From assembly GCF_002105155.1 (NCBI RefSeq), contig NW_019028981.1:1364001-1428000 (forward strand): a stretch of DNA of 64,000 nucleotides, given 5' to 3'. The notes under the pieces were generated by a model that was not told the DNA's origin, searched no databases, and saw only the letters and a program-made list of their open reading frames with translations. Position numbers and translations under genes: made by a program. Positions 1 through 64,000 of this stretch are shown here, one piece after another (positions within the stretch are counted from its first letter, which is position 1; every line of letters begins with the position of its first letter). Origin of the DNA: Lobosporangium transversale (Eukaryota).

Positions 1-32
1 TTGTAAGAAGGAACCTCAACGACTGGAATCTG

Positions 33-65
<33 letters not shown>

Positions 66-1054
66 GGTTAAAGAATATCCATATATAATAAAAGTTGGAG
101 ATAGTCCTTACTCCTACAAAGCTGAGCAATGCATTTGAGAAACTTTACCCAGGCAAGGGCTTAATCTTTTCACCCTTCTTGAACATGACAGCTCCCCCAA
201 GTGTGCTAACTGTGTTATCGATTCCACTTGGATTCCCATGGATCACCTTCTCTGCTTGAAATGCCCATTGATTCACCAAATCGCGTTGCTCTGCCACTGT
301 CCATCCCGCTGTTATTGATGATGACAAATGTCCATTCAGTTGAAGTAAGGCGGTCGCTAAACAAACGCTGTATGATGCAGATGAACCCAGACCTGCTCCC
401 ACAGGAAGATCCGATCGTACACTAAAGTCGTATCCAGAACTGGCAATCTCATCCGTCGAAAGGTATGAATGAAGGTATAAAAGTGCAACGGCTGCATGAG
501 ATCTGTTCGTATGCTCTGCCAAGTCCACAAACTTTGTCAATTGATCCACAAGTTCGGTATTCATGGTCGAAGGAGGATAAGGGTATCCTTTTTAATAATG
601 GTTATTGATCGTCAAGGAATAGAAAAGAATCTCAATGAGACATTAGTGATGGTTTGGACGAGTTATGGGAAGAGTAACGCCTTTTTTTTTTATTACTTCG
701 CACTGTCCTGATCCAATTGAGGGATATAGTTACCTTCCCACCGCGCTTGACGTGGAATATCACTTGATCGCCATGTCCTGACAAGTTGCACATCTGGGAA
801 ATTCACTTCAATAGCACCGTCTGTCCTTTCTTGAACCAGATTGTAGGATCGTAGACCCAAAGAACCAGCGGTTGCCACCTTTATTTTTATTTTTATATTT
901 CATTTTCACAATAAGGGACAACGTTAGATGACTGTTTCAGGGTCGCACAGACATATTTGGCCTGAGAGAGTTCGATGAGTACCTTGCTGTAGACTACAGC
1001 GTGCTCGCCAAACAAGATGACCTTGCCAGGTGCAGATGTAAAGTAAGACGGCAT
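1..1054 (-). CDS. ERG12: Mevalonate kinase, multi-exon, 3' end runs off the window
   Basis: Exons 1054-983 (MPSYFTSAPGKVILFGEHAVVYSK), 878-734, 587-149 and 29-1 join in frame at GT-AG sites. GHMP motif LPVGAGLGSSA and HGNPSGIDN are present. Confidence 0.93.
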
Positions 1055-1687
1055 GAGGCAGTAAGAAGTATTGAATTACGAGATGAGGAGAGATGAGTTG
1101 AGAGATGGGATTAAAAAAAAAAAAAAAAAAAAACGTTCGATATTTCATCCCATGGGGGTGACTGTCGCGATATGAATAGAATAGGAATGCAAATAGGTGG
1201 AGTTGTGAACGATGAAATAGATTCAAACATCATACGACAAGATAATGAAAGAGGATCCAATAGTATGCAATTACATGCACATGTACTCCGCTCAACCTCA
1301 ACTTTTTCCCATCAACAATCAGAAAAGACATTTAAACTACTTGCAGATGGATATGAAATTAGTTTTTATTGATACGTAAAAGGAAAAGAAACAGAATAAA
1401 AGTGAAAGTGAGGGTAAACTGTTAAACAATAAGGAAGCAATAGTAATGGCAGTAAATAACAAAGAAAAGAGATATGCTATGTGTTGTAATAAATGTCTTG
1501 GAAGAAAAGAGGAAAAAAAAAACTGAAAAGAAGAATGGCGTGAATGAGAGACAACAAAGTGCCAAAAACAAACATCACCCATCTTTTTTGGTATCTGCAC
1601 ATTCATACTCCATTTTCAATGTCATTCGTCCTGTTACTCTGCTTGCCCAACAAGGGAATTGCTCCGAGATAGAGTTGTCCTGTCACT

Positions 1688-3037
1688 TTATTCCCCTTTC
1701 GCCCTCTGTGCATCCAGAGCCATCTCTTCATAAGCATGCTCATCCGCACGACGAAGCTTGCCGACCTGCTTGCGAGCAGTCTTGTGATCCTCCATGGTGC
1801 GTCCAAGACGGGACTGAGGACCATAGCCTGGCTCGGTGATGAACTTCCAGTGAACAAGGAGCCATGAAGTATGGTAGGCCATAGAGTCATAGAACTCGGG
1901 TGCCATAGCACGGATTTGAGGTAGACGCGACCAAGCGACCTTGGTGACTACAATGAGAGAGACACAGGGATAACAAAAAGAAAGATTAGAATGAGTGTCT
2001 TAAGTCTTACACTATTGCAGTCTAGTGTGATAATTTGAAATGGGCTGATGTCTAAAAAAAAAAAAAAAATAACGAATCAAATTCATCCCGGGAAAAGAAA
2101 AGTAAACATACAAAGTTAAAAATTACTTACAGTCGTGGTGCTCCATGTGGAGACCAATGTTCATGTAGGGTTTGTTGAGGATACCGTAGTAAGAGTAGGT
2201 CTCCTGGCCATCATCAAAGGTATAGTGCTCCTGAATGAAATGAGCTGCGCCAGGGTGAAGACCGTATCCGAACCAGAGCGAAGCAAACAGATAGAGCAAT
2301 CCACGTAGTCCACAGTATTTGGCCACAAGTGCATCAGTGCAGACAGTAAAGATGATGTTATAGATCTCCCAGGTCGAGGGCTTCTTCTTCATTGCTGCAC
2401 CACGGACAACGTACATCACAGGGTAGATGAACAGCCAAAGGAGCTTGAGTGCTGCATTGCCACGAATCATCTTCTTTTCCCATTCAAGAGGAAGATCAGG
2501 ATCCATTCCGGTGACACCCTGATAAGTGTGATGTTCCAAATGGTAGCGACGGAAGGAAGCATAGATCGGTACAGGAATACCAATGTTGGCTGTGAGACCA
2601 ACAAGCTTGTTCAAGAACACAGTGGGTGCAGCATGATTATGAGTGGCCTCATGGATCAGGACACCGTACAATGCTGTGATGGATCCTCCAACGATATATG
2701 AAAAGGCGATGAATCCCCAAGTGGTCTCTGTCCAGACCTTGCCAAAGAGATATGCAAAATAGACCTGAGCAGCAGCAGCGAGGATGGTGATGAGGGATGT
2801 TCTAGAGTCATGACCATAAAGAGATTCAATCTCTGGATGCTTCTTGAGGATAGCCAACTTGCGTTTCATATGAGGCTCATCCATGTTATCCATGGCTAGG
2901 TCATCATCTACACGAGGATCCGACTTTTTCCAATCACCCAAGTACAAAGGGAAACGCTTATCGAGAGCCTTGGGATCAGTGGGCAACTGCTCCTCATATT
3001 TTGCCCGCTGGTTGACTGTGGGCGATGGGTTGGACAT
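1688..3037 (-). CDS. DES1: Sphingolipid delta-4 desaturase (DES1/DEGS family), 2 exons
   Basis: N-terminal EPHxxR..ILKKHPEI motif and His boxes HEATH, HLEHH and HMEHHD. Intron 2130-1948 restores HHDFTKVAWSRLP. Confidence 0.9.
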
Positions 3038-4273
3038 GATGAAAGATGAGATGAGAACTAGGATGAATGGAAAGGACGGAGATGACCAGATGAGAAGGAG
3101 GAAGATGAGAAAAAGAAGAAGAGAGAGAAAGGAACACAACTAATATTAATTTTATATTTTACAAAAAAAGCGTTGGACACACATTGCTTTGATATGTGAA
3201 CTAGGAACCCTTCCCCCTGAGTCCTCCATTCAAAAATAACATTCCATTGCACATCTAGACACAGGGCAACCAATGAGAGAGTTTCTCATTCCCATCGACC
3301 ACTCTTATCTGCCCTATCTGTCGATTCTCTGTCTATTCTGCCTATTCTGCCTATTTTGCCTATTTTGTCTGTTCTATGGTATCACTTCCTATTTGACATC
3401 TTAAACTGGTCCACTTTCATCTTTTGTTCATACCATCCAGGAACCAGATCAACCACTCGGTTAATTTATTTTTATATTTACTGGTTGAAGTCACCTCCAG
3501 CTTATCAGATTCTAATGCTTGTCACATGAACACAGCCATTTTGCATCAAATCGCGTTCATTTTTCACACCTTCACCTTGCTCTACTTGTTCTACTTGGTC
3601 TACATATCCCAACTTCATCGAAAAGCCCTTGAACTTCTCCTCCTGACTTGAGCACAAATAACAAATAGATCTTTTCAGCTGTCTCTACCAGATACAAGGG
3701 TAGAAAAATAGTCAAAAGGACAAAGACAGGGATTGGAAGAGTCAAAGGTCACTTTCTAGATGTATTGCTTCGCTGCCTCTATACTTCTGCAACTCTCCTC
3801 CTCCGACCAAAGTACTAGAGACAAAGATAGATAGTGTCGTCAACGAGATCGAGCATGATTAAGTGGACAAACACAAATATAGAAAAAGCATGAAAAGTCG
3901 CTGGTTCAAGCTTTATATTTCTGCGCACAAGGAGTTTCCTAAGAGGATGGCAAACGCGCACCATCAATTGATTTCTCAAGTGCAATGTACTGAATATGAC
4001 AATGCTTTTCGTTTCAATGATTCAGAGCGCGCTTCTATACCTCCAATCCATTAAAGAGGGGTATTACGGTGGACTACAATAGATGCAAATTCATTCGAGG
4101 AAACATTTTCATGTCCACTCAGGCTATTTCATCCTCAGCAAAAGATCGCGAACGGACAGTGGTCAACCTTCATCATTGGCGAGGTTGAAAAAGAAAAAGG
4201 GGTCAGTGCACCTTGCTCAAAAAAAGACAAAGAAACCATTCATCCTCTCTTCATCCATCGAGCAATTGCCGAA

Positions 4274-6432
4274 ATGACGCAGCATCAATACCAGCAATTC
4301 CGAAAGGACGGCATTATTGAACACGTTTGTGTTAGAATTGTCTCCACTTCTGCAAGCAATGGTGGCCCATCCTGCTATGTGACCTTGCAAGATATTCGAG
4401 ACGTGTTTCCAAACGCACAACGATTCAAGCTAGACGGACTTCCTATCCCGTTCCTTGTAGACTCTAGTGGCAGCAGGTATATATTGATTATGGCACGCCT
4501 TATCAACTTCAAGTATCTCTGGAAGGAAAAAGAAATGAAGGAATTCAATTTGGAATATATCTTCTTAGAATCGAACCGCTGCGCATTGCGTTCTATCCTT
4601 ACAAGGTTCTGGATGTAATTGCAGAAGAACCACAGCTCAGTAACGCTAACAGCGGTAGCACTGCTGGCATTTGTTTGCCCACATCGGGGAGGTCGGCAAA
4701 TCTCGACAGACTTACTACTCTTCAAAAGCATACTCATGCTATCCTCATCCAGAATTTAGAGCTTCATGATTGTACAATCCCTCGACTATTCATAATGTTG
4801 CCTGTCGACCACACCAATTGGGACCCGTTGAACATCCTGAAGAACAAGCTCCGCCTTCATTTTCTATGCGAATGTGGGGGCTATACTGCAAACACGAGCG
4901 AGAGCAGCCAGAACCAAATCCATATTGCCAAGCACGACGGATATGAAGTCCGAAACAGCATAGAGTTCTTTCGCAAATATGGGAAACGCATGCTCATCCT
5001 CTTACAATGGCTTAAAGTAGCAATACCCTCATCTGCTTCCCTGGCACCGGTCCCACATCTGGTCGATGCCGGCATTGATTATTCAATTGACTATATAGAG
5101 GCGCTCTCTAAGGAGAATCTGACCTTGAACAACATCAACAAAATCGATGACTATGAACCACTTGAAGGAGCCGATCCACAACAACTACTCTCATTCCTCC
5201 GAACCAACGATGAGGATGAGCGACTTGGCAACTTGTACAAGATCATGACCGAAACAGGCCGTGTTAAATGGATTTGTGTCGACCACTATCGTTTGGCATA
5301 TAAAGAAGAGGAACAAAAGGCATTTGAAGGTGTAGTGGGGGAGAATAGAGGCAACTATGACTTACACCTTGGTAAAGTGATGATCATATTGAGATCCAAA
5401 GTCAGAGCTGAGGAATTTTTTACTGCCCTGGCGAATGTAAGACATGTTTACGAGCTGGATATCACATTCGACTGGGATTGGACCGTGAATGAGCTTGAAG
5501 CATTCGAGAGTGCTTTGAAAGTGTCAAGCATATCGGTTCTTCGGCTTGATATTGGTCGGTTTCAAAAAAGTATCAATGGGGAAGTGCTTTCAACGTCTAG
5601 GCAATATGACGCACTTGTTCGTATCATAAAACTCAACAATATGAAAACGATTCATATTACTCTATCGCCGGATCTCATAAAACTCCCCAGCCTACGACCC
5701 AAACAATCGTCACAACTTCATAAGTTATCCTTTGGGATGAGTTTTCGATCGATTGGAGCCAGTGAATTACTATTAATTGTAAATTCACTAAAGAAGAACA
5801 TGGCTTTAACCACACTGGCCTTGAACGACAATTCAATTCGGAATGAAGGAGCTCTAGCACTGTCAGAAGCGCTCAAAAATAATACAGTTTTGACTACTTT
5901 GGACCTGAGTAACAACTCAATTGATGAATATGGGGCTGCGGCATTATCAGAGGCACTCAAGACCAACACAATGTTGACTACTTTGAATTTATGTGGCAGC
6001 CTAATTGGAGATGCAGGAGCTCAGGCACTCTCAGAGGCGCTTAAAGTTAACACCACTTTGACTACTTTGGACTTGAGTGACATCAATAATTTCGCGTCAT
6101 GGATTTTCAGAATTGAGGACCGAGGAACCTTAGCACTGTCAGAGGCACTCAAGGTCAACACGGCTCTGACCACCTTGAGATTGAGGGGCAACTTTATTGG
6201 AAATGAAGGGGCTCTTGCATTATCAGAAGCACTCAAGATTAACAAGACTTTGGCCACCTTGGACTTGGAGAGAACCTTGGTTGGGGAGGAAGGAGCTCTG
6301 GCATTATTAGAGGCGCTCAAGATTAACACTACTTTAACCACTTTGGAAGTAGATAGAGAGAAAATCGGGGCTAGAAGAGCTTCGGCATTATCAGAGGCAC
6401 TCGAGGCTAACGCAGCATTGACTTTTTATTGA
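4274..6432 (+). CDS. RNI-like leucine-rich-repeat protein of an expanded Mortierellaceae-type family (~688 aa), 2 exons
   Basis: Exon 4274-4476 splices (GT-AG) to 4569, giving RIEPLRIAFYP in frame with ORF 4675-6432. Central IPRLFIMLP..LHFLCECG..HDGY domain; about eight 28-aa repeats ALSEALKxNTTLTTLxL..N.IG.EGA. Confidence 0.85.
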
Positions 6433-6588
6433 TATGGGCGTTGCACCCGATAACTAGGGGCCCCGGGGACTGTTAGAGACGCTCGATATTGGTTGATCGA
6501 CTCTGGTTTATTTGATGGCTGAAATAATATTCAAGGAAAAAGCTCAACTTAAATAAAAAAAATAAAAAAAATAAAAAAAATAAAAAAA

Positions 6589-6709
6589 GCTTGCGGCGGC
6601 TTAGTAGTCATAGTGATGTTGCTTTTTGATCTTTAGATGTCGGTCCTATCTCCCCTTGCAGTGCGATCCTCGTATCTCGGCGTTGTTGAAAGTTCATTCT
6701 TTCCAATAG
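6589..6709 (+). pseudogene. Degenerate fragment of 28S/LSU rRNA (peptidyl-transferase region)
   Basis: GCTTGCGGCGGCTTAGTAGTCATAGTGATGTTGCTTTTTGATCTTTAGATGTCGG-TCCTATC resembles the recalled eukaryotic LSU segment GCTTGTGGCAG..AAGCGTTCATAGCGAC.TTGCTTTTTGAT.CTTCGATGTCGGCTCTTCCTATC. Similarity fades after ~70 nt. Confidence 0.6.
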
Positions 6710-6779
6710 TACGACATTTCATTTAAATTCAAATGAAAGACTAATGTACAGCTTTCTACAATAATAAAGGCTCTTGCTT

Positions 6780-7047
6780 GTGATCTCTATCCATGGGAAC
6801 GGGAAGCTGTCAAGACAGTGTATCCAAAGGGCTCTGGATTTCCATCACTTCAGCTCAGATGGTCCTGAGAAATAGTAGGGGAAGTATTGCGCCAAAGGTG
6901 TCGGGGTCGATCCATGATAGTCGCTAGTGGAGCCAGAGCGTACTTCGCTCATCAATTGGCAGCAAGGATCTTACTCTACATTAAGGCCAATGGCTTGTGG
7001 AATCGACTGAAGGAGTGTTTCTAGCGTGGTGTGCCGCCAGAGGTATT

Positions 7048-7079
<32 letters not shown>

Positions 7080-7461
7080 AATTGAGCCCAATGAAACTTG
7101 ATTGCTCCTCGCAGGGATCGCTACGTGCATGGCAAATCAGCAAGCAGGGTCTGCAGGAGATACTGTGGCACTTACGCGCTCCATAAGCGACCACTCTAAG
7201 AGAACGACACTGAGGAACCCATTGACAAGGTGCAAGACAATGAGTTTGACCGCTATTTCCGGGTTTCCACGAAAAAACAAGATGGTTGGCCTCCTGGATC
7301 GGTGCAAAGCAGTCCTTCACTATACGCAAGCATGTCAACACTATTCCAGCAACCTCAGTCGCTTCCGAGCAGATGCTTAGCATATACTGTAATGTGGTCT
7401 TAACAAGAGGATAAGGCTTTCCACCCTTGTGCTCTGCAGCTATGCTATGATGAATCCTTGA
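6780..7461 (+). pseudogene. hAT transposase remnant (C-terminal dimerisation domain)
   Basis: Frameshifted fragments NEFDRYF (7239), IPATSVASEQMLS (7343-7381) and KRIRLS match the hATC pattern E.DRY..IPATS..SER.FS....R.RL. Multiple stops. Confidence 0.7.
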
Positions 7462-7504
7462 TTACAAGCAATAAAAATAATGTCAGGGTCTGGCACCTGA
7501 GGAG

Positions 7505-8220
7505 ATGGGAAATAGGATGGAGCAATGGTTTCGTCTCCTCGCATTGAGTTGCCTTTGGTATGTGCTTCCATAAACCCCAAAGCCGAGATGTCTTTTTATG
7601 TGATCGTAAGTTGCTCCTTGTTTATTATATCCTACAATTGTCACATCTTCTTTAAGTGGCTCGGGAGTACTGTTACTACATTTGGATAGAGAGGATGTAA
7701 TTTCTACTCTTACCGCAGCACGAACGGCCGTCTCCCGAAGAAAAAAAGTTGACGCATAAATGTCGTGAGGAGCCCCATTCAAAAGCCGCTGATCATGCTC
7801 AAACCCTCCTGGATGCCTTACAAGAACGGTTTGAAAAAAAGCTCAGAGTACAAAAGCGCCATTTTGTCAACATTAGCAAGAAGATAAATACTGCCTTCCA
7901 CTGGGAAACGGATTCTCGCTGGCTTTGCTAAGTACATGAGATCTAAAAATTGAAACGTTCAAGAATTCAAGAATGCCCTTATGAAGCTACTTTGCAATTA
8001 CTAGTGACTGTTTCCCTGGCGACATTATTGTATCGGCAGACAGCGACATGCTAGCATATAACGATATAATGACCAGCTGGCGGCCCATGTTTAGGTATAA
8101 AGGCTATATCTATCACGTCCCGACCATGTGAGGCCACTTGGGCATCTCAAGGGAACAGTTGACCGCGCTGTGAATTGTCTCGAAAAAAACTACAATTATA
8201 ACATCGCACAAATGGGGTTC
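7505..8220 (+). pseudogene. XPG/FEN1-like PIN (5' flap-type) nuclease domain remnant
   Basis: NG..EEKKLTH..R (DG..P.EK-like motif), ECPYEA(D)FAI at 7971, DIIVSADSDMLAY (DSD at 8039-8047) and an H3TH-like LGISREQLTAL*IVSK(ND)YNYNIAQMG. Disrupted by stops and frameshifts; the 5' boundary is uncertain. Confidence 0.75.
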
Positions 8221-8246
8221 ACCGCCTTCGGGGATGTCAACCAAAA

Positions 8247-8545
8247 AACATCAAGATTTTGGGCCTTAACTTCGGTCAAGCGTGTATAATTGGTGCCGGT
8301 GCTTTGTTGCCAAGTCATGGGAGCGCCAATGGCACAGCCACACAACCCAAGTTCTATAATCTGACTATCAAGCAAAAGGCGGTGTATCGCCAATCGTTTA
8401 CTCAAGATAGTGAATGGTCCAGTTGAGGCAAAAAGAAAAGAGGCCGACAAGGCTGTGGTTGCTGTAGGTCTGGGAAAGTTTTCTTCCAATACCAGGCTTT
8501 CTTCCTTACATGAGCCGCTCCAATTTTACTTCATTCAAATAGTAA

Positions 8546-8580
<35 letters not shown>

Positions 8581-8956
8581 GTTTTCTTACCTTATAGCCG
8601 ATATTAATACATCGACACTTCTTCTAGGCCAAATCCCTTGGATAGTGGGAGCGAATATTATACTTTTAAGAAGCGCCCGCCCGAGCTGCGAAGAATTTGT
8701 AGGACAAGTTGATATTCACCGGCTCTATTGTTCCAAGTGCAAGGCTTTTATGCACAGGGTTGTGATGACTAGCCACAACATAGCTAACGTCGTCCGCGGT
8801 CATCTAATACACCAGCAGCGACCCCTCTACCTTGAGCTGATAGACAAGGATAGAGCATATCCATGAATGAAAGACCATTGCTCAGTGTACGCCAAACGTC
8901 AAGCACCCTTCAAGGCTGAGGAGGAATCAAGGAGCCGTAAGAAAATCCACTTATAG
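8247..8956 (+). pseudogene. Fanzor/TnpB-like RuvC + zinc-finger nuclease remnant with a spliceosomal intron
   Basis: RuvC-I IKILGL(N)FGQ (8250-8279); VAVGLGKF..RLSSLHE..YFIQI | intron 8542-8627 (GTAAGT..TTCTAG) | AKSLG..VG..EYYTxKK(R)PSC (RuvC-II Glu at 8653); CSKC (8729-8740); MHR(V)VMTSHN (RuvC-III). A basic tail ends at TAG 8954-8956. Confidence 0.8.
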
Positions 8957-9060
8957 TTCTTAAATTAGTGAGTCTAAAAAATATGCGTATTAGCAAATAC
9001 GTTTAGACTAGGTCACAGTCACGCCTATGACGTATTTAAGAGAGGTTTGTGCTGTACTTC
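8957..9060 (+). ncRNA. Candidate omegaRNA scaffold (nested stem-loops) immediately 3' of the Fanzor-like ORF
   Basis: Exact complementary arms TCTTAAAT 8958-8965/9034-9041, AGTCTAAA 8971-8978/9002-9009, CGTATT 8986-8991/8996-9001 and GTCA 9018-9021/9028-9031. The position fits TnpB/Fanzor guide loci. Confidence 0.45.
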
Positions 9061-9084
9061 GCCAGCTAACTCGGTTTATTATTA

Positions 9085-10483
9085 TTACAGGAGGGTGTCT
9101 ACATTCATAGATGTATCGTTATCATCAACAGGAATAGGGGTGCCTACTTCAGACCTTGGCGGTAGTGTAGGCGAAGGTTGGTAGCCTATTCTAGGTGTCC
9201 CCGCTGGTGTAATACCTAAAGAGTCTGTTGAGTGAGTACGGTGGAGACCCATCCTGAAGGAACCTTCTTCTCCCGATTGTCCTATCGTCCCATTGGTAAG
9301 TGTATTCGTCGGTCCTAAAGCAGGACTTTGTGATCCAATGCTGCTATTACTGCCCTTGCCTGATCCACCCAAGGACAATGAGTGCTGCATTTCATTCACA
9401 ATAACAGATATCGTTGAGGCGGGTCTGGGTGTAGTTGTACCTCTAGTAGTGGCTCCATCACCCGCACCATTGCTGTGAGCACCATTACCACCTCCATCAC
9501 CTTCTACGTCCGCTGTGACATCTAAGCTTCCTTCTTCAGCATGTGCAAAACCATCCTCCTGTTGGTCCTCCTCCTCATCATCCTCCGGATGTGTCCTCTT
9601 CAAATAAAGTCTCCTCTGTTCTTCCTGTTGATCCTCTTCGATCGAATCATGAATATTCTGAAGACATGAAAATGCATCATAGAACTGTTTCTTCCTCAAC
9701 TCCATAACAAGCCCCTGTCGAACAGCTTCATCTTCTAACTCTTGGATCTCGGATTGTAGAGTAGCAATGCTCTCCTGATTAGATTGTCGACTAGGAAAGC
9801 GTGAAACCTCGGTCGCTAACTGATCATAGAGGATTTTGTTGGCACGTTCTTGCTTGGCTTCCTCAAGCTCTCTCGTCAAGACTTCGAGTTCTTTTTCTGA
9901 TCGTGCAATATTTTCTTCTGTCCGTTGTTGTGATTGTTCATAACTGAGTCGTTCCCGTTCTGCCATCTCTGCTACAAGCTGTGTCTTGGAGATTGAGAGC
10001 TCAAAGTAGGTTACTTCATGCAATAAACTCTGAAGTTCCCTTTCACTGTTTTTATAAAAGAAAAAAAAAAAAAAAGGTTTTTTTTGAGATTACGATGATA
10101 ATACAGAGCGAGTATGGTTGCAAAAGAACGTGTCTTTCTTTTATTTTTTTATTTTTGCTTCTTTACAATCAACATTATTACATTCTCTTACATGTCTTCA
10201 TTTGTACCAACAGACAAAGCTTGACACCATTTATGAAAGCGAGTTGTTAATATCCTAAGAGGCCTCTCATTGACGTTCAATCGCGCCCTGATTATATCTT
10301 TTCCATATATCAGCCAACAGTGAAGTAGGATTGTAAAAATAATGAATAATTGTACAGATCAGCCTATTGCCATTATACCGATATTTTTATCCATGAACAT
10401 GTCTCCCTTAAAGTGTATTTCGAAAGTGGAGGAAAAAATAATACACTAAAGATGGATGGACAAAACCTACCTTCGTGGTCCAT
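9085..10483 (-). CDS. THOC7: THO complex subunit 7 (Thoc7/Mft1 family), 3 exons
   Basis: Exon 1 MDHE (10483-10471), exon 2 DIIRARLNVNERPLRILTTRF, then a coiled-coil ORF with AKQERANKILYDQLA..PSR and LRKKQF. Confidence 0.85.
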
Positions 10484-10648
10484 GACTAAGGTTTAATGAA
10501 AGTAAATGGTATTGTCAATTAGAGGCGCTACAAGAATGCTGATCGCCTTGTGCGGAGCAAAAAAAAAAAAAAAAAAAAAAAAACTTCAGAGGTAATATGG
10601 ATGGAACGTTTAAACAAGAAAAGTGCATCTGTTTCTGTTCGTTAATGG

Positions 10649-10660
10649 AATCACGTGCAC
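10649..10660. promoter_or_regulatory. Extended E-box (AATCACGTGCAC) in the THOC7/UTP5 bidirectional promoter
   Basis: Reverse complement of the identical 12-mer GTGCACGTGATT at 22124-22135. Confidence 0.5.
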
Positions 10661-10918
10661 TGTGCCAGATCAAGTCGCGAGGGAAAGTGGCTTTTGTTTA
10701 TTGAGCCAATCGCTTTGCTTTTTTTTTTTTTTTTTTTTTTTTTTCCCCTCCTATAGCCCTATTGCTTGAAAACATAGTCTTGGGTAGTCAGGTCTTCTAC
10801 CTTCACCTTTGACTTTGCTCTGTAAATCCTTCACCTACTCTCCAGTCCCATTCTCTTCTTCTTCTTCTTTTTTTTTTTATTCTACTGTTCAACAAAAAAG
10901 TCAATTTCATAAACAACC

Positions 10919-13439
10919 ATGGTGAAAAAGGCCCAATCGAAGACCACCTTTGACACACTACAGAACCCAGACCAAGTGTCTGGTACTACAGTCATTGTTC
11001 ATTCTTCATTCTCGCCCGAGGGTGGACATAGTTACTGCATTGTCACACCAGGTGCAGATCACTACCGTCTGCGAATCTTTGATACTACCACAGGAGCTAT
11101 CAAGAACAACTATGAGCAAAAAGAAGGAGACGGCAAGTGGACTTGTATCCGCTGGGGAAACATTACTGAGACTGGATCCAATGGAGTATGTCCTCCTTTT
11201 TTTTTTTTTTTTTTATGTGTGTGTAAGAGAGTGCGTGTGCGTGTGAGAGTGCGTGTGCATGTGTGTTTGTATTCTTGCATATGCACTAAAATAATGACCA
11301 TAGTTTGGTAGCTGGACTTTGATCAGGAGTTTTAATGGTGTAAAGAAGCTTGTCGTTTTGTATTCTATTTACTAATTTGGTATTGATGGGGTTCAATTGT
11401 TTTGTTTAGACTTCAAAGAAAAAGAGGAAATCATCTACTGGAGGCTCCCATAGCCCAGTCTTGGCTCTCGGTCATACAAACGGACATATTTCGATCTTCT
11501 CACTCGTACATGGTCGAGTTATCAAGGAGCTTTCTGGATCTCATACTGGCAAAGTCAATGATTTCTGTTTTTCAAAGAGTGGCAACCGTGGATTTTCAGC
11601 TGGCGAGGATGGTCTGGTGATCGAGTGGGATATTATGCAAGGCGTAGAGATGAGTAAGCTGAAGACAGAGGCCAAGTCCGTCAAGAAGATTCAGCTCAAC
11701 CATGAAGAGACCATGCTGTTGACAGCAGGACATAATATGAAACTCTGGGATCTTGAGACTCGTGAGACGATCAAGGACTTTACAGGACATGCCAGTGCGA
11801 TCACAAATGTTGTATTCTCTGCAAACGATAAGTTCTTGGCATCCACAGCCGAGCAGGACCGCTTCATTAATCTCTGGGATTGCACGCGCGATAACCAACA
11901 GGAGGGTAACATCACAGGTACATACAGTTTTTTTTTTCTTCTTTCTCATTGAGGAAATTTAATTCGATCTTTGGGATAGAATATTATCGAGTAACTTCAT
12001 TGAAATAACCGGAGTTTTTATTATTTTTTCTTTATGCTGCCTACTTTATAGCCTTGACCCTTGACAACACCGTCTCGCATATCGATATCTCGCCCAACAA
12101 TGCTGTTCTTGCCATTTCAGAAGAGGGTACAGCTGGTCTTTGGCAGAATGCACAGAGTGTAAGTGGTACCTCGAGTAGCAGCGCCAAGGCCAACAAGAAG
12201 AAGCGTTACACTACTCGTGCATGCGATTGTTCAATCAAGATCGAGTCATCTCGTGGGGACAGAGCCCTCATCCCCTTGCTTGCAGGAATCTTCACACCTC
12301 AAGGACAGATGATCCTCGCTCGTGGATCAACCATTAAGCCCGTATTCGAGAAGATTGATTTCCAGAATGAGGATGGCTCATTGAAAGAGAAGGAAATGCT
12401 TCTGACCCGTGCACCTGTCACTGGTTTCTTGTTGGACGAGGCAGCCCAGGCAGATAGTAATTTGAAAGCAACTAAGAAGGCATATGATGAGAGTGCAGTA
12501 ACAGTGGTTGGTGTAACAGATTTCGCATTGCCTACGGCAGGTATGGCAAATGCTGAGGATAGTGAAGGCGAAGATGGTGGAGACAAGGACTCTACTCAGA
12601 TGGAAGGACGTACCATGGAAGAGAAACTTCAGGATTTGGCAATGGACGAGTCAGCAAACAGTCTGACAGAAAAGAAATCAAAACAGTCTGCTAGCGGTAG
12701 TGCCAAGAACAAATATCCTACACCCAAAGCCAACTCTCTGCAACAGATGCTCATCCAGGCATTACATTCGAATGACTTGCAGCTCTTGGAGGCATGTCTG
12801 ACCTTCAATAATGTGGAGGTGATCAGGAACACAGTTCGTCGTCTTCCTACAGCTTATGTAGTCCCATTCTTAACCCAAGTCATCCACAAGTTCCAACAAA
12901 AGCCTAATCGTGGTGAAGCGCTTTTGGAGTGGATCAAAGCAGTATTGCTGATCCACACTGCATACCTGATGACAGTCCCAGACTTGATGAAGAAATTGTC
13001 CAACTTCTACCAGACCTTGGATTCACGCGTTTCTGTGTTCCAAAAGATGTTGAACCTTCATGGTCGCTTGGATCTGGTAATGAACCAGATTGAGATGAGG
13101 CAGCAATATGTAGCTGAGGATGTGACAAATGAAGCAGCAACGGTGTATGTGGAAGACGAGGATGATGAAGAGGGAGAAGATTTGGATCTTGATATGGATG
13201 ACGATGATGACGATGATGATCTTGTTGGTGAGGCAGATGCGTTTGATGAAGAGGAGGTAAGGATACTTGACTTTTTCCTTGTTTTCTGATTAGTTGTTAT
13301 CTGAAGATGTCGAATGTCTAATCCTAACTAATTATTTATTTGTTTAATATCATGATAGCTTGGAGAGACAGACGAAGAAGAACTTGAATCTGAAATGTCG
13401 GATGATGACGACGATGAAGTATCCGAAGACGAAGAATAA
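10919..13439 (+). CDS. UTP5: U3 snoRNP/SSU processome protein Utp5/WDR43, 4 exons
   Basis: N-terminal WD40 repeats, a Utp12-type domain SLQQMLIQALHSND.QLLE.CL..WIKAVL..H..YL..KML.L.GRLDL, and an acidic tail ending at TAA 13437-13439. Confidence 0.88.
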
Positions 13440-13690
13440 GATAACAAGATCCAGATACATCCTTTTCTTTTTTTTTTTTTAACTGAACATCCCATTTTTA
13501 GATAGAGAAATCCATTTCCCCTTACACAAAGGTCTTCCATCTCAAACCAACCAACCATACAAAGTTTAGCCATCTTTTTTCAAATCTCATCTCGCACTTG
13601 AATTTTTCACATGTAATAACCCCCCTCATTAAACCGAGCATATATTTTTTATTTTTATATCACCATTATCATTAACATACCCAAGGGCAT

Positions 13691-14000
13691 CATGCTCTAG
13701 TCATCATCAGAGTATTCATGTCTATCAGTTCTTTCATTGAGTTGATGTCCATGTTCAAAGTGGTGTTGATCTTGAGCGCTTCTAGCAGTGCAAGGGCACC
13801 TTCATTCCCGATTGAGTTGTACATCAAGTTCAAAGTAGTTAAAGTCGTATTAGACTTGAGCGCCTCTGACAGTTAGTTCCATAGCCCCTTCATCACCAAT
13901 TCGGTTACTTCCCAAGTCCACATTGGTTAAAGTTGTGTTGATCGCGAGTGCTTGGATATTCGTGAAGCTCAAAATTTTGAGCGAGGATAGTATGAGCATG
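13691..14000 (-). pseudogene. Frameshifted LRR gene fragment paralogous to 4274-6432
   Basis: Minus strand reads ALAINTTLTNVDLGSNRIGDEGAMEL, then a frameshift near 13873, then LSEALKSNTTLTTLNLMYNSIGNEGALALLEALKINTTL. Confidence 0.8.
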
Positions 14001-14627
14001 CTTTTGAAGGATAGCAAGTCTGTCGAGGGCTTGATCTTGCATTTTACTATCCTTCGCCTTGGACTAAAACTGCAGTTGAACCATCATGAGAACTGGATCT
14101 GGCCTGCCCTTGAGTTGATGAAATCTAAATGGGTAAATTTGCCCGTTCTACGATCCAAGAGGTATTTTATAGATCCGCAATACTTTGCTTTTTTTAAGCG
14201 GAAGTCGCGTATTGCTCGTATCGCAAAGGGGCCCGATCTCTTTCACACGTCTATCATTTCGCTATTATTCTGTCTAGTCAATTCAGTAGTTGCCTCTCTC
14301 TCTCTATTCTTTTTCTTTTCTTCTCTTCAGTTCTCTCTACCTCTAGTTGTCGTAGCAAAGATGGTGAGAGATCATCAACCGGGGGTAATAGCAGGCGGCG
14401 CTAGAATAATATCGCATAAATACATTACTTTATTGATAGGATACAAACATTCTGAATATACTGTATATATAACTTTCTCTCAACTGGGCTATCTCTCACC
14501 GTGGCTTCTGCAGCATCCATATCAAGTCCAAAAGCTTTCCTATCCTTTCCGTACTGTGAGATAGTTGCCTTTTCTGACACGAAAGCACTAGACTTTAAAA
14601 CCAATGTCAAGTTACAAAAGTTTACTT

Positions 14628-14637
14628 ATCACGTGAT
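14628..14637. promoter_or_regulatory. Palindromic E-box ATCACGTGAT upstream of CWC18
   Basis: Lies ~120 bp upstream of ATG 14760 and shares CACGTGATTAG with the site at 22127. Confidence 0.45.
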
Positions 14638-14759
14638 TAGAAACCACCGTGTGATGTAGTTTCAGATACAAATCTACAGATTTCTTTTTTCTTACAAGAT
14701 TTCCTCCTTGGAATACCATTTATTATATTTTTTATACACATAATCTAATCTTTCTCATC

Positions 14760-15784
14760 ATGGATGAAATAAGTCAAAAACGAAAGGAAAAGCTCGAGCA
14801 ACTCAGGAAGCGGAAATTGGCATCAACGGGGAATGGCGACAGTGATGTCAGGTACAGTTTGATTTAGTTTCTAGATCAAAAGGGCCTTATTCCGTGCAAC
14901 TATACATATATTACTTGAGGATAAACAGGACAGCTTTCTTTGCGAACTATATATATTTCTTGACGAGAAAAAAACTTGAAATGCATGGTCATATATAAGT
15001 ATCAACAACGACAACAACAACAACAACAACAACAACAAAAATCAAAATCAAAATCAATCCCGAAAATATCCTTGGAAATTTTTAACGTTCAATTGTCGCG
15101 TTCATCCAATACCTCAGAGTACCTATTGAGGCACTCCTTCCAACTTGATCAGGATCTTCATTTGAGGAGCCCTTTTCTATATACTAATCAATCAATCAAC
15201 AAACATCAACCATCAAACTGGAATATGAGTGTGCCTATGACTTACGAATGAGAAAAAAAAAAAGAAAAAAGAAAAAAGAAAAAAAGTCTAACTATTCCTT
15301 GTACTCTTTTCTCTATTTCTCTTTATTTTTTATTTGTTTGCTTCGCTGTGATCAATTGAATCATGCTAGCCTATCATTCCGTAACTACACGCCAAATAAT
15401 GAAGAGTTGAAGGCACCAGACTCCAAGATCTTCACACCAGCAGATATCAACGAAACAGTAGAGAAGAAGATGGAGGGTGTTGTTGAGAAGGTCATTCAGG
15501 AAGAAGAAGAAAAGCGTGCTAAAGACGTTGTATGTATTTATATATATTTGTATTTTTGGATGTGTATGTGTGTGTGTATGTGTTTATACCTCCGAGTTGA
15601 CTGACGAATCCTCTTTTTTTATTTCTTTTTCTTCCAGGATATTTTCACACTGGCACCCAAGACCCCCAATTGGGATTTGAAGCGTGATATTGAACCAAAG
15701 TTGCTCAAGCTAGAAAAAAGGACTCGGGCTGCAGTGATTGAATACATTCGGAAAGAACGACCTCACGACTTGAGCATGGCATAA
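14760..15784 (+). CDS. CWC18: Splicing factor Cwf18/CCDC12, 3 exons
   Basis: MDEISQKRKEKLEQLRKRK | LSFRNYTP | D.FTLAPKTPNWDLKRDIEPKL.KLEKRT..A. Introns 14852-15369 and ~15530-15638. Confidence 0.9.
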
Positions 15785-16276
15785 AAAAAAAAAAAGTCCT
15801 TTATTTCATTAAACATTTTTTTAATGGTAATTAGGCAGCCCTGTACAATATTAGAATTTCTTTATCTCCAGAATTAAAAAAAAAAAAAAAAAAAAAAAAA
15901 GCCAAAGTGGAATAGCCATCGATATCGTTTCCTACTTTTTTCAAAAGACCATTATTATAAAGAGTCAAGATATCGATATTATACAACATATTTTTTATTT
16001 TATTTCTTTATAGTCTATGGAAAAGTGAATGGGATCGTTATCTTTAAATATGCAAAGTAATTTATGACCCATTTCAAGTCCTTAACTCAGGGTTACTTGT
16101 TTAAATAAAATAAAGAACAACAGTAAAGTGAGTGAGTGTATGTATGTGTATGTGCATAATATCTTGAACAGATGTGAAATAATTACAAAGAAAACGAGAA
16201 AACGAGAAAACGAGAAAAGGAAAGAATAACTGAGAAAAGGAGATCGATTCTCTTCATCCAATTTTTTTTTTTTTAC

Positions 16277-17123
16277 TTACTTCAATTGCAAATTGAAGTT
16301 GTAGAGTCCAAGAGTTTCTGGGCTCTGAGTATCCTCAACCTTGTCCTTCTTTGCATCTGATCTCAAATCCTCCAAATGTTGGAGGTACGCGTCATCCACC
16401 TTGCCAGTGATATACTTGCCGTCGAACACAGATGCATCCCAGGACTTGATGCTAGGATTGAACTTTCGGCAGGATGCAATCAATCCCTCAATATTCTGGA
16501 AACAAAAAAAGAATTAAAGTACACAAGTAAGTAAATAAATAAACAACTCATCTTTCGAAACTCAATCTAGAATACATGATCTTCAATGCCGCCATTTTTT
16601 TTTTTAGCAGTGAACTGTATCCTTGTGTAGGTTACATGCACATACCTGGAAAATGACTCTGTCAACACCAAGAGCCTCAGCAATCTCGTCATCGTCCTTA
16701 TCGTGGGCAATAAGCTCCTTGGGAGTAGGCATGTCAATGCCATAGACATTGGGGTATCTGATGGCGGGTGCACAGGATGCAAGATAGACCTTCTTTGCTC
16801 CAGCATCACGAGCCATCTGCACAATCTCCTTGGATGTTGTGCCACGGACGATCGAGTCATCTACAATCAACACGTTCTTGCCCGCAAACTCCAATGCCAT
16901 TGCATTAAACTTCCGTCGAACCGTCTTCTTGCGCATTGCCTGACCAGGCATAATGAACGTGCGTCCAATGTACCGGTTCTTGATGAATCCTTCACGATAG
17001 GTGATATCCAACTTGTATGCTGTCTGAAGAGCAGCCACACGACTCGTATCGGGGACCTTGTAGTCATAATAAATAATAATATATATAAAAAACCTGATCC
17101 AACACCATGCCATAATAATAATT

Positions 17124-17154
<31 letters not shown>

Positions 17155-17596
17155 AAACTTACAGGAATGATCACATCGACATCGTGGTCGGGGCCAAGCT
17201 TCTTCAAGACCTGGTCCGCTAAAGCCTCACCCATGGCCAAGCGGCACTTGTAGACCGAGATCCCATCAATGATGGAATCAGGGCGAGAGAAGTAAACGTA
17301 TTCAAAAATGCAAGGGGAAAAGTTGGCATCTGGAACCAACTCACGACGGCTGACAAGGCCAGCCTTGTTAACAATGACAGCCTCGCCAGGTCTGAGATCC
17401 TCGAAATCCGTAAAGCTGCATCCATCACACACAACACTCTCTGAAGCAAACATGTAATCTGTACCCTTGGGTGACTGGCGTTTAGCAAAACCAATAGGAC
17501 GAATACCATGAGGATCACGGAAACCAATGATTCCGAATCCTTAAAAATAATAATAATAAAAAATAGAGAGAGATGGCGCAAGTCAGGAAACTTTGA

Positions 17597-17634
<38 letters not shown>

Positions 17635-18839
17635 CTACAAATGCAGTCACTTACCAGCAATCATGGCAACGCAGGCGTATCCTCCATGACAAACATCAAA
17701 GATACCTTTGATGGCAGTAAAGATATCTTCCTCATTGATACGGAACTTGCCAGTCTTTTGGAGATTGTTGGCAAAGATGTTGAGTAACAGCTCCGAGTCG
17801 GAATCGGTATTGATGTGACGATGCGCATCCTGGTCGAGAAAGGTACGAAGCTCATCCGCATTCACCAAGTTGCCGTTCTATTGGTTATTTAGTTGTCATT
17901 ATCCATATGATGAGTAAGAAACCATAGGAATGATGTTTAATAAAGGAAAAAAGGAAAAGAAAAAAGATTGGTTCAGTGAACGCCATAAAATAAAGTTTTT
18001 TCTTTTTCTTTTCTTTTTTTCCCATGGCAGAAATTCACTTTATAAAAAGTCCGATGATTCATGTGGTTACATACATGAGCAAAGACGATTCCATAGGGAC
18101 TGTTGACATAGAAGGGTTGGGCCTCTGACATTGATGATGATCCAGCAGTAGGATAGCGAACTAGCCACAGGAAATAATAAAATGTAAACAAAAATAAAAA
18201 AAATATTAGTCACTCTTCTCTCGTTCTCGTAACGTTGTTTGACATTCCCTTCCCCTTTTTTTAAAAAAAAATTGTGGGAAAACATGTACTGGGCGAAGGG
18301 TGAAACAACCAGTAACGAAATGATGAAGATGTCTTTGTGCGGACAGAACAACAGTATAACAGTATAACGGTATAACAACATAACAGCATAACAGCATAAT
18401 AGCATAATAGCATAATAGCATAATAGCATAATAGCATAACAGTATAACAGTATAATAAACAGTAACTCAGTAAGCAAGATTAAACATACCATGACCAACA
18501 CCCATGCTTCCAATAAGTTGCTCCAACTTGGGCTGATCAAAAACATCACGGACCATGCCATTGCCCTTGATCTGGTACAAACGACCCTTGTTTCCACAAG
18601 TAACAATACCAGCAGCATCCTACAATTGTGTGAAAAATATTTTTATGACAATCTCAATGTTAACAAAACAAACGAGTTTAAATAAATTACCCAACGCAAA
18701 TAAGCAATAAGACAGAGTAAAAGATTTTTTTTTTTCCACTTGCCTGACCACGATGTTGCAACATGCCAAGGCCCTCATGCAATTCAGGGCTGGCCATCAG
18801 GTTGTGATCAGCAAGGAGAAGAGCAGTGATTCCGCACAT
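16277..18839 (-). CDS. ADE4: Amidophosphoribosyltransferase, multi-exon
   Basis: MCGI start, [50 protein letters not shown]. Confidence 0.97.
18352..18458. repeat. Intronic 8-bp tandem repeat (CATAATAG/TATAACAG variants)
   Basis: About 13 degenerate units are directly visible in an ADE4 intron. Confidence 0.85.
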
Positions 18840-19394
18840 TGTTGTTTCCTTCTTTTTCTTTTTTTTTTTTTTTTCAGTTGAATGAAATTGGTGGCAAGAA
18901 GAGAGGAAGGGGATTATCGCTGTCACAAGAGAAAGGACAAAAGAATAATCCAAAGGGTAAAGGGAAGGCAAGAAGAAAGAATGAGAGTGAGGGTGAGAAA
19001 GAGCGGGCGGAGAAAGGGATGAGGAACAAGTTGTGCTGAGTAATGAGCGGAAGAAGAGCAAAGAGAAAAGCTGATCAGAGACTTCTTTCAAAAGAAAAAA
19101 TTTCTCCTTGCTTTATACTCTAATAACTCTACCCCGCAACTTCCTTTTTTGGATCCATTTATATAATCCTACACACATGTAACTTGATTGGATTGGACCT
19201 GCAGAAGCTTACAAGTTAAAACATTCACATCCACATTCATCATTAGCAGTTCGTACGTGTTATTCAAAACATCCTTTAGCACATAGCTTTAGTAACTTTG
19301 ACAAAAAAATATATTTCAAAAAAAAAAAAGTCCTAATGGTCATGGTTTCTCAAAAATATTCTAATATAAAAAAACCCCCTCCAGTTCATCCGAC

Positions 19395-21986
19395 TTAATC
19401 CTCATCCCAATGTTGCTGCTTCTTGGGTGCAACGGGTCCACCAGCAGCCTTGGACATGATCAGCTACAACAAGTACACAGGACAAATTATTACAACAACA
19501 TTAATAAATAAAAACTTTTAAAAAAAAACCTTCTCCTGGAATTAAAATCTCTAAATGACAAAGATAAGAGAATATATAATATCAACACATACCTGATCTA
19601 CACGGAGGACCGTAATCGCAGTCTCTGTTGCAAGGCGGATGGCATGTGACTTGGCTGCCAAAACATCATAGATCTTAGCGCCATGAGCATCAATAAGACC
19701 GTTGTTTTCGCTCTCAATATCAACACCCATCACACCTGAATCATCAGCATGGTGGGACGCATACAATTTGGAAATGATCTCTGTAGCATCAATGCCTGCA
19801 TTCTCTGCCAGGGTACGAGGAACAACCTCAAAAGCTTCAGCAAACTTCTTGATCGAATGCTGGTTCAAACCAGGGGTTTTCTATTTCATCCAGAAAATAT
19901 ATATATATTCCAGGGTTAGAAATCTCTTCTTGATCAGCCAAGTACAACGTGTTGAAAGCATTTTTTTTTTTTTTTTCCTCAATCAAGTACACACCTCTCC
20001 GACAGCCAGCAAACGCTTGAGCAACTCCATCTCCGATGCACCAGCTCCAGGAACAAGGCGAGGATCCTTCACAAGAGCCTTGATCACATTTACACCATCA
20101 TCCAAAGCACGCTCAACATCATCCAAGTGATTCTGGGTGGCACCACGGATAACAATGGTGGCAGTCTTTGTGATTTCCTCCTCCTGTCTGAATACCGTCA
20201 CACGATCTCCACCAATCTCAACACTCTCAACGATATCGCAGTATCCCATCTCTTCCGCCATTGGTGCACCTACTCGAGCCAATGCAGTGGCACCAGTAAC
20301 ACGGCACAATCTTCTCAGGTCAAATTTGGACAGGACTTTAACCACCATAATGCCGAATCTGTTGAGGTAATGAAGAGCAAGATCACCAACAGTGTTACCG
20401 GTAACAACCACCTTGACGCCAGCGTCAGCAATTGACTTCAACATGTTCTCCATCTGCTTTTCTTCGCCCTTTGTGAAATCAAGCATCTCATTGGCATTGT
20501 GAATCAAAACAGTTCCCTTAGTCTCAGTTTGTGCAATGTCCAGAGGGCATGTGAAAATAGCGATCTTGGCCTTCTTTGCATTTGTAATAACACCTAGAAC
20601 ATTATGAGAATTCAATTTTTTTTTTTTTTAAGAATTTGTGTTGATAATAAATAGTTTGACATATACACAGTGTCAACAATATCGAAACTAGATTTTTTTT
20701 TCTTTTACCTTCAGGGGAACGACCAAAGACCATTCCTTTGACGACTCGGCTCTCATAAAGACTGCTACCCATGATCTTGACGATGCGAATGCTATCGACG
20801 TTAAAGTTGGCAGCCTCCTTTGGCATGACAGCAAGAGCAGCATCGCAAACAAGCTCTGTCAGCATATCCTCGTTTCCGTACTGCTTGGAAGCAATGGCAG
20901 TGTGAACAGCTTTAATGAGATCCTCCTTGGAGTGCAACTTCTTGACCTCGTCAACCGATAATTCTGATGATAACGAGATGATAACGAGATGAACACAAGG
21001 AAAAAGATCAGGTTAATCATAATCATTTAAATGCTTGAAATAGAAAACATAAAGGCTTTTTGAGTTGGACATGACAAACCTTCGAGGATCTCCAAAGCTT
21101 TATGTAAAGCAACTTCATATCCTTGGACAATATCACTGGGATGAAGACCCATACGAAGCAAGCTTTCAGCCTTCTGCAAGAGCTCTCCTGCAATAATGCT
21201 AACCAAGTTGGAATTATCACCCATCTAATTCATTGAATTGAAATATACATTGAAAGAAAAAGAAAAGAAAAAGAAAAGAGTACTGCGAGTTTGAGCGAAT
21301 TTCATCCAAGGCACTCTGGATATTTGTTTGAAAGAAAAAGAAAATAAAGAGTTCTAAAAATATCAGTCACTATAAAACTTATAAAGCTCTACCTCAGCTT
21401 CTTGTTGCTGTGAGGCCATGACCAGGAGTTTGGCTGCAGGGTGGACGACTTCAAGCTCACGGACAATAGTGGCAGCATCATTAGTTACAAACAACTTTTC
21501 CATGTGGTTGATAATGATCTTGTTGCGACCTGCGTCATTAAAAGGAAAATATATAAACTGGTGAATTAACAGATCTACTTTGATCCACTGTGTCGTTTTT
21601 CCCTTGCGGATATTAAGCGTCAATGTAGTCGTGCCAGACTTTTTTTTTTGTGTCGCTTTGATTCATACCATTAGGACCAAAGGAAGTACGCGTGATTTCG
21701 GACAAATCGTGGACAGCTGCAATGTTACGAAGGACAGCTTCATCAACACCTTGCAGGTGCTATTAAAGAGACGCGATACATGAAATGTGGTTGTGAGATG
21801 GTCATCATTGTCATATTTGTCAATTATGGTGCCGCAGGTAAAAACTGAAAAGTCATAGTAGATCAGATTTGATAGCTGGGAGCGTGTCGTTTCATAACGA
21901 AGTAGATCTGTGGATGAGTGGAACACTATTGATACCTTGTAGCCATCCTTGAGCATTTGAGTTCCCTTGGGGATTCTGAGAGCCAT
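19395..21986 (-). CDS. CCT8: T-complex protein 1 subunit theta, multi-exon
   Basis: MALRIPK..QMLKDGYK, TSFGPNG|RNKIIINHMEKLFVTNDAAT, SKFDLRRLCR, C-terminal IMSKAAGGP..WDED. Confidence 0.96.
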
Positions 21987-22123
21987 GATGTCAAGAAGAG
22001 TGTTGAGTAGATGGCGATGGAGGCAAGGGAATTTGAGAGTAGAAAAAAAGGAAAAAGTAATTTAATCGTCTTTGCTTGAATCCCTCGTACACATCTGTCT
22101 AATGCTTCCTCAAGCTTCTTTAT

Positions 22124-22135
22124 GTGCACGTGATT
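22124..22135. promoter_or_regulatory. Extended E-box GTGCACGTGATT in the 233-bp CCT8/SEC13 bidirectional promoter
   Basis: Identical (inverted) to 10649-10660. Confidence 0.5.
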
Positions 22136-22219
22136 AGATCAGTTAGAAGAACCCAACTGGCCCTTTCATCAGAAACTTTTCATTTCCTATTTTTTTCAAC
22201 TCCATAATCGCCAGTAACC

Positions 22220-23555
22220 ATGGTAAGATTACAGGACCTGGAGAAAAAGAAAGAATAGTCTAAGGACTAAATCAGAGGCTACATCCTTAATACTATTTGC
22301 TTGAACTATATACGTTAACATCTCATTCTCTCGTACTGAAGGTCTCGACAGATGATTTTAAGGAAAAAGGGAAAAAGTTAAAGAGCAATTGACATGGATA
22401 GTTGGATAGTTTATATATACCCATCGTTCATATCAAGGATTTTCTCAAACGGAATGAAGACGCTCTGGCTAGCTGTAGTTGGGGAATGCTTTGAAAGAAT
22501 ATCTTTAGATGGCAACCTCGGTCACTCTTTCTCACTTCAGGTCGCGTAAATATAATGACTAAACGCCAGATCAATTTTGTGATATGTATCATGTATAAAC
22601 TAGGCTGCCGCACAAAACACGCTGGAAACCCAGCATGAAGATATGATTGTAAGAATAAAGACTAGGCTTTCTTTTTATGTTTGCTTTGTATGATCTTGGC
22701 TCTCCAAATACCGGCAACTAAATATTACTATATCTGTTTATAATTTGGCAATAACAATTTGACCCTTAGCATGATGCTCAATACGATTACTATGGTATGC
22801 TTGAATATTTCGTAGCATAGTATTTTATTCAGTTTGCTATGATGTGTAGGTACGATGACTAAACACAATGCTTATGGACGTATGATATCTATTAGGCAAG
22901 CGCTTGGCTACTTGCTCTTCAGATCGCTCTATCCGCATCTTTGATGTTGATGGTGAAAACCATCGCTTGGTAGACACACTAAGAGGGTATGCTAACTAAG
23001 GAGTCAGAAATCATGAAGCATGGCATCGAATTTACATTATACATACCGGGATCCCTATTCTAATTTTCATTCTCTTATTTGTAGACATGAAGGGCCAGTT
23101 TGGCAAATCTCATGGGCACATCCTAAATTTGGATGTATTCTTGCCTCTTGTTCTTATGATGGCAAGGTCTTTGTTTGGAGAGAACAGAACGGCCAATGGT
23201 CACGCATTAAGGAGCACACTTCCCATACTGCTTCAGGTATGGCAAGACCAATGTATTGAGTTAATATTATCATTATCATTTTAAAAGCACTCATCAAGTA
23301 GGTGATTAACATTATATGCGGTGCACATGTTATTCAATTTGGATATGGATTAATAGTGAACTCTGTTGCTTGGGCTCCCCATGAGCTTGGACCAATCCTG
23401 GCCTGTGCTTCATCGGATGGCCGTGTATCAATCCTGTCTTTCAAAGGTAAGCCGATAAGTAAGGATTCAGGAGCAATTGTCCATGTCTATTTATACCATC
23501 TGGAACTTTTACTAGTTTTACTAATACCTTTCTTTGTATATTTTCTCTTGAATGC

Positions 23556-23596
<41 letters not shown>

Positions 23597-24130
23597 GATG
23601 ACGGATCATGGGACACCGATATGCTGGACGCACATGCAATTGGATGCAACTCTGTAGGCTGGGCGCCTTCAACTGTACCAGGATCGTTGACATCGCAAGG
23701 ACCCAATAATGGGAAAGCGCCAGTAGCAAAGCGCTTCTGCTCAGGAGGCTGCGACAACTTGGTCAAGATCTGGGTATATAGGGAGGATGCCAAGACTTGG
23801 AAGGAAGAAGAAATCTTGGAAGGACACACGGACTGGGTCCGTGATGTTGCCTGGGCACCCAGTATTGGTGTGCCTAAGAGCTACCTCGCCAGCTGTTCAC
23901 AGGACAAGACTGTGCTCATCTGGACACAAGATACCCCGACATCACCTTGGCAGAAAAAGGCCCTCCGCAATGAGAAGTTTGCAGATGTGGTTTGGCGTGT
24001 GAGCTGGTCACTGAGCGGGAATATCCTTGCGGTTTCATGTGGCGATAACAAGGTTACGCTATGGAAAGAAAACTTGAGTGGCGAATGGGAGTGTGTTTCT
24101 GAAATGGAGGAGAAGAACCTCGGTAACTGA
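22220..24130 (+). CDS. SEC13: COPII/nucleoporin WD40 protein Sec13, multi-exon with an ATG-only first coding exon
   Basis: ATG|GTAAG at 22220, then exons [15 protein letters not shown] | HDAQYDYYG | [53 protein letters not shown]. Confidence 0.95.
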
Positions 24131-25112
24131 ACAACGGTTAGCAAGGCTAGTCTAGAATAGAGTGAAACAGCTGTGGTGTTCCTGTACCTGACAGCCAATA
24201 TGGAATTCGATGTCGTATATAAAACCTCATGGCTTATTGTATTGCACAAATGCTATTTTTACATGTAATAAAGACAAGATGGATAGAACGGTTAGGAAGG
24301 AAAGAAAGGGTCACACGTGGCCCTGTTTCTTTCCAAGGGCTTTTCCAGGTTAAAAAAAAAGAAATGAATGATTTCAAATAGCAGAGCAAGTAAAAATAGG
24401 ATTGGGTTGTAAGTTTGTAACTGTAAAAGTGATAAAAGTGTGTGTATCAGGCGTAAGGATGGATTCATATCATGTGCCCCAACGACATTATAATAAAACA
24501 TTCCATGGGTCAATAAATATATATATGACGCAGGAATGTGGCGTAAGATGTATTCAAGTTAGTTACCAGGGAATAAAATTAATTATTTATCGTTTTTGTC
24601 AATGACAACTTTATTTACATTTATTTGTTTATTCATTTTTATTTTAGCTGCTACTAGTTCTTTAGTCATTGACGTCTTTTTCTTTTTTTCTGTAATGAAT
24701 ATGTATTTATTTGGTCGGAGGTTGATGATGTCTTTGTTGGTGCCTACAATTGTTATTGTTGCCGTTGTTGTTAAGGAACATCCTTCTTTCGACACGCACA
24801 GGTCTGTATGTTTCCATGCTTGAACCAAACTATATAAAACACATCATCTTTAAATGTATTCGACAATCAATCAACTCTGAGTCTTTTCTTTGACGACCTT
24901 CTTCTTTCTTCCCCTTCTTTTCTTTTTATCTTCGTTCTCTTCATTTACATCTATTCTTATTAGCTCATTTGCTATCCTCCGGATTTTTCAACTGCAACGT
25001 TCTTCGCTTCGTCTTTTATAAACTACTACCTCTCCTTTTACCTTCTACCTTACCAACGATTACCCTCATAATCATCTTTCACATATATCCCATTAATAAG
25101 ATCAGCATCACG

Positions 25113-27461
25113 ATGCGCTCCTTGTCCGCTCTTACTATCTTGCTGCTATCGGCTGCTATCGCTACAGCACAGCAGGCCCATGGCCAACCTGAAGCCCTCA
25201 TCAATCCCGATATGACCTCCCAGCGTCCCAAGCTTGCCTTGGCCACCTCACCAACTGGATGCAAAAATTCACCCTTTGGTGGCAATTGCCCTTCAGACGC
25301 GCCTTGCTGCAGCGGTGCAGGCTACTGTGGATCAGATCCTTCATTTTGTGCAGAGGCCTGTCAGGCATCTGGATCATACGCCCCTGACTCCTGCTGGCCT
25401 TTACCCATGGCCGTGAATTTGCACGACGAGTTTGCAAATAAATCAAGAATGGTCTCTATCTTGGACTTTAATGGCTTCCCAGACACAGCAGACTGGGTGA
25501 TCGACCGAACCCCTGGCACACAAGCTCATGCAGTCATCACAGACGATCAAAAGTTGGTGCTGAAACTCAACCGAATCGAAAAACATCCAGAGACTGGTGG
25601 TGGAATTGGTGCCACCGTCCATGCCTCACGTTGGATGAAGTACGGCACAATTGAGGCCCGTATCAAGACTGCTTCCAATCAACCTGGCCCTGTCTCGTCC
25701 TTCATCTTGATCTCATCTACTTCTGGAGATGAAGTTGACTTTGAGGTTGTAGGGAAGGATCCAACTGACGTACAGACTAATTTTTATTACAAGGTTCAAC
25801 CCGGTCATGAGGTGAACTATGGTAATGCGAAGCATATCGACGTCGGAGTCGATACTTCACTTGACTACCATACCTACAAGCTGGAATGGACTGAAACCGA
25901 GATGAAGTGGTACTTTGACGATGTTCTCAAGCGCACAACAGCTGCTGTCGAGGCTGTCGGACAGTATCCTGATACCCCAATGCGAGCTGCCTTTGGTCTT
26001 TGGGATGGAGGCTATGGCAATGAAGGTAAAGTGATAGTTGTATTCCCCTCCCTCAGAATCCTGTTTTTTCTGTTCGAGTGGTGATGGTTCATTGGGGATG
26101 TTGATTTTCGGAGGAGGGTCTGCACAGCATTAGGTCTTTGGAATCTTTTATTATTTCCGATCGTTTGTCCTGAAGACTATATAGAGACCTGGGTATTACA
26201 GATATGGAACATTCAATGACGAATGGGTTGGGCCGGATGTTCGCTTTTTAGACCGTTTGAGTCGTTTGTTAGAGACACAGCAAAAGTAAACCCCTCGAAG
26301 AGAGCGTTTTGACCCACTAACAGGAACATATTTAAACTCATTTGGAGAGGAAGGAACAATCCTTTACGCCAGTTTGTCTTTGGTTTGCTTTTTTCTTTCT
26401 TTTTTAATTGGGGGTGACTTCCATTGTTTCGGCAATCCTCATTTCATTTTCTTAAACTAGAAATTTTTTTTATATCCACGACCCAAATCTGTCCAGCAAC
26501 ATTACTGTTATTGCCTGGAAGCGAGGGAGGCCCACTCGTCCATGACACGTATTTGGATTGTGCACAAACAATATTATTATACATACCTCTGAAATTCGCC
26601 AAAGTTTCCTCCATGGGCCTTTGTTCTTTCACGAGAACATTTTCAGGGTTGTCCAAAAAAAAAAAGAAAAAATCTATTTTTGAAGCATATTTATTTTATT
26701 TCCGCGTGTCTTACTACTGTAATTGGACAAAGAACAGAAGCGAGTTTATCCAATAATTGTGCTTGTCCAAGGGGCCACGCGCCATTTCCTATGGCTTGTG
26801 TTTGTGCGTGGGCGTAGGATACATACAAATTTCCTGCGCTTTCTTTATTCCGCATCTCTTTATACACCTGGAATATCTTGAGCAACATGGGAACATGGAG
26901 AGTCTACCGAGAGAGAAAAATGTTGTTTTCAGGAACGACTTTACCTCCATCGTTACTTCTACTCGTCTCATACAATACATTTTTTTTTTATTCATTTCAA
27001 AATTTTATTTCCGTACTCTGCTCCGATGCCCTCTTGTTTCTCATCTGAACAAGTCAAAACCCTTCTAACTCAGTTGTCTCAATTTTTTTTGTTTTGATAT
27101 GTTTTCAACTGATATAGGTACTGCGGAATGGGCTGGAAAGAACACATCTTATGAACCTAATGATCAACGCGAATACCAGATGTGGATCGACTGGGTCAAG
27201 ATCACACCCTTGTACCCCGATAATTCAACGGAGCCATGGCCTGGCGCAAAGTACTTGGAGCAGATGAAGACTGGTAATAATGGCGACAGTGGTTCAAATG
27301 GAGGCATCGGAAATGGTGGCGGCCAAAAGGATGGTGATAATAATGGACATATTAGACCAGATGATCACTCTTTTGACAGTGCCTCAAGCTTCATTTCTCC
27401 CGTTGGCAAAACTATCCTGCTGGTTGCATTCACTACACTGGCCGCAACCCTCCTTGCATAA
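25113..27461 (+). CDS. Secreted, probably GPI-anchored GH16 chitin-glucan transglycosylase (Crh/Utr2-like) with an N-terminal CBM18 chitin-binding module
   Basis: Signal peptide MRSLSALTILLL, CP...PCCS..GYCG, catalytic DEVDFE, WDGG..EG|TAEWAG across intron 26026-27117, and a hydrophobic C-terminus. Confidence 0.88.
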
Positions 27462-28176
27462 AACAATTTTTTTTTTTCTATTTTCTTTCTTTTTTTCTTT
27501 TTTTTTTTTTTTTTTAGAAAAAGTATTTCTTCATATTATACCTTTTGACGACTTTGTCATCCTAGTAATTTAAAGTTTTTAATGTAATAAGATTTTTAGC
27601 AAAATAAAAAATAAAATAAAAATTCTAGCAGTTCCTGGATTGTCGTTTATTATGGAACAATGTTTCTTCGCTGAATGGTTTATACACATTCATTTGTTAT
27701 ATATATATTCAACTCCAAGCTGAATGCTATGCACATGGATGGAGTCTTTGAGTTACCATCCAACTACCTATACAAAAATAGTCATGGCATGCAGTTTACA
27801 GTAGTTTTGTATTTTCATAACGGTCCAGTCCATTGGTTGCAAAAAAAAAAAAAAAAAAAAACAAAAAAAAAACATGTATATATAATATGAAATCGATTTA
27901 GGTAGTTTCATTTTATTTTTATTTATTTTATTTTTCCGGCGGGAAATGCAGATACAACAATAAAAAGTGACATTAATTAACTTTACGCGATACTCTACGC
28001 CACCAAAATATGGCGTGTGGCTATGTCTGTTTAGCAAACAGACCAATAGCATTTTGGAAAGAGAAGTTTATTCCTCAGGCATAGTTTTTCAAAAATGTTT
28101 AACATGCTTGTGCCAAAGTAAGGGCTACTTGATTAGAACACTGCTGGATACTTTTTTTTTTTTTTTTTTTTTTCTT

Positions 28177-30213
28177 TCAATATCCATGCACAAAAATATT
28201 CGCAGATCGTAGAATTTTTGTTATCCTTCTATCGGTTTCTTCATCCTGGCAGTTAAAGTTCCCCGCAATATCACGCAGTTGTTTCCAATGTCGAACTATC
28301 CAATAGGCTTCCTCTTCAGCCATATACTGTCGAGTCGAAAAAAACCGTACTCTCCTCAACCGTTTACACGTTGCCATTTTGAAAAGACCCGCACTTAACC
28401 GAAGATCGATTGCAGGCCGACCATTTTCCTCATAGCACATCTCCATATTTGCATCATCCTCATCATCAAAATCCGGATCCATGTCCAGTACTTCCAAATT
28501 ATGTAACCGTGATAGCTGTTCAAAGGCCTTTCCTTGGATCTCATTCATCTCTGCATCTCCTACAATGATGGAGACCATTGATGACCGTCTTGCAAATATG
28601 CTCACACCGTTGATCAACTCACTATGACTACTACCTCCTGTTCCTCCTCCTCCTCCTCCTCCTCCGCCTCCTCCTCCTTCTCCTCCTCCTTCCTCTATAC
28701 CTTCCATGAACCTATCTTCTGATACATCTAGTAGTTGCCTTGCGTCAAAAAAGACACATAGTTCTGTGAGCAACCTACAGACCCATGGTTGGCCTTTGGC
28801 AATATCCTGAATATATATCCGATCTGCATAAAGTTTCCTCAGTTGTGGACAAGACTCCATAATGGTTTGTATCCAGGCGCTTGTGATATAGGGCATACAA
28901 TCCTTGACGTCCAAAACTTCAAGGCTCTGGAAATGACCATATTGTTGGAAGGCGTCAAATGAGAGTGGACCATACCTTGCACGAGGTACTTTCCAATGAC
29001 GACATGGAAAAGGCATTGTCCTTAGAATCAAAGCCACTGTTGCATCCGAAAAATCAAAGCCTTCATACGCAAGACCACAAAGGCGGGGCCACGTCCTGGT
29101 TTTTATGGTTGTAGTTGTAGATGAAGATATGGCTGTGGCTGTGGCTGTGGCTGTGGCTGCAACCGTCTCCCCATTAATTGTTTTCGTTGTCGTGAGCAAT
29201 CGGATAAGTTTGTTCGAAGCTTTTTCGCCGCCGTTCTTAATACTTTCATCATCGCTCTGTGGTGCGGTATTAGTGGCAAGGAGAAGGTACTCCAGATTAG
29301 GACATTGTTCCGCAAAAAGGATTCGGTTACTATCCCAGGTAAGAGTATCTTCACTTGTAATCCGCAACGTTCTGAGTTTTGGAAATAAAAAGGTATTATC
29401 TTTTCTGTGGTTGCTGCTGCTGCTTTTGTTGTTTTGTCTCATCTCTCTATCAATGCTGTAGCCTCCGCCTCCACAATCAGGATTATGACAATGGTAAAAC
29501 TCATCATGATCATCATCCTCTTCGTCATCATCATCGAATCGGCCATGGTTCAGAATATAGGACATGTCTCTTATAGAAACATTGTCCAAAATTAAGGTCT
29601 CAATATTTCTAAAAGTTCGCCAAAAATATTTTTCGGTCCTTTTGGAAAGATGAGAACCCCAGACGGTGGACACACGCAGTTCCTTGAGATGTTTATGTTT
29701 GGAAAGAGCCTCCCAGTGGACGAAAGCATGTGAGACAGAGACTCGACGGATATTTGGAGTGGATCTTACTTGAAGTGTGGCAGCTTTTGATGTCCGTGGG
29801 TTTGTTGCTGCTGCTGTAATGTGTGCTGATGAGAATGATGATAGTGAGTACAAGGGATTATTGTTATAAAGGAAATCACCCATGATGTTGCTTGATTCCC
29901 GCGGTACACCATGGATGCGAAGGGTCTCAATATTGGGGAAGACTAGTTCTGCTAAACGTGGATCCATTATGCCGAGGATCGTGAGGGAATGGATAAGGTG
30001 TCTATGGCGCTGGATAGATTGGATACTCTGGAATTGCTCAGCGATCAATCGTGCGTTGATGGTACATTCTTTCCAAACTGCTGATATGAAGGAAGCATGC
30101 CAGGCTCGGCAAACTCGAATACATTGAAGGAAATCTTCTTTTGTGAGATAGTTGCCGACAAGTGATCTGAATTCTGGAAGGTCAAGTGGATTGCTGACGA
30201 TGCTACCAGACAT
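28177..30213 (-). CDS. F-box/LRR-like protein (Mortierellaceae expanded family)
   Basis: N-terminal NPLDLPEFRSLVGNYL..D..QCIRVCRAW, PWVC..L.EL, and C-terminal LRLSAGL..M..CK.L..W...HW..L. Intronless, 678 aa. Confidence 0.8.
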   Translation of the reverse strand: MSGSIVSNPLDLPEFRSLVGNYLTKEDFLQCIRVCRAWHASFISAVWKECTINARLIAEQFQSIQSIQRHRHLIHSLTILGIMDPRLAELVFPNIETLRIHGVPRESSNIMGDFLYNNNPLYSLSSFSSAHITAAATNPRTSKAATLQVRSTPNIRRVSVSHAFVHWEALSKHKHLKELRVSTVWGSHLSKRTEKYFWRTFRNIETLILDNVSIRDMSYILNHGRFDDDDEEDDDHDEFYHCHNPDCGGGGYSIDREMRQNNKSSSSNHRKDNTFLFPKLRTLRITSEDTLTWDSNRILFAEQCPNLEYLLLATNTAPQSDDESIKNGGEKASNKLIRLLTTTKTINGETVAATATATATAISSSTTTTIKTRTWPRLCGLAYEGFDFSDATVALILRTMPFPCRHWKVPRARYGPLSFDAFQQYGHFQSLEVLDVKDCMPYITSAWIQTIMESCPQLRKLYADRIYIQDIAKGQPWVCRLLTELCVFFDARQLLDVSEDRFMEGIEEGGGEGGGGGGGGGGGGTGGSSHSELINGVSIFARRSSMVSIIVGDAEMNEIQGKAFEQLSRLHNLEVLDMDPDFDDEDDANMEMCYEENGRPAIDLRLSAGLFKMATCKRLRRVRFFSTRQYMAEEEAYWIVRHWKQLRDIAGNFNCQDEETDRRITKILRSANIFVHGY

Positions 30214-31688
30214 TACTTCTATTTTTGTGCTTGTGTTGGTTGTGTTGGTTGTGTTGGTTGTATGTGTTAGGGATGAATAGAGAATGAGTGAATGAGCGAA
30301 TCGGTAAAGTAAAAATGAAGTGAAATCTAATTTCAGGTGAGGATAGGAAAGCGACTGATCAAAATGAGAATGGGAGGAGTGAGGAATGAGATTCGCTAAA
30401 CTAAGTGAATGTCTTTAATGGGCCAGGAACACACTCCACACAGCACACAGGGCACAGGGCAACAAAGCGACTATGCACCCTTATTTCCGTGCAGACAAAA
30501 CATGTTATAGTCTAGCACAGTTTGTGTTCAGATCCAAGTTCATGAATAATTAAAAATAAACGGCTCACAAATCTACACAATTGCAGATCGAAGATTTTTT
30601 TTTGTTTTCGCAAGATTTTTTTTTAGTACTACAAATATAATCTTTACCATACAGGTCGTGTGTATGATTATGATACACGACCATGCACATGTATAAGTGG
30701 GATGTTTAGTGTACATAAACATAGAGAGATAAATGCTTGTAGTCCCCGCTTTTTCAAGTGCCTCCGTCCTTATCTCAGTTTTGATCAATGCCGTAAGCAT
30801 CTAAGCCTAATTGTGTAACGAAAAAAAAATGGAATAAACCTTTGCATCTAGTGTGCTTTGTCCCTAATTTGAGCATTTCTTTGCTTTCATAATTTGCAGA
30901 CACTTCCCTTTTACCATCTCCTCTCTCTCCTGAAGAAAAAGACTGATGGGATGGATTGTGTGGTTTTTTGTTTTTCATTCTTTTTTTTTTTTTTTTTGCT
31001 GTCAATGCCACAATGATTGTATGATATTGTAATGTTGCATAAATCATCTATTCCATCTATTCATATTATTTCCCGGCCTTCCCGTCCCTTGCTCTCTTGG
31101 TGTTCTTAGTGTGAAAGTAAAAGAAATTAAGTTCTCTTTCCTGCATGGTCCCGAAACGGGCCATTGCAAACAATCCAACAATCCAGCGATTCAGTCCTTT
31201 TTACATGCGCAAAAAATACATCAGGGCCTTTGTTTGCCTAAAATATATCCTTATTTTTTATTTTGCTTTTTTCCTTACATCTCTCTTTCTTTCCCCTTTC
31301 ATTCCCCCTCCTTCCTCTCTTTCCCTCTTATCTCCTCACTCACCCAACTCTCACGTTCTCACGTTCTCACATTCTCACATTCTCGCATTCAGGCGCCCAA
31401 ACATCTCCATAACACACGCCCTGCTCCCTCACTTCGATTTTGATTTGTCATTCTTAAACCTCTTCTGATCCAACAAAACTTTTTTCATTGATTTTTTTTA
31501 CTGCATGTTTCTGATTAATCATTGGGCATAACGAGACAATCGCTGTATGTCTACAAATCTACAAGTACTTCAATACGCTTCTACCAATTTTTATCCAACA
31601 AGCCCCTCCTAGAACAATATTCATCCTCATTTTGACTGACCACTTCACCAATTTTGTCTTTTCTAAACATTTAATAGCAAAAAACAGT

Positions 31689-34600
31689 ATGGACTGGTTA
31701 CGTGGCGTCTCTCGAGAGTTGCTTGAGCCTCAAAGTGCTCTCAAAGTGGCTATGATGCATCTAGAGAATGCTCGCAAGGCGATCGGTGCTCCCGAGTTAG
31801 AGGTTGCCCTATGCTTAGATGCATATAACGCTCTCTTGCGAATTCGAACTTCTGACAGAAAGACCTTGGTTTCGGCTTCGTCATCATCTTCTGGTCGTCC
31901 TGATCAAGAGGAATTGCGCAAGAACATCGCTCTTACCATCAAAGAAATTGCTTCCAAACTTCATACACTCGGTCGCCATGAACATTCTCGGAATGTCAAA
32001 AAGTACGGCAGAAAATGGGGCCCAGTCCCATCGGAAGAGCCAATGTTCTCTAATAGAGATTCATCGTGCTCATCACATAACAATGAACCCACCTATCCAC
32101 CTTCACCCACCATTCCAGCAACTCCCTTTCCCTCTGCCACTCCATTTTCTACCATTTCCCCAGCCACTACATTGGTCACCAACAGATCGTTCCCATCCAG
32201 CTTCAACAGCATCAGCAAGCCTATGATCAAAGAGACGCCTTCTGCACAGCTGTCTACCATCCAAAGCCCCTTACCCAAATATTCAGACATTTTCACCATG
32301 GATGTAGCCATTTCCATGAAGATAAGTTCCTTACCGAAGGCTGATGAGCACCTCACCGACATACATCAGCTTGTCCATTGTCTCAGTCTACTACCATCTT
32401 CACCTCTCAAAAGGGGACATCATCTCAGCCCTGAAGAAGAGGAGTGGTCCTTAGCCATTTCTAAAAATCAAGAAGAACAAGAGAGACTACAAAACCTGGC
32501 ATCGGATGTACTTGAAATGTTTATGAAGGATAAAACCAAAGCAGAAGCAAGCGTTACTGAGGTTGTATCTTTAGCACCAGTCCTTAAAAAAGAACTGTTC
32601 AGGACACTTCTCATGGAACTGATCAATGGAATCGACAGCAATGTCATGCTTCATACTAATCTACTCGACGGATTGGCTCAGCTGATACAAGGCGCTCCTC
32701 CTGGACATATTGATCCAGACGATCTTGTCAAAATATTGAATGTCCTTAACAAACGCCTTCACCAGACCCACAATCAATCGAGTGATTTCATTTATCGGCT
32801 CTCTGTTGCTGTCTCACGCGTTTTAGACGCCATGGCCAACAGTCATGTCAAGGAACTAGATCGTGTACATCTTCATGAGCCGCTCAAAGCATACATGGAT
32901 CAACTAAAAAGAAGTAAAGATATATATCAGGTATATCACGCAGCACATGCTTTCCAAGCACTACTGTATATCCCTGATAATGAAACAAAGGCCCAAGCAA
33001 CCTTACGGCGCACCACAACAGTCATTCGAGGACTATTTGGGATGGTGAGCGCAGTCAAGAGCATGAATGTCAATGATTTCATAGACCAGCTAGGAAATAT
33101 CCAAGATGGACTCCCATCGATAGAGTTGCTGCTTGACCTTAGCTTGTCTGTGTACAATAGCATGACTTCTTCAGCTGAGCATAGTACATCGTTCATGGAA
33201 TCTCTAAGAGTGGGCTTCAACTTTTCTCGCAAGGCAACATGGTATCCAGCTTTGCGTGGAGCCGATGTACTACTCCAAACAGGAGAGCTCTTCCAGTTCA
33301 AGGCCCTTGTACATAATGCGCCATGCCGACACGATCCAGCATTCCAATGGGGCCTTTGTCAGCGCTTGGGACAGATCGCAGCTGACACAAAATGGGACAT
33401 GGATACTCGTCGAGATGCCATAGTGTTTCTGGGCGAAATTTACAAGAATGACCACCACTGGAAGGACTACATCCCCACCAAACAATGGATTGTTACCATC
33501 CTCCATAAACTGTCTGCTTTATCAGACAATAACCTACTAGGTTAGTACGGATGGCTATGCTTTTTTTTCTTAATATCAATGATGTCTCTGAAGTAAGCAA
33601 AAAATGTTTCTTATAACGAACTTTACTCTTGATGCAATGCATCTTTTGTAGGTACAAACCACTTATTAGATGAGCTCGCTATGAATGGCAATGAATCGAA
33701 GCAGCAACTCTTCAGAGATGCCCTTCAATCACCGGTATCGTATCCTCTCGTTAACACGCCAGCACCCATCGCCTCTCCTTCTTTACTTGATCGCGTCCAG
33801 AACAAGCCTGATGTCGAGAAGCGTCTGCGCCAGCTTATGAATCAACGGTTGGAGGCCACAACTAGCGGTGGTGAATTTTATATCCCACAATATGGCAAAT
33901 CGAGCCTCCAGGCGCGCGATGACGACAAGTTCATATTGATGGACAAAACCAAAGAGTTCCTGGATAATGATCAAAAAGTCCTTCTCGTCCAGGGTGATTC
34001 CGGTGCTGGAAAATCTAAATTCAATCAGACGTTGGAGCACGACTTGTGGAAGGCATACAGGAAGAAAGATGGAAAGATCCCATTGTACATCAACCTCCCG
34101 GCTATCGAGCACCCAGACCGGGACCTAGTATCTAAACAATTGCGCAAGTATGACTTTGAGGACGCAGAAATCAGGGAGCTAAAAAAGAGTCGAAAGTTCA
34201 TACTAATCTGCGATGGCTACGACGAGAGCGGTCAGAGCAATAACTTGTATGTCACCAACCGACTGAACCAGCCTGGAGAGTGGAAAGTCCAGATGGTGAT
34301 CAGCTGCCGCAGTGAGTACCTAGGGGCAGACTATCGAGATCGCTTTCAGCCTGCGGACCGCAACTGCCGAATCCAAACGCCTTCATTTGTCGAAGCTGTT
34401 ATTGTCCCATTCTCCATTGAACAGATCGATGATTTCATCAAAAACTATGTGGTTAATGCAAAGGAAACAAGGTGGCAATTTGAAGATTACCATAGAGCAT
34501 TCAAATTAATCCCTAGTCTTCTGGAACTTGTCAAGAATCCATTTTTATTAATCCTGGCGTTAGAGGTTTTACCAAGGATGATGGAGCCTCATAATATTGT

Positions 34601-37600
34601 GCTTAACGCAGAGATCAAACGTATCTCGCTTTACGATCAGTTTATTGAAATGTGGCTGGAGCGTAATAAGAAGCGACTGAGCGAGTCCCTACAGTGGTCG
34701 GAAGAAAGGAGGATTTTTGAAATCCTGTCCGAAGATGGCTTTACGCAGAATGGAATCAGATATCTCACTGCCTTGGCGAAGGCAATCTACATGTATCAGG
34801 ATGGCAACCCTGTGGTGGACTACTCACATTTCGACCATAAAGGGACATGGAAAGAGAAGTTTTTCAGCAAATCAAAGAAAAAGAACCTGTTACGAGAGGC
34901 AGTCCCACTGACCCGCACCGGCAATCAGCACCGGTTCCTCCATAGGTCCATCCTGGAATATTGTCTAGCGCGAGCGGTTTTTGAGCCTCAAGCAAAGACC
35001 AGTACATTTGTGAGCGTTGACATGGACGCTAATCTGAAACAAACTAAGGCTGTTGGACTTAGTCGCCAGAAGAGCTTCAGCTCTTGCTACAGTTTCGAGG
35101 CCACAGGCAAGAAAAAAACCGAACATCATCACCACAGCGACCCAGAGGCCCCTAACGAAGCGTCTCCATTAGTATGGAGGAGCTTAGTGAACGAGCCTTC
35201 CATCTTGCAATTCCTTGTAGACCGTGTTCGATTAGAGCCTGTTTTCAAACAGCAACTATACAATTATGTTGAATTATCAAAGGTAGATGACAAATGGCGG
35301 ATCGCCGCTGCAAACGCCATGACGATCTTGGTACGAGCAGGTGAAACATTTATTGGGGCCGATCTCCGTGGTATTCAGATTCCAGGCGCAGATCTCAGCC
35401 GTGGTATTTTCGAATCTGTGCGGCTACAAGGGGCTGATCTGAGGAAAGTTAGCTTTCGAAACTGTTGGCTACGAAAAGCCGATATGACAGGCGCGAGAAT
35501 GGATGGTGTACAGTTTGGCGAATGGCCATCCCTCCAGGAAGAGAGTGGGGCAATGTCCGCAGCGTACTCGCCTGATGGGAAGACATTCGCTGTTGGGCTT
35601 CTTGACGGCCCCATCAGCGTCTATGAGACTGTAACATGGACAAAGCTCTGTACCTGGCATGACCGCAGTGATGCATTCTTCTTTACATATTCGCCCGACA
35701 GTCGACATATTGCTGCTTGGAATGATGACCACATGGTCGTTGTGAGAGATGCTGCGTCAGGAGCATTGGTTCACAGCATGCAAGGCCATATAGACAGAAT
35801 CCGTTGTGTGGCGTACTCACCAGATGGCCAGTATCTCGCTTCAGCTGGAGACGACGGAACAGTACGTTTGTGGGATTCACAATCAGGCTTACTCAAGTAC
35901 TCATTGGAAGGACACACCGGTTGGACTCTGAGCTTAGCCTTTTCCCCTGACAGCGGCCAACTTGTATCAGCCAGCAGAGACAGTACGGTACGGATATGGG
36001 ATATGGCATTGGGAAAAGAGTTGAAGGTGCTAGAGCACGAGAATGAGACTGTCCAAGTCTTGTATTCGCCCAATAATAGTCATGAAATCATCTCCCGTGG
36101 GAACGACCATAATGTTTACGTATGGAATGTTTGCTCAGGTGAATTGGAAAGGACATTAAGGAACGAAGATCTGGTAGAGGGCATTCAGTATTCACCTGAT
36201 GGGAAGTTTGTCGCTTCATTCGCTTCTTTGAGTGTGACTGTATGGAACTTGCAAACTGGAGTTGACAGCTACAAAATTCATATTGACGCAGACAACATCC
36301 TAGATCTGAAGTACTCGCCTAGCGGAGACCAGATTGCCATTTGTGGTAGTGACAATGCTGTGCGAATTTGGGACTCTCGAACTGGACGACCGATCAACAC
36401 ACTTTATGGTCATACCCCATGGGTTTACGCTATTGCCTATTCACCCAGTGGTCACCAGATCGCATCCATCCATAATGACTCCACGGTCCGTCTTTGGGAT
36501 TCTGCTCTGCCCTGGCAGTCGTCTCACGGCTCAAACATCCACACACAACCAATTCGATCTGTCGAATTATCGCCCTCTGGACGGCAGGTTGCCTCGTGTA
36601 GCGATGATGGAACAGTGCGTGTGTGGGATGGGCGTACAGGACACCATATCTATATGCTACAAGGGGACATGCAAACAAAATACAACATCAAGTATTCACC
36701 TGATGACCGATTCTTGGCCTCTTGTGACAACAAACAGGGTTTACGCCTTTGGGATTCAAAGACGGGTCAGTTTATTCGCACCTTTGAGCCCCTAGTAGAG
36801 CAGAATGGTTTCATCATGGCGTTAGATTTTTCGCCCGTTAGTGGCCACCAAATTGTCGGCGGGCATAGTGGAGGGAGCGTGATCCTATGGAACACACATA
36901 CTGGAGCGCACATCCACACATTCCAGGAATCTAGCTATGCAGCCTGGTGTGTAATGTTTTCACCTAAAGGCGAACAAGTGCTTTCATGTGATCGCACCGG
37001 CAAAGTCAATGTCTGGGATTTACAATCTAAAGACCTTGTATGGTCCGCAATGGGAAATTTAGCTAGTATGGCTCTACGCACTGCTATGGTATACTCGCCT
37101 GATAGTTCGAAAGTCGCATTTGTGCACTCGGACGACAAGTTGGGTCTCTGGGATGCAGAGACAGGCCTCATCTACCAGAATGTCGACCTTCAAGGGCTGG
37201 TACAACTGTCAAGTGCATTTTCTCCATGTGGCCAACAGTTGGCTTTGGGATGTAAGGATGGCGCTACCGGCGTTATCGATACTGAATCTGGAAGGTATTT
37301 GCTTTCTCTTCAAGGACATACTGGCGATGTCCTTGCCATTTCTTATTCGCCTGATGGCCAGTATATTGCTTCAGGCAGTAAAGACAGAACCGTCCGGTTA
37401 TGGGACCCACGGTCGGGTGAGAACTTAGCTACGATCGACCATGTGGGTGGTATTATCAGGACATTAACGTGGAACATCACTACAGAGGGCTACTTCCTGG
37501 TGACTGGATGCGACGACTCTTCTGTCCGAAAATGGCAAATCGTTAATGAAAAGGGTGAAGCGAGCAGCAATGGCGACCTAGATGAACGTCAATATCATTT

Positions 37601-38342
37601 AAAATGGAGTACTGGAAGGACAGTTCTGTATGTTGATAAAGCGTGTATTCAAGGTGTTACTGGACTAGGTGATGCCAATAAGAAACTTCTGAAGGAGCGT
37701 TGCGTCGTTGGAAATCCATCGGAACGTTTGAATATCCAAGAGGTGAGCAAGAAGTTCCTGAAAGCAGCAACGGCAGCAGCAACAACATCCAAGAAATCAT
37801 TCTCTGCTAGCAACAAATACAACCGACCGCGCTCCAAATCCAGGCCAAAGTCGACCGAGTTTAACAGATTCAGTATGTCGAACGTGACCCATATGACCAA
37901 CATGTCCAGCATGTCCTTTAAGGAAAACAGGACTGTGTCAGCGATAGTAGAAACAGATAGTAGCGACATCAACTATGATCATAAGCACAACGACAGCCCT
38001 GACCACAACCACAACCACAACCACAACATCAGTCAGAGCAAAGCCGATAACAGCAGCACCGCTCTTAGTCACATCAATCACAACCACAGCTATAACGCCG
38101 ACCACAACGGCAACAGTAACAACAGCAACAGCAACAACAATAGCAGCAACAGCAGTATCGCTCGTAACCACGTCAGCCACAACCACGACCATTCCCATAA
38201 CTTTAATAGCTCTAAAGGGCAAATCCTGATATCATGGGGTGATTCGCCAAACAGTGGCCTGAGACTCTCGTGTACTACATGCAGTTTTGTACAGACATTT
38301 CAATGTAGCTGCAATGGCTGTAAGCAACCTAAAGAAGAATAA
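31689..38342 (+). CDS. Fungal NLR-like protein: helical/ARM-like N-terminus, NACHT, pentapeptide repeats, WD40 repeats, low-complexity tail; 2 exons
   Basis: Intron 33541-33651 joins the two ORFs in frame. Walker A GDSGAGKS, Walker B ICDGYDE, HRSILEY, AAANAMTILVRAG, ADLRGIQIPGADL, and many GH..V..VAYSPDG..ASxS.D.TVRLWD repeats. Confidence 0.92.
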
Positions 38343-39039
38343 CAATAATAATAGCAATAATATCAATGATAATAATAACTGCGATAATGCTAATAGCAAT
38401 AATAATAATAATATATAGTAATATTAATGATAATAGTAATAAAACCCCTTTGACCTTCTGATTACTGCGATAATTTTTTCTATTTGGACAATCGATATAA
38501 TTACATTGCCATACTCTTACAATAATATGTGGGTCTAACTGATATCACAATCCCTAATAGGATGCCCTACGATCAGCTACAGGCTCCTCCAATGGCCAAG
38601 CGTCCACTGAATCTCTTTGATTTCCATCTTTGGTGCCGTGCGTATAAACTCAACTCAATGGAAGGCAAGTAATTGCAAAGCTTCATGTTGATTGATATAG
38701 TCTTTGTGTATGAAAAGCATTCACTGATAATTAGGGTGACACATGACTTTTTTTTTTAAATATCAAAAAGTTATTATGCTTTAATTAAATGAAATGCTGA
38801 GGATGAATTTCAGATGCCTAACGAAGTTAGAAAGTGGAGACATGGTATATAAAAGGAAGGTGGATAATAGAAAGCGCAGTACTTAATTCAAAAGGAGAAG
38901 AGGTTGACTGATAGATTAAAGAGGTAAAAGAGAAAAGTGCTTGTTTCTTGAAATGAAAATGACTAAGAACTGCAGTCATTACACAAATGCTTTGGAGACC
39001 TTAAACAGGGTGTGCGATATATTAATATATTGATAATGC

Positions 39040-40966
39040 TTATTTTTGAATGGCAATGTCTCCGTGCAAACGTTCTGATTCCTTTGTCTGTTCTGCTGCA
39101 TAGCGCCTCGAGCTTTTCTGTGGTAAGATTGTGCATGTGCCGCGTTGGGGTGCAAGTGGGAGGAAAGTACATTGGGGTCGATATCCTGCGGCTTTGAGCC
39201 CATCTCGGTTAAGAAATGAAGTGGGCATATATCCCATGATCAGTTGTCGTAACAGCCGGTCGGACCATTTTTGACCAAACATGATCTTACCCTGCATCTT
39301 GCTCGACTTGAACTGAAATTCAACATATGGATGCCGCTGTTCTTTATAATCTTGAAAGGCAGCCGTAATGTTTTGTGGTGTTGCACAATCCGCAATTTCA
39401 TACAGACAGTTGGCCAGGATTACAGCATCTTGTAGTGCATTCACTGCACCTTGACCGCGGCTTGGTGACATTTTATGTGCAGCTTTGAAATGTTTAATAG
39501 CAGATATTCAACAGCAAGAGCAAAAATTCGCATTAGAATGAAATATAAAGGGTGCACATCTTCTACATTTTTAACTTGATCTTTTTTCTTTCTTTTGGCA
39601 CCTACCATCCCCAATCAACACGGTACGGCCATGGTACCAGGTCTCAAAGAGTTTTTCTTCTAAAAAGACCTTGGATATTCTGTTGCGCGGGGTTGCGTCC
39701 ACAATCTGCCCGAGAGGCCCATAGGATGTAGGGAAGTTGTATACTTCTTTGATCAGGTCATCATTCCCTTCGGGTCCCCATTCTGAGGTGCGAAACGCCA
39801 TATCATCAGCTGCAGAGGACTTTAATTGCATTTGCACCCCCCAACATATCTTATTGTTTGGTACAGTGATTGTATGCCACTACAAATTTGTTTGAGATGT
39901 GTGGTTGTGAATATGGATGCATATCAAAGCAAACAAACAAACAAACACAAATATGAGCTTAGGAAGTCAGAAAGTCGGCCAGAGAATGTAGAAAGTATAC
40001 AAATATTTGCTCACTTTCACTTACAGTATAGGGCTTCCCTTTACCAAAGACAAATCTGAAATGGGTATAGTTATCCTTCAGGTCTGGAATCTTTTCATTG
40101 TCTAATGGATCTGTGGTCCCAACCATAGTCATGTATCCAATCTTGAATCCTAGAGTATCGCTGATCGGTAGTAAATTTTGTTGTCTTAGATATTTATAAA
40201 GACTTTGACGGACACCTGAGTAAGCCCCATCTGCACCGACAATAATATCTCCTAAATAGGACGAGTTGTCCGAGCAATGAATGATGACTCCACCTTCAGC
40301 TGGATGCTCGATGGAGAGTACTTTTTTCCCGAAGAGGATCTTGTGTGATGGCACTTGAGCCAATAATAAATTGTAGAACTCTGGTCGAGAGAACACAAAG
40401 GTTTGATAGCCAACCCTTGTTTTGGGACAATAGTAGAAATTAGAAAAGGTTAAATTATGATTATTGTACTGTGACAAAAAAGAGGAGTCCATGTGTTTAC
40501 AGGAATAGACCACCATTTGCAATATAGGAGATGTAAAAAAGAGAGAGGTCGTCATACTTATCAACGAAAGCTTTGCCTTCTTTATATCGGATCTTGGTCA
40601 TGTCTTCATTGTACAGGTGCATCCCGGGAATTGAGAAGCTGATCTTTTTTAGCTCATCGAACAAGCCTAATTGCTCAAATACTGGAAGGATGTTCACGTT
40701 CAGTGCTAGGATGGCGCCTATTGCAAAATAGAGAATAACTTTATTTTAAGTTTCCAGCATGAATCCTATATAAACGTACATGGATAAGGGAGGTTGCCGT
40801 CAACATGTATTTACATTGCCCTTTTTTTACCTAATGTCTTCACTGTTGTAGCGCGTTCAAAGATAGTATATGGTATGTTGGCACGTTCTAGGAGGGTACC
40901 CAAAAAAAGGCCTGCGATACCACCGCCAACTATCATTACATTGGGAGGGTTGGTTCGAGTATTCAT
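39040..40966 (-). CDS. FAD-dependent monooxygenase (FAD_binding_3 family), multi-exon
   Basis: MNTRTNPPNVMIVGGGIAG, VGADGAYSGVRQ, and LIGD|AAHKMSPSRGQGAVNALQDA. Confidence 0.9.
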
Positions 40967-42411
40967 TATTGAGCTATAAAGTTAATATATATGGTGGGTA
41001 CAGAAAGGTAATATCGCAAAAGCGTGAGACTAACAAGTGAATGAGAAACAGTGGGCGATAGAATGAGTGAATGAGATGGTCGCAATTAGGGAAGTGAGGA
41101 AGAGAGAGGGAGAGGGGGGGGAGAGGGGAGGAGAGGGGTATAAGAATGTTTTCATTGAGATGCAACCACATCTATGCTCCTTGTCTGTTGTTTAACCATC
41201 CAGCAATGGTGGTTGCACAGAAAAAAGAATGTTAGTTAGTAATTGCGTTCAGACTCCATGCGGCGACAATCAATGTATGGCAGTTTTGTGTTCTTAGATC
41301 TCTTTCTCTTTCTCTTTCTCTTTCTCTTTCAGAAGAAGAAATAATCAAGCTCTTCCCCTGTACAAGTTTAGGAACAGACGCTTGCACTTCACTGCAAACA
41401 GTAATGTGCATAGTTGGCGGTCATGGACATGGACATATTTGCAATCCATCTATCCTCACATGGCAACTTTTTTCTCTCTTACCATCCAGAATTCGCAATG
41501 CTCTTTTCCACTGTCCTTCATTTAATCCCAAGAAAAAAAAAAAACGTGTGCTCTCGTTTCCTTCAAGGAATATGTGCTACCAAATGAACATGAAAATATA
41601 CTTCTCTTTAATCCTTGTGTAACTGTGTAACCTGCTGCTCAATGGTCACTGCTTATTACTGTATCTTAGTCTGCCACACTTTCTCCTTCTCCTTTGGAAT
41701 ATATTTTTGTCTGGCATCTTTATTTACTTCTGCTTGCTGCTATGAGTCAAGCTTACTACTTTCCTTTCCATACATCGATAATCATGTATACTCCTTTTAT
41801 TCTAAAGGTGCATCAAAATTGGGGTCATACATGGATATGGTTGCTCTCGTCCTTAGTTACAATGTCGACAAATAGCTCATTAAAGGATAATAGTACCAAT
41901 TCCATCCTGACTTCAGTGTAGCCATCGCTGTCATGAGCAACGAGACGAGACAGAAGACATATACCTATGTATCACTGACCGCATTGTATAATGCCCGCTC
42001 AATGATAATAATCGTGAATACCGCTGTGTTTGAAACATAAGTCAATTCCAAATACTCTTAAGGAGGGCCTCGTGTCGATAACGGACTTCAATGCGGATAG
42101 GCTACCATCGTTAAACCTTACTCTAATACTCGCAGTGAAGCATTGGCGTGATCTAGGCGGCCTTTGAGGCTTGTAAATAAATAAATAAATAAAAAACAAA
42201 ATATAAAAAAGTTCGTTATTATGAAGAATGTGCATAAGCCTTGTTTATATGATTATCCTCGTAGCCATGGTCCATATGTGTGACCTCTTTTTATTCCTTC
42301 TGACCGAGAAAAAACTAAAAATAAAATAAATAAAATCTAGCGTTCGCTCTGATCTACTCTCTATCTTCTTTTTTCTCGCTCAGGAACACATCCAGCGTAT
42401 TGAAGTTCCAA

Positions 42412-43305
42412 ATGAGCGAGTATGACACTTCTGATCCAATTATACACTCTCTCCAGAGCCAGCTGGCTACACTCACCAGCCGGCTTGAGGCTCTCTCGAC
42501 TAGCTCTGAATCCAGTCGATCGAACCCCTACTTGGTTCCAAAAGAACCAGCTTACGAAATTACACCTGACGACTCCATTCTCGTCCACTACCCAGCAATG
42601 GACGGGAAAGATTTTTTCAAACATAAATCTGGAAACCGTGCAGACGATCTTGCATATGCAACAGAAATGGCTAAAGAGATGCAGTCTTTTGCCAAAAACA
42701 CAACCCAAACCTATTCTGCACCCAAATCGGCACTCATTGACTGGCCCGACTCTTCCTCTCACCACAGTTCCACGGACAAAACAATCTCACGCTATCAATC
42801 ACGATTGACAAACCTTACAAGACCACTTGATCAATTTGCCACGGAAATGTTTTCCTACGAAGTTGACCCTGCGGTCGCACAAGCGTGTTTACAGCTCGCA
42901 CAGACAATGCGTGAACATATTGCACACCTTGCACAGCAAATGTCAAGCGACAGGGAGGACCTTGTTTACCAAGCGCACAAAATTTCAGTCACCAAGGACA
43001 CAGTTGATCCACCAATTGTCTCTACTTCAGACTTCATTGAAGCCAGCAAATTGGCAAAGAGTGTTCGTCAGGCTACTAACCCGACAAGACAACGGGCGTA
43101 CAACAGGAGGACTCAAAACCGGAGTTTCTTTAGCGCAAATACTCATCCATCGGGTCAAACTCAGACCGCCCACTATCAAAATGACAATGGTTCTTTTTTT
43201 GGGCGAGGCCAAAATCCAAGGAGAGGGGGACGAGGCCGAGGCCGAGGCTACCAAACCCCTCAATCCAACCAGACAAGTCAGGCACAGACTGCAGGCCAGC
43301 AGTAG
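42412..43305 (+). CDS. DIRS gag-like ORF1
   Basis: First ATG after the left ITR, coiled-coil N-terminus, RPLD motif, RG-rich C-terminus (RRGGRGRGRG). Confidence 0.8.
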   Translation: MSEYDTSDPIIHSLQSQLATLTSRLEALSTSSESSRSNPYLVPKEPAYEITPDDSILVHYPAMDGKDFFKHKSGNRADDLAYATEMAKEMQSFAKNTTQTYSAPKSALIDWPDSSSHHSSTDKTISRYQSRLTNLTRPLDQFATEMFSYEVDPAVAQACLQLAQTMREHIAHLAQQMSSDREDLVYQAHKISVTKDTVDPPIVSTSDFIEASKLAKSVRQATNPTRQRAYNRRTQNRSFFSANTHPSGQTQTAHYQNDNGSFFGRGQNPRRGGRGRGRGYQTPQSNQTSQAQTAGQQ

Positions 43306-46147
43306 GTGGCCGTTTACAGATTTACAGAGAAGCATGGGCTCTCATAACCGACAACGAATGGGTCAAGTCGGTCGTCTCCGAGGGATTCAAAATCCCTTTC
43401 CACAAACGGCCACCGATATCCAGTTCAACAGCGTACCAAGCTCGAGTAGCAGCGGAGGAAGAGAAGGCGATCGATCAAGAGGTAATCGCACTCTTAGCCA
43501 AAAGAGCAATAGAGGTCGCTTCGGGCCCTGGTTTCAAGAGCCGAATATTCACTATCCCCAAGAAAACCGGGGACATTCGTCCAGTCTTAAATCTAAGACC
43601 GTTGAATGCCTACGTCTCAGAGCGGCACTTCAAAATGGAGACGATGACGACAGTATGCGCAATGTTACAGAAGAACGACTTTATGACAAGCATCGACCTA
43701 TCAGACGCATTTTTTCACGTACTAATCCATCCAGATTATCGTCATTATCTACAGTTCCAATGGAAGAACCGGAAATTTCAATTCCGTACACTTCCCTTCG
43801 GGCTCTCACTCTCTCCGCTAGTGTTCACCAAAGTTCTCAAGCCTTTCCTCAAATGGGCACGACGACGAGGAATTCGCATATCAGCGTACCTAGACGATTT
43901 GATAATCCTAGCCAAGAACAAAGAACAATCAATCCAGTTCACTCAACTAGTGCAAGACAAGTTGGCAGCGCTAGGATTCCTCATCAAGGAAGCCAAGTCT
44001 ACGTTGATCCCGTCACAGAAAATAGACCATTTAGGCTTCACCATCAACTCCCGGGATATGACTGTCACAGTTCCGAAATCCAAAGTCAGGGACATACGGC
44101 GCGAGGCAGGAAAGCTACTACGAAAAGGCGCCACTTCTTTAAGGGAACTTTCTTCGTTCGTCGGGAAAGCAATGGCAACATCTATGGCAGTGTTCCCAGC
44201 GCGATTCATGACACGGAATCTGCTTCACCTCAAGAACACAGCACTAAAAGCCAAGGGAGCTTCTTGGTCGGACACGGTCACCCTCACGGAACCAGCCAAG
44301 GAGAACCTTCAATGGTGGAAGGAGCAATTGACGTCATGGAATGGTCTGTCATGGATTCAACAACAGACACAGATGGACATATACACGGATGCATCGGACA
44401 CCGGATGGGGGATCGTGATCAACAATCAAACATGGAGTGGCAAATGGACTCCACAAGAGAAAGACCACCACATCAACTGGAAGGAACTACAGACAGTTCT
44501 TCGAGCTGTTCAACTACCAATAACACAGGGCAAAATGATCAACATCATATGCGACAACACGACGACGATTGCACACATCAACAGGTTCGGAGGGACGAGG
44601 TCTCCGGAACTAATGAGACTAGCGGACACGTTATGGCGTCACTGCCTAGCAACGGGGACTCGACTTCGGACGACATACATCCCATCTGCATTCAACCCAG
44701 CGGATGCACCGTCACGGCGAATGATATCGCAATTGGAATGGAGGATCAGTCGCCCATTCTTTCAACAACTGGAACACCACTGGGGGCCACATCAGGTGGA
44801 CCTATTTGCGTCGGCACAGAACAAACAGCTACCGACATTTGTCTCATGGAAATTCCATCCAGATGCTCTGAAGATAGACGCCCTTCAACACAACTGGACA
44901 GAGATGGGCAACCTTTACATTTGCCCCCCATGGAATCTTCTATCAATCATCTTGGAGAGGATACAGACCCAGAAGCTGACAGCAACAGTAATAACCCCAT
45001 GGTGGCCGAGTGCAATATGGTTCCCAACCATCAAGGAGATGGCAGTAGCACCACCAATCCCGATCCCTCGGGAAGCAGTCCTACCAGCCGTCGGAAGCGC
45101 AAGCGATCTCCTCAGCAAGAATCCACTCTGGTCATTGACAGCATGGAGAATAAGAGGCGACGTAAAGATCTAGATGCAGGACTCTCACCATCCGCTATCA
45201 CTCTACTAGATTCAGCAGGTGCCAACAGCAAAACACGTCGACAATATCTGCCAACTCAAGAGGCTTTCGCAGTATGGGCTCAACAAGAAGGCTTCGACCC
45301 TAGTACGCCAAATGCAATTGCTGTAGTTAACTATTTATGCCATGCGCGGATTATCTATTCTTGGAGTAGGAATACCACTCTTAACAAAAAATCAGCCATC
45401 TTAAAGCTTTACGACGACACATCCGTGATCACAGGCAATATCTACTTTCAGCGGTTCATGGCAGCAATGAAAAGTACTGGCGTATTTCAAATGGAGCACG
45501 TATCCGCACTCGACATTTCACCCATCCTTTCATACTTCCGCATGGAGGACAATGTGGATCTTGATATGCCTAAGCTCTCTCGCAAGCTCTGCTGGCTCTT
45601 AGGCGTTTGTGCGTTTCTCCGGCCAGATGATATCGGTTGCATCGATGTGTCAAAGTCAGAGACCGATGAAAAGGGTCTTCTCCTTACCATAGTCTTCCCT
45701 AAGGAGCGACGCGATGGGCAGCGCATCATAAAGTCGATCTTCGTAGGTAGACACCCTAACGACAAGAAAATTTGCCCAGTCGAGGCCTATACAGAATACA
45801 CCAGACGGATAGCGGACACACCTCTCGAAATCGAGCACCACAAAGATCAGGATTATAAATTCAATCCTCTTATGCGCTTTGTGAAAGACAAGTCTAAAGT
45901 CCTTAGGGTCAGTACCATAGGCACTTTTATGAATGAAATCACACGTCGAATTCCAAATCTTCCGTCGAAACGGCCTCCACCAAAGCCACGCGCTATAGGA
46001 TCAACCTTGGCAGCCATCGCTGGCGTATCAACCCAAGATATCATGGTTCAAGGGAATTGGTCGTCTGACAAGGTTTTCAACAAACACTACCGTGTTTCCC
46101 GCAAAGCCAATTCAAATTTGACGACGTCTGTTTTTGGTTCGCTCTGA
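42827..46147 (+). CDS. DIRS tyrosine recombinase ORF with a long N-terminal extension overlapping pol
   Basis: C-terminal FLRPDD, PKE, CPVEAY, RAIGST, GNWSS..VF.KHY. The frame is stop-free for 1106 codons; the true start is uncertain (first ATG at 43181). Confidence 0.85.
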   Translation: MINLPRKCFPTKLTLRSHKRVYSSHRQCVNILHTLHSKCQATGRTLFTKRTKFQSPRTQLIHQLSLLQTSLKPANWQRVFVRLLTRQDNGRTTGGLKTGVSLAQILIHRVKLRPPTIKMTMVLFLGEAKIQGEGDEAEAEATKPLNPTRQVRHRLQASSRWPFTDLQRSMGSHNRQRMGQVGRLRGIQNPFPQTATDIQFNSVPSSSSSGGREGDRSRGNRTLSQKSNRGRFGPWFQEPNIHYPQENRGHSSSLKSKTVECLRLRAALQNGDDDDSMRNVTEERLYDKHRPIRRIFSRTNPSRLSSLSTVPMEEPEISIPYTSLRALTLSASVHQSSQAFPQMGTTTRNSHISVPRRFDNPSQEQRTINPVHSTSARQVGSARIPHQGSQVYVDPVTENRPFRLHHQLPGYDCHSSEIQSQGHTARGRKATTKRRHFFKGTFFVRRESNGNIYGSVPSAIHDTESASPQEHSTKSQGSFLVGHGHPHGTSQGEPSMVEGAIDVMEWSVMDSTTDTDGHIHGCIGHRMGDRDQQSNMEWQMDSTRERPPHQLEGTTDSSSSCSTTNNTGQNDQHHMRQHDDDCTHQQVRRDEVSGTNETSGHVMASLPSNGDSTSDDIHPICIQPSGCTVTANDIAIGMEDQSPILSTTGTPLGATSGGPICVGTEQTATDICLMEIPSRCSEDRRPSTQLDRDGQPLHLPPMESSINHLGEDTDPEADSNSNNPMVAECNMVPNHQGDGSSTTNPDPSGSSPTSRRKRKRSPQQESTLVIDSMENKRRRKDLDAGLSPSAITLLDSAGANSKTRRQYLPTQEAFAVWAQQEGFDPSTPNAIAVVNYLCHARIIYSWSRNTTLNKKSAILKLYDDTSVITGNIYFQRFMAAMKSTGVFQMEHVSALDISPILSYFRMEDNVDLDMPKLSRKLCWLLGVCAFLRPDDIGCIDVSKSETDEKGLLLTIVFPKERRDGQRIIKSIFVGRHPNDKKICPVEAYTEYTRRIADTPLEIEHHKDQDYKFNPLMRFVKDKSKVLRVSTIGTFMNEITRRIPNLPSKRPPPKPRAIGSTLAAIAGVSTQDIMVQGNWSSDKVFNKHYRVSRKANSNLTTSVFGSL
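43185..45173 (+). CDS. DIRS pol: reverse transcriptase, RNase H, adenine-methyltransferase-like domain
   Basis: The frame is open from 43185. Motifs VGGRL..W..GFKIPF, IDLSDAFFH, LPFGLSLSP, AYLDD, TDASDTGWG, HINWKEL, CDN, NPADAPSR, VDLFAS, YICPPW. Confidence 0.93.
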   Translation, partial: QWFFFWARPKSKERGTRPRPRLPNPSIQPDKSGTDCRPAVGGRLQIYREAWALITDNEWVKSVVSEGFKIPFHKRPPISSSTAYQARVAAEEEKAIDQEVIALLAKRAIEVASGPGFKSRIFTIPKKTGDIRPVLNLRPLNAYVSERHFKMETMTTVCAMLQKNDFMTSIDLSDAFFHVLIHPDYRHYLQFQWKNRKFQFRTLPFGLSLSPLVFTKVLKPFLKWARRRGIRISAYLDDLIILAKNKEQSIQFTQLVQDKLAALGFLIKEAKSTLIPSQKIDHLGFTINSRDMTVTVPKSKVRDIRREAGKLLRKGATSLRELSSFVGKAMATSMAVFPARFMTRNLLHLKNTALKAKGASWSDTVTLTEPAKENLQWWKEQLTSWNGLSWIQQQTQMDIYTDASDTGWGIVINNQTWSGKWTPQEKDHHINWKELQTVLRAVQLPITQGKMINIICDNTTTIAHINRFGGTRSPELMRLADTLWRHCLATGTRLRTTYIPSAFNPADAPSRRMISQLEWRISRPFFQQLEHHWGPHQVDLFASAQNKQLPTFVSWKFHPDALKIDALQHNWTEMGNLYICPPWNLLSIILERIQTQKLTATVITPWWPSAIWFPTIKEMAVAPPIPIPREAVLPAVGSASDLLSKNPLWSLTAWRIRGDVKI

Positions 46148-46150
46148 AGT

Positions 46151-46241
46151 CACATATGGACCATGGCTACGAGGATAATGATCTGGAAGTGCTACAAAGG
46201 ACGCACTATCCTCATTATCAGAGTAGCCATGGGACATATGT
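46151..46241. repeat. DIRS internal complementary region (ICR)
   Basis: 46151-46178 is the reverse complement of the left terminus 42253-42280. The remainder is the reverse complement of the right terminus up to 46428. Confidence 0.95.
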
Positions 46242-46850
46242 CCCTCCCACACCTCCCTTTTCTTTTCACTCGTTACTAGATAGAGAGTAGATCAGAGCGA
46301 ACGCTAGATTTTATTTATTTTATTTTTAGTTTTTTCTCGGTCAGAAGGAATAAAAAGAGGTCACACATATGTCCCATGGCTACTCTGATAATGAGGATAG
46401 TGCGTCCTTTGTAGCACTTCCAGATCATAACGTTGGCGATATACAATTAAAGGATATCTGTGGTGTAAGGGCCAACTGTAATCCGGTAAATGCATTGTCA
46501 ATCTTGCAAGTACATTGGAAGCTTAAAATTGCTCGCGCCGACGTGTAATATCTACTGATGGTACTGCCTACTCCACCCTGCAATACATGTTGAGTATTTT
46601 AGTAGCTCAGTATTACAATACTTTAGTATAAACTAGTCGATACAGCACCCTTATTTCCGTCCGCTTGCGAAATATTGTAGTGCTAAACTCTCACAGGTTT
46701 AGCGCAGTCCATGGAACAAGTAGATCTTTTGTGGCCGCGAGCGGACCCATAAGATGTTATCTTCATGGATACTATAATAAACGAGGAATAGATTGTGGTA
46801 GTTAATGACACTTTTATTACAGAGATGGGTTAATAATTCAAAATGGGTAT

Positions 46851-48918
46851 CTATTTACACTCGAGTGGCTCATCCAATATATTAAGAGCAATCCCTTGTG
46901 CACGATCACTATGGCCATCAGTCCCGGCATAGTTATCGCTATTTCTTCCTTTCTTCCTCTTGGTGATCCATGCAAACAGTCGATTTACAATCCTCTCAGG
47001 TAACGCGACCAAAGCTAATGTAATGACTGTAAGAGCGCAACAGATGTAGGCCCAAAGGTCTCCTACTACCTGGTACATAGTCCATACTGGCTCGGGAAGG
47101 TCAGTAAAAACGGTTGCACTATAACTTAAACTGTTTAAGATTGGTGCGCTGCCAATCACCAATGGGTTATAGTAACTTGAGGCTATAGCGCCACGTCCGC
47201 CACATGAAAGGATGGTGATGCCTTGTTCCATAGCCCTGAATGCTTGAATAGCAGTCCCTAGCCGTATATTACCTTGATAAAGCAAAAAACAAAAAATAAA
47301 AAAATAAAAAATAAAAAAAAAAGAGAGAGAGAGAAATAAAGGTCAATCCACTGAAAGTTTGATTCGTCATTACACATCTAAATGTTTAGCACTTCTTGCT
47401 CTCTCTCTCTCTTTCTTCCTCTCTACGCCAACTTACCTTTACTAGCGGTCAAGCTGATCAATAAATTGATATTTTGTTGCTTAATACTCTTTGAAAACGT
47501 GTGGAAATTTAAATCAAATTCAGTTGCTCCTCCAATCAACCCAGAATTGAGTGAAAGCTCTCTTCCTGTTGCAGGTTGATTACTAGGCCCTGGCAAAATA
47601 TTGTTCTCGGCCCTAGGCTTCGGATGAGCCTTTTGATACTCAAATCCGACATTGCCGGCCTTGTCAAACATCACAAACATACTCTTGCCCTTAGTGTTGG
47701 TTGGAGCATCCACAAAATCCTCATAAGCGATACCGATGTATTTTGCGTATGTCGCAGAGATATTCCTTGCTTGTGTCCACAACTTATCCCGCTCTGTTAA
47801 AGTGCTAATGCGCATCATTTTCTCACTCCAAATCACTATATCAGAGTTAACTTTCGCTAAATTAGTTGTTTCGTTGAGTCGATAAGAGTATTCGTCTTCG
47901 AAAGAACTGTCAGAACCCCACGGTAGACCCGACAGACAAACAACCCGCGCGCTAGAGTGACTGAAATCGAGGATTCCTTTGACCTGAAAGGATCCATACA
48001 ACAAGACAATCATCATCATAAACAGGTATATAGACATCGGTGAAAAGGCTCCTGACCGGGCCTCCCCAGCTTGTTTCCGCATGTTGGCTTCAATAGGGTC
48101 CACATCATAGACACCGCCTTTTTTGTAATAACGTGTACGCATAAAGTGGGTGAAGCCGCGAGCGAGCATCACTGAGGTCCAGACCTTTTTGTTGAAAGAA
48201 GTGAAAAGGAAAGAAAAAAAAAAAGCATGCCAGCAAGGTCGGTATGAAAGCAATTAGACCCTGCGGCTCAAAGCCTTCAACATATATATACATACAAATC
48301 ACTCACCATGATAAACTCAAGTCCTCCAATACCAGCAACGGCCACCCATCGTACAAAGGGCTGGTTGTCAAGCTGGGAATAAGCAATAGATCCCACAGTC
48401 CCTAATGGACTAACAGCATATACCACTGTGAAAAGGGCCACCCACACAGTCGGCAAGACCATAGTTGCCACCAAAGCTCTCACTCCATTTTGAAATGCCT
48501 CATCCGGTTTCATAAACCTTTCTTGCCAGCTCAAATGGATCCAAAGGGCTACCAACTGAACAACTGAGAGACTGAACCCCAATAGCATCGATGAACCCAG
48601 ATCACTGTCTCCATTCTCTCCTATAGGGGTTTGGTAGGCAAGTCCTTTTCCGAGAGCCATACAGAGAAATAGATAAAGATTTGGGATGATTGCAGCTTGC
48701 GACCATATAGATGAAGGTAATGTAGATGACGAGGATGGTCCTCCAGGCCCTAACCTCTCTAAATAGCAGAGAGACATGAAAATGGCAAGGAAAGGTGCTG
48801 GCACAATATTGTGGAGCCCAGGGCCGAAATAGTCACAGATGCTGACCAAGATAGGAACCAAAACCGCAGTTATGGTTGGGATGGAGAAGAGCGCCTCTTT
48901 CCCTTCCTCCTCTGCCAT
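46851..48918 (-). CDS. Apolipoprotein N-acyltransferase (Lnt)/CN-hydrolase-like multi-TM protein, copy A, 3 exons
   Basis: TM region with SPLGTVGSIAYSQLDN..GIGGLEF; nitrilase-fold motifs VIWSE, YQKAH.KP, GGATEFDLNF, FRAMEQG; C-terminal TMYQVVGD + TM. Confidence 0.75.
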
Positions 48919-50048
48919 TGCCTTTATGTGTTGGCGATGTGAGAAATGGAAAGATATAAGAAGAGGAGAGAAAGAAAATAAGAAGAGGAAAGGGAAGGAG
49001 GAGAGGAGGGAAGTAGAGAATGAGTAGAGGGTGAATATAGTAGTGCGAATGAAGATGGAAATAAAAAAAAATTACATGATTTTTATAATCTTTGCCACCG
49101 CTACAGCCCAACCTTTGCTGAGAGCCCATCGGACATTCCGAGGAAGAGTTTTGATTTCAAAAAGATCTTCATTCTCACGATTAAGGTTGCCAGGATTATC
49201 CAACAGCCCACGATGAGCAATTTTCTTGGGATCTTTAAAGTTTTAGACAGGCACATGCAGGAAAAAAAAAAGAAAATAAAGGAACCCATTTGAATTTTGT
49301 TGAACATTTCTTATTGGAGAAAAAAATAAAATGTATTTACCCTGCTGGTTGAGTTGTTATGAAAGTGGTTCAACCGATGTTTGTAAATATATACCAGTTG
49401 ATTTGTATATGGAGGTTTGAATTGCCCCGTTTTAATTCTCGAAAACAAGGTAAAGGCAGATGATACATGCCCATGCATAACCGATCGCCTTGTAGTATGA
49501 TCTCACTAAAAGTCAACAATCGCAAATATCTCTGTGCGTGAGCCACAGCTTGATTCCTGGTATTCATAAAAAGGGCCCTATGTTGGCAATAGGCTTCGTT
49601 GTGGCTAGGCCACCATCATTAAGCATTGATCTAATACTCGAAGCGAAGTATTAGTCCCAGGTGGCCTTTGAGGCTTGAAAATAAAAAATAAAAAAGAAAA
49701 TTTTTTTTTTTTTCACCGAGTGTTATTTTGTAGAAAAATTCATTGTTAGCCTCTCATGGGGATAGTGGTAACTTCAATAACGTTAATCTTCCATCCTACA
49801 TTTGAACAATGTTCATGTGATATAAGGGTGCAGCAATAATCCCAGAATCAACTCTTGGCACCAGTTTCGCTCAAGCCTAATTTCCCCATAGGGGCCTCTC
49901 ATCCTAGCAAGGAAAAATTGAATCGCTTAGTGTCAGTGTCATGAAGGGCCTTGATATTGTTGATTCTGACAAAAGCAATTAAACATTCGCAAATAATCTC
50001 TGTCTATACTCGCAAGTACATTGGAAGCTTGAATTTGCTTGGTGAAGG

Positions 50049-50082
<34 letters not shown>

Positions 50083-50430
50083 CTTCTGCACCAAGGCTCA
50101 ATATCTACTGATGATAAATGCTGACTCCCAAACCTATAGTGCCAATATTTATATATTAGTATTTTACCACTTTAGTGTAAACTAGTCGATGCAGCACGCT
50201 TAATTCTCCTTTAATTTTGTCCGCCTCCCAATTATTGAACCTTAGTTCTAGTGCTAAACTCCCACAGGTGGGTTTGATGCACTCCATGGAAACAAGAAAG
50301 TCTTTTTTGATCGCGAGTAAAACTATGGGAGGCTATCTTTATGAAAACTACAATAAACGAGAAATATATTACGGTATATAGTTAATGGTACTTTTATTAC
50401 AGGATTGAATTAATAATTCAATATGGGTAT

Positions 50431-52779
50431 CTATTTACACTCGAGTGGCTCATCCAATATATTAAGAGGAACCTCTTGGGCACGATCACTATAGCCATCA
50501 GCCTCGACATAGTCATCACTATTTCTTCCTTTCTTCCTCTTGGTGATCCATGCAAACAGTCGATTTACAATCCTCTCAGGCAATACAAGCAAAGCTAATG
50601 TAATGACTGTAAGAGCGCAACAGATGTAGGCCCAAAGGTCCCCTACTACCTGGTACATAGTCCAGACTTTGTCATGTACTTCAATGTTAACAGTGTTTGA
50701 ATTACGAGAGGATGTTTCACTTCCAACTATCATTGGATTATAGTAATTTGAGGCTATGGAGCGAAGTGCGCCGCATGAAAAGATAGTGATGCCTTGCTCC
50801 ATAGCTCTGAATGCTTGCACAGCAGCCTCTTGACGTACGAAACTAGCTTTATAAGGCAAAAGGAGAGGAAAGAAGGTCAATCCATTGAAAGCTTTAGTTT
50901 CGTCATTCCATATCTAAATATTTAGTACACTCGAATTTTGATTATCCGAACGATTTGCCATAGAAAACGTTCGGATAAAAATTAGGTTTTATTGAATTGA
51001 GCTGTATTCTAAATTTTACAAAATATATATGTTCAGGTGACCCTGCACTTATATGTTCCCTAAATGCACGGCATTCGTTCGGCCATTCGTTCGGATGTGC
51101 AGTTAGGGGACCTATAAGTGCAAGGTCACCTGAACATTTCTATATATTTTGTAAAATTTAGAATACAGCTCAATTCAATAAAACCTAATTTTTATCCGAA
51201 CGTTTTCTATAGCAAATCGTTCGGATAATCAAAGTTCGAGTGTACTTGTTGCTCTTTCTCTCCCTATTTCTGCCTGCGTCAAACTTACTAGTAGACCTGC
51301 TCAAGCTGATCAATAAATTGATATTTTTCTGCTTAATTCCCTTTGAGAATGTCTGGAAATTTAAATCAAATTCAGTTGCTCCTCCAATAACCCCAAGGCT
51401 GAAAGAGGATGCTTTTCTTTCTGCTGCGGGCTGATTACTAGGCCCTGGCAAAAAATCGTTATCGATCCTAGGCTTTAGATGAGCTTTTTGGTACTCAAAT
51501 GCAACATTGCCGTTCCCGCTATACATCACAAATATACTCTTGCCCTTATTATTGCCTGTGCTATTATCAAAATCCTCATAAGCGATACCAACATATGTCT
51601 TGTACGTCATAGAGACATTCTTTGCTTGTGCCCATAAGTCGTTCCGCTCTTGTGAAGACGTAATACGTATCGCTTTCTCACTCCAGACCACTACATTAGA
51701 TCCATCTTTCGCCATCTCAACTGTTCGGTTGAACTGGTAACTTTGAATATCGGAAGGAAATCCATATGGAATTTGTGCTGACATATCACTTGTTGTCGAC
51801 AGACAAGAAATCCGTCTGGGAGAATAATTCAATCTATACTTCCCATTGGCCTGAATGGATCCATACAACAAGACAATCATCATCATAAACAGGTATATAG
51901 GCATCGGTGCAAATACTCCTGACCGGGCCTCTCCAGCTTGTCTCCGCATGTTGGCTTCAATAGGGTCCACATCATAGACACCGCCTTTTTTGTAATAATG
52001 TGTGCGCATCAAGTGGGTGAAACCGCGACCAATCATTACTGAAGTCCAGACCTTTTGTTAAAAGAAGTGAAAAGGAAAGAAAAAAAAAAAAGCATGCCAG
52101 CAAGGTCGGTATGAAAGCAATTAGACCCTGCGGCTCAAAGCCTTCAACATATATATACATACAAATCACTCACCATGATAAACTCAAGTCCTCCAATACC
52201 AGCAACGGCCACCCATCGTACAAAGGGCTGGTTGTCAAGCTGGGAATAAGCAATAGATCCCACAGTCCCTAATGGACTAACAGCATATACCACTGTGAAA
52301 AGGGCCACCCACACAGTCGGCAAGACCATAGTTGCCACCAAAGCTCTCACTCCATTTTGAAATGCCTCATCCGGTTTCATAAACCTTTCTTGCCAGCTCA
52401 AATGGATCCAAAGGGCTACCAACTGAACAACTGAGAGACTGAACCCCAATAGCATCGATGAACCCAGATCACTGTCTCCATTCTCTCCTATAGGGGTTTG
52501 GTAGGCAAGTCCTTTTCCGAGAGCCATACAGAGAAATAGATAGAGATTTCGAAGGATTGCAGCTCGTGACCATATAGATGAAGATAATGTGGATAATGGG
52601 GATGGTCCTCCAGGCCCTAACCTCTCTAAATAGCAGAGAGACATGAAAATGGCAAGGAAAGGTGCTGGCACAATATTGTGGAGCCCAGGGCCAAAGTAGT
52701 CACAAACGCCGACCAGAATGGGGACCCAGAATCCGACTAAGCTTGGAGAGAAGAGTATTTTTCTCTTTTCTTCTGCCAT
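50431..52779 (-). CDS. Lnt/CN-hydrolase-like multi-TM protein, copy B, 3 exons
   Basis: Same exon structure and motifs as copy A; intron 2 is enlarged by a MITE. Confidence 0.75.
50928..51242. mobile_element. 315-bp MITE with long near-perfect TIRs and TA target-site duplication (Tc1/mariner-pogo-like)
   Basis: TA|CACTCGAATTTTGATTATCCGAACG...CGTTCGGATAATCAAAGTTCGAGTG|TA. The arms are complementary over ~140 bp, and the insertion is absent from the paralogous intron at ~47385-47400. Confidence 0.92.
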
Positions 52780-53589
52780 TGCCTTTATGTGTTGACGATG
52801 TGAGAAATGGGATGATATAGGAAGAACTGAGGAAGAAAATAAGAAGAGGAAAGGAAAGGGTTGGAGGAAGGGAAAGAAAGATAGGAGAGAAGGTAGAGGG
52901 CGAATAAAGAGCTAACAAAATTGCATAAATGAAGATAAGAATAAAAATCAATTCAGGACATGATATAATCTTTGCCACCGCTACAGCCCAACCTTTGCTG
53001 AGAGCCCAACGGACATTCCGAGGAGGAAAATTGATTTTAAAGAATATACAAAAAGATCTTCACTCCCATGATTAAGGCTGGCAGTTTTATATTGTTGGTA
53101 TCCAATACCTTGGTATCTTTATAGACAAGCACATGCGGACAAAGAAAAGAAAAAAAGAGGAGCCAGTTGAATTTTGTCCGACAGTGTTTGTAAATATCGG
53201 GCCTTTTTTTCTTTTCTTTTCTTTTTAGAGCAAAAAAAGTCCATTTTCTGTACATGTACAAAATGCTTTTTTAGGTTAAGGGGGAATGGAAATAAACAAA
53301 AAACACAAAGATAACAGCTTGCTTTATTCCGATTACCCACCACAATACTTTAAACAATGGCTTTGATACAAAAAAAAAAAAAAAAGAGTTGATAGATCCA
53401 AAGATTTTATTGGCAGTACATGTACTCAGGGATAAAAAAAAAAAAAAAGTAACAAAGCCTTGAAGGTATGATGAATGGCTGATACAATTCATCACAATAT
53501 AAATACAAAAATAAAAAAAAAAATAAAAATAAATAAACTTGAAAAAGTGGTCATCTTCAGAAACAGTATCTAATGTCTATCGTTAATGT

Positions 53590-53620
<31 letters not shown>

Positions 53621-53645
53621 CAATACATATTTTTGAAGAGTTCGT

Positions 53646-54237
53646 TCAGCGACTCCGACCAGAATGGACCTGAGCAGTAGGTTGGATATACGTTGGAGTC
53701 AATGACAATGGAGACATGTTGGACCCATTCATCCCTGCACTCATACCTACCCCAACCATCTTTTGAGGAGGAGCCATAGTGACTGTTGTGGGTATAGTTA
53801 TAGTCATAGGCATCGAGGCTGTGGAGCCTTTGACGGAGTTCAGACCCAGTCCGACCTGTTTCTGCTGCTGCTTCAGCTGCCTTTGTTGCTGTTGAAGTTG
53901 CTGTTGCTGTTGAGCCAGCATCTGCTGCTGCTGAAATCGGATCTGCTGCAGTTGCTCCAACTGTTGCTGCTGTTGATGTTGAAGCGACATATCGTAACTA
54001 CCTGTGATCGCAGTCGCGCCCAAGCTTGGGCTTGGATTCGGAGACACTTGAAGCATATGCGGTGTTGTTGGAGCATCCAACTGATGTTGCTGTTGGACTG
54101 TAAAATAACCGTTGGAGGAAAAGCGCTTAGGTGATGTTCGTTGAGGAGTCATCATTGGCGAATGCTGTCCTGATTGCTGGTGTAGACTACCCTGGCTTCC
54201 TGAGAACACTGTGCGCTGGTATGGATGTTGCTGCTGC

Positions 54238-54308
<71 letters not shown>

Positions 54309-55680
54309 TTGAATTGTGTACTGGCTGCTCGATGAGAGTCGCTTACTTTGTGCATCCGTCATAGCATACAGGCCTGGGCTAGATGGGTGGGCTGACAATG
54401 GGCTGCTCATGTTTCCACTATGGAAGAAATGATGGTGTGATCCATTCGAGTCATGCCTAGCATTAGGGTCTCTTGCCAGCATTATGGGTGCACCACCCAA
54501 AGGTGATGATGGATGATGATGCTCATCCGCAAACATAGGTGTACGCGTCTTGGGTGAGCTACACTGAGGCTGAGGGGTGCCACCTAATCTCTGATTGGTC
54601 TTGAAGTCTCTTCGATGCTGCTGAACCAAGTTTGATAGGATAGGGTCCAATTTTGCATCCTTCGTGAACGCTTCCTTCTTTGCATTGGGTGTTTGGAAGC
54701 AAACAGAGGCACTTTCGCGGTCAACCTTAGAAATGAGTGTCTCCGTAACAATGACCGGAGTGCTACTTCTACGTGCCATCGTGGGAAGCGTTGGTGTGAG
54801 AGATGGGGATGGAGAGCGTCCTAGCTCAGCGCCCATGAAGCTGTGCCGTTGATGGGTGAGGTGCTGAGGCTGAAGCTGAGGCTGAGAGATGTGAAGCTCA
54901 CGGTCCATATAGGCACGAAGCTGAGGCGAAGAGGTTGAGAGTGGTGTACCGTGGGTCGAGCGGCGCACTTGTTGAGCCGCAGCCATTGCTTGTGCTTGAT
55001 GATCAATGTACATAGGCTCGCTCTTTTGAACAGAATACCGGTTGATGCTGCTACTGCTGCTGTTATTGCTGCCATTGCTGTGGGACTGATGCGACGGTTT
55101 GGGTGAAGAAGATCGAGAGATAGGCGCGCCTGACATGGCGCCCAAGTTGGAGCTCGATAGACGGTGATGTCTGTTGCCTTCAGTATCCTCGAACCCACTA
55201 TCTCTTGTCCTTCGCAACAGATGCTCCTCCATTTTGATGTTCTGAGCAGAGGAATTAGATGTTGCAGAAACAGAGCCACTGTGCTTGGTTATGTTGCCGA
55301 TCTGGTCTGGCGTCGAAAGCGAGCGCTGATGAGAGTACAAACCTCTATGTGTATGACTAGGTGGAGTCAATTCATCAATAGGGGTCAATGAGGTGGTCGA
55401 ATTTCTGGCCTCTGCTGATTTTTGTCCGAGTGTGGACGATGATGAAGACTTTGAAATTGGGGATGTGATTGAATCGGAGGACTTGCTTCCGCCAAAGAAC
55501 TTGGATATCCGCTTGCCAAGGGACACTGGAGTAACGAAAAGAAAATATGATTGCAAATAAAAAATAAAAAAATAAAAAAATAAAAAAAAAATAAAAAAAA
55601 AAAATAAAAAAAAAATAGGTATGCGTCAATACGTTTATTTATTTGTATGTAAGGAGCAATTCAGCGAAAAGTACTCGAAG

Positions 55681-55713
<33 letters not shown>

Positions 55714-56864
55714 GCTTACTCTTCTTCTTGTTTGACTTGACTGATTCACAGTTCTCAGAGGATGACAGAGTGTCAGAGTTCTGAGATGACTCGGAGAGGG
55801 AGAGTTGGGAAAGAGCTATAGAAGATACCAGCGATAGAGAAGATATATTGACAGGTTAACAATTAAATTCATACTCCTGAAGTCCATGGAAGATCGATTC
55901 TTTCTGGTTTTGCATTTGTGCCACACGATTCGATCTAATCGTGTAACGTAGCATAGTACAACAATATTTCTCGTACCTTGTAAAGTGTCGTTGCCAACAG
56001 TATTGAGCCCCAATGCTGCACCTGACATGAATTTTGAGCGACGCTTGGCTTCTGCAGCGGGGCCACTCAATGTCTCGTCATCACTATCCTCCTCCGAAGG
56101 AGTGTACTGCTTTGACAGCTTGGAGCGATGGGCAGGCAGTCCCCAGCTTTGGAGCCGCACTGGATTGTCTATAAGAAGGGGCGAACGCGTACGTCATTTG
56201 TAAGTGGTCAAAGTATAAATAACATTGCTCAGTCAGCAAAAGAATGACGGCTTTCAAATCCCTTTATTCCACTTGTCTCCCCTCTTTTTATTTTTTATTG
56301 ACCGTATTAATAGATCCGCGCAGAGGCCATGGCGCAAGCATTTGGTTACACATGATCTGACATGCAAGTGCAGATTAAAATAAAAAAAAGGGACGGAATC
56401 GACGCATTTACAAAGGAACCCGTTCGTTGAATCCCTTCATTTCCCACCAATACAATTACATGATCAAGAGTCCAATGCATATACGAATACGTCATGGACT
56501 GAGCTCGTTTTTTTATAAAGTTTGAATTGCTTCCTTGCTTACCTGATGCATGGTCATAGATTGCAGTATTGGATCCTAAACAGGTAGGGGAAGATGATGG
56601 AGATGGCGAGTGCAACGTCTTGGTGGGTGATGGTGGTGGCATGTAGTTTGAATAGATTGTATGGGATTGAGATCGAGGACGTGTGTTGCGGTGTTTGTCC
56701 TGGGCTTGATGAGCAACTGAGGGCTCAAGCAGAACGGAAGAAGGACGAGTGACCACGTTTGGTGGAACGGGATAGCGCATTTGTGTTGAAGATTGCTGCT
56801 GGTAACCCTGGGAGTGAGAAGGTTGAGGTAGTTGCTGCGAAGCGTTTGTGGAAACGAGATTCAT
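53646..56864 (-). CDS. Large low-complexity Ser/Gln/His-rich protein of unknown function, 4 exons
   Basis: GT-AG joins (DHAS|DNPVRLQ, TLQ|ALSQL, NKKK|MSLGKR) put the ORF pieces in one frame. Long polyQ tract at ~54226-54311. Confidence 0.7.
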
Positions 56865-57650
56865 GATGGTAGTACTGTACAGTCGAATGCCGCTGAATCA
56901 CGTAAAGAGATTTGTAAAGGTTGGGAGGATATCGTCAAAAAAGGCGAGTTACAATGAACAACAAGATGTCGATGAGAATGTTACAGATAGTTCTTTTTAA
57001 AAAAAAAAATTGTCAGATAAAATCCTTTAGAACCATTAACACATTCTGGTCAATAAAAGAATGATGAAAATGGAGGTATGAATGGATAGGGAGCTGAATA
57101 TAAAAAAAATTATGATGAGAAAGGGAGTGGAATGTGTGGATGTGAGAGAGAGGGGTGATGATATTACAGGTAGAGTTGAGGAGAGCTGACTAACGGCAAC
57201 AGCAATGAAGAAAAAAGAAAAGAAAATAAAAGAAAGAAAGAAAGAAAGAGAAAGAGAGAGATATAGATGGACAGCGATGCACAACGACAACAGCAAACCG
57301 GTTTCCAGGAGCCTACACCAAAAGATGGCTATATGCTGGCAGTTAAAATGGCTCTGAATGATGGACAAACGGATAGGCAGCTCTTCGGATCTATGTATTG
57401 GAGAGAAAAGAACCAAAACATTATTAATTTGTCGGTATGTAGATGTGATATGTAAAATGCTTAAATAAATTATTAATAGTACAACTGTGATTTCAATTTA
57501 ATAAAGGAGCGGCTCGAATGAGCTGTTAATGCAATACAAATTATGTGTGTGTTGGGCCAAGCAAGATGCATGGAGAAGTGCATTAGAATAGATCATTGAA
57601 CATTCAAAGGACTCCTCGATCGGTGGCCGATGGGATCGCTGCCCTTTTCA

Positions 57651-57684
<34 letters not shown>

Positions 57685-60059
57685 AACACACCACATACAT
57701 GGTAGAACACACATGTATGGAACCAAGACAGAAAAAGACTAGTGCAGGTACCGGACAGGACGGCCTGGAATATTCACAGGTACAGATTGTCCGTTGATGC
57801 ATGGGGATATGATAGGTCGCGTGTCTAGACTTCATCTGATCGATCCATGACAGAGCCAATGGAGAGGGAGTCAGGTAGTAAGGCAGTTAACAAGGTCAAA
57901 ACGAGAGAGCACGTTCACGCGAAACAATGAAGAAAACAAATGAAAGAAGGTAGTAAAGAGTTGAGAAGAGCAGATTAAAGAAGAGGAATGAGAGCTGGGA
58001 GCTTTGATACATTCATTCACGTAAACAATGCACGTGTTATGATCGGAAACACAAAGTGTGAAAGCAATGGCTCTAGTCAAGCACGTTGGGTATAGCATCT
58101 CATGAACCAATATGTTTCAAAAATAACAGCCCATGGTCTTGCGGCAACTGTAACCGATAAACGATGCAGACTTTCATCATTACTTCTCCCTTTCTGTAAC
58201 ATCCTCTTCCTCCTTTTTTTTTTGATGCCTCTTTCTCCTACTAAAGTTCAGTTCTGAGTTGATTCTCCAAGTCATGTGAGTGGGACAATAATTAACAATA
58301 GATAATGTGCATGAGATGAGATCTTCGAGAAGACAGAGGGGGAGGCTAGGGAGGGGACTCCTAGCACCATGGACCATGAAGACGGGTGGTGTTTTGCAAT
58401 CTAAAAAAATAAGAGCCCGTGCTTTCTACACCACAACGCACAGTGCCATGGTAAAAAAGAAAGGAGGGTCCTGCTATTTTTTTGAACAAGGCCCATTCGT
58501 CTCTTCCACTTTTTCTTTTTCTTCTTTCCTTTGCTCGGACCGTTCTGGCCCTTAGATCCCTGGATGTTGTCCCGAAAATAAAGCAAGATAAAAATTGGGG
58601 GGATAACGCGCTCTCACAAGCCAGCCAATGAATGCTTGTGCTTCTCTTTTTTGAAACAGGTGCACGCATCGCACCACACATGCACATTCATGACACTGGT
58701 CATGACTACAAGATTGAAATGAATGAATCCAACTTTGATGTTTTAAAAAAAAAGTCCGGATGTTGTTACCTTTGAGGTATTAAATATTAGGATAGATAAA
58801 AGAAAGAAACATACACAAGTCGTGATGGAATGAAATCTCTGTGGCTCTCAGAAATGGAAGTGAGGGACTAATGTGAAAAAAGAGCACAATAGGATGGAGA
58901 AAAAAAAAAAAAAAGCCGATGGTATGAATAAATGAAAGAATGAAAGAGTTGAGAATGAGAGAAAAGAAAAATAAAAAAAAAATAAAAAGAAGAGTGAAGG
59001 AAAGAAAGGCGCAATTGAAGGCTTCGTATTTCAAAACTCCACTCCAATGTACTCTTTATATTTTGTTGATGTTAGGCTAATAATGCAGGCTTGATGGCCA
59101 TGGCATGTGGCTCTTACTCTTCGCCCTTTCTCATTTCCTAATCTTTCTAACACTGGCTTCTATTTTCTTTCCCTATCATGTCTTGATCTTTCTTTTTTTT
59201 TTTCAGCTTCTTTTTCTTGCTATTGTCATGAATGTGTTGATCTTGTTGGGGGATCTCAACAGCAGGGATCCTTTTGATTACATCAATGCCTAGTTTTCGT
59301 CTCATTGGGGAGGAGTAAAAAGGCATTGACAGCAAGCTGTTTGCCAACAAGAAACAGGCTAGCTGCAGACAAAATTAGTTGATGGAATGGAAATTTAAAC
59401 AGATTCAATGGTCAACTCAAAGTTATTCTTAGCGGAAAGGAAAAAGAAGACCCACGATGGATAAAAATATCCTCAACTGTCACTGTCCCCCTCCGCCTTT
59501 GGTCGTACATGGCATACATTGATTTAATTGGATCAATAAGTTATATATAAAAACTACACTCTCAATAGCCCGTAGGTCGCCCTAGGGCTAATTTTGTTGT
59601 CAGTCATCATTCAGGCACAACGAAATCTTGTGAACATGTGGCCCTGCTACTCTCTGTACTAAAAAAAAAATAAAAAAAAACGAACATTCGTCGTGTGAAC
59701 ATTGGAGATATGACATCTATATACATATCCAACTAGATAAAGGGGCAGGAAAGAAAAGAATAAAGCAGAAGCATGGAGAATATATACTTGCTCTTCTCTC
59801 TCTCTGTTTGCTCTACATATACTCTACTCTACATGTATTTACTCTGCTCTTCTTGCTTGTCAATCATAGAAGAAGAATAAAAAACATATTTCATAATATA
59901 AGAAAAAAACCAATGGCTAAACTGGCTAAACTTTTTGCATATCATCAACAAACATGATGCTCTCTCTCACACGCTCCAAAGAAGTTTAACAAATACTTTC
60001 ATTCCATGGCGGCACCTTAACCTTAATATTGGTATCCAGTTCATACATGTATCCAATAT

Positions 60060-60064
<5 letters not shown>

Positions 60065-60106
<42 letters not shown>
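60065..60106. repeat. (TA)n microsatellite
   Basis: Directly visible run of about 20 TA units. Confidence 0.9.
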
Positions 60107-60109
<3 letters not shown>

Positions 60110-60819
60110 CTATATTTTCTTTTTCTTTTTCTTTTTTCATCATTGATCAATGCTCATTCTTGGCAAAAGGATTTTCTCTCTTTCTCCTTCCTCATCAACC
60201 TTATTTGATCGATCCCGAGTAATAAAGCATTTTTAAGGTTTTATCAAGTTGTAACAAATAAACCACCTTCAATCCCTTAATTCTTGTCCTTAATGGTCAT
60301 TACGACCGAAATCCGATCCTTTATAGATTGACACATCTCGACACATACAAGTCATAACGTGCTGCATAAGTCACATGGGACGCTCCATATATATATATAC
60401 TAACTGAATCATCCATGTTGAACAGAGCTTTAAAAAGTTGTGAGCAGGCGACAATAGATAGAGTAAAGTATTGCTGACAAAACACTATTTTCATAAAGGT
60501 TTCAATACGCGTAATCAATATTTACAGCAACATTTAAAGCACAGCCATACTGGTCACTTTTAACGATGGCACCACGCATTTCTGTTAAGTAATGCACAAG
60601 TGCAATATCTATCTATTTTAACAACGACGATGGCACAAACGCGAGATAGTCGGGTAGGAACCAAACAACACGTGCTCAGCCAACCAAATCATTTATTTCT
60701 CTTCAATTAAAGAGCCACCTGGCCTACATCGATTTTTATGAACAATAAAATAGTTTTTCTCCTGCAACTGATGTAATACAAGTTTTATTATCATCAACTC
60801 TGATCACTTGTTCTCAATT

Positions 60820-60854
<35 letters not shown>

Positions 60855-61785
60855 GCTGGTTTTGTCCGAGTCATGATGAAAAATATATCGTCAAAAAAAC
60901 TGAGGCTATGGGCCTGTAGCACAACTAGCTGATAGCTTTAAAAGGTCTGTTATGGCTTCTTTTTTTTTTTTTTTTTTTTAATATTAGAGATCATCATAAG
61001 ATATGGGTTTGAAAGCAATATTAATACTAAAGGTTTTGTAATTTCAAGTTCGTTTACTCAAGATGCAAACTAAATAAACTTGGCCGGGAATTAACTATGC
61101 ATTGAAGTTTCATATCGTTATTTTCAACCTCTTGCTTCTTACGTACGCTGGCCTTTTTTATCCTACCATTCTATTCAACATTGTGTTTCTCCAGACGCAA
61201 TAGAAATAACTTTAACAGTTCTTACTAGAAAAAAAAGCCATCAAGGAGTATCCTTGTAGAAGTATGTAGCAAACTGCATTGTGTATGATGCGATCGACAC
61301 TATGTAGCCTGTGGTCTTGAGGAAAGCAGGTACACTTTGGAACAAAATTTTTTTAGTGCGTGCCACCAATTTTTAGTCGACTCAACACAGCTCTTACACC
61401 CATTTTCATTTAATATTGCCCAGACAATTAAGGATTTTACAGCATATTTTAGCACGGTCAAGTTGCCCTTCTATTCATGAAAACAGCCTCCGCCCTGCCA
61501 CAAAAAATGCATCCATTCATTCTATCATTCTATTCATCTATCCCTTCACTTACACATCACCTTTGCTTCACATTCATTAACGCCAGCTTCATCTGCTTGG
61601 GACCTGGCTGGTTCTTCGTGTCTCCATTCATCCCTCTTTTATTCTTCTTCTTCTTCTTCCATCCTATTTTTTTTTTTTAATTCTTTTTCTTCTTTTCACG
61701 CAGCTCAGTCAAAAAAACGACAAAGCTCTGCTCATCTTTTTCGTTTATCTGTTCACCTTGGTAATTTTTTATTTTCCTATCCAAC

Positions 61786-62274
61786 ATGGATTACTTTCGA
61801 GTCCCACGAGCACTGCCAGACGAAACGAGTCCTGATACTCAACCACAAGTAGGCGGATCATGTGAGCTAATGAGCTCCTTCGCCATCATTGTGCAACTGC
61901 TCCTTGCTACCATCGCTTTCTCTACTCTCATCTTCAAACGCAGCAAAGAAAGGCCAATGCGTCCTCTCAAAGTCTGGTAAAAGAAAAAAAAAAATTACAC
62001 TGTTGTTATCGTTACATTATTACCATTATCAATGTTATTATATCCTTTTTTGCAAGTGTCAATGCAACTCAGTATAAAACATAAGGACAAAAGACTGATC
62101 CATGGTTTGAATTCTTTATACTGTTTGTGTACCATTTAGGATATACGATGTTAGCAAACAAATTGTCGGCGGCGTTGTTATCCACTCACTCAATCTCTTG
62201 GCAGCCACACTCTTTGGACTTTCTTCTGAACAAAAGGATTCCAACCCATGCATCTGGTAAGTTCAAAGACCTAT

Positions 62275-62311
<37 letters not shown>

Positions 62312-63174
62312 CCGTCTCTGACCTATTGGATCTTGTCCTTTTACTCTACCCCTTGAAAACAAAAAATTAAAACCCAATTGAAATTGACTCGATAGGTATT
62401 TCTTGAACATCTTCTTGGATACAACATTCGGAGTGGGAGTTTTATATCTGTTCCTCAAGGCAGCAGACATGTATTTCATACATGCTAGGATGGATGAATT
62501 GAAAACTGGAGATTATGGAAACCCACCACAGTTTGAACGCTGGTGGAAACAGACCCTTGTCTTTTCTACAGGATTGATTGTCATGAAGATCATTGTCGTA
62601 ATCGTCTTGACCTGGGTAAAGATTTTTTTTTTTTCCTCTTATTTGATTTGATTGAGACAGGAAAAAAAAAAAAAAAAAAGAAAGATGTTTGACCAAGACT
62701 TTTTTTTTTCTTGAAAAAATGTAACAATAGCCTTTCCTTTTCACATTCGGCGAGTGGTTTTTGGGCTGGACATTACAGAATGAGAAGCTGCAGATTGTTT
62801 TCGTAATGTTGATTATACCCTTGAGCATGAACATCGTTCAGTTCTGGATCATTGACTATATCTTGAAGCAGAAGCCAACCGAAAAATTCCCTATCCGGAT
62901 AGACGAAGATGAGGAGGACCTCTATGGATTGGTGGGAGGTCTGGAGCGAAACTATGAAGAAGACGAGGATGAGGATGATGGGATGGATAGGACTGGTCTG
63001 AATACAGCGAATGATCTTCATTCAAGAGAGGAGCACGATAGAGTAGGTTCACATCACCATCATCAACAACCCTTGATAGACCGGCTAGAACTGGAGACAG
63101 AAGAGAACGTAGCGTCCAAACATAGAGATTCTGAGTATGGGCAATTCACTTCAGGGTCAACAAGGAGGCTTTGA
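61786..63174 (+). CDS. STIMATE/vacuolar membrane protein (DUF3661-like), 4 exons
   Basis: SCELMSSFAIIVQ..KRSKERPMRPLKVW | YDVSKQ..NPCIW | YFLNIFLDTTFGV..GDYGNPP..WWKQ | QIVFVMLIIPL.MNIVQFWIID.ILK. Confidence 0.85.
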
Positions 63175-63229
63175 AATAATCCAAATCAAAAATATGATCA
63201 TAATGGACTAACAGACCCATCCAGTGAAC

Positions 63230-63262
<33 letters not shown>

Positions 63263-63533
63263 AAAAGAGAAAAAGAAAAAAAACTTCATACCATCTTTTA
63301 GTTCTTGATAGAGTAGCAAAGAGGAGAGGAAAGAGAAAAAAGATGTTGAAAATGACCTGTACAGTACTTGGCCCACAGTAAAGGCGCACTATAAAAACAT
63401 TTATTCTTTTTTAAATCTGCAACATGTTATATTATTTGAAACACTTGTGCCTAAAGTAAGAAATCAGTAAAGTCATATGGAAACATCAACTAGCCGTTGA
63501 AAAAGTTTTTTTTTCATTTTCATTTTCATTTTT

Positions 63534-64000
63534 TTACTTCTTTTTCATGATGATCCCCAAGCCATCGAATGCAGGTAGAAGGACCACGGTTGCACGAGGA
63601 TCATTGACGACATGTTTGTTAAATTTATCAATCTTATCCCCGACAGCTTGCTTGTAGGCTGGATCATTGAATTTTATGGATTGTTGTGAAAGAGTTAATG
63701 ATGGCTTTGTAGTAGCAGTGGTGTCAACATCAGAAGCAGCAGCAGTGGAACCAGTAGCTTTGTGTCTCTTATCCGCGTCCAGAACTAGGCCATAGTAGAG
63801 GGTATTGTCTGCGAGGATGTAACCGTTCTCGGCTAACATGTCGTTATCCATAATGAAATCATAGTACTTGATGTAGCCTCCTTTATCAGCGTCTACAGTT
63901 AAGAAAAAAATAAAAACCAGAATTTATAGATGTCAGCTTACAATCCCTTCCAATACTTGAGAAGGCAAGTCCATTCAGATCGGATTCAAGTGTCTATTAC
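63534..64000 (-). CDS. SAM-dependent O-methyltransferase (caffeoyl-CoA OMT/Methyltransf_3-like), 5' part outside the window
   Basis: DADKGGYIKYY..L..NG.ILADNTLYYG..FN.HV.ND.R..VLLP.FDGL. Confidence 0.85.

Follow-up and report, generated by a model that had tools for sequence, protein, structure and literature searches.

The window analysed in this work, a stretch of 64,000 nucleotides of the Lobosporangium transversale genome, contains, between an LRR gene (4468-6432) on one side and a convergent THOC7 gene on the other, a series of remnants on the + strand. An earlier note had read them as a hAT transposase, an XPG/FEN1-like nuclease, a Fanzor RuvC domain and a candidate omegaRNA, and a six-frame reading recovered all four parts in that order. 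No domain of the family or of its carrier element was detected by Pfam at E<=1 in the open reading frames of the window, and motif, Pfam and profile searches rendered no assignable feature between 6780 and 7200. A frameshifted scrap of a hAT C-terminal dimerisation domain lies at 7200..7460, its outer limits being set by eye from the six-frame reading and its identity resting on Atlas, Pfam and motif matches. The remnant of a 5' nuclease of the EXO1/FEN1/XPG fold (N-terminal domain with the helical arch, the acidic motifs and the start of the helix-turn-helix) follows at 7722..8185, as located by the family profile and by tblastn with intact relatives; it corresponds to profile positions 82-231 (E 5.5e-13 and 1.7e-19), has lost its first ~80 residues, and is interrupted by frameshifts and stops. 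The junction of an internal deletion of ~640 codons, which removed the remaining 5' nuclease, the linker and the Fanzor REC and WED domains, is found at 8185..8214, where the match jumps from profile position 231 to 872 (residues 230 to 865 of P0009, an intact relative). Profile and tblastn also place the RuvC-I segment of a Fanzor1 with its following helices at 8211..8541, with the catalytic D replaced by N (8268-8270) and another deletion near 8390, which took out about 70-80 codons (profile positions about 970-1037). A spliceosomal intron with GT..AG borders (8542..8627) occupies a family-wide position, the acceptor position being common to all 47 occurrences in related loci. The last exon (8628..8956) retains the RuvC-II glutamate (8653-8655), a broken C4 zinc finger, RuvC-III with V for D, premature stops and the native stop (8954-8956). 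The tail at 8957..9060, a degraded right end with a candidate omegaRNA scaffold according to a covariance model, an alignment and covariation in relatives, comprises an intact stem-loop 1 (8972-9008), a conserved TGACGT (9028-9033) and a 27-bp terminal repeat (9034-9060), and position 9060 is the right end of the element.

When compared with a profile of 30 full-length members (1217 positions), the window matches positions 82-231 and 872-1195, and has no counterpart for positions 1-81, 232-871 (~640 residues including the Fanzor REC and WED) and about 970-1037. Because 640 intervening positions have been deleted, 'PIN' and 'RuvC' adjoin in the window as a product of deletion; the earlier note was right in linking the two, but they are two ends of a single fused gene rather than two modules. 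With three deletions, frameshifts and the loss of two of the three RuvC acids, the window gene (7722-8956) is a pseudogene of the fused-protein family, in which neither an intact RuvC triad nor REC/WED nor an open frame is preserved. Contigs from other studies are identical to the window over the lesion stretches (X4 contigs at 7219-8512 and 8595-10200, and X2 and X4 contigs at 8600-9250, all with 0 differences), so that the lesions are not assembly errors; at the last-exon lesions, paralogous contigs of this organism have a sequence other than that of the window. The three peptides previously reconstructed from this DNA contain residues that it does not encode: the D read after EA needs an absent base (frameshift near 7990), the RuvC-I and RuvC-III positions encode the N mentioned above and V (8759-8761), and at the first zinc-finger cysteine the frame is disrupted by an insertion of 4 nt near 8674. 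The window copy itself serves as a mere signpost to its intact relatives.

A 61-residue C-terminal fragment of the window gene retrieved five relatives among six candidates, and a profile built from those five identified 110 proteins, 407-2000 aa long; those with a named source are all from Mortierellaceae. In intact Mortierellaceae relatives, one protein of 1150-1350 residues comprises a complete 5' nuclease of the EXO1/FEN1 fold and a full Fanzor1. The long relatives cover both 7722-8185 of the window, with their own residues ~80-235, and 8211-8953, with their last 300-350 residues. Pfam analysis of 39 long relatives out of the 110 rendered PF07282 in 36 and an N-terminal XPG_I at E<=0.05 in 19, three of these at or above the cut-off. 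Of ten further long representatives, nine were from Mortierellaceae and one was a metagenome protein; P0240, a metagenome protein, spans the nuclease and the Fanzor parts. A metagenome scan produced 64 related loci, in 21 of which the 5' nuclease, the middle and the RuvC part appear in the same order, and dozens of genomes have the two halves in colinear order, joined by a conserved linker. A search among viral contigs gave 100 pattern matches, none of which was a relative of the family. As judged from these sequences, the 5' nuclease and the Fanzor are linked as one polypeptide in which both active sites are conserved, which bears out the earlier proposal of an XPG/FEN1-like nuclease linked to a Fanzor.

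Comparison of the family profile with solved structures matched the N-terminus to Rad2 (E 9.5e-12), FEN1, XPG and EXO1, and the C-terminus to TnpB-like proteins. All fold comparisons were based on an AlphaFold model of P0009 (1186 aa, pLDDT 83.6), whose first five Foldseek matches were Fanzor1 structures (E 8e-12 for SpuFz), the next ones being EXO1 and FEN1. In this predicted model, residues 2-296 superimpose on human EXO1 with Z 23.0 and rmsd 2.7 over 271 aligned positions, FEN1 being tied within 1, and residues 445-1122 superimpose on the Parasitella Fanzor (PpFz) with Z 18.4 and rmsd 4.0 over 488 positions. The best structural matches of the N-domain are DNA-bound EXO1 and FEN1, and the subfamily signals of this domain conflict, since structure favours EXO1 and FEN1, which are tied, and sequence favours Rad2. 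According to the modelling, intact relatives possess a PIN-type core with a helical arch and a helix-turn-helix, together with the REC-WED-RuvC-TNB fold of Fz1, in agreement with the earlier assignment of the C-terminal module to the Fanzor RuvC fold.

Active sites were scored in 64 proteins with a length of 900 aa or more, among which 20 cover all scored sites. The seven acids of the 5' nuclease are kept in 18 of these 20, the RuvC D-E-D in 19, and both in 18, and the catalytic D of RuvC-I is invariant in the 61 long relatives that cover it. The basic residues of the arch (K85 in 40/42, R92 in 39/42) and the N-terminal glycine (G2 in 22/24) are also largely maintained; active-site acids, an N-terminal glycine and two arch basic residues are features of EXO1/FEN1/XPG nucleases. 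R92, D173 and D225 are named in the PDB titles of matched structures. Since both sites are conserved at about 40-50% identity to P0009, the sequences point to selection on both predicted activities. The Fanzor1 motif described in the available part of PMC3627910, D-X(125-275)-[TS][TS]-XX-C4 zinc finger-X(5-50)-RD, is found in intact relatives (D877, C1070/1073/1087/1090 and R1096-D1097 in P0009). The relatives have the same D-E-D triad as Fanzor1 and also its rearranged RuvC-II glutamate, located six residues before the zinc finger (a Fanzor1 feature in the accessible text of PMC13565253), which corresponds to E1063 ahead of C1070 in P0009 and is an E in 49 of 54 relatives.

Downstream of the stop codon, relatives present a stem-loop with six pairs, an arm that varies, a TGACGT that is almost invariant and the 27-bp terminal inverted repeat (TIR), with the scaffold beginning within ~30 nt of the stop. 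A covariance model built with the window left out (R1) has its best match in the window at 8970-9059 (rough E 4.9e-5), its next-best match leaving no further standalone RNA copy below E 0.36 in the 64 kb, and Rfam gave no match on 8800-9200. RNAalifold on 21 sequences recovered the first stem, with two-sided changes in three of its six pairs. Compensatory cells numbered 15 against 6.8 in shuffles, with 0/500 shuffles as high, in a count that does not control for kinship; two pair-count measures were not above shuffles (191 and 177 of 500). Pairing of the TIR with the upstream arm of its own element is stronger than with other arms (-18.8 vs -13.4 kcal/mol; 0/20000 permutations, n=25), own-arm pairing being ranked first in only 8 of the 25 and 14th or worse in 5. 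Four out of five intact tails fold well in comparison with shuffles (z -2.3 to -7.0; L017, z -1.1), and their second stem closes at the element end. In the window tail the 5' arm of stem 2 is ~22 nt too short and folding is no better than in shuffles (z -0.57, -0.52, -1.61), so that its folding energy (z about -0.5) was dropped as evidence. As to the nested hairpin described after the stop in the earlier note, only its inner part is kept among relatives; the outer hairpin was discarded because its pairing is not conserved. On the basis of covariation and of the R1 match, the 3' tail is a structured RNA, conserved among relatives, whose end coincides with that of the element, in line with the 3' guide-RNA region proposed earlier, and it is likely to be the guide scaffold of the fused nuclease. 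In three families of relatives the RNA tail has a predicted intron, at a position common to them; such tail introns are predicted in L020, L040 and L054.

The carrier of the intact copies is, to judge by their sequences, a TIR transposon of the Mutator (MULE) type. Two families with near-identical copies (99.2-100%) at different flanks define elements ~5.56 and ~7.46 kb long, both ending in 27-bp TIRs, and TIR matches of 18/18 or 17/18 were found in L002, L004, L006, L017 and L034-L036. A MULE transposase gene lies on the opposite strand, head to head (divergent) with the fused gene. Its PF10551 matches, to single exon fragments, are below the Pfam cut-off (E 6e-4 and 1e-3), and its SWIM finger reaches E 9e-7 and is above the cut-off in L002, L017 and L024; a DDE transposase with a C-x-x-H motif and a SWIM finger could be recognised in intact relatives, the motifs being identified by eye. 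Upstream MULE homology was detected in 15 of the 64 loci, representing about 7 families, and hAT homology in none. Since 10 loci with at least 900 nt of upstream sequence lack a MULE (L007, L008, L028, L030, L031, L046, L049, L062, L063 and L064), many copies are non-autonomous or ride otherwise. No MULE transposase (best E 0.078, elsewhere in the window) and no left TIR were found in the 64 kb, the best inverted match to the right end being 15/22. The element of the window has lost its left half, and we infer its transposase from its right end and from its relatives.

No target-site duplication was seen in paired flanks, and in at least one case the metagenome flanks are chimeric (the right flank, but not the left, is common to L002 and L004); tandem elements in L006 and L035 are separated by spacers of 8-9 bp, which hint at a duplication of 8-10 bp. 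Because no duplication could be paired, the boundary of the flank-derived guide is a presumed one. A pyrimidine-rich right flank was seen in 21 of 28 cases (p 0.006), but insertion only in promoters was rejected, since among the Pfam-named right-flank genes two start after the end of the element and three converge on it, and in the window THOC7 converges on the element end. Guide-directed insertion was likewise rejected, as no left-flank 14-mer was equal, by eye, to a right flank. In a post hoc comparison, an ACG[T/C] core was observed 13-14 bp outside the left end in 6/9 left flanks vs 0/26 right flanks.

The C-terminal two thirds of the family have the predicted fold of Fanzor1 as represented by SpuFz1, GtFz1 and PpFz1 (PDB 8GKH, 9CER, 9CEU and 9CF0; available parts of PMC10432273 and PMC11423790), from which the window copy differs in being dead. 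In SpuFz1 and PpFz1, SL1 and SL2 precede the guide (PMC11423790, available part), and relatives likewise have a first stem-loop followed by a putative second stem that contains the TIR. Most Fz1 proteins are, however, of 600-700 aa, according to the same part of that paper, whereas the relatives have 1150-1350 aa with the complete N-terminal 5' nuclease. This N-domain has the whole catalytic core of EXO1/FEN1/XPG (Rad2) enzymes, including the seven acidic and the arch basic residues, but at ~16% identity, and it is transposon-encoded and fused to a predicted RNA-guided nuclease. Fanzor1 proteins had already been associated with hAT or MuDR elements (accessible parts of PMC10530073, PMC10711439 and PMC3627910). 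[quoted passage not shown] Members of the family appear among the Mortierellaceae FZ1 rows of Supplementary Table 1 of PMC10432273, published in 2023 (KAG0016911.1, 'Rad2 nuclease', and KAF9543057.1, in the Fz1 branch). That source, in its available part, lists them as Fz1 only, with no loci, RNA or transposase; its main text gives 0 matches for 'fusion', 'fused' or 'Mortierell' and does not mention a PIN domain. Nor is a fusion mentioned in the accessible parts of PMC10691335 and PMC5751038 or in two supplements of PMC10530073 (0 matches). The proteins were therefore already known as Fz1 members, and in these available parts the fusion, the carrier and the RNA were not found described; full-text searches of the literature showed no description of a nuclease-Fanzor fusion, and Repbase, subscription papers and some supplements, which lie beyond that coverage, may hold one.

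Two readings of the locus differ from the one that we favour in the anatomy itself. The scrap is probably genuine: it has a hAT motif at 7343-7372, 28 of 30 Atlas neighbours of 7250-7411 belong to PF05699 (score 0.93), and a PF05699-type match at 7319-7411 is below the Pfam cut-off (E 0.16); homology searches rendered one candidate and no sequence homologue, and no PDB match was found. Its position 260 nt upstream, on the same strand, and the report of hAT as the commonest Fanzor neighbour (PMC10530073, available part) would fit a nuclease-Fanzor module carried, solely in this lineage, by a hAT transposon. This we regard as very improbable, given that no hAT motif or scrap match was found in the 64 loci (many with short flanks, and one motif being used), that the right end of the window is of the MULE-family type, and that, in runs from the same organism, many divergent contigs cover the Fanzor part but 7140-7601 is covered, at 80% identity, only by the contig of the locus itself. 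Moreover, inverted ends around the scrap are unclear (best 12/14), the single match of the window upstream region to the 64 loci (E 0.18) lies outside the motif, no hAT part was matched in 115 relative proteins, and in none of the 64 loci do a hAT gene and its ends enclose the nuclease-Fanzor module, the enclosing ends and transposase being MULE-type. The scrap is probably a neighbouring relic outside the element. Of the three-way association of PIN, RuvC and hAT expected in intact homologues, the PIN-RuvC link and the Fanzor fold have stood, but the link with hAT has not, and a hAT transposase is not supported as part of an element whose intact copies carry an opposite-strand MULE and matching TIRs. 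That unrelated relics have piled up by chance, or that gene models have merged two genes, might be suggested by the fragmentary window copy and by the fact that most long proteins are predicted gene models; it is nevertheless highly improbable in view of the colinearity and conserved linker, the common order in 21 loci and the extent of P0240. Chance pile-up is refuted for the nuclease-Fanzor-RNA link, and holds for the hAT scrap only. The explanation that we favour, with a probability of roughly 0.6 for the whole including the working cycle outlined below, is that the stretch represents a dead copy, with three deletions, of a Mutator-type (MULE) transposon of Mortierellaceae, whose cargo gene encoded a 5' nuclease of the EXO1/FEN1 fold fused N-terminally to a Fanzor1 and was followed by a structured RNA at the right end, the hAT scrap being likely unrelated. 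The anatomical part of this explanation, taken separately, is very probable.

How such an element could benefit from the fusion can be outlined as follows. The MULE transposase would excise the element, often precisely; an RNA read through the right end would carry the flank as a guide, with which the Fanzor would cut the empty donor site; the tethered 5' nuclease would then trim 5' overhangs or flaps and resect the ends to 3' tails; and homologous repair from the sister chromatid or another nucleus would copy the element back. Cutting of excised alleles by OMEGA nucleases, driving restorative homing, has been proposed (available part of PMC13565253), and Muta1, which is excised via flank hairpins, is over 90% precise in yeast (accessible part of PMC5499845). 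Precise excision would recreate an empty-site sequence matching a flank-derived guide. Given the anatomy, the chances that trimming and resection of the guided break are the role of the fused domain seem to us about even. The more inclusive statement, according to which Mutator elements of Mortierellaceae would encode a single-chain 'cut-and-resect' RNA-guided enzyme that commits the break at the vacated site to homologous repair, would insert at a fixed distance of 13-14 bp from a CRE-like ACGT dyad and would in some families splice the guide RNA, is tentative and falls slightly short of even odds. RNA guidance, TAM and activity are, for this family, predictions from sequence, and as Fanzors that have no such domain are functional in vitro, it is not evident why one should be needed.

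With the same anatomy, the 5' nuclease could instead serve transposition, by opening the flank hairpins of MULE excision or trimming insertion flaps, the Fanzor merely bringing it to the donor site. The flank hairpins left by MULE excision are not opened by the transposase (PMC5499845, available part), other accessory nucleases are carried by DNA transposons (PMC3627910, available part), and the fold and active site of the N-domain would suit a structure-specific nuclease of this kind. Such a role is nonetheless unlikely, as the domain is fused to the Fanzor and not to the transposase, and remains intact in copies of families L002-L006, L028 and L046 that have a truncated MULE gene or none. 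It could also be that the 5' nuclease acts on RNA, either trimming the 5' end of the omegaRNA from its own transcript or freeing the enzyme by degrading the guide within the RNA-DNA hybrid. The scaffold starts within ~30 nt of the stop and has to be cut from the mRNA, and enzymes of the EXO1/FEN1 type are able to act on RNA-DNA hybrids, which counts in favour of this possibility; but mature RNAs are obtained from Fanzors without such a domain (PMC10432273, available part) and the closest structures are the DNA-bound ones, which makes an action on RNA quite unlikely.

What Fanzors do for their own transposons is, according to the available part of PMC10432273, still open. The fusion has been kept across dozens of species, in recently moved elements that have a transposase, ends and a scaffold, so that the homing hypothesis becomes directly testable in a eukaryote; the two active sites can be disrupted separately. 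Genome engineers make fusions with exonucleases in order to favour deletions or homologous repair and, if the N-terminal domain does resect, the fused proteins of Mortierellaceae would be a natural counterpart of those engineered enzymes.

An ACG[T/C] core ending 13-14 bp outside the left end of the element was found in six of nine left flanks and in none of the 26 right flanks, usually in the context GTGACG. The related metagenome loci that carry it are L002 (305), L004 (304), L017 (129), L034 (170), L035 (218) and L036 (210), and the left flank of L024 (~99) also agrees with this spacing if the end of the element is moved one base inward. Against a background of about 1.3%, the binomial probability is 3e-10, a figure to be read with the fact that both motif and distance were picked post hoc, after inspection of the data. 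At L034, a single motif is flanked on both sides by two different elements, head to head. The hexamer of the left-flank motif also occurs within the right end, 27 bp from the terminus, where it hardly varies, and the TGACGT-containing segment there is tandemly duplicated in L012 (2380-2460) and L055 (950-1010).

The left-flank motif likely reflects a preference for certain target sites that is imposed by a DNA-binding protein acting as a dimer, either a host bZIP factor or the transposase. It may also be the case that the motif is a distant TAM. Elements of different families were found in tandem or beside each other's ends, with spacers of 8-9 bp (L006:1-486, L035:7630-9146, L034:1-170 and L036:1-210), the left end of the adjoining element being missing to an extent that differs from case to case.

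In the long-tail families, a canonical 5' splice site is predicted in the RNA tail, the region 3' of the stop codon of the fused gene. Such a donor was detected in all four long-gap families and in L046 (starting at 9546), versus one of 20 short tails (L038). In L020 (1981-2082), L040 (2436-2531) and L054 (1489-1583), it lies exactly 31 nt from stem-loop 1. The predicted acceptor directly follows TGACGT, so that splicing, if it occurs as predicted, would render a compact second stem closing at the end of the element. The tail of L042 has no fitting acceptor for its donor (1640), and the window tail lacks the donor/acceptor arrangement of the long-tail families.

The right end of the window element lies 25 bp from the stop of THOC7 (9085-10089, - strand). 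At 4468-6432 (+ strand) lies a leucine-rich-repeat gene that belongs to a multicopy family, with a second fragment of that family at 13755-14027. Region 46178-53177 contains two duplications, of 2 kb (82% identical) and 0.7 kb (77% identical), as well as two long, possibly MITE-like palindromes (46178-46428 and 50924-51246).

Comparison with window positions 8645-8968 indicates that the same organism holds several additional, more divergent copies: seven of the eight records listed from contig set X1 are paralogous pieces, with 9-38 differences. In set X5, a 2487-nt contig shares only a 42-nt piece (8892-8933).

The family profile is fitted at E<=1e-30 by 921 cluster representatives. XPG-type motifs were also recognized, by eye, at the start of more divergent long Fz1 proteins, namely those of Podila epigama (1273 aa) and Linnemannia hyalina (1786 aa), examples taken from rows 1271 and 1302 of Supplementary Table 1 of PMC10432273, and the metagenome protein P0240; the fusion therefore appears to comprise several subfamilies.

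Follow-up and report, generated by a model that had tools for sequence, protein, structure and literature searches.

Positions 7728–9060 of the plus strand of the window, that is, of the whole 64-kb stretch of DNA analyzed here, are a dead remnant of a fungal transposon protein, broken up by stops, frameshifts, and internal deletions. The intact proteins of this family are predicted from a structural model to combine an Exo1/FEN1-like 5′ nuclease domain with a whole Fanzor1, and the fusion is a two-nuclease variant of Fanzor1 that has been catalogued in Fanzor lists but whose second nuclease is apparently undescribed.

Translation of 7700–8950 in the three plus frames gave short pieces interrupted by stops, and Pfam searches with single window fragments returned nothing relevant. 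Profiles searched against the whole window detected the XPG arch, I-region, and H3TH at 7728–8217 (E 2.5e-16 and 4.3e-21), RuvC-I from 8217 with the motif KILGL at ~8250 (E 1e-13), and the piece ANRLLKIVNG directly past QKAVY, which ends at ~8387, in a different frame (E 1.3e-15); the spliced alignment of the N-terminal part scored 300, versus 36 on reversed DNA. The first-pass annotation, made from the letters alone, had described an XPG/PIN piece abutting RuvC-I on the same strand and a jump from QKAVY to ANRLLKIVNG, and had taken them as a probable fusion protein that lost several hundred codons in at least two deletions. Indeed, the H3TH piece runs to 8217, where RuvC-I begins, and two deletions of ~620 and ~84 codons could be mapped on an intact relative, the 1186-aa protein P0016, whose numbering is used throughout (Table 1). 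The extent then proposed, 7700–8400, does hold the fusion pieces, but the feature runs on to ~9060 through an intron, the RuvC-III/zinc-finger part, and a structured right end. The helical region removed at the second junction is probably the bridge helix.

Table 1 Features of the decayed gene copy in the window, with residues numbered as in P0016.
Feature	Position	Strand	Residues of the intact protein	State in the window
Exon 1 remnant: Rad2/XPG (FEN-like PIN) nuclease with helical arch, EA-, DSD, H3TH	7728–8217	+	~82–241	4 frameshifts, 2 stops (alignment to P0016, from 7734)
Deletion junction 1	8215–8219	+	241 to ~860	~620 codons and introns 1–3 gone (H3TH end, linker, WED/REC)
RuvC-I region	8217–8387	+	~860–917	Asn at the catalytic Asp position
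Deletion junction 2	8385–8390	+	917 to ~1002	~84 codons of helical region past RuvC-I gone, frame altered
Piece spanning the canonical RuvC-II position (Gly in relatives; Fanzor-type rearranged site)	8388–8541	+	~1002–1050	
Intron 4, GT-AG, phase 0, common to relatives	8542–8627	+	past 1050	
Last exon: alternative-Glu motif, TNB zinc finger, RuvC-III, tail up to stop	8628–8956	+	1051 to protein end	2 frameshifts, 1 stop; alternative-Glu motif frameshifted; Val at the RuvC-III Asp position
Predicted omega-RNA scaffold, stem-loop 1	8971–9009	+		
Stem-loop 2 region, TGACGT motif (9028), and right MULE terminal inverted repeat	9010–9060	+		Stem-loop 2 shortened; TGACGT conserved

Besides the deletions, the copy carries no fewer than 6 frameshifts and 3 stops, its rearranged RuvC site is broken, and WED/REC is deleted. 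A third loss removed residues 1–81 and all upstream parts; neither these residues nor a left terminal inverted repeat (TIR) or a transposase was found in the 64-kb window, and the window holds no second copy of the fusion gene. An origin of this copy as a retrocopy was rejected, since intron 4 is retained and junction 1 does not coincide with a splice site.

Intact relatives were collected with a 60-aa query from the window (8684–8863), which returned 8 of 8 candidates. One of them, P0005, has the H3TH piece of the window at its start and the RuvC-III piece, 900 aa on, at its end; used as the query, it gave 79 proteins at E ≤ 0.001 among 7,986 scored, 77 of them carrying an organism name, in genera that we take to belong, all 77, to Mortierellaceae. 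By hand count, 42 of 85 proteins match the PIN piece of the window as well as the RuvC pieces within one chain. The intact relatives comprise 1,100–1,350 aa and come from Mortierellaceae and also from Umbelopsis; the fusion is present in Umbelopsis P0239 and in a divergent 1281-aa protein, and the Atlas contained a single cluster of 1312 aa assigned to Mucoromycota at 0.99. Scanning metagenome contigs yielded 123 confirmed matches, of which 80 loci were kept and 20 span residue 1 to beyond residue 1120; an earlier scan with P0016 as the sole query had found 0 loci, and viral contigs gave 5 weak matches covering the zinc finger only.

The gene structure of these loci supports, at the level of sequence, a single gene encoding both nucleases. 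GT-AG introns past residues ~256 (phase 1), ~330 (phase 2), ~637 (phase 0), and 1050 (phase 0) were found in 16 of the 20 full-length loci, 13 of which, from 9 distinct lineages with 38–57% best-segment identity to P0016, have neither stop nor frameshift. The introns were called with a purpose-made spliced aligner, for which a false intron could mask a frameshift, and extra non-triplet introns were called in L014/L018, L032, and L078; L020 and L031 read through with exactly the four introns and no others. The single XPG-REC/WED-RuvC chain postulated in the first-pass annotation is thus recovered as one spliced frame with four conserved introns, and in the intact relatives PIN and RuvC lie in one chain rather than in separate genes. 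Damaged loci also occur (L012/13/17, L022, L047, and L066). At L039:7–1523, XPG exon 1 is followed directly by residue ~848 onward, which reflects either an internal loss like that in the window or a chimeric assembly. One read run, whose kind was guessed, covered the introns without a clean splice joint and was treated as DNA.

That two separate genes were merged by gene predictors would agree with the many proteins ending after the PIN domain: a profile of exon 1, searched against 50%-identity representatives, gave 4,498 hits at E 0.001, and among the best 150 of them, 81 comprise the PIN domain only, while 35 extend to REC or RuvC and 20 to RuvC. However, 62 of these best 150 lose similarity at the end of exon 1, most stopping within tens of residues, so that most PIN-only hits look like exon 1 read on into intron 1 by an intron-blind gene caller, although some may be stand-alone forms. 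Of the four introns, intron 1 alone could separate the PIN domain from the remainder of the protein. It is a GT-AG intron in the same phase in 19 of 20 loci and measures only 77–147 nt (13 loci measured), and therefore leaves no room for a gene end and a new promoter. Moreover, the PIN fold in the model continues past intron 1 to residue ~297, and L078 lacks intron 1 and reads through, which together make a merger of two genes very improbable.

An AlphaFold2 model of P0016, built from a 35-sequence alignment (pLDDT 79.9, pTM 0.64), contained an Exo1/FEN1-like domain and a whole Fanzor1. In Foldseek searches with this model, the top matches were SpuFz1, GtFz1, and PpFz1 (~800 columns, E 4e-11 to 3e-9), followed by Exo1 and FEN1. 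With a second structure aligner, residues 2–297 matched Exo1 (Z 22.7, rmsd 3.0, 272 aligned) and FEN1 (Z 22.2), and residues 445–1122 matched PpFz1 (Z 17.8, rmsd 3.9, 488 aligned). The part missing from the window copy, expected in the first-pass annotation to be WED/REC, folds as Fanzor1 WED/REC in this predicted model, and the linker between the two domains contains low-confidence stretches. Comparison of HMMs ranked Rad2 (E 1e-12) and XPG (6e-9) before FEN1 (5e-7) and Exo1 (1e-5) and aligned the acidic residues of the N-terminal domain to those of Rad2/XPG. The domain thus appears to be Rad2/XPG-like, nearest to Exo1/FEN1 in predicted fold and to Rad2/XPG in sequence. Among the 20 long proteins, Pfam XPG_I or XPG_I_2 reached E ≤ 0.01 in 11 and the Pfam cut-off in 1, and TNB (PF07282) exceeded the cut-off in 19.

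Against a mean column identity of 27%, and counting only alignment rows with a residue at the position concerned, the 5′ nuclease site, whose PIN acidic residues the first-pass annotation had suggested checking for conservation, keeps its full set of seven at 88–100% per position (D35 20/21, D78 28/29, E163 29/31, D165 30/31, D182 28/32, D184 33/33, and D232 33/34), together with K85 (28/29) and R92 (27/28) of the helical arch. The RuvC triad is also kept (D877 35/35, alternative E1063 26/28, and D1097 27/27), as are the four Cys of the zinc finger (26–28 of 28–30 rows). The canonical RuvC-II Glu position is occupied by Gly (G1026, 32/32), 37 aa from E1063; a rearranged RuvC with an inert residue at the canonical RuvC-II position and an alternative Glu ~45 aa away is given as a Fanzor signature in passages of PMC10530073. 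The parent protein may deserve the label of dual-nuclease RNA-guided effector. By eye, the more divergent Mortierellaceae FZ1 clades in the supplement of PMC10432273 (1,100–1,790 aa) also have an XPG-like start; the EAD motif is altered in some of the divergent FZ1 clades there, in which the first nuclease may be dead.

Compared with the Fanzor1 proteins of known structure (SpuFz1, 8GKH/9CEU; GtFz1, 9CER; and PpFz1, 9CF0), the fusion shares the WED/REC/RuvC/TNB fold over ~680 aa, the rearranged RuvC (Gly at the canonical Glu position and the alternative Glu before the zinc finger), and the presence of introns, but has only 10–13% identity to the solved proteins and differs by an extra N-terminal Rad2/XPG nuclease of ~300 aa and a basic linker of ~150 aa, for a total of 1,100–1,350 aa. 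With Exo1, FEN1, XPG/Rad2, and GEN1 it has in common the nuclease fold (Z 19–23), the MG start, the seven acidic residues, the arch Lys/Arg, and the H3TH, at 15–18% identity; unlike these enzymes, it is borne by a transposon and joined to a predicted RNA-guided nuclease.

In 6 lineages (L001, L014/18, L026, L028, L030, and L043), a homologous spliced gene lies upstream of the intact gene on the opposite strand, divergent and head-to-head with it; exon pieces of this putative transposase gene match PF10551 (MULE) at E 4e-4, which falls short of the cut-off, and reach 20.4 bits with SWIM, for which the cut-off is 19.6. TIRs of 25–29 bp with 92–96% identity bound L001, L002, L014, L018, and L028, and L001–L003 share 7,460 bp at 99% and diverge at both ends into different flanks. 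To judge from these features, the element is an autonomous-looking, recently mobile Mutator-type transposon carrying the fusion gene. Fanzor1 copies within MuDR-type TIRs of fungi have been noted in Mucorales (ROr-4, PBl-3, MCi-4; passages of PMC3627910), where they are listed without a MuDR transposase and without mention of XPG, in contrast to the head-to-head putative MULE transposase of the present elements.

In 7 of 7 cases, the left flank of an element shared no 8–11 bp duplication with the right flank on that contig, multi-copy metagenome contigs being able to mispair flanks, and neither a target-site duplication nor an empty site was found among the metagenome loci. Of 9 left flanks (among them L001:140–170, L002:188–218, L003:180–210, L012, L014, L028, and L043), 8 carry an ACGT/ACGC/GCGT core 12–14 nt outside the TIR, versus 1 of 28 right flanks, for a motif picked after inspection of the data and flanks from 4 families. 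TGACGT is invariant within the right end and degenerate within the left end. The ACGT-like core may mark either a TAM or a site targeted by the transposase. Elements were also seen inserted beside each other's ends, in L001 head to head around one motif. A further family (L043:1–4905; L038 and L040–L046) has the full putative MULE transposase and ends and a Fanzor that begins at residue ~644, with no XPG domain and half of REC missing. With nothing but the C-terminal half of Fanzor, this family still spreads, so neither nuclease is required for movement.

The right end of the intact relatives is predicted to form a two-hairpin, omega-RNA-like scaffold. Stop and TIR are ~130 nt apart in the relatives, a spacing that has been retained. 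In 21 hand-picked ends, stem-loop 1 (SL1, 6 pairs) is 88.9% paired, with 17 both-side changes versus 6.4 after shuffling, a number that 0 of 500 shuffles reached and that exceeds all slid controls, although this control leaves the kinship of the sequences in place. The last 75 nt form one long hairpin that includes the TIR (SL2), with z < −2 in 14 of 21 ends versus 2 of 18 flanks; RNAalifold on a MAFFT alignment recovered SL1 and not SL2, which was scored per sequence. A model built without the window placed 8965–9057 best of 8 matches in the 64 kb (E 0.011) and gave a match 3′ of the gene in 50 of 80 loci, a count that includes 21 training sequences. In the window copy, SL1 is kept and much of the 5′ strand of SL2 is lost; its own right end folds no better than shuffles (z −0.9), and Rfam gave only 2 matches, far below the cut-off. 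A two-stem structure between the stop and the right inverted repeat is shared with the solved Fanzor1 systems, the omega-RNAs of SpuFz1 and PpFz1 having SL1 (seven pairs) followed by SL2 at this place according to parts of PMC10432273 and PMC11423790.

The foremost proposal for the role of Fanzors in cut-and-paste transposons is the cutting of empty sites, in reliance on host recombination. By analogy with known Fanzors, the right end would be transcribed as an omega-RNA with flanking DNA as its guide, and RuvC would cut the guide-matched empty donor site after cut-and-paste excision. We propose that the tethered 5′ nuclease would trim back the 5′ ends left by the protein's own cut, making 3′ single-stranded tails, and that the break would be repaired by copying from the sister chromatid or another nucleus with the element, restoring the lost copy. 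The chance that tethered resection steers repair to copying from the filled allele is, in our estimate, evenly balanced, and we are about half convinced of the explanation as a whole, namely an Exo1/FEN1–Fanzor1 fusion with guided cut, 5′ resection, and copy-back. A natural two-nuclease OMEGA class, in which resection or incision forces homologous copy-back and the left-flank motif 12–14 nt out is the transposase target or TAM signal, could equally well stand or fall. The movement of the L043-type family with a transposase and only residues ~644 onward of Fanzor is a counterpoint to the necessity of the nucleases, and engineered exonuclease fusions that impaired MmeFz2 editing (passages of PMC12923547) count against the resection idea.

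If the domain were instead an R-loop junction endonuclease nicking the border between single- and double-stranded DNA, both centers would make a double-strand break, or the displaced strand would be trimmed. XPG and Rad2, its best sequence matches (E 1e-12), cleave bubbles and flaps, the arch residues K85 and R92 are kept, and the low-confidence stretches of the linker would permit the reach. However, the RuvC triad is intact, single-RuvC Fanzors cleave both strands unaided according to parts of the literature on them, and Exo1 and FEN1 tie as matches to the fold (Z 22.7 vs 22.2), so that we consider junction nicking unlikely. Similarly doubtful is a function apart from guided cutting, in which the domain would process 5′ flaps or gaps of MULE intermediates or trim the 5′ end of the omega-RNA and would have been fused through a shared promoter: the head-to-head putative MULE transposase in 6 lineages and the action of FEN-like enzymes on flaps and RNA-DNA hybrids (passages of PMC5499597, in whose searched text TnpB and RuvC are absent) would fit such a role, but the fusion persists across Mortierellaceae and Umbelopsis, and none of the 80 loci, a sample biased by having been picked by RuvC motifs, shows a stand-alone copy linked to a MULE.

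P0016 is catalogued in Table S2 of PMC10711439, and both PMC10711439 and PMC10432273 list members of the family as FZ1/Fanzor hits in their supplements; in the latter, many Mortierellaceae proteins among the FZ1 rows have, by eye, the same N-terminal motifs, one of them being named 'Rad2 nuclease' at NCBI. By term look-up, XPG is unmentioned in the main texts of PMC10711439, PMC10432273, PMC10530073, PMC3627910, PMC10691335, and PMC11423790, and the term 'XPG' occurs 0 times in the readable text of three supplements, figures (among them S1B of PMC10530073, on domains) lying outside this text search. The literature searched, whose coverage excludes subscription papers, yielded no paper on a Fanzor-XPG fusion or on a Mortierella Fanzor. 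The engineered exonuclease-Cas/Fanzor fusions treated in parts of PMC12923547 likewise tether a 5′ or 3′ exonuclease to an RNA-guided cutter, but the present fusion is natural and old, and the engineered Fz2 fusions had reduced activity.

A Fanzor with its own end-processing nuclease, whose sites are intact across a fungal family and beyond, makes the empty-site idea directly testable in a system of one protein whose two active sites can be separated, autonomous-looking elements whose ends are defined, and a predicted scaffold. Editors meant to steer repair to deletion or homology-directed repair, for which bolted-on exonucleases failed in the case of a Fanzor2, may also find a natural model in such a protein.

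The window is fungal, with spliced genes and named relatives that are all Mucoromycota, and the remnant is flanked by a leucine-rich-repeat gene (4468–6432) and a THOC7 gene (9085–10089). By eye, 6590–6655 resembles what we take to be a short large-subunit rRNA snippet, for which Rfam gave no large-subunit rRNA match. Weak matches at 14212–14565 on the minus strand, collinear with the MULE transposase in its C-terminal part (profile E 0.012, tblastn E 0.17–0.59), are likely a separate decayed Mutator fragment within a second LRR-like gene. Finally, overlapping long open reading frames with matches to RT, RNase H, and a Dam-like methylase lie at 42334–46144 on the plus strand, presumably a DIRS-type retroelement.

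What the first reader, a model, noticed from the sequence alone, without database searches (positions are those of the whole stretch)
8957..9075. Nested stem-loop immediately after the Fanzor-like stop: omegaRNA scaffold candidate
Seen: four sets of exact complementary arms (8, 8, 6 and 4 bp) form a multibranch fold that begins within 2 nt of the inferred ancestral stop TAG (8954-8956). The earlier TGA at 8864 looks like a TGG-to-TGA mutation. The fold is followed by GGTTTGTGCTG|TA, which could be an element end. The pairing is intact although the ORF is heavily decayed. Inference: this is a scaffold followed by a flank-derived guide (~9055-9075), possibly still usable in trans.
Basis: partly seen in the sequence, partly recalled or inferred. 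Interest (0 to 1): 0.72.

Follow-up and report, generated by a model that had tools for sequence, protein, structure and literature searches.

The report
Damaged guide-RNA remnant of Fanzor transposon
This hairpin is a shortened, damaged copy of the likely guide-RNA scaffold of a dead fungal jumping gene, whose intact relatives pair a transposase with an RNA-guided-type DNA cutter that carries an extra flap-nuclease-like domain.

Summary
The four arms exist, and nested 8/8/6-bp arms exceed chance (0 of 1000 shuffles). A covariance model built only from 23 metagenome relatives finds 8966-9059 as the one clear hit in the window (E 6e-5), so this is the conserved RNA element at the right end of a Mortierellaceae Fanzor1 transposon. 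TGA-from-TGG and the ancestral TAG hold. Relatives fold as two hairpins: a covarying 7-bp SL1 on a lower stem, then a long SL2 whose 3' arm is the 26-bp right TIR. The outer 8-bp arm is not a family pairing. The element ends at 9059-9060, not 9054, so any guide starts near 9061. The window copy lacks about 20 nt of SL2, its pairing there is no longer self-specific, its gene has lost all three RuvC acidic residues and about 700 codons, and no left end remains. Use in trans is unsupported. The relatives matter more: three element families carry a MULE transposase plus a FEN1/XPG-Fanzor1 fusion with both catalytic sets conserved, and a (GTG)ACG motif sits 14-15 nt before 7 of 8 left ends.

The parts
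7728..8185 (+). Broken remnant of the N-terminal FEN1/XPG-like domain of the Fanzor gene (P0009 aa 82-230); the start of the gene is missing
   Evidence: tblastn; domain identity; paralog contigs match from 7726
8226..8538 (+). RuvC-I to RuvC-II remnant; aa 231-864 of P0009 are missing before it and aa 918-998 at about 8387; the RuvC-I aspartate position reads N (8268-8270)
   Evidence: paralog contigs run on with the missing coding sequence on both sides of 8387/8388
8542..8627 (+). GT-AG intron (inferred), at the place where relatives' reading frames also break
   Evidence: sequence; ORF ends in L007 and L018
8628..8956 (+). Last exon: stop and frameshift across the RuvC-II glutamate, zinc finger, RuvC-III aspartate position reads V, premature TGA 8864-8866, ancestral TAG 8954-8956
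8958..8965 (+).
8971..9009 (+). First hairpin: lower stem P1 (8971-8978/9002-9009) carrying SL1 (8985-8991/8996-9002, AGCA loop); intact
9010..9034 (+). Shortened 5' arm and cap of SL2, with the subterminal (A/G)TGACGTA motif at 9027-9034; SL1-to-motif distance 24 nt against 37-53 in 20 of 27 relatives
9035..9060 (+). Decayed right terminal inverted repeat (26 nt); in relatives it is the 3' arm of SL2; element end 9059 or 9060
9061..9080 (+). Flank that would be the guide; antisense to the 3' end of THOC7; no other site in the window matches its first 15 nt with fewer than 3 mismatches
9065..9087 (-). 3' end of the convergent host THOC7 gene: stop 9085-9087, AATAAA 9080-9075; a contig of probable RNA run X5 ends at 9065, outside the scaffold

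Best explanation
8966-9060 is a shortened, damaged copy of the conserved folded RNA element at the right end of a fungal Fanzor1 transposon, likely its omegaRNA (guide-RNA) scaffold, and this copy is probably no longer functional. Shown: intact relatives are TIR-bounded elements with a divergent MULE-type transposase gene and a ~1200-aa FEN1/XPG-Fanzor1 gene; between stop and right end they keep a covarying SL1 hairpin and a long SL2 hairpin that uses the TIR as its 3' arm; conservation stops at the TIR end. Inferred from SpuFz1/PpFz1: the RNA would be transcribed through the end into about 15 nt of flank, load into the Fanzor and guide cutting of the empty site, which would favour copying the element back by repair. 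Shown for this copy: gene dead, no left end found, SL1 intact, SL2 about 20 nt short. Inferred: it is a fossil; SL1 is no sign of ongoing selection.
For: CM from 23 relatives, window excluded, gives one clear hit in 64 kb: 29.2 bits, E 6e-5, next best E 0.29; it also hits 12 of 27 loci not used in training and none of the 3 viral loci among them. SL1 on an unfitted MAFFT alignment: 86.8% of cells paired, 4 of 7 pairs with two-sided changes, the G-C/A-U pair 14 vs 8; whole-structure score 0.267 vs 0.167 shuffled and at most 0.110 when slid. P1: own partners 3.91 vs swapped 3.48 bp, 38 of 5000 permutations (32 loci). SL2: own TIR ranks first or second of 27 in 19 of 27 loci; at least 15 of 26 TIR bases pair with the middle in 21 of 27; 7 of 9 relatives fold with z -3.1 or lower. 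Copies of one element with different flanks fix the end (L006-L009, L013-L018). Family folds like GtFz1, SpuFz1, PpFz1 and FEN1/EXO1 and is labelled FZ1 in Saito 2023 Supplementary Table 1. Known Fz1 omegaRNAs have a 7-bp SL1 followed by SL2 (PMC11423790) and include the TIR (PMC10711439). Damage: window SL2 duplex -13.1 vs -12.6 kcal/mol with foreign TIRs, rank 8 of 28, 24 of 200 shuffles as good.
Against: No RNA evidence for the scaffold in any family member. RNAalifold found no consensus structure on either alignment tried; the SL2 support comes from per-locus folding and partner-swap tests, which do not correct for relatedness. SL2 could also be a DNA hairpin or a by-product of an internal inverted copy of the TIR. 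Six of 27 relatives do not form SL2 in my folds (L021, L022, L041, L049, L058, L067). [quoted passage not shown]
Confidence: 0.8

Rival explanations
1. The shortened scaffold still works as a ghost-type omegaRNA, used in trans by an intact Fanzor elsewhere in the genome.
For: SL1 and P1 fully paired, including a C-G pair where most relatives have U-A; short SL2 possible; ghost omegaRNAs work for SpuFz1 (PMC10432273); at least 7 paralogous contigs at about 85% identity exist; probable RNA run X5 holds low-depth contigs across the remnant.
Against: TIR has decayed at conserved positions and SL2 is not self-specific; no left end; no second copy of this scaffold at 80% likeness was listed; some paralogs carry frame-changing indels that the other contigs lack (8838, 8845); no intact Fanzor shown; the only splice seen in X5 is an intron on the opposite strand (one contig, depth 2).
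Confidence: 0.1
2. The conserved hairpins are DNA-level signals of the MULE end (transposase binding, end folding) rather than a guide RNA.
For: GTGACGT is nearly invariant while its hairpin partner varies (pairs vary on one side only; partner-swap test 369 of 5000); a GTCAC/GTCAC-like motif lies at a similar depth in Mucorales MuDR ends (Bao and Jurka file 12).
Against: SL1 and SL2 occur at the right end only, next to the Fanzor stop; left ends carry only the TIR; G-U pairs and a UUCG loop are tolerated as in RNA; architecture matches solved Fz1 omegaRNAs. The motif itself probably is a DNA signal; this does not explain SL1.
Confidence: 0.07
3. Chance fold, or part of the THOC7 3' UTR.
For: Overall folding z-score is unremarkable; one 8-bp arm arises in 92 of 1000 shuffles.
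Against: Homology to 35 element ends; THOC7 has AATAAA at 9080-9075 and its X5 contig ends at 9065 (one contig, weak). Chance is the best reading only for the outer arm.
Confidence: 0.03

Closest known systems
SpuFz1 and PpFz1 omegaRNAs (Saito 2023 PMC10432273; Xu 2024 PMC11423790)
   Same: Lies between stop codon and right inverted repeat, 7-bp SL1 then one SL2, TIR inside the scaffold, variable flank after it; conserved motif only at the left flank (CA in Spu-1).
   Different: No Rfam match; relatives' scaffold is about 110-120 nt with a lower stem under SL1 and an SL2 of about 25-30 bp; the left-flank motif is 14-15 nt away from the end, not adjacent; the window copy is shortened.
MuDR-associated Fanzor1 elements ROr-4, PBl-3, MCi-4 of Mucorales (Bao and Jurka 2013, PMC3627910)
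   Same: Mucoromycota, TIR-bounded, 1165-1245-aa multi-exon Fanzor1, GTCAC-type motif near the end.
   Different: Those carry no transposase and have 31-42-bp TIRs and 9-bp TSDs; here three families (L006-8, L013/15/18, L041) hold a MULE/SWIM gene inside 26-bp TIRs, no TSD was seen, and the protein starts with a FEN1/XPG-like domain (the ROr-4, PBl-3, MCi-4 N-termini seen look unrelated by eye; not tested).
Ghost Spu-1 elements (PMC10432273)
   Same: omegaRNA-like end without a working Fanzor gene.
   Different: Ghosts are multi-copy, have both IRs and well-conserved scaffolds; this is a single decayed copy with gene debris and no left end.
FEN1/EXO1/XPG 5' nucleases
   Same: N-terminal ~280 aa of the relatives match by profile (E 8e-12 to Rad2) and fold; seven acidic positions are conserved wherever the alignment covers them, with 2 exceptions.
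   Different: Fused to a Fanzor1 inside a transposon; activity untested; broken in the window.

Membership tests
Fanzor1 omegaRNA scaffold | Lies between the Fanzor stop codon and the right TIR and includes the TIR | tested here: met
Fanzor1 omegaRNA scaffold | Conserved among homologous loci with an abrupt loss of conservation at the element end | tested here: met
   30 loci: 1.0 bit at the last base, at most 0.44 bit in the next 15; copies with different flanks
Fanzor1 omegaRNA scaffold | 7-bp SL1 with covariation | tested here: met
   window pairs 7 of 7
Fanzor1 omegaRNA scaffold | Terminal stem (SL2) before the guide | tested here: inconclusive
   met in 21 of 27 relatives; in the window short and not self-specific
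Fanzor1 omegaRNA scaffold | Expressed as a small RNA running about 15 nt into the flank | not testable with these tools
   only contigs were available
Fanzor1 omegaRNA scaffold | Binds Fanzor and guides TAM-dependent cleavage | not testable with these tools
   needs biochemistry
Fanzor1 protein (relatives) | RuvC D-E-D with the glutamate next to a C4 zinc finger | tested here: met
   D 37 of 37, E 36 of 37, D 37 of 37
Fanzor1 protein (relatives) | DPG motif at RuvC-I (Yoon 2023) | tested here: not met
   D-L 26, D-G 6, D-A 2, D-P 2, D-M 1 of 37; the family is still labelled FZ1 by Saito 2023 and listed as Fanzor hits by Yoon 2023
Fanzor1 protein (relatives) | TDG motif in WED and Fz1 fold | tested here: met
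   D in 28 of 37, N in 9; top five Foldseek hits are GtFz1 and SpuFz1
Active Fanzor1 (window copy) | Intact ORF and catalytic triad | tested here: not met
MuDR/MULE transposon | Terminal inverted repeats | tested here: met
   8 relatives with both ends; window has the right end only
MuDR/MULE transposon | MULE transposase with SWIM finger | tested here: inconclusive
   relatives: MULE E 6e-4 below the curated cut-off, SWIM above cut-off in 2 of 3 pieces, similar ORF in L041 by eye; none found in window 6433-7740
MuDR/MULE transposon | 9-bp target site duplication | tested here: inconclusive
   seen in 0 of 8 loci; left flanks are only 79-485 nt and may be joined to the wrong right flank by the assembler
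Ghost (omegaRNA-only) element | Both TIRs, no gene, many conserved copies | tested here: not met

The most novel reading that the evidence does not exclude
The relatives are autonomous MULE transposons with a two-nuclease Fanzor1: the RNA-guided RuvC cuts the empty site and the fused FEN1/XPG domain trims or resects the ends to drive homing, while a (GTG)ACG motif 14-15 nt before the left end acts as a spaced TAM that also fixes where and in which orientation the element inserts. The scaffold defined here supplies the missing RNA to test it.
Probability: 0.2. Interest if true: 0.8.

Novelty: new variant of a known kind. Interest (0 to 1): 0.5.

Why it matters
The window copy itself is a fossil and matters little. 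It leads to a large Fanzor1 family (363 representative proteins at E 1e-10 or better) whose proteins are already listed in supplementary tables but whose guide scaffold, element ends, own transposase, FEN1/XPG head and insertion-site motif I did not find described. With the scaffold and boundary defined, a natural RNA-guided nuclease carrying a 5' nuclease becomes directly testable, as does the question of how a Fanzor avoids cutting its own element when the transposase makes variable target duplications.

Tried and rejected
No whole genome is held. Rfam: no match at gathering level. Window search for a second copy or a left end: best PWM hit 25638 lies in a host coding exon, and 46185/46421 is a separate inverted repeat. 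RNAalifold gave no structure on A3 or A5; MAFFT could not align the SL2 5' arm. My automatic SL1 finder picks by pairing and is biased; 7 of 39 picks were wrong or degenerate and were dropped (L020, L023, L042, L060, L062, L069, L072). Arm-4 coordinates were off by one; only energies count. A 61-column tree did not place the window. Viral contigs gave nothing with A1 and 5 distant loci with A2. No RNA holder is on record; X5 has no contig over 8934-9064, which is no evidence. Left-flank 8-15-mers match no right flank, so no sign of TSD or of guide-directed insertion. The hAT-like piece at about 7200-7410 is not shared by listed paralog contigs and has no Pfam hit. VIA-align was busy. Not in print, as far as searched: Fanzor+Mortierella 0 papers; Fanzor+FEN1 3, TnpB+XPG 1, listings only, none on a natural fusion by title or abstract; searches showed nothing relevant among the rows listed; 'XPG' absent from the main texts of four Fanzor papers and the supplements of three; one scanned supplement of Saito 2023 and two files of Bao and Jurka could not be searched, and subscription journals and patents are not covered.

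Full report
Setting. The window is fungal; all named relatives of the broken gene are Mortierellaceae proteins. The finding lies between a gene remnant on + and the host THOC7 gene on -. No genome was held, so I used 80 metagenome loci (best 80 of 139 confirmed) and contigs of public runs.

The gene. Pieces at 7728-8185, 8226-8538 and 8628-8956 match the 1186-aa protein P0009; aa 231-864 and 918-998 are missing and all three RuvC acidic positions are lost. Paralogous contigs run on with the sequence missing at 8387/8388, so that deletion is private. The TGA at 8864-8866 reads TGG in all 5 other contigs of run X1 that cover it, and TAG 8954-8956 matches the end of P0009. A model of P0009 (mean pLDDT 81) hits GtFz1 and SpuFz1 first, then EXO1, PpFz1 and FEN1. 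In 37 aligned relatives the RuvC triad is D37/E36/D37 and the seven FEN-type acidic positions are conserved wherever covered, with 2 exceptions. The family has D-L-G, not D-P-G, in 26 of 37, but Saito 2023 labels members FZ1 and Yoon 2023 lists P0009 itself (supplement rows).

The observation. The arms are there and their nesting is beyond chance, but the whole stretch folds no better than shuffles. Only the first hairpin, 8968-9012, is unusually stable (z -3.58).

The family RNA. After the stop, relatives share a GTGTRY...RYACAC hairpin (SL1), a variable middle, a near-invariant GTGACGT(A/C), then 26 nt ending mostly in C. I reduced the 80 loci to 39 by dropping near-identical copies and loci without a usable 3' end; 27-32 of these entered each test. 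Conservation falls from 1.0 bit at the last base to at most 0.44 bit beyond (30 loci), and copies of one element diverge exactly there. The 26 nt are a TIR: 8 loci hold its inverted copy upstream. A CM from 23 relatives with SL1 as its only structure finds 8966-9059 as the single clear hit in the window and 12 of 27 untrained loci. SL1 covaries on an alignment not fitted to it. The lower stem P1 keeps pairing with wholly different letters in a subset (L006, L010, L028, L035, L036, L039, L048: 5-7 bp; 38 of 5000 permutations). Single-locus folds show a second long hairpin, SL2, whose 3' arm is the TIR (21 of 27); each middle prefers its own TIR (first or second of 27 in 19 of 27; 0 of 5000). 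Against this: RNAalifold returned no consensus, the swap tests ignore relatedness, and six loci do not form SL2. Two hairpins with a 7-bp SL1 and the TIR inside the scaffold is the architecture reported for SpuFz1 and PpFz1 (PMC11423790 section 5; PMC10711439 passages; PMC10432273 section 7).

The window copy. SL1 and P1 are intact. The stretch from SL1 to the motif is 24 nt against 37-53 in 20 of 27 relatives (one is 22, six are 61-106). Its duplex with the TIR is no better than with foreign TIRs (rank 8 of 28). The 4-bp arm is the worn cap of SL2 (probability 0.04-0.24). A 15-bp short SL2 can still close at 9059, so function is not excluded. The end is 9059 or 9060; the flank from 9061 is antisense to the THOC7 3' end, whose AATAAA is at 9080-9075 and whose X5 contig ends at 9065, so the hairpins are probably outside that UTR. 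No left end, TSD or transposase remnant was found upstream. At least 7 paralogous contigs at about 85% identity exist; none listed matches beyond 8968, and no intact copy is shown (tables were cut).

The intact elements. L006-L008 (7.46 kb), L013/L015/L018 (5.57 kb) and L041 carry a divergent MULE/SWIM-type gene inside the TIRs. MuDR-type Fanzor1 elements without a transposase are known from Mucorales (PMC3627910 passages and supplement rows). In 7 of 8 left junctions ACG ends 14-15 nt before the end (GTGACG in 4; L060 needs the end placed at 79; L018 is the exception), and no such motif is evident in right flanks. The same word lies 26 nt inside the right end. My reading: it is most likely a site bound by the transposase, whose N-terminus looks like a FAR1/WRKY-type finger (recalled, not tested); a spaced TAM is the bolder reading. 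TSDs could not be judged because flanks may be chimeric.

Mechanism. Shown: homology, boundary, covariation of SL1, element anatomy, decay. Inferred from SpuFz1: read-through RNA, loading into Fanzor, cutting of the empty site and repair-driven spread. Inferred with less support: end trimming by the FEN-like head. This copy is most likely a fossil (0.8); live use in trans 0.1.

Papers seen: PMC11423790 passages and section 5; PMC10432273 passages, section 7, supplement rows; PMC10711439 passages, supplement rows; PMC10530073 passages, supplement search without hits; PMC3627910 passages, supplement rows; bioRxiv 10.64898/2026.06.03.729735 passages; others as search listings only.

Verdict. Interest 0.5; new variant of a known kind.

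Noticed in passing
L006:170, L007:218, L008:210, L013:305, L015:304, L041:129, L060:79 (left ends): ACG, mostly GTGACG(T), ends 14-15 nt before the left end in 7 of 8 junctions; the same word lies 26 nt inside the right end. Oriented target choice or spaced TAM.
   Followed up: partly
L007:380-3200, L018:616-1470, L041:235-3000 (minus strand): MULE/SWIM-type transposase gene inside the TIRs, head to head with the FEN1/XPG-Fanzor1 gene.
   Followed up: partly
L018:1-486 and L007:7630-9146: Family members sit next to each other: one element begins 8 nt after another's right end; another transposase-bearing stretch (shared with L054) begins 18 nt after a right end.
   Followed up: no
L039, L049, L067, L069 right ends: Tandem duplication of the GTGACGT motif region inside the scaffold; L022, L049, L058, L067 have a much longer middle (92-106 nt) that does not form the usual SL2.
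   Followed up: no
window 46179-46427: About 250-bp element with perfect inverted arms of about 65 bp, MITE-like, not matched by the family model.
   Followed up: partly
window 7200-7411 (+): Fragment resembling a hAT transposase C-terminal motif (recalled; no Pfam hit), just upstream of the Fanzor remnant and not shared by listed paralog contigs.
   Followed up: partly
window 7455-7713: One low-depth contig of run X5 skips 257 nt with ends that read GT-AG on the minus strand: a possible spliced antisense transcript over the remnant's 5' side.
   Followed up: no
window 8892-8933, run X5 contig of 2487 nt: A high-depth contig (362) holds a 42-nt near-match to the Fanzor tail, perhaps a paralog remnant inside a host transcript.
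   Followed up: no
L027:6941-10664: Fanzor gene with scaffold but no transposase or left TIR, directly beside a host DNA-repair-like gene (by eye).
   Followed up: no
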